Assembly: GCF_003334385.1 (NCBI RefSeq) | Contig: NZ_QOWN01000176.1 | Length of the DNA: 476 nucleotides | Source of the DNA: Escherichia coli | GTDB lineage: Bacteria; Pseudomonadota; Gammaproteobacteria; Enterobacterales; Enterobacteriaceae | Reading direction: 5' to 3' (one strand) | In this document: in pieces, positions 1 through 476 of the stretch | Layout: every line of letters starts with the position of its first letter | How positions within the stretch are numbered: position 1 is the stretch's first letter | The notes under the pieces: model-generated | Databases searched by the model: none | What the model saw: only the letters and a program-made list of their open reading frames with translations | Told to the model about the DNA's origin: nothing | Made by a program: the position numbers and the translations under genes

Positions 1-107
1 TCAACCGGCCCTTCGCTGATGGCATCGATCACACTCAGCAACTGCGTGGACTTCAGGTTGTCCTTCGCTTCGCGCGGGGTATGCCCCTTACTGCTTCCTT
101 TACCCAT
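1..107 (-). CDS. J: Tip attachment / host specificity protein J (central tail fibre), N-terminal 35 codons only; gene continues beyond position 1
   Basis: Hand translation of the minus strand from ATG (complement of 105..107) gives MGKGSSKGHTPREAKDNLKSTQLLSVIDAISEGPV with no stop before the window edge. This matches the N-terminus of lambda gpJ as I recall it. It lies directly downstream of gene I with a 60-nt spacer, as in lambda, and is preceded by GGAG with an 8-nt spacer. It is absent from the ORF track because it is truncated by the window. Confidence 0.85.
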   Translation of the reverse strand, partial: MGKGSSKGHTPREAKDNLKSTQLLSVIDAISEGPV

Positions 108-119
108 TCCTCACGCTCC
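108..119 (-). promoter_or_regulatory. Ribosome-binding site (Shine-Dalgarno) for J
   Basis: Minus-strand sequence immediately upstream of the J ATG reads TGGAGCGTGAGGA-ATG. GGAG (complement of 116..119) sits 8 nt before the ATG, which is good spacing; a second purine-rich GAGGA abuts the start codon. Confidence 0.6.
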
Positions 120-120
120 A

Positions 121-149
121 TAAATGACAAAACCGCCCGCAGGCGGTTT
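121..149 (-). other. Intergenic stem-loop followed by a U-rich tract on the sense strand (candidate weak intrinsic terminator or mRNA structural element between I and J)
   Basis: Perfect inverted repeat: 130..137 aaaccgcc and 142..149 ggcggttt, with a 4-nt loop at 138..141. On the minus (sense) strand this reads AAACCGCC-TGCG-GGCGGTTT followed by TGTCATTTA, i.e. a 5-bp GC core extended by A-U pairs, then an interrupted U-tract (complement of 121..129). Confidence 0.4.
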
Positions 150-167
150 CACATAAAACATTTTGCA

Positions 168-476
168 TCAGCGACCAATCACCACAACCTGACCACCGTC
201 CCCTTCGTCTGCCGTGCTGATCTCCTGAGAAACCACGCGTGACCCCACGCGCATTTCCCCGTACAGAACAGGCAGAACATTGCCCTGGGCAACCATGTTA
301 TCCAGTGAGGAGAAATAGGTGTTCTGCTTACCGTTATCCGTTGTCTGTGTACGGGGAGTTCTGGCTTTCGGTGCCAGCATCTGCGCCACACCACCGAGCA
401 CCATACTGGCACCGAGAGAAAACAGGATGCCGGTCATACCACCGGCCCCAATGGCTGCCCCCCATGCTGCAAGGGT
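168..476 (-). CDS. I: Tail assembly protein I (lambda gpI-like), C-terminal 102 codons plus stop; 5' end lies beyond position 476
   Basis: The 89-aa ORF in the track (MTGILFSLGASMVLGGVAQMLAPKARTPRTQTTDNGKQNTYFSSLDNMVAQGNVLPVLYGEMRVGSRVVSQEISTADEGDGGQVVVIGR) matches the C-terminus of lambda gpI as I recall it. The same frame stays open upstream of the ATG at 435..437 to the window edge, encoding ...TLAAWGAAIGAGG before MTGIL, so that ATG is an internal Met and not the true start. Stop codon TGA is the complement of 168..170. Confidence 0.92.
   Translation of the reverse strand, partial: TLAAWGAAIGAGGMTGILFSLGASMVLGGVAQMLAPKARTPRTQTTDNGKQNTYFSSLDNMVAQGNVLPVLYGEMRVGSRVVSQEISTADEGDGGQVVVIGR

Follow-up and report, generated by a model that had tools for sequence, protein, structure and literature searches.

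A lambda-type tail-tip I–J junction from Escherichia coli and the terminator-like hairpin in its spacer

The stretch of DNA analysed here, referred to as the window, comprises 476 nucleotides and carries, all on the minus strand, the 3′ part of gene I (171..476) with its TGA stop codon (168..170), an intergenic spacer of 60 nt devoid of an ORF (108..167), and the 5′ end of gene J (1..107), which encodes the tip attachment/host specificity protein. An earlier note on the same DNA, which left the minus-strand location of both genes unstated, had placed the I stop at 168..170, the J start at 105..107 and a 60-nt spacer between them; all of these coordinates hold on translation. The remaining ORFs, two on the plus strand (34 and 53 aa) and four out-of-frame ones on the minus strand (77, 43, 25 and 22 aa), are attributed to chance; they overlap I, J or the spacer and no support for them was obtained.

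Translation of the minus strand from 168 to 476 yields a single open frame, which enters from the window edge and ends with ...GGQVVVIGR before the stop codon (written also as ...ADEGDGGQVVVIGR, then stop); the latter corresponds to lambda 15442-15444. The encoded fragment represents gpI residues 122-223 (102 codons), while residues 1-121 are outside the window, which ends inside gene I. Over the region present the homology to lambda gpI is evident, 101/102 residues being identical to residues 122-223 of chain I in PDB 8iyk (E = 2.7e-60), and in PHROGs the fragment falls into PHROG 4554, “tail protein” (1.9e-54), and PHROG 32, “tail assembly protein” (8.9e-38). At the matching coordinates lambda carries the annotation I and Escherichia phage PhiR30_1 “tail tip assembly protein I”, and the gene has the position of gpI, that is, after K, directly before J and on the same strand (K is outside the window and was seen in lambda and PhiR30_1). 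Neither a significant Pfam-A domain nor an NCBIfam family was found for the gpI fragment; a Pfam-A match to ThsB_TIR (E = 0.09) is considered a chance hit and not a defence signal, because the fragment is identical to lambda gpI in all but one of its 102 residues. Cryo-EM of lambda has revealed gpI residues 135-223 as a trimer in the lumen of the tail tip, which was interpreted as a plug and holds the C-terminus of the tape-measure protein; for the hydrophobic stretch 137-GILFSLGASMVLGGVA-152 an interaction with the outer membrane was suggested (PMC10721106, PMC12617516). Both the hydrophobic, glycine-rich segment and the plug domain at the C-terminus belong to the gpI fragment, and residues 135-223, including the 137-152 stretch, are encoded wholly within the window. 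Upstream of the window, the start of gene I is annotated unequally: 223 codons overlapping K in lambda (NC_001416; L001 2638-3309) versus 190 codons from the end of K in PhiR30_1 (L002 4737-5309). The records also disagree on where K starts, which is 14276 in lambda, whereas PhiR30_1 has a longer K.

Gene J begins with the ATG at 105-107 and is represented by codons 1-35 plus two bases; minus-strand translation of 3-107 gives MGKGSSKGHTPREAKDNLKSTQLLSVIDAISEGPV and runs off the window edge. The product has the N-terminal sequence of gpJ, MGKGSSKGHTPREAKDNLKSTQLLSVIDAISEGP, and is identical in 34/35 residues to chain J of PDB 8iyk and chain Ja of 9e7m; together with the match of the gpI fragment, this agrees with the earlier note, which had matched both translated products to lambda. 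The fragment matches positions 1-35 of the NCBIfam model NF049904, lambda_TipJ (E = 1.7e-16), where 35 codons score 59 bits, the curated cut-off of 1950 bits being one for the full-length protein, and belongs to PHROG 31, “central tail fiber J”. gpJ is the central fibre and the LamB-binding protein; the window encodes its first 35 residues, and the C-terminal receptor-binding domain lies outside.

In a megablast search against 50,697 phage records all 476 bases of the window were covered. The match to lambda (E = 0, 880 bits) extends over 15136-15611 of J02459/NC_001416 with 99.6% identity (474/476 bases), and the near-100% nucleotide identity over the 3′ end of I, the spacer and the 5′ end of J is what the earlier note had predicted. 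Laboratory derivatives of lambda (DE3, the imm21 and imm434 hybrids) are also 99.6% identical to the window, and Escherichia phage PhiR30_1 (PV340558) is 100% identical over all 476 bases. A three-way alignment of window, lambda and PhiR30_1 places the two bases that separate the window from lambda at positions 349 and 5. Both are nonsynonymous: at 349 the coding (minus) strand has C where lambda has T, resulting in gpI I164T, and at 5 it has G where lambda has A, resulting in gpJ I35V; PhiR30_1 shares both. Identical copies (100%) reside in many E. coli chromosomes, for example those of RM9872, GE3 and RM8352, and the hosts of these prophages are wild E. coli from cattle, humans, food and dogs. 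Overall, the segment was found in 4297 of 5426 complete E. coli genomes, at roughly 8700 places in total and a median of two per genome, and 658 records from that search are at least 99% identical to it. The two substitutions relative to lambda, taken together with the exact matches in many E. coli chromosomes, point to a close lambdoid prophage and not to lambda itself; judged by sequence, the source is thus a natural lambdoid prophage or phage and not the lambda reference, and of the two options offered earlier, lambda or a close lambdoid prophage, it is the second that stands.

An origin from laboratory lambda DNA, be it a cloning vector, a size standard or a contaminant, is very improbable. 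Lambda and its laboratory derivatives do match the window at 99.6%, and the record of a “Campylobacter phage CJLB-4”, which is essentially lambda, suggests that lambda DNA can carry unexpected labels; however, the same two bases differ between the window and every laboratory lambda record listed, while PhiR30_1 and the chromosomal prophages of many wild E. coli are 100% identical to it. The CJLB-4 record itself (MW057783.1; 48,361 bp, host given as Campylobacter jejuni) is 99.6% identical to the window and uses lambda gene names; its label looks doubtful, and contamination with lambda DNA is possibly the cause.

The match lies within a conserved order of genes (lambda, H-M-L-K-I-J; PhiR30_1, T-H-M-L-K-I-J-lom-stf), which confirms the I/J context proposed in the earlier note. 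We are about 93% confident that the window is the I–J junction of the tail-tip module of a lambda-type E. coli prophage or phage, lying on the minus strand, with a hairpin in its spacer that is read as a terminator; no observation speaks against the identity of the junction. The junction as such is already known and is among the best-studied gene junctions in virology; it occurs in about four-fifths of complete E. coli genomes. The window is ordinary prophage structural DNA, which can be set aside, and brings no new gene or system. That there is no defence, toxin or other accessory cargo, as claimed before, is true of the window, whose 60-nt spacer holds no ORF. Absent from the earlier note are the spacer hairpin and the genes which relatives carry inserted at the same junction; both are considered in the following.

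The spacer is identical, base for base, to lambda 15445-15504 (in NC_001416, I ends at 15444 and J starts at 15505). On the coding strand it reads TGCAAAATGTTTTATGT-GAAACCGCC-TGCG-GGCGGTTTT-GTCATTTATGGAGCGTGAGGA, followed by the ATG of J. Its central part, GAAACCGCC-TGCG-GGCGGTTTT (129..150, minus strand), forms a terminator-like hairpin with a 9-bp stem and a 4-nt loop, after which GTCATTT follows; five G-C pairs, three A-U pairs and one terminal G-U pair make up the stem. The predicted RNA fold of this 22-mer has −14.4 kcal/mol (z = −3.85), and with 3-6 flanking bases included (window 124-154) the values are −16 kcal/mol and z of about −4. A GC-rich stem with a short loop is thus present on the sense strand of the transcript, as is expected of an intrinsic terminator. 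The T-run, TTTTGTCATTT (122..132, minus strand), is interrupted, and its first four T's double as the 3′ end of the stem; in the RNA, UUUUGUCAUUU, four U's are followed by GUCA and then UUU, whereas relatives have 6-8 uninterrupted T's at this place.

The built-in terminator scan of the window did not list the lambda-type spacer hairpin; we infer that the rule of the scan extends the stem via G-T pairs into the T-run, with only four T's left among the eight bases that follow. It did report two terminator-like sites, 446-429 and 287-273, but these are inside gene I, have weak stems and are attributed to chance (expectation 0.4 ± 0.6). A promoter scan of the window found none, and Rfam, searched with permissive E-values, gave no real match; the only hit, the sRNA SpF10, reached 20.5 bits versus a gathering score of 60 (E = 0.23) and is likewise considered a chance hit. 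A more extended fold of the spacer, in which the region around GGAG pairs with upstream bases (−25.2 kcal/mol, z = −3.08), was dropped, as its outer helix is without matched changes among spacer variants; it is the core hairpin alone that is claimed.

Such variants were obtained from 79 lambda-type loci with a delimitable spacer, mostly IMG/VR contigs retrieved via the gpI fragment, which contain 25 distinct versions. The spacer is 59-60 nt long in 79/79 of these loci, and over the 25 versions the stem is invariant except for a single C-to-T change, which retains a G-U pair; variation is found in the loop (TGCG, TCCG, TCAG, TGCA), on the upstream side of the stem, in the tail, and in the bases beside the ATG. 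Two purine-rich motifs precede the start codon of J. GGAG (116..119, minus strand), 8 nt before the ATG, is kept in 24/25 versions (GGAT in the remaining one) and therefore is the likely ribosome-binding site of J. The second motif, GAGGA (108..112, minus strand), abuts the ATG and varies, being GACGA or GATGA in relatives; textbook-looking as this Shine-Dalgarno sequence is, it is probably not the functional one. The variation of GAGGA (at the equivalents in L003-L083) is seen among otherwise near-identical prophages, and some lambda records annotate a ribosome_binding_site at the I–J junction. With 60 untranslated nucleotides between I and J, the start of J would be independent, that is, J would be translated from its own ribosome-binding site GGAG, uncoupled from I.

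In more diverged phages, whose I–J junctions were located by tblastn, J is directly preceded by a GC-rich hairpin with a loop of 4 nt and a T-run, namely in mEp460, HK225, HK022, HK544, Fostie, phiES15, Eeyore and two Stx phages; a J-proximal hairpin with a T-run is present in every temperate enterobacterial lambdoid examined. The stem sequences differ between these phages (CCGCC/GGCGG, CCACC/GGTGG, CCAGC/GCTGG, GCACCC/GGGTGC). The built-in scan flags the Stx-phage hairpin as terminator-like, and the GenBank record of HK225 annotates its own copy as a rho-independent terminator (JQ086371 15508-15532); elements of this kind are known, and at least one relative has its copy annotated. No hairpin was found where I and J overlap or abut (gap of −4 to +9 nt), which is the situation in six phages, a small sample: Burkholderia KS9, Mannheimia 535AP2, Serratia Bonzee, coliphage BF9 (Dhillonvirus), Pseudomonas PMBT14 and Klebsiella Haden_MM8. 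At the corresponding loci (L088, L089, L091, L092, L094, L095) the overlap of the I and J homologues is 1-4 nt, or else a distance of 9 nt separates them. Within this small sample, the hairpin spacer occurs only in enterobacterial phages whose genome type is temperate or lambdoid.

A further 120 loci were retrieved with the pattern TTTTATGGGCGCAATATG, located downstream of the hairpin; the J proteins of these loci start MAT...KGRKGGSSSSRTP. A hairpin is located just upstream of J in 120/120 of them, a set in which the T-run and the distance to the ATG are fixed, since the pattern holds four T's and the start of J. When all sets are combined, 113/118 unique 60-mers upstream of J contain a hairpin with six or more base pairs, four or more of them G-C, versus 80/2360 shuffled sequences; the five 60-mers failing this definition have a single mismatch each. 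For the analysis of covariation, 71 distinct sequences, which are related to one another, were aligned without gaps and centred on the hairpin. In this alignment 95.1% of the cells are paired, a percentage inflated by the centring, which used the best pairing; six of the eight stem pairs change on both sides, that is, compensatory changes are present. The covariation score is 0.451 versus 0.190 in shuffles (0/500 shuffles reach 0.451) and drops to 0.04-0.15 when the pairing partner is slid by 1-3 columns.

The best-supported reading of these sequence features is that the spacer hairpin is a Rho-independent terminator, which would be a standard part of the I–J junction in temperate enterobacterial lambdoids. 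During late transcription of lambda, polymerase modified by the antiterminator Q reads through terminators. The I–J hairpin would accordingly be passed by Q-modified polymerase in lytic growth, while in the lysogen it would stop unmodified polymerase before J and the genes beyond; such polymerase might stem from stray promoters or, in relatives, from genes inserted between I and the hairpin. Regarding lambda's own hairpin, termination is probably measurable, an expectation held with some reserve because the T-run is interrupted, and for the same reason copies with 6-8 T's may be stronger. The terminator reading is also weakened by the omission of the hairpin from the output of the built-in scan, by the centring of the alignment on the best pairing and by the retrieval pattern of the second set. 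Nothing specific on termination between I and J in lambda, or on the 3′ ends of the late operon, was found in the literature; the insertion site treated in a paper on prophage sRNAs is the one downstream of PR′, not the I–J gap (PMC4104026).

Less likely, though worth weighing, is that the hairpin serves RNA stability or translation instead of termination. It could shield the I message from 3′ exonucleases or, after processing, stabilise the J mRNA as a 5′ stem; alternatively, hairpin and U-rich tract could keep the ribosome-binding site of J accessible and thereby set the gpI:gpJ ratio. In line with such roles, the hairpin ends 16-19 nt before the ATG of J in all types examined, and the extended fold of the lambda spacer described above (−25.2 kcal/mol, z = −3.08) pairs the GGAG region with upstream bases. 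Furthermore, I and J overlap or abut in the siphophages lacking the hairpin, which suggests translational coupling there, so that lambdoids would need an independent start of J. However, the spacing to the ATG is fixed by the retrieval pattern in the second comparison set, and the outer flanks show no obvious matched changes, as TG, CA, TA or CG upstream is combined with either GCG or GCA downstream. In most relatives, moreover, a GC stem capped by a loop of 4 nt and followed at once by 6-8 T's has the canonical form of an intrinsic terminator. A role in stability or translation and one in termination are compatible with each other.

The size of the I–J gap in relatives was assessed from 111 pattern-retrieved loci (IMG/VR) with an I homologue upstream. 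It amounts to 49-70 nt in 87 of them and to 200-1750 nt in the other 24; in the latter group, additional ORFs occupy the space from I to the hairpin, as in about a fifth of relatives. Among the named phages, HK022 has ORFs annotated “moron gene product” in the gap (L098 253-573), HK225 an 88-aa ORF (L086 728-994) and Eeyore a 185-aa ORF (L093 939-1496). Extra ORFs in the gap also occur in the IMG/VR loci (e.g., L156, L217, L187, L180, L135), and those of the relatives as a whole include putative lipoproteins of 248 and 131 aa, proteins of 199 and 317 aa, and also a convergent pair of 124 and 86 aa. PADLOC returned no match for eight of the cargo proteins of relatives, and PHROGs placed the cargo proteins mostly in families of “unknown function”, plus one lipoprotein family. 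Rfam gave nothing at E ≤ 0.01 on six related junctions.

A different situation is found in Stx2a-converting phages (L084 and L085, both 768-1012), where the gap comprises 245 nt without an annotated ORF. Immediately behind the stop codon of I it opens with a strong hairpin, AAATCCCGCAG...CTGCGGGA; a second, terminator-like hairpin is located 52 nt (T-run included) before the start of J. Neither an Rfam match nor, in a simple scan, a promoter-like site was found in this gap, which could be a small RNA locus or the scar of an insertion.

The distribution of extra genes bears on whether the lambda hairpin has a function at all. It could be a relic, as there is no gene between I and the hairpin in lambda, namely a functionless terminator left by an inserted gene that has since been deleted. 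Where additional ORFs follow I and precede the hairpin, as in HK225, HK022, Eeyore and 24/111 IMG/VR loci, the hairpin resembles the 3′ end of an inserted transcription unit, and PMC3594210 describes such units as equipped with a promoter and a terminator of their own. Nevertheless, a functionless remnant is quite improbable: the short form with the hairpin only (49-70 nt) is the majority state (87/111 loci). Compensatory changes preserve the stem from lineage to lineage, and among lambda-type spacers it stays constant although adjacent bases change, a pattern that argues for selection instead of decay.

The hairpin could be a boundary element kept by selection in the temperate lambdoids of enterobacteria, which would insulate J and the downstream genes from transcription in the lysogen and mark a preferred acceptor site for cargo of unknown function between I and the hairpin; this more specific proposal is put forward tentatively, and we hold it at somewhat less than even odds. 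Were it true, the 60-nt spacer of lambda would be an empty acceptor site for diverse cargo genes. From the comparison of sequences, the lambda spacer is in any case the empty form of an I–J insertion site. In the literature consulted, which was limited, no paper was found on a general conservation of the hairpin or on the I–J gap as a recurrent slot for cargo. In relatives the gap is such a slot, holding uncharacterised genes, and might serve as a cheap anchor for mining prophages for accessory genes.

Compared to known systems, the window is closest to genes I and J of lambda (NC_001416 14773-15444 and 15505-18903), for the products of which solved structures exist (PDB 8IYK, 8IYL, 8K35, 8XCG, 9E7M). 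The genes, their order and the 60-nt spacer are all alike, and the window differs from lambda by gpI I164T and gpJ I35V, that is, it carries the variant of PhiR30_1 and many E. coli prophages; there is no difference inside the window from PhiR30_1 and the chromosomal lambdoid prophages of E. coli. The terminator annotated in HK225 and its equivalents in HK022, HK544, phiES15 and the Stx phages occupy the same position as the hairpin, directly 5′ of J, and lambda and HK225-type copies share a design in which a GC-rich stem of 7-9 bp with a loop of 4 nt is combined with a T-run, as well as the downstream motif TTTATGG(A)GCG...ATG. They differ in the stem, which is CCGCC/GGCGG in lambda versus CCACC/GGTGG and others in the HK225 type, and in the T-run, which is interrupted in lambda; unlike lambda, HK225, HK022 and Eeyore have extra ORFs between I and the hairpin.

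Morons are described as insertions that bring along a promoter and a terminator of their own and are expressed from the prophage (PMC3594210). With the lambdoid morons of Juhala et al. (2000), as far as they are described in PMC3594210, the relatives have in common that they carry apparently self-contained genes, here between I and J. The window, in contrast, has no extra gene between its two conserved genes; it is without an inserted gene, and its spacer corresponds to the empty state. In P22-like phages a variable insert, the “ant moron”, is located just 5′ of the tailspike gene (PMC2629481), and relatives of the window likewise have their extra genes just upstream of a receptor-binding gene.

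Follow-up and report, generated by a model that had tools for sequence, protein, structure and literature searches.

The window analysed here, a 476-nt stretch of Escherichia coli DNA, carries on its minus strand the junction between two lambda-like tail genes: the last 102 codons of gene I are followed by a 60-nt spacer and then by the first 35 codons of gene J. The features to which we refer are these:

1..107, minus strand: 5' part of gene J (central tail fibre / host-specificity), ATG at 107-105, codons 1-35 plus 2 bases, assigned by homology to lambda gpJ
3..5, minus strand: gpJ codon 35, GTT (Val) where lambda has ATT (Ile), differing base 5, from the ungapped comparison with lambda
108..167, minus strand: I-J intergenic spacer, 60 nt, identical to lambda
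116..119, minus strand: GGAG Shine-Dalgarno, 8 nt upstream of the J start codon, read from the sequence
127..149, minus strand: terminator-like GC-rich hairpin followed by a T-run, AAACCGCC-TGCG-GGCGGTTTTGT, from the RNA fold, identical in lambda
168..476, minus strand: 3' part of gene I (tail-tip; gpI residues 122-223 in lambda numbering), stop at 170-168, from the open reading frame listing
315..365, minus strand: 'plug' segment, gpI 159-175, range from PMC11101478 and coordinates computed from the frame
348..350, minus strand: gpI codon 164, ACA (Thr) where lambda has ATA (Ile), differing base 349, from the ungapped comparison with lambda
384..431, minus strand: hydrophobic gpI stretch 137-GILFSLGASMVLGGVA-152, a predicted membrane-inserting helix, from the translation, quoted in PMC10721106 and identical to lambda

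The gene I part is the same as residues 122-223 of PDB 8iyk chain I at 101 of 102 residues (E = 2.7e-60), and, as judged from homology that extends across the C-terminal hydrophobic helices, the plug and the beta-strand region, it is a member of the gpI family. The J part is the same as lambda gpJ (PDB 8iyk chain J, 9e7m) at 34 of 35 residues, which places it as the N terminus of that protein. The synteny is also that of lambda, with the I stop, the 60-nt spacer and the J ATG in succession on the same strand. A megablast search of phage records returned 110 matching records, nearly all from Escherichia lambdoid phages, and the matching records all annotate the two genes as tail assembly protein I and J (host specificity). 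The gene order, the J start codon and the spacer, its hairpin and ribosome-binding site included, are all the same in lambda (NC_001416) as in the window, and the I-J junction has the same architecture, at about 90-98% identity, in lambdoid phages such as 434, Kati, 2G7a, ev243, Perceval and cdtI. Annotation of the gene I start, which lies outside the window, is inconsistent among records: lambda has a product of 223 aa (from an ATG that overlaps K), whereas IAI1 (annotated by PGAP) and PhiR30_1 have one of 190 aa from a GTG (VKTGAEA...), with annotated spans in the locus extracts of 3638-4309 (L001) versus 19737-20309 (L002) and 4737-5309 (L003).

Phage 434 (record OL657226) has a ribosome_binding_site annotated at the position equivalent to the J Shine-Dalgarno of the spacer, and a 'terminator' at the bases equivalent to the hairpin. 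Positions 100-175 of the minus strand (76 nt) fold at -25.2 kcal/mol (z = -3.08), and the spacer hairpin, a putative terminator, has the form of an intrinsic one, a GC-rich stem-loop directly followed by a U-run. A simple consensus terminator scan did not list the spacer hairpin, probably due to G-U pairs that extend the stem into the T-run. The stem was kept in 16 of 17 compared lambdoid sequences (the exception being ev207), with loops of TGCG, TCCG or TCAG; as variation is confined to the loop of an otherwise conserved stem, the comparison holds no covariation evidence for or against function. A sigma-70 promoter scan of the window found no promoter. Two terminator-like hits that fell within the gpI coding sequence, at 446-429 and 287-273 on the minus strand, look like chance matches and were set aside. 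We likewise discounted the sole match from an Rfam scan run on both strands at a permissive threshold, an SpF10 sRNA at 269-327 on the plus strand, which scored 20.5 bits versus a gathering score of 60 (E = 0.23) and is most likely due to chance.

Comparison of the reverse complement of the window with lambda NC_001416 15136-15611 was ungapped and gave 474 of 476 identical bases (99.6%). Both mismatches change an amino acid, and the ungapped comparison found no silent or intergenic difference in the window. The first, lambda 15607 A>G, falls on the first base of J codon 35 and yields gpJ Ile35Val, so that the window encodes ...AISEGPV where lambda encodes ...AISEGPI. The second, lambda 15263 T>C, falls on the second base of I codon 164 (223-aa numbering) and yields Ile164Thr, which turns lambda KARTPRIQTT into KARTPRTQTT. 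The sequences of the solved lambda and Ur-lambda structures (8iyk, 9e7m) have Ile at both gpI 164 and gpJ 35. An earlier note on this DNA, written from the sequence alone, had given lambda gpJ as AISEGPIEG and had been unsure whether the gpI tail has T or I in lambda; its version of gpJ was right, the doubt over gpI concealed a real difference, and the alignment to lambda by which the note proposed to settle the question came out below 100% identity, with both suspected substitutions genuine. That note had placed its observation at positions 1-107, a span that covers the J site but leaves out the gpI substitution at 349. A record under another name also appeared at this level of identity: positions 15056-15531 of MW057783.1, 'Campylobacter phage CJLB-4' (48,361 bp, host Campylobacter jejuni), match at 99.6%, the same as lambda and at lambda-like coordinates, and it looks as though contamination or mislabelling led to lambda DNA being deposited as a Campylobacter phage.

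The near-identity to lambda, with an identical spacer, is what would be expected if the source were laboratory lambda, a lambda-derived vector or a DE3 prophage, in which case the two differences would be new mutations or sequencing errors. Several findings argue against this origin. The window is not identical to reference lambda (NC_001416 / J02459), all lambda-derived records stand at 99.6%, and the lambda, lambda-hybrid, DE3 and Ur-lambda-derived sequences examined all have Ile at both sites. By contrast, the whole 476-mer was found at 100% identity in phage PhiR30_1 (PV340558.1), the one such phage among the 110 matching records, and in many unrelated wild E. coli. The window was matched in 4,297 of 5,426 complete E. 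coli genomes, at 8,707 places; the best 30 matches listed were all 100% identical and all chromosomal, so at least 30 chromosomes carry the exact sequence. Hosts of exact matches include IAI1, O145:H28 RM13514, O121 and O104:H21, with isolates from dog, cattle and human, and nearly all of the exact matches lie in chromosomal prophages. It is improbable that two independent errors would both fall on the majority natural alleles, and the sequence that flanks the window in IAI1 and PhiR30_1 diverges from lambda, the adjoining 300 bases of J holding another 6 differences. Sequencing errors and laboratory mutations were rejected, since many independent genomes carry exactly this haplotype, and we consider a laboratory source highly improbable. 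From these sequence comparisons, the window almost certainly derives from a natural lambda-like phage or prophage of E. coli that carries alleles of a standing polymorphism, and not from reference lambda. The view that this DNA is a lambdoid variant and not lambda itself thus holds, given the 2 mismatches to lambda and the perfect matches in PhiR30_1 and E. coli chromosomes, and the window haplotype is ordinary natural variation that was already in public records at 100% identity.

The exact-match loci also show how little the window says about the phage around it. In IAI1, the prophage with the exact match has a full lambda-like set of head, tail and lysis genes that ends near ybhB-bioA, on the bio side of the classical lambda attachment region. 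This prophage (NC_011741 824457-864932) has a complete lambda-like late region beside ybhB-bioABFCD, and its tail-fibre genes are separated from ybhB by an AraC-family regulator gene and IS/transposase fragments. Its J protein is 1,159 aa long versus 1,132 aa for lambda J, and the first 200 residues match 9e7m and chain J of 8iyk with E of about 1e-126. Across the exact-match loci, the first ~800 residues of the J proteins share ~93-100% identity with lambda, whereas the C-terminal receptor-binding region, in IAI1 and PhiR30_1, is strongly divergent both from lambda and from each other. PhiR30_1 and the prophages of IAI1, O145:H28 RM13514, O121 and O104:H21 are thus without any difference inside the window but differ from one another outside it, for example in the J C terminus. 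Because the exact-match loci diverge in this way, the window identifies no single phage and no host range; it is a module that members of the lambdoid tail-gene pool share and recombine. The possibility that the two substitutions bear on host range was rejected, as the receptor-binding domain lies at the far C terminus of J and varies independently of the window. The statement in the earlier note that host range is set by the J C terminus, outside this stretch, agrees both with PMC11101478 and with the divergent C termini seen here.

The frequencies of the alleles at the two sites bear on which of the sequences should be viewed as the changed one. To count the alleles in the 5,426 complete E. 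coli genomes, we used a short query placed around each site, such that one mismatch brings identity below 99%. With the counts resting on exact short-mers at the best place in each record, so that copies with nearby variants are unclassified, gpJ 35 was Val in 2,860 records versus Ile in 908 (46-mer), and gpI 164 was Thr in 1,369 records versus Ile in 137 (61-mer). Among the first 60 listed of the 137 Ile164 records, ~50 are lambda-positive lineages of K-12 (J53, EMG2, WG1, NCM3722, CV601 and O16:H48 among those listed) or derivatives of BL21(DE3), and a few of these 60 appear to be natural isolates. In a divergent set of 14 lambdoid phages at about 90-98% identity, in which the codons were read directly, gpI 164 was Thr in 10, Ala in 4 and Ile in 0; at gpJ 35, 5 had Val and 9 had Ile, and the combinations did not track overall similarity. 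Among the phages that share the junction architecture with the window (434, Kati, 2G7a, ev243, Perceval and cdtI), most also have Thr164 in gpI and several have Val35 in gpJ. Lambda is therefore the outlier at gpI 164, where Thr is typical of the family, while gpJ 35 is a balanced, reshuffled Ile/Val polymorphism of which both alleles are frequent. The earlier note had treated lambda as the reference state and the window as changed; this polarity has to be reversed, since Thr164 and Val35 are common in nature and the Ile164 of lambda is rare.

Phage 434 and other lambdoids differ from the window by extra substitutions and by variants of the hairpin loop, and some of them have an alternative gpI block, RTPTATSTD. 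This block belongs to a second haplotype of the plug segment, aligned to window positions 362-336, in which RTPRTQTTD is replaced by RTPTATSTD or RTPTAASTD (ev207, PhiR11_1_star, cdtI and HannyBb). The Ala164 found in 4 of the 14 divergent phages sits within the alternative block RTPTATSTD. The many clustered base changes suggest that a short stretch within gene I was exchanged in a mosaic fashion.

The two residues lie in parts of the tail tip that have been described in lambda. From about residue 134 on, lambda gpI forms a trimer within the tail-tip lumen, in contact with the C terminus of the tape-measure protein, and a hydrophobic stretch, residues 137-152, has been proposed to insert into the outer membrane (PMC10721106, PMC11101478, PMC12617516). 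Residues 159-175 are described as a plug that closes the lambda tail-tip lumen and is released after LamB binding (PMC11101478), and residue 164 falls within this segment. From its near-identity to the lambda protein seen by cryo-EM (PMC10721106, PMC11101478), we infer that the gpI of the window would likewise form a trimeric lumen plug. In PDB 9e7m (Ur-lambda tail tip), the gpI of chains Ia and Ic differs at residue 138 (GGMTGILFSL vs GGMTGVLFSL), a discrepancy that is probably a modelling or deposition issue and not biology. Residue 35 of gpJ sits in the N-terminal hub part of J. An exchange of Ile for Val is conservative. Distant solved homologues have Ile or Phe at the position aligned to gpJ 35, a hydrophobic site into which Val therefore fits. 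The earlier description of both changes as conservative holds for Ile to Val, but Ile to Thr goes from hydrophobic to polar and is not strictly conservative.

A functional role for the substitutions would have gpI 164 tune the stability or release of the plug and gpJ 35 the packing of the hub, such that the triggering of ejection or the stability of the virion differs from lambda. The location of gpI 164 within segment 159-175, which blocks the lumen until LamB binding, is in keeping with such a role, as is the fact that the lambda lineage is nearly alone in having Ile164. However, gpI 164 is unconserved in homologues (Thr, Ala, Gly, Phe); the aligned position in distant solved homologues (F2 pyocin 25vf, 9l9p) is Gly or Phe. 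The replacement of the whole segment by the RTPTATSTD block in some lambdoids also argues for tolerance, and position 164 looks tolerant because of these two observations together. At gpJ 35, the exchange is conservative and both alleles are common. We thus regard a functional role as unlikely. Ile164Thr does change the polarity within the plug segment and could conceivably have a quantitative effect on plug stability; overall, we infer that both substitutions are neutral or nearly so.

From these results, gpI Ile164Thr and gpJ Ile35Val are almost certainly standing polymorphisms of the lambdoid tail-gene pool that are reassorted by recombination, a reading that none of the observations contradicts. 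The gpI encoded here would act as in lambda, plugging the tail-tip lumen as a trimer and inserting into the membrane, and the N terminus of gpJ would form part of the hub as it does in lambda; neither substitution would imply a change in host range or mechanism. The result is of little consequence in itself, as the window is a common natural haplotype of the lambdoid tail genes present in many public genomes. For structural and biophysical work on the tail-tip plug, it is a mildly useful point that textbook lambda carries an unusual Ile164 and most of its natural relatives Thr. We think it improbable that the Ile164 of lambda is a derived, lineage-specific state with a measurable effect, relative to Thr164, on plug stability or on how DNA ejection is triggered; if it were, mechanistic conclusions drawn from lambda structures would not be fully representative of the family.

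Follow-up and report, generated by a model that had tools for sequence, protein, structure and literature searches.

Stem-loops between the tail genes I and J are already known as putative terminators through the annotation of related phages. GenBank 'terminator' features are given for phages 434 (OL657226, 15466-15485) and Ayreon (MF807953, 14895-14934), and putative terminators are recorded for HK97 (NC_002167, 15107-15129) and N15 (AF064539, stem_loop 15307-15330, 'putative rho-indep.'). The records of lambda (RefSeq) and lambda imm434 carry no terminator annotation at I-J, which suggests that the site is near prediction thresholds. No experimental characterisation of the I-J hairpin was found in the searchable literature, and the Term-seq, Rend-seq and ribosome-profiling literature yielded nothing usable on lambda I-J. 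Intercistronic hairpins that stabilise the message are found in polycistronic mRNAs, e.g., the REP elements. Morons are reportedly units of promoter, gene and terminator situated between phage late genes, as Juhala and colleagues are said to have described them in 2000. By definition they are additional genes, each equipped with a promoter and a terminator of its own and expressed from repressed prophages (PMC3594210). Read-through of terminators mediated by Q is established in lambdoid late operons (PMC7547250). Here we present a set of features for the I-J hairpin in one stretch of Escherichia coli DNA, together with its counterparts in other phages and its rank among the terminator-like sites of lambda.

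The window, i.e., the whole stretch of 476 nt that was analysed, is from E. coli assembly GCF_003334385.1 (contig NZ_QOWN01000176.1). It is the reverse complement of a lambda-type tail gene I/J junction, and the sense strand is the minus strand of the window. It matches Escherichia phage PhiR30_1 at 100% identity and lambda 15136-15611, where I and J are annotated, at 99.6%; a lambda coordinate is obtained as 15136 + (476 - window position). For comparison, 80 loci around lambda-type J were taken from IMG/VR, plus about 300 more around J of the HK97, Stx, SPN3UB and T1 types, and the I stop and J start of each locus were placed by tblastn. For conservation, 60 different haplotypes of the lambda type were compared, all with a spacer of 60 nt. 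One haplotype (L018), which combines a loop insertion with a tail deletion and gave three spurious variable stem columns, was left out. For alignment with MAFFT, one loop base was trimmed in the two rows with 5-nt loops. The features of the window are as follows (window positions; variability among the 60 haplotypes).

168..476, minus strand: 3' part of tail assembly gene I (end ...VVVIGR), from the list of open reading frames and the identity to lambda
170..168, minus strand: stop codon TGA of I
167..108, minus strand: whole I-J spacer, 60 nt
150..167, minus strand: upstream part of the spacer, 18 nt, UGCAAAAUGUUUUAUGUG; 8 of 18 positions variable
149..142, minus strand: 5' arm of the hairpin, AAACCGCC; 0 of 8 positions variable
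141..138, minus strand: tetraloop UGCG, UNCG type, with a C-G closing pair; 3 of 4 positions variable
137..130, minus strand: 3' arm of the hairpin, GGCGGUUU; 0 of 8 positions variable
129..121, minus strand: post-hairpin tract, UGUCAUUUA
121..132, minus strand: U-rich tract counted from the GC core, UUUUGUCAUUUA; tail score T = 3.81
119..116, minus strand: Shine-Dalgarno sequence GGAG of J, 8 nt before the ATG; invariant
1..107, minus strand: 5' part of J, MGKGSSKGHTPREAKDNLKSTQ..., with the ATG at 107..105

The inverted-repeat search returned arms at 130-137 and 142-149 (8 nt each, 100% complementary, 4 nt apart). The sense RNA at 149..130 reads AAACCGCC-UGCG-GGCGGUUU, a perfect 8-bp hairpin that is followed by UGUCAUUUA and whose lambda equivalent lies at 15463-15482. 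The stem is composed of a 5-bp GC core (CCGCC/GGCGG) and three A-U pairs. The U-tract is interrupted (UUUU-G-U-C-A-UUU), and the first three U of UUUUGUCAUUUA double as pairing partners of the AAA in the 5' arm. A preliminary description of the window, made from its letters, had reported this hairpin with all eight pairs, the short core and the interrupted tract, and had placed it about 20 nt after the I stop and about 22 nt before the J start; all of this was recovered, the hairpin beginning 18 nt past the stop and ending 22 nt ahead of the start. The expectation that it should fold better than shuffled sequence was borne out as well: positions 152..121 fold at -15.2 kcal/mol, whereas their shuffled versions average -6.87 (z = -3.17; 3 of 200 as good), and the entire stop-to-start spacer folds at -21.0 (z = -2.69), with 1 of 200 shuffles as good. 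Regarding the covariance models of Rfam 15, the best match overlapping the hairpin in the window was STnc130, at 19.8 bits versus a gathering cutoff of 55 (E = 1.6), and no family was found in the gene-occupied I-J gaps of other loci.

Several minor features were noted elsewhere in the window. The coding region of I holds a 16-nt inverted repeat (88% complementary, 365-380 and 403-418) and two matches to a terminator-like pattern (446-429 and 287-273, minus strand), which may be due to chance; the window has two such matches, and the shuffle mean is 0.4. The GGAG of J is annotated as ribosome_binding_site at the same place in the records of 434 and lambda imm434. An open reading frame of 25 codons (130..53, minus strand) begins in the post-hairpin tract, overlaps the start of J out of frame and contains, at 121..119, the AUG of the conserved motif UUUAUGGAG; no evidence for its translation was found.

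The hairpin stem is under purifying selection. Within the 60 haplotypes, none of its 16 positions varies. In the remaining spacer 18 of 44 positions (41%) do so (Fisher p = 0.0013 against the stem), and in the 150 nt of I and the 150 nt of J next to the spacer 58 of 100 third-codon positions are variable (p = 9e-6); these tests are column-wise, i.e., columns are taken as independent and phylogeny is ignored. The loop is free, with UGCG, UCCG, UCAG, UGCU and UCUG all represented. A frozen stem with a free loop and free flanks is the pattern predicted for a functional helix. It is at odds with a non-functional relic, i.e., a terminator that outlived its cargo gene (moron), or a palindrome that arose by chance, which is very improbable. 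What speaks for such a relic is that the lambda gap contains neither a gene nor a promoter-like site, that relatives carry cargo at the same place, and that some relatives lack any hairpin. The compensatory changes in the stem, the nearly constant presence of a hairpin in empty gaps of 41-100 nt and its presence in virulent T1-like phages, which have no lysogeny, all tell against it, and the relic reading is already disfavoured.

The pairing, rather than the sequence, is maintained beyond the lambda type. The hairpins of the lambda type, of locus L025, of the HK97/N15 type and of a SPN3UB relative can be aligned base for base, and each is followed by a U-run and AUGG(A/G). The stems read GAGCCGCC...GGCGGCUU in the L025 variant, (A/G)GCCACC...GGUGGCU in the HK97/N15 type and GAGCCAUC...GAUGGCUU in the SPN3UB relative; the hairpin families are presumably homologous. 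When 36 distinct hairpins of the lambda, HK97/N15 and SPN3UB-relative types were compared, 93.8% of the cells were paired, versus at most 57.3% in slid registers, and the inner seven pairs failed in 3 of 252 cells. Both-sided changes were seen in three of the eight pairs of these 36 rows (A-U/G-C with a G-U intermediate, G-C/A-U and C-G/U-A), whereas most single changes in the stem are G-U wobbles, which are paired in the sense RNA only. The compensatory changes represent few independent events, since the haplotypes are related prophages and the both-sided swaps separate lineages. With that reservation, the pairing is kept across lambdoid phages with compensatory changes, the outcome for which the preliminary description had proposed looking. 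The hairpin of the Stx type has its own U-A/U-G/C-G series and is 98.8% paired.

Between I and J, a hairpin with a U-run directly behind it recurs in several forms that are unrelated in sequence (sense strand of the respective locus).

22-23 nt before the ATG of J: form of lambda and Fels-1
16-17 nt before the ATG: form of HK97 and N15, GCCACC-UUCG-GGUGGC followed by U6-U8
41-65 nt before the ATG: form of the Stx phages, ACAGGCAUCC-UCCG-GGAUGCCUGU followed by UGUUUUUG (consensus ACAGGCA(U/C)CC-UCCG-GG(A/G)UGCCUGU, then UGUUUUUG)
Between I and J of SPN3UB relatives: two hairpin forms
Directly after the I-like gene: form of the virulent T1-like Drexlerviridae, CCCCGCC-UUG-UGCGGGG followed by U6

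Among the unique I-J gaps of 41-100 nt, 112 of 115 score as a terminator on the sense strand and 3 of 115 on the antisense strand, whereas none of the 19 gaps of 40 nt or less does so. The length of a gap beyond about 40 nt is thus essentially a sense-strand terminator-like element. A terminator acting on the antisense strand was ruled out for the lambda type, in which 0 of 38 gaps score in that orientation.

The pre-J hairpin is dispensable in some relatives. It is absent from the 9-nt gaps of SPN3UB-type loci (74 loci) and of a Mannheimia phage, and from two classes of Stx-type gap (342 and 851 nt). Presence and absence are found side by side in the SPN3UB type: one locus (L255) has a 9-nt gap and two others (L259 and L260) have gaps of 43-44 nt, with J N-termini 88-100% identical, and little is present in the longer gaps besides a hairpin with its U-run and a new Shine-Dalgarno sequence. 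In T1-like loci (L343, L337, L350 and about 37 others, with gaps of 63-83 nt), a TATAAT-like motif is located approximately 8-10 nt past the strong hairpin and U6; this order suggests a terminator-promoter pair, with J as a separate transcription unit. A Stx-type gap of 238 nt (L085) contains two convergent terminator-like hairpins (611-649 and 784-807), an antisense one directly after I (CCCGCAG...CUGCGGG, then U10 on the antisense strand) and a sense one before J. They flank approximately 130 nt of unassigned content without an Rfam family, which may be a small transcription unit.

The distances listed above also bear on a role of the hairpin in the initiation of J translation, which the preliminary description had offered as one of three options. 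The hairpin would be extended by a lower helix (U-rich upstream sequence at 161..152 with 122..113) over the Shine-Dalgarno sequence, or would insulate the ribosome-binding site and leave a U-rich landing platform. In its favour, the minimum free energy fold of the whole spacer adds 10 pairs to the hairpin and covers the GGAG, the predicted pairing probability of which is 0.97 for lambda taken in isolation. In the lambda, HK97/N15 and L259 types, moreover, UUUAUGGAG comes immediately 3' of the hairpin. The lower helix, however, carries uncompensated C-A and A-C mismatches in 15 cells, and its pair 11-57 shows all four combinations. Predicted pairing of the Shine-Dalgarno sequence ranges from 0.25 to 0.99 across haplotypes, and the extension is missing from the folds of the N15 and Stx types. 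The spacing between hairpin and ATG is 16-17 nt in HK97/N15, 22 nt in lambda and 41-65 nt in the Stx form, and the T1-like hairpin adjoins the I stop rather than J. Modulation of J translation is accordingly improbable, and that option of the preliminary description was not upheld. An operator that sequesters the Shine-Dalgarno sequence was rejected as a candidate, the lower helix being without covariation and missing in other families.

Insertions into the I-J gap have occurred repeatedly, and at least eight unrelated inserts are seen there. In relatives that retain the pre-J hairpin (Fels-1, L025 and HK97), the inserts are situated between the I stop and the hairpin, and their right-hand junction is the 5' edge of the hairpin. 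In Fels-1, an opposite-strand sodC (NCBIfam NF007628, 225 bits) lies between I and a hairpin of the lambda type. An AT-rich insert (GC 0.36) separates I from the hairpin in locus L025 and contains, at 784-1134, a lipoprotein-like open reading frame of 116 amino acids whose product carries a lipoprotein-type signal peptide (MNKTILFCTIIALTGC...); the frame, present also in L037, L042 and L081, gave no match to NCBIfam. The HK97 record lists gp22 ('moron product') and gp23 ('reverse moron product') and then the 'putative terminator', and further loci of the HK97 type hold unrelated inserts of 316-750 nt. The gaps in Stx-type prophages measure 235-260, 342 or 851 nt, the last with a reverse-strand sodC. 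A reverse-strand gene for Cu,Zn superoxide dismutase (sodC) was thus observed twice in the slot, at 1214-1738 of locus L086 (Fels-1) and at 540-1199 of locus L183. These are two different prophage lineages; that of Fels-1 (Salmonella) retains the lambda-type pre-J hairpin and the 851-nt Stx-type class (E. coli) does not.

Comparison with the definition of a moron gives a mixed picture for lambda. The hairpin sits at the position of the terminator downstream of the cargo in L025, Fels-1 and HK97. The 60-nt gap of lambda, on the other hand, holds no plausible open reading frame that could count as an extra gene, and no sigma-70-like promoter was found anywhere in the window. Without a gene or a promoter-like site, the lambda gap is an empty slot with a terminator, not a moron. 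A small RNA ending at the hairpin, after the model of the Hfq-bound prophage sRNAs of Tree et al. 2014, was discarded, since those lie at the PR' moron site and not at I-J.

The concentration of inserts raises the question of an element that acts as DNA, either as a linker for the exchange of I and J modules or as a palindromic site for protein binding or recombination that attracts cargo. The gap is a hotspot, the junctions fall at the 5' edge of the hairpin wherever it is kept, and J is frequently exchanged as a host-range module. What is conserved, however, is pairing and not sequence, with three both-sided swaps; a cruciform formed by the other strand would be mismatched at the many G-U wobbles, the loop is asymmetric, and the adjoining T-run is strongly strand-asymmetric. 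Unrelated sequences fill the role in other families. We give very little credence to a DNA-level element.

For an estimate of terminator strength, a discriminant of the type of d'Aubenton-Carafa et al. 1990 was run with ViennaRNA energies; the values are approximate. The threshold is only approximate too, with false negatives, as tR' was missed. The I-J hairpin, at the tail score given above, reaches d = 18.6 (>0). A uniform scan of the lambda genome returned eight positive sites on the rightward strand (about one per 6 kb), a density at which a chance match in a given 60-nt gap would be expected in roughly 1% of cases.

Lambda 19613-19632, rightward: terminator-like site after lom
Lambda 40597, rightward: terminator-like site between ren and ninB, which we take to be tR2
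Lambda 6101-6114, rightward: terminator-like site in the D-E gap
Lambda 15466-15479, rightward: core of the I-J hairpin, d = 18.6
Lambda 4487, rightward: terminator-like site within C
Lambda 35807, rightward: terminator-like site
Lambda 7164-7179, rightward: terminator-like site in the E-FI gap
Lambda 18920-18935, rightward: terminator-like site in the J-lom gap

On the opposite strand there was a hit at the location of oop RNA, antisense to the 3' end of cII. The I-J hairpin ranks fourth of the eight rightward sites, below the oop-RNA and ren-ninB sites, and the earlier judgement that it was a weak terminator candidate at best appears somewhat pessimistic. A simple terminator scan of the window does not call the hairpin, because G-U pairs (GUG/UGU) lengthen the stem and displace the tail window; the same scan does call the identical stem in Fels-1, which has another upstream context, as well as the equivalent hairpins of L025, HK97 and the Stx phage. 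Regarding the usual features of an intrinsic terminator, the site has a GC-rich stem-loop whose stem and loop fall within the usual ranges of about 5-14 bp and 3-8 nt, a 3' U-rich tract (borderline), an orientation that agrees with the transcription unit, and pairing that is kept. Five gaps between nu1 and lom exceed 40 nt, and four of them hold a terminator-like hairpin; the I-J site is therefore one of few terminator-like marks inside an operon traversed by Q-modified polymerase. Both E and J are bracketed by terminator-like hairpins with U-runs in the lambda late operon.

The position inside an antiterminated operon is also the starting point for a pure mRNA stability or processing element, another of the three options. 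Such an element would block 3'-to-5' exonucleases after endonucleolytic cuts in J and stabilise the upstream tail-gene message relative to J within the Q-antiterminated transcript, with no useful release of polymerase. Q-modified polymerase is expected to pass the hairpin (PMC7547250), the lambda U-tract is interrupted, a stable stem with a UNCG cap suits an exonuclease barrier, and similar hairpins flank the major capsid gene E (D-E and E-FI gaps), where differential stability makes sense. A barrier, however, has no need of a U-run, yet one is present directly 3' of the hairpin in every family and on the sense strand only, and the U-runs of the HK97/N15 and T1-like forms are uninterrupted (U6-U8). 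The conservation of this needless U-run disfavours stability as the sole function, which we regard as unlikely. The two roles are compatible, and stability is more a co-function of termination than a true rival to it.

Termination is thus the best supported of the three options of the preliminary description, as judged by the sense-strand U-run in 112 of 115 gaps, the recurrence in unrelated families and the records of related phages; the translational option did not hold. We interpret the element, with somewhat better than even confidence, as a Rho-independent terminator-type hairpin of moderate predicted strength, which Q-modified polymerase would pass and at which unmodified polymerase would be partly stopped. 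In the sense-strand RNA, three A-U pairs would lengthen the 5-bp GC core, with C(UGCG)G as the cap and the U-rich tract 3' of the stem. During lytic growth, Q-modified polymerase would transcribe through it. Unmodified polymerase, coming from the prophage or from stray or cargo promoters, would be terminated in a moderate fraction of cases, and J and the genes downstream would be insulated. Once transcribed, the hairpin would probably also act as a barrier against 3' exonucleases. It would mark the downstream border of the cargo slot, and in lambda, where the slot is empty, the terminator would stand there alone. The modestly new point is a comparative rule, by which a putative I-J terminator appears to border the cargo slot across unrelated families.

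For lambda itself the consequence is modest, i.e., one more probable internal terminator in the antiterminated late operon and a filled gap in the RefSeq annotation. The comparison points to an element that is selected and not a relic, and that sets a fixed limit on the right-hand side of a slot repeatedly used for cargo; in prophages of Salmonella and EHEC, this slot contains genes associated with virulence, e.g., sodC. This suggests that late-operon terminators may help to decide where cargo settles without activating tail genes in lysogens. For phage engineering, the site offers a natural insertion point upstream of J that is predicted to be insulated. It is possible, though we propose it only tentatively, that an I-J terminator is a selected, near-universal rule of J-type siphophage tail operons, which insulates a cargo harbour and attenuates even Q-modified transcription. 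The basis of near-universality would be the existence of at least four sequence-unrelated forms, in temperate as well as virulent phages, and the gain or loss of the element as a unit between close relatives. If this were true, an insulated 'safe harbour' upstream would explain the accumulation of cargo such as sodC in the I-J gap, and partial attenuation of Q-modified transcription would determine how much of the large, low-copy J protein is made.

Like the characterised lambda terminators t-oop, tR2 and tR', the I-J hairpin has a GC-rich stem-loop with a U-run 3' of it on the transcribed strand, but its U-run is shorter, it is located deep in a Q-antiterminated operon, and its termination is predicted only. 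Its score is lower than those of the oop-RNA and ren-ninB sites (18.6 versus 29.6 and 25.0). With morons it shares a location like that of the moron terminator in HK97, L025 and Fels-1, in a gap that is a recurrent cargo site; unlike them, lambda has neither an extra gene nor a promoter-like site there, and the hairpin is also found in virulent T1-like phages. The likeness to intercistronic stabiliser hairpins such as REP lies in a stable stem-loop between cistrons and a possible block to 3' exonucleases, whereas the I-J hairpin has no Rfam match and consistently has a U-run, which a pure stabiliser does not need. The stems of 434 and Ayreon are identical to that of the window, with a UCCG instead of a UGCG loop and a G instead of an A in the tail; their terminator features are pipeline predictions, and that of 434 covers the GC core and the first six bases of the tail. 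The hairpins of HK97 and N15 share with the lambda type the position directly before J on the same strand, the GC stem, the UNCG-type loop, the U-run and the AUGG that follows, and their stems align with that of lambda base for base, with compensatory swaps between them. They differ in a 7-bp stem, an uninterrupted U-run and 16-17 nt to the ATG (8 bp, interrupted and 22 nt in lambda), and the slot that is empty in lambda is filled in HK97 by two annotated morons, upstream of the terminator.

Follow-up and report, generated by a model that had tools for sequence, protein, structure and literature searches.

An 89-codon reading frame in a lambda-type segment of Escherichia coli DNA as the C-terminal part of the tail-tip protein gpI

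The window, meaning the whole 476-nt stretch of DNA that was analysed, is the reverse complement of phage lambda 15136-15611 (NC_001416 / J02459) and lies on the opposite strand, with 474 of 476 positions identical (99.6%) by megablast against phage records. In the same search, Escherichia phage PhiR30_1 matched the whole window at 476/476 (100%). In both phages the match falls under CDS I and CDS J. The window is also 100% identical to many E. coli prophages. Among complete E. coli genomes, 4297 of 5426 carry the same segment, annotated as 'tail assembly protein' and 'gpJ', and 658 records are at least 99% identical to it. Because the segment matches lambda, PhiR30_1 and many E. coli genomes, the source of the window is, judged by these matches, a lambda-type phage or prophage. 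The features are as follows.

168..476, minus strand: 3' part of gene I, codons 122-223 at 476..171 and the TGA stop at 170..168 (translation, DNA identity to PhiR30_1 and lambda, residue numbering, PDB chains 8iyk_I and 9e7m).
435..437, minus strand: ATG of gpI Met135, at which the ORF track starts (place in the 223-aa protein).
369..476, minus strand: gpI codons 122-157, the C-terminal two thirds of a Gly/Ala-rich segment of residues about 99-157 (composition, hydropathy).
315..365, minus strand: gpI codons 159-175, the 'plug' segment, which holds I164T at window position 349 (limits from PMC11101478, SNP mapping).
171..314, minus strand: gpI codons 176-223, the C-terminal beta-strand region (invariant columns in an 18-sequence alignment, PMC10721106).
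108..167, minus strand: I-J intergenic spacer of 60 nt (fold, conservation, RBS feature in OM418625).
119..116, minus strand: ribosome-binding site of gene J, GGAG (RBS feature in record OM418625).
1..107, minus strand: start of gene J, codons 1-35 and 2 nt, with the ATG at 107..105 (translation MGKGSSKGHTPREAKDNLK..., CDS J in lambda and PhiR30_1).

The product of J is the central tail fibre or host specificity protein. The 5' 121 codons of gene I lie past window position 476. The plus-strand ORFs 19..123 and 81..242, which overlap I or J antisense or out of frame, and the other minus-strand frames 179..412 and 334..465, which overlap them out of frame, were rejected; each is a gene in 0 annotated records. 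The promoter scan found no promoter in the window. With a permissive threshold, Rfam gave for the window only a sub-threshold chance match to the SpF10 sRNA on the antisense strand (20.5 bits where the gathering score is 60, E 0.23). Two terminator-like matches inside I (446..429 and 287..273), where 0.4 ± 0.6 were expected, have a weak consensus, lie in the coding region and were taken as chance.

Translation of the minus strand from 476 to 168 gives TLAAWGAAIGAGGMTGILFSLGASMVLGGVAQMLAPKARTPRTQTTDNGKQNTYFSSLDNMVAQGNVLPVLYGEMRVGSRVVSQEISTADEGDGGQVVVIGR followed by the stop, that is, 102 codons and a stop codon with no internal stop. The ORF lister gave 168..437 on this strand as an ORF of 89 aa with an ATG start; its track begins at an internal Met because ORFs that run off the window go unlisted. 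An earlier sequence-only reading had claimed that the 13 codons before the ATG at 435..437 are open and had listed their residues, and the translation, TLAAWGAAIGAGG-M-TGILFSL...VVVIGR and stop, bears this out. It had also described a Gly/Ala-rich hydrophobic stretch that spans the Met. Such a stretch was found: residues 99-157 contain 13 Gly and 14 Ala among 59 residues, and the Kyte-Doolittle means over 19 residues are 1.2-1.8 and exceed 1.2 over most of residues 99-157, on both sides of Met135. With random codons, the chance of 13 stop-free codons is about 0.54 and that of the full 102-codon open frame about 0.007. Taken alone, the 13-codon run is no evidence, and homology is decisive.

The residues encoded in the window equal lambda gpI 122-223 at 101 of 102 positions. 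The extension past position 476 was read from records that are 100% identical over the 476 bases, together with lambda. In PhiR30_1 and lambda the I frame stays open for 124 codons past position 476, and 134 codons upstream of Met135 are open. The in-frame stop just past 476 that, on the earlier reading, would have made the 437 ATG the real start is absent from both. The full-length gpI of an identical record matched chain I of PDB 8iyk/8iyl/8k35/8xcg over 223 aa with an E value of 2.6e-141, and PDB 9e7m matches residues 133-222. Pfam PF06805 (Lambda_tail_I) was found at residues 14-97 (E 2e-28) on the ORF of a record identical to the window; this N-terminal domain lies wholly outside the window. 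PHROG 32, 'tail assembly protein', covers residues 12-214 of full-length gpI. When the window fragment was searched alone, it matched only the C-terminal half of PHROG 32 (profile positions 113-202 of 203, E 8.9e-38), and PHROG 4554 was matched in its C-terminal half with an E value of 1.9e-54. No NCBIfam model matches gpI or the window fragment.

The gene order K-I-J is kept. J starts at window position 107, and K lies directly upstream of I, overlapping it, in lambda, PhiR30_1 and five other phages. In an alignment of 18 homologues, the columns G143-P157 and T167-G222 are invariant; the most conserved block is TDNGKQNTYFSSLDN...PVLYGEM.VGSR, within codons 176-223. Sequence, the PF06805 domain, the hydrophobic helices with the C-terminal block, and K-I-J synteny all place the product in the gpI family. 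The stretch 168..476 on the minus strand is almost certainly the last 102 codons and the stop of a lambda-type gene I whose true start lies outside the window. The earlier claims that the 437 ATG is internal and that the I frame leaves the window are thereby upheld, the ATG being Met135 of gpI. So is the warning against annotating the 89-aa ORF as a complete small protein, since the ORF is the C-terminal 40% of the 223-aa gpI. What was found is already known: it is lambda gene I itself, in a common allele.

Gene I starts are inconsistent in public records, which give 223, 210, 201 or 190 aa as follows.

223 aa, ATG: lambda GenBank, RefSeq and CPT records.
210 aa, ATG (Met14): PGAP records; the largest NCBI cluster, 5268 members (P0012).
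201 aa, TTG: ev207 RefSeq.
190 aa, GTG overlapping the K stop: PhiR30_1 and PhiR26_1.

All of these starts lie far upstream of Met135. The sequence-only reading had proposed extending the window by about 400 bp to the first start with an RBS and comparing the length with lambda gpI, put at about 220 aa. Counted from the upstream stop, the first start is the ATG of L001 2138 (lambda 14773), 363 nt past position 476, which yields 223 aa and has an SD; an in-frame TGA lies 11 codons above it. The SD of this Met1 ATG, GAGAGAGG, forms the best anti-SD duplex among the candidates, with -9.3 kcal/mol, against -2.5 kcal/mol for Met14 and +0.4 kcal/mol for GTG34.

The choice between the starts was made from start codons and the presence or absence of an SD in divergent phages. 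The conservation of codons 1-34 was not used, because K overlaps there in another frame and makes it no independent evidence; the overlap of the Met1 start with the end of gene K is 103 nt (L001/L002 2138-2240). The Met1 ATG and its SD (GAGAGG/GGGAGAGG) are kept in 7 of 7 loci examined, and of the four public starts Met1 is the only one of which this is true. Among these loci are those of YYZ-2008 and Stx2_12E129, two Stx-type phages of about 72% identity, which have a non-start Leu codon at the Met14 position. The gene could have been identified correctly and still begin at Met14 (210 aa) or at the GTG that overlaps the stop of K (190 aa). The Pfam and PHROG profiles begin at about residue 12-14, the 210-aa form heads the NCBI clusters, and GTG34 makes a tidy GTGA overlap with the K stop. 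However, the SD of Met14 is weak, and its residue is L, V, D or H in other homologues. GTG34 has no SD, and a start there would cost the PF06805 domain its first 20 residues, a strongly conserved part. Judged by codon and SD conservation, a start other than Met1 at one of these two sites is rather improbable, and Met14 itself is an improbable start, whereas Met1 is likely to be the start used. The true start is thus most probably the ATG equivalent to lambda 14773. The verdict on the 89-aa ORF is the same whichever of the upstream starts applies.

A second possibility is that full-length gpI is made and that Met135 serves in addition as a secondary start, yielding an 89-residue C-terminal isoform that makes up the whole or part of the gpI in the tail tip. 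Two independent cryo-EM models begin where the 89-aa ORF starts, since gpI was modelled as residues 135-223 in one (PMC10721106, S1 Table) and as 134-222 in the other (PMC12617516). Virion mass spectrometry (PMC10721106, PLoS Biology) reported a sole gpI peptide with 9.87% coverage, a figure that fits only the C-terminal tryptic peptide 202-223 (22 of 223 residues). There is also a moderate anti-SD match upstream of the Met135 ATG, with a duplex of -6.0 kcal/mol. In the closed tail structure, however, gpI was resolved from residue 101 on (PMC11101478), so that at least some virion gpI is longer and the polypeptide runs on without a break across residue 135. Only 2 nt separate the SD-like purines from the ATG, and these purines are base-paired in a hairpin. 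This hairpin, in window 425-450 on the minus strand, has -13.8 kcal/mol and a z score of -2.5, and carries the ATG in its 6-nt loop; its stem pairs the only SD-like purine run nearby and is followed by a T-rich tail. Its presence probably just reflects the Gly codons (GGN) of the region. The missing N-terminal peptides weigh little, since tryptic peptide 99-158 has 60 residues and is hydrophobic and most N-terminal peptides are short.

Residue 135 itself is poorly conserved. Among 103 homologues of comparable length and the same architecture, it is Met in 26, and in the other 77 it is a gap (39), I (17), L (9), V (8), F (3) or A (1), while Met is invariant at positions 146 and 154. A C-terminal form that arises by internal initiation or by processing was considered very unlikely because of the structure from residue 101, the non-conserved Met135 and the poor initiation context. 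It is equally hard to credit that, in Met135-bearing lambda-type phages, the 89-residue form rather than full-length gpI is incorporated in the tail tip to form the plug. Met135 is simply an internal residue, located in the second of the hydrophobic helices, and no initiation codon.

The least tenable reading, that the 89-codon ORF (ATG 437 to stop 168) is a complete, independent small protein below a frame left open by chance, can draw on the ATG-initiated call of the ORF lister and on the insignificance of 13 open codons alone, but it is virtually excluded by the 134 open upstream codons of the identical records, which encode PF06805 and a conserved hydrophobic helix, by the minority status of Met135 among homologues and by the virion gpI resolved from residue 101. 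No public record examined annotates an 89-aa gene I product; all products are 190-226 aa. A stand-alone 89-aa gene would have a usable, conserved RBS and start and no upstream homology; the SD found here is too close to the ATG and paired, and homology extends 134 codons upstream. Homology continuous across residue 135 already refutes an independent small protein.

As the C-terminal part of gpI, the encoded segment belongs to a virion protein present in three copies inside the tail-tip cone. The gpI trimer is a plug inside the gpJ/gpL cone; it holds the gpH C-terminus, and the coiled coil at the C-terminal end of the tape-measure protein rests on it (PMC10721106; PMC12617516). Its plug segment, residues 159-175, blocks the lumen of the tail tip (PMC11101478), residues 137-152 are hydrophobic (PMC10721106), and the C-terminal strands pass between the hub domains of gpJ, which they bind through beta-sheet augmentation (PMC10721106). 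The helices H1 and H2 are predicted to be transmembrane and are no longer seen in the tip once it has opened (PMC11101478). Binding of gpJ to LamB moves the hub domains outward, the plug falls apart and the helices leave the tip, after which gpI is ordered only from residue 167 on; the authors suggest that the two helices become inserted in the outer membrane (PMC11101478). The PF06805 domain is seen in none of the lambda tail maps (PMC11101478, PMC10721106, PMC12617516). In virions it may be mobile, lost by cleavage or absent from the outset.

By sequence identity to the solved lambda structures, the part of gpI encoded in the window comprises the last part of H1 and the whole of H2, followed by the plug of residues 159-175 and the strands that extend the gpJ beta-sheets. 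In the corresponding phage, binding of gpJ to LamB would draw the hub domains apart and loosen the plug, the hydrophobic helices would leave the tip, and, if the authors' proposal holds, they would then insert into the outer membrane. At 99% identity to lambda, the structural role, a trimeric plug with LamB-triggered release, may be expected to carry over to the window sequence.

The I-J spacer contains a perfect GC-rich hairpin at window 152..127 on the minus strand, GUGAAACCGCC-UGCG-GGCGGUUUUGU, followed by a U-rich CAUUUAU and read in the same sense as I and J. Its folding energy is -16.5 kcal/mol (z -3.8), and it is conserved in lambda-like phages, in which changes fall in the loop or lead to G-U pairs. 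Placed within the late operon just before the J RBS, it resembles an intrinsic terminator or a hairpin that stabilises mRNA. The terminator pattern scanner missed it because a G-U extension of the stem consumes part of the T-run. In the Stx-type spacer of phage YYZ-2008 (L008 981-1004, 1018-1050), a hairpin of unrelated sequence with 10 bp, a tetraloop and a U-run stands before J; it was flagged as terminator-like, with -23.1 kcal/mol and a z score of -5.5. Right after this hairpin, just before the J RBS, lie three to four CAGACAT heptamer repeats. The presence of a hairpin at the same position in a divergent Stx-type lineage suggests a function.

The records used for the extension also differ in gene K. 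At L002 about 1631 (lambda about 14266), the lambda reference reads GGAGGC-TATTTCC, without one G, against GGAGGCGTATTTCC in PhiR30_1. K is a single 247-aa ORF in PhiR30_1; because the lambda reference lacks this G, its K is split into ORFs of 76 and 199 aa, of which only the 199-aa one is annotated. An inserted G at 14266 presumably figures in the list of corrections to the lambda sequence of 1982.

The case of the 89-codon ORF matters as annotation hygiene only. An ORF call on a short window produces a false 89-aa 'small hydrophobic protein', while the real product of this stretch is the C-terminal 40% of a 223-aa structural protein. Two practical points are that gene I has four public starts, among which the comparative evidence favours the classical 223 aa, and that the hydrophobic linker holding Met135 is the fastest-varying part of gpI.

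Among known systems, lambda gpI (tail tip assembly or 'insertion' protein I, 223 aa; PDB 8IYK, 8IYL, 8K35, 8XCG, 9E7M) is like the window in K-I-J order, in the 60-nt I-J spacer with its hairpin and in the J start, and differs by one gpI residue, I164T in the plug. Both differences from lambda in the window are non-synonymous, namely gpI I164T (window 349) and gpJ I35V (window 5). At gpI position 164 the window residue, T, is the commonest, with 41 of 103 homologues, whereas the lambda residue, I, occurs in 1 of 103. By these residue counts, the lambda laboratory allele (Ile164) is the unusual one.

The gpI homologues of lambdoid prophages and Stx-converting phages (PF06805, PHROG 32) share the N-terminal domain, the Gly/Ala-rich linker and the invariant C-terminal block, and their start ATG and SD are conserved. 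They differ in the hydrophobic linker, which is variable, has indels of 10-12 residues and mostly lacks Met135. The I-J spacer of the Stx-type phages is about 250 nt long, compared with 60 nt in the lambda type. Variability in gpI is greatest at residues 99-141 (window 417-476 and beyond), which make up the first hydrophobic helix and the turn that leads to H2; many homologues have 10-12-residue deletions or AWWNP/VGW-type replacements there. H2 (GASM.LGGVAQMLAP) and the C-terminal block show almost no variation.

In phage T5, the plug domain of the baseplate hub protein pb3 forms a trimeric tripod, shuts the tail-tip channel at the corresponding place and has a hydrophobic segment that is proposed to contact the outer membrane (PMC10721106). 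The T5 plug is a domain of one large hub protein, whereas lambda gpI is a separate gene product, and the likeness between the two would be a functional analogy, as drawn in PMC10721106. Two structures of a 'putative tail assembly protein' of about 200 aa, 9L9P chain A and 25VF chain 9, align with gpI residues 19-200 and 11-209 (E 1e-20 and 5e-18, respectively) at low identity. Because these alignments run over nearly the full length of gpI, the N-terminal domain and the C-terminal part are one protein in distant relatives too.

Follow-up and report, generated by a model that had tools for sequence, protein, structure and literature searches.

A conserved two-helix hydrophobic module in the lambda tail tip protein gpI and its proposed role at the outer membrane

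gpI of lambda and its counterparts in related particles

The hydrophobic helices of gpI, a tail tip protein of phage lambda, have been described before. Using TMHMM, Goulet et al. 2020 (PMC7291167) placed two transmembrane helices at 68-91 and 96-118 (190-residue numbering), which correspond to approximately 101-124 and 129-151 in the 223-residue numbering used here. Xiao et al. 2023 found gpI 135-223 as a trimer in the tip lumen, forming a tripod under the coiled coil of gpH 818-842. They named gpI the 'insertion protein', and noted a possible interaction of 137-GILFSLGASMVLGGVA-152 with the outer membrane. The virion holds three copies of gpI (PMC12617516; Xiao et al. 2023).

In the closed state of Ge and Wang 2024 (PMC11101478), gpI was resolved from residue 101 as two helices (H1 and H2), a plug (159-175) and strands running through gpJ. 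The three copies lie within the closed tip, with H1 and H2 beside the C-terminal coiled coil of gpH and above the plug, which blocks the channel, while the C-terminal strands are clamped in gpJ. Binding of gpJ to LamB makes the hub domains swing outward and the plug disassemble; H1 and H2 are displaced from their site and vanish from view, so that gpI in the LamB-bound open state was visible only from 167 onward (PMC11101478). The same authors noted that H1 and H2 are predicted by TMHMM to be transmembrane, and proposed their insertion in the outer membrane. The residues that follow H2 are directed at the membrane in the open state, and the tip is close to it (PMC11101478, PMC12617516). A 2025 study of Ur-lambda (PMC12617516) agrees, and refers to 'strongly predicted transmembrane domains'.

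The PDB entries with gpI are 8IYK and 8IYL (closed), 8XCG (open), 9E7M (Ur-lambda) and 8K35; the gpI of the DNA analyzed here is the same protein, with I164T as the only change in the part covered (122-223). In 9E7M, chain Ic has a valine at I138 (in H2), whereas chain Ia and lambda keep the isoleucine.

Two 2026 preprints on F-type pyocins reported the same module in a gpI homologue (F7 pyocin, PMC12874032). The tip plug protein of the F7 pyocin (THIP, PA0640, PDB 25VF) and PDB 9L9P are homologous to gpI (E = 8.5e-18 and 6.3e-21, respectively). Like gpI, they have a ubiquitin-like domain, two hydrophobic helices, a plug and strands in the same order, and they retain its hydrophobic motifs, with GASM(M/V)LGGV(A/M)QML present in both. 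The F-type pyocin helices encircle the tape-measure C-terminus, and TMHMM calls them transmembrane (PMC12874032). However, these are bactericidal particles and not phages, and the turn between the helices is shorter than in lambda. Removal of the N-terminal domain has been shown for PA0640, whereas for lambda gpI it is a prediction.

Phage T5 is also comparable. As in lambda, a trimeric plug (pb3) contacts the C-terminal coiled coil of the tape-measure protein and closes the tube. As in lambda, a hydrophobic stretch with the length for two transmembrane helices is proposed to enter the outer membrane after receptor binding and to form a channel. However, this stretch consists of 46 residues of the tape-measure protein pb2, whereas its lambda counterpart is on gpI. 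The T5 plug, one domain of the hub protein pb3, refolds to a beta-hairpin membrane anchor, and this part of the two systems is not homologous. The relation between gpI and T5 is one of function, and not of family.

The hydrophobic segment flagged by an earlier note on this DNA is already known, having been predicted in 2020, visualised in 2023-2025 and extended to F-type pyocins in 2026. Its rediscovery from sequence therefore adds nothing new. The TMHMM prediction, the structure and the comparison with tail-tip assembly that the note had suggested as checks were all in print, and the TMHMM outcome was two transmembrane helices.

The window and its genes

We observed that the 476-base window (i.e. 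the whole stretch of DNA analyzed) was the reverse complement of phage lambda 15136-15611, with 99.6% identity, and that Escherichia phage PhiR30_1 matched it at 100% (DNA matches). Genes I and J are annotated under these matches, in the order L-K-I-J. The minus strand of the window codes for gpI 122-223, followed by a 60-base spacer and codons 1-35 of gene J. The translation of 476..168 on this strand is TLAAWGAAIGAGGMTGILFSLGASMVLGGVAQMLAP followed by KARTPRTQTTDNGKQN..., with the stop at 170..168. The run of approximately 36 small and hydrophobic residues that the earlier note placed at 369-476 was exact in its translation (TLAAWGAAIGAGGMTGILFSLGASMVLGGVAQMLAP), and represents the uncharged residues 122-157 of gpI.

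Alignment with reference lambda revealed two base differences, both in coding sequence and neither in the flagged segment. Base 349 leads to I164T in gpI, within the published plug (159-175) and outside the hydrophobic segment, and base 5 leads to I35V in gpJ. The identity with lambda gene I and the location of the gene among the tail genes, between K and J, make the protein a member of the gpI family, and full-length gpI matched PHROG 32 (E = 4.5e-83). NCBIfam had no family for gpI. The features of the window are given in Table 1.

Table 1. Features of the 476-base window, with residue numbers of the 223-residue gpI
Feature	Window positions	Strand	Basis
Flagged segment, gpI 122-157, the last 36 residues of the run 99-157	369..476	-	Translation; mapping to full-length lambda gpI
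C-terminal end of hydrophobic helix H1, gpI 122-128 (H1 starts at ~101, outside the window)	456..476	-	AlphaFold2 helix 97-129; published closed-state model from residue 101
Inter-helix turn, gpI 129-135	435..455	-	Gaps in homologues, low conservation, low pLDDT
Hydrophobic helix H2, gpI 136-157, with the motif G143-A-S-M-x-L-G-G150-V-A-Q-M-L	369..434	-	KD19, conservation, AlphaFold2, cryo-EM
Published gpI plug, residues 159-175, closing the tail-tip lumen	315..365	-	Ge and Wang 2024 (PMC11101478); DNA alignment
gpI 176-223, beta-strands and loops through gaps of the gpJ hub domains (beta-sheet augmentation)	171..314	-	Published structures; conserved residues
Stop codon of gene I	168..170	-	ORF list; translation
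Start of gene J (central tail fibre), ATG at 107..105, first 35 codons	1..107	-	Annotation under match; alignment

The annotated starts of gene I were inconsistent: it has 223 residues in lambda (L001 2638-3309), against 190 from a GTG in PhiR30_1 (L002 1237-1809). As annotated, the lambda gene overlaps K by 103 bases. In most homologues, as in the Pfam domain, the first residue corresponds to lambda M14, and a start at V34 would delete the first beta-grasp strand of gpI in the AlphaFold2 model.

The I-J spacer contains a hairpin at window positions 129-149 (sense strand minus), AAACCGCC-TGCG-GGCGGTTT followed by TTGTCATTT, which, judged from its sequence, resembles an intrinsic terminator. 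Window 175..105 folded as RNA with an energy of -22.9 kcal/mol (z = -2.3). A consensus terminator scan of the window did not report this hairpin. Rfam, run on the whole window, gave a chance-level match only (E = 0.23, far below the gathering score) and none for the hairpin, and a promoter scan of the window found no promoters. Two terminator-like matches at 446..429 and 287..273 (minus strand) lie inside the gpI coding sequence, and were set aside as coding by-products. The first coincides with an inverted repeat at 429-446 (minus strand), GCCGGTGGTATGACCGGC then ATCCTGTTTT, within the codons for GAGGMTGILF; this is most likely a by-product of GC-rich Gly/Ala codons. Two overlapping minus-strand ORFs (334..465 and 179..412) were rejected for want of support; a frameshifted relative of gpI, P0144, reads that alternative frame.

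Composition, conservation and structure of the hydrophobic run

The 36 residues of gpI 122-157 include 8 Gly and 8 Ala (G+A 44%), and no D, E, K, R, H or N. In full-length gpI the charge-free run is longer, extending over the 59 residues 99-157, and is cut by the window edge. What the earlier note saw is the window-cut end of this 59-residue feature. When gpI was shuffled 5000 times, the longest charge-free run had a mean length of 24 and never exceeded 56. The share of glycine plus alanine is 45% in residues 102-157 and 47% in 100-157.

We further estimated the hydropathy of the run using KD19, the 19-residue Kyte-Doolittle mean, for which the usual membrane-helix threshold is 1.6. The run has two lobes, each peaking at 1.78. 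As in a transmembrane hairpin, two stretches of approximately 19 or more residues were over the threshold, with no D, E, K or R in 99-157. For comparison, the segments of an established membrane protein, the lambda S holin, reached 1.5-1.6, below both gpI lobes. The stretches 113-147 and 695-729 of lambda gpH were also weaker than the gpI lobes, with KD19 of at most 1.59. A tape-measure stretch of the T5 pb2 type was rejected as the family of the segment, since the segment is in gpI and gpH goes no higher than this value.

The Eisenberg mean hydrophobicity of the lobes was 0.59-0.66 and the hydrophobic moment was low (0.10-0.25), which is the pattern of a membrane helix and not that of an amphipathic surface. 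On the Hessa biological hydrophobicity scale, the best windows of 19 residues had crude sums of +1.5 and +2.4 kcal/mol; these sums are marginal, and do not clearly favour membrane insertion.

Among 1.84 billion representative proteins searched, 3166 were relatives of gpI. We aligned 46 near-full-length relatives, with 32-60% identity to gpI, giving 47 sequences in all. A segment of 40-63 residues with KD19 of at least 1.6 was kept in 46 of the 47; the exception was P0144, a frameshifted copy that reads an alternative frame. Charged residues made up 1.7% of the conserved hydrophobic segment, as compared to 21% in the rest of the protein. G108, G143 and G150 were invariant, the last two standing one heptad apart in H2, and the motifs QI(V/I)LGAxLIAA(S/A)F and GASMxLGGVAQML recurred in the alignment.

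Mean column conservation was 0.54 for H1 and 0.52 for H2, with 0.47 for the ubiquitin-like domain. The variable parts were the turn (0.25 over 125-135) and the plug (0.28 over 159-175). The turn varied in both length and sequence, columns 129-134 having gaps in 21-42 of the 47 sequences. We also looked for one-sided conservation of H2 and found none; all helical faces were conserved (moment p = 0.80). The lobes are followed by a conserved C-terminal strand region (F176, N181, G186, P190, G194, G199, S204), in which G186 and G194 were invariant. The earlier note had described a polar C-terminal tail here; the sequence is indeed polar, but it is not loose, and consists of the structured plug (159-175) and of strands that pair with gpJ.

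The GxxxG/AxxxG-like spacing that the note had pointed out does not survive comparison with shuffled sequences. Such pairs are present, but they carry no information beyond composition: the segment has 16 small-xxx-small pairs, where shuffling of its residues gives 14.2 +/- 1.9 (p = 0.25), and 2 GxxxG motifs, where shuffling gives 2.5 +/- 1.3. The literal GxxxG motifs of lambda (G127/G131 and G133/G137) lie mostly in the non-conserved, gap-rich turn. The helical moment gave no one-sided pattern of small residues in either helix (p = 0.85 for H1, 0.73 for H2). The segment resembles transmembrane glycine-zipper and GxxxG motifs in being rich in Gly, Ala and Ser, and in the literal motifs at 127-131 and 133-137. 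Unlike them, it has no enriched spacing and no one-sided pattern, and its motifs fall mostly in a variable turn. A glycine-zipper or GxxxG packing motif was accordingly rejected, given the spacing and the lack of one-sided conservation or one-sided small residues.

AlphaFold2 was run on the gpI monomer with the homologue alignment. The beta-grasp domain was confident (pLDDT 94-98 over 11-90), while the helices 97-129 and 136-155 were predicted at low confidence (pLDDT 50-72), with pLDDT below 50 at 129-136. Two helices joined by a short turn, as in a transmembrane hairpin, were thus seen both in this low-confidence model and as H1 and H2 in cryo-EM, where the models of H2 run from residue 133-135 onward. 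The C-terminal half was unfolded in the monomer; this is expected, since its strands fold only against gpJ.

The earlier note had proposed a membrane-associating or helix-packing segment, and this description is borne out by the published cryo-EM packing of H1 and H2 and the published TMHMM predictions, with which our hydropathy, conservation and AlphaFold2 results agree. The segment was not found to be the buried core of a soluble globular domain. The note had also considered the composition unusual for a tail assembly factor. The composition matches the known biology, but the label 'assembly factor' is out of date, because three gpI copies are in the virion.

Packing in the closed tip and proposed release to the membrane

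We consider it likely that gpI has a conserved module of two hydrophobic helices (H1 at about 101-128 and H2 at about 134-158), with the flagged segment as its second half, and that this module is packed and then released; we infer that it inserts. Before infection, H1 and H2 would serve in packing and hold the tape-measure C-terminus in the tip, and such a packing role would explain the requirement for gene I in tail assembly. After release, they may insert in the outer membrane as three helical hairpins, directly beneath the opened tip. Once inserted, the hairpins would fix the tail in place, and might also form the walls of the first channel section, through which gpH and then the DNA would leave. 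Since gpI from 167 onward stays bound to gpJ, both ends of each hairpin could remain on the phage side.

Alpha-helical insertion in an outer membrane that contains lipopolysaccharide is unusual. For H1 and H2, membrane insertion is a proposal from vanished density, and we see the case for and against it as roughly balanced. The invisibility of the helices in the LamB-nanodisc map is the sole observation of the open state, and disorder would also explain it (PMC11101478). The in situ resolution was insufficient to settle whether H1 and H2 reside in the bilayer (PMC12617516).

The helices might instead serve in packing only (i.e. they would be buried with the gpH coiled coil and, after the trigger, become disordered or leave with gpH, and never be in a membrane). 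H1 and H2 are resolved beside gpH in the closed tip, and the open state shows just a loss of density. H2 is conserved on every face, including the two invariant glycines one heptad apart. This conservation, with no variable lipid-facing side, is more readily explained by protein packing than by a role in the membrane alone; the marginal Hessa sums point in the same direction. However, 59 uncharged residues, kept in 46 of 47 sequences, are more extreme than the cores of ordinary helical bundles, and the lobes exceed the lambda holin segments in hydrophobicity. The residues after H2 face the membrane in the open state, with the tip near it, and the analogous two-helix hydrophobic stretch of T5 has membrane density. 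We therefore regard packing without any membrane stage as unlikely.

Another reading, that of Iyer et al. 2006, is a Gly-rich, low-complexity linker that only tethers the ubiquitin-like domain to the C-terminal domain. The high G+A content fits with this, as does the Pfam model, which covers 14-97 only. However, the stretch is helical in both cryo-EM and AlphaFold2, and H1 and H2 are conserved like folded domains, with invariant glycines and recurring motifs; linker-like behaviour is confined to residues 125-135. The conservation of the lobes shows this stretch of gpI to be a module kept by the family, rather than a low-complexity linker. Together with the solved structures, it refutes the linker for H1 and H2, and we give this reading very little credence.

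It is extremely improbable that the helices are an anchor in the producer cell (entering the inner membrane during synthesis, with tail tips assembling at the membrane), for apart from the predicted transmembrane helices nothing favours it, whereas the helices sit within the proteinaceous lumen of the assembled tip, the lambda tail assembly literature examined describes no signal sequence or membrane step, and the ubiquitin-like domain could instead keep the precursor soluble.

The preferred reading, of a module that is packed and then released, can be extended to the N-terminal domain of gpI, which lies outside the window. In the full-length lambda protein, PF06805 (Lambda_tail_I) matched residues 14-97 (E = 2e-28), and both this match and the AlphaFold2 model assign gpI a ubiquitin-like beta-grasp domain of the TAPI family. 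Iyer et al. 2006 predicted cleavage by the gpK JAB peptidase behind the C-terminal glycine of this domain, and processing of PA0640 was reported in 2026 (F-type pyocin preprint).

Across gpI 96-101 (L001 2923-2940, outside the window), G96 was present in 45 of 47 sequences and G101 in 39 of 47. In lambda, the ubiquitin-like domain is immediately followed by a pair of glycines (GG, 100-101). These conserved glycines resemble a ubiquitin-type processing site. The published closed-state model (8IYK) starts at residue 101.

It is conceivable, though we hold it only tentatively, that the ubiquitin-like domain is a removable solubility tag. The gpK JAB peptidase would cut at G96 or at G100-G101, virion gpI would start at about 101-102 with H1 as a free N-terminus, and on LamB binding three such hairpins would form a six-helix assembly in the outer membrane, with which the DNA channel begins. 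Pieces of this idea are already in print, namely the 2006 prediction, the processing of PA0640 in 2026 and the start of 8IYK. In the supplementary mass-spectrometry data of Xiao et al., gpI is represented by one unspecified peptide (9.87% coverage); these data hence cannot show whether virions contain the N-terminal domain.

We also observed many proteins of 335-390 residues (P0009, P0013, P0014, P0017, P0019 and others) that join an NlpC/P60 domain (PF00877, as in gpK) to PF06805. These joined K-I proteins could be true fusions, as noted by Iyer et al., or frameshift artefacts across the K/I overlap.

What our analysis adds is modest: the module is family-wide at the sequence level, the GxxxG spacing is meaningless, and the gpI stretch is stronger than any in gpH. 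How the DNA of siphophages (phages with a non-contractile tail) crosses the outer membrane is not fully settled, and the helices of gpI are one of the named channel candidates in lambda. The biological importance of these hydrophobic helices thus lies in their being a candidate for the outer-membrane part of the lambda channel.
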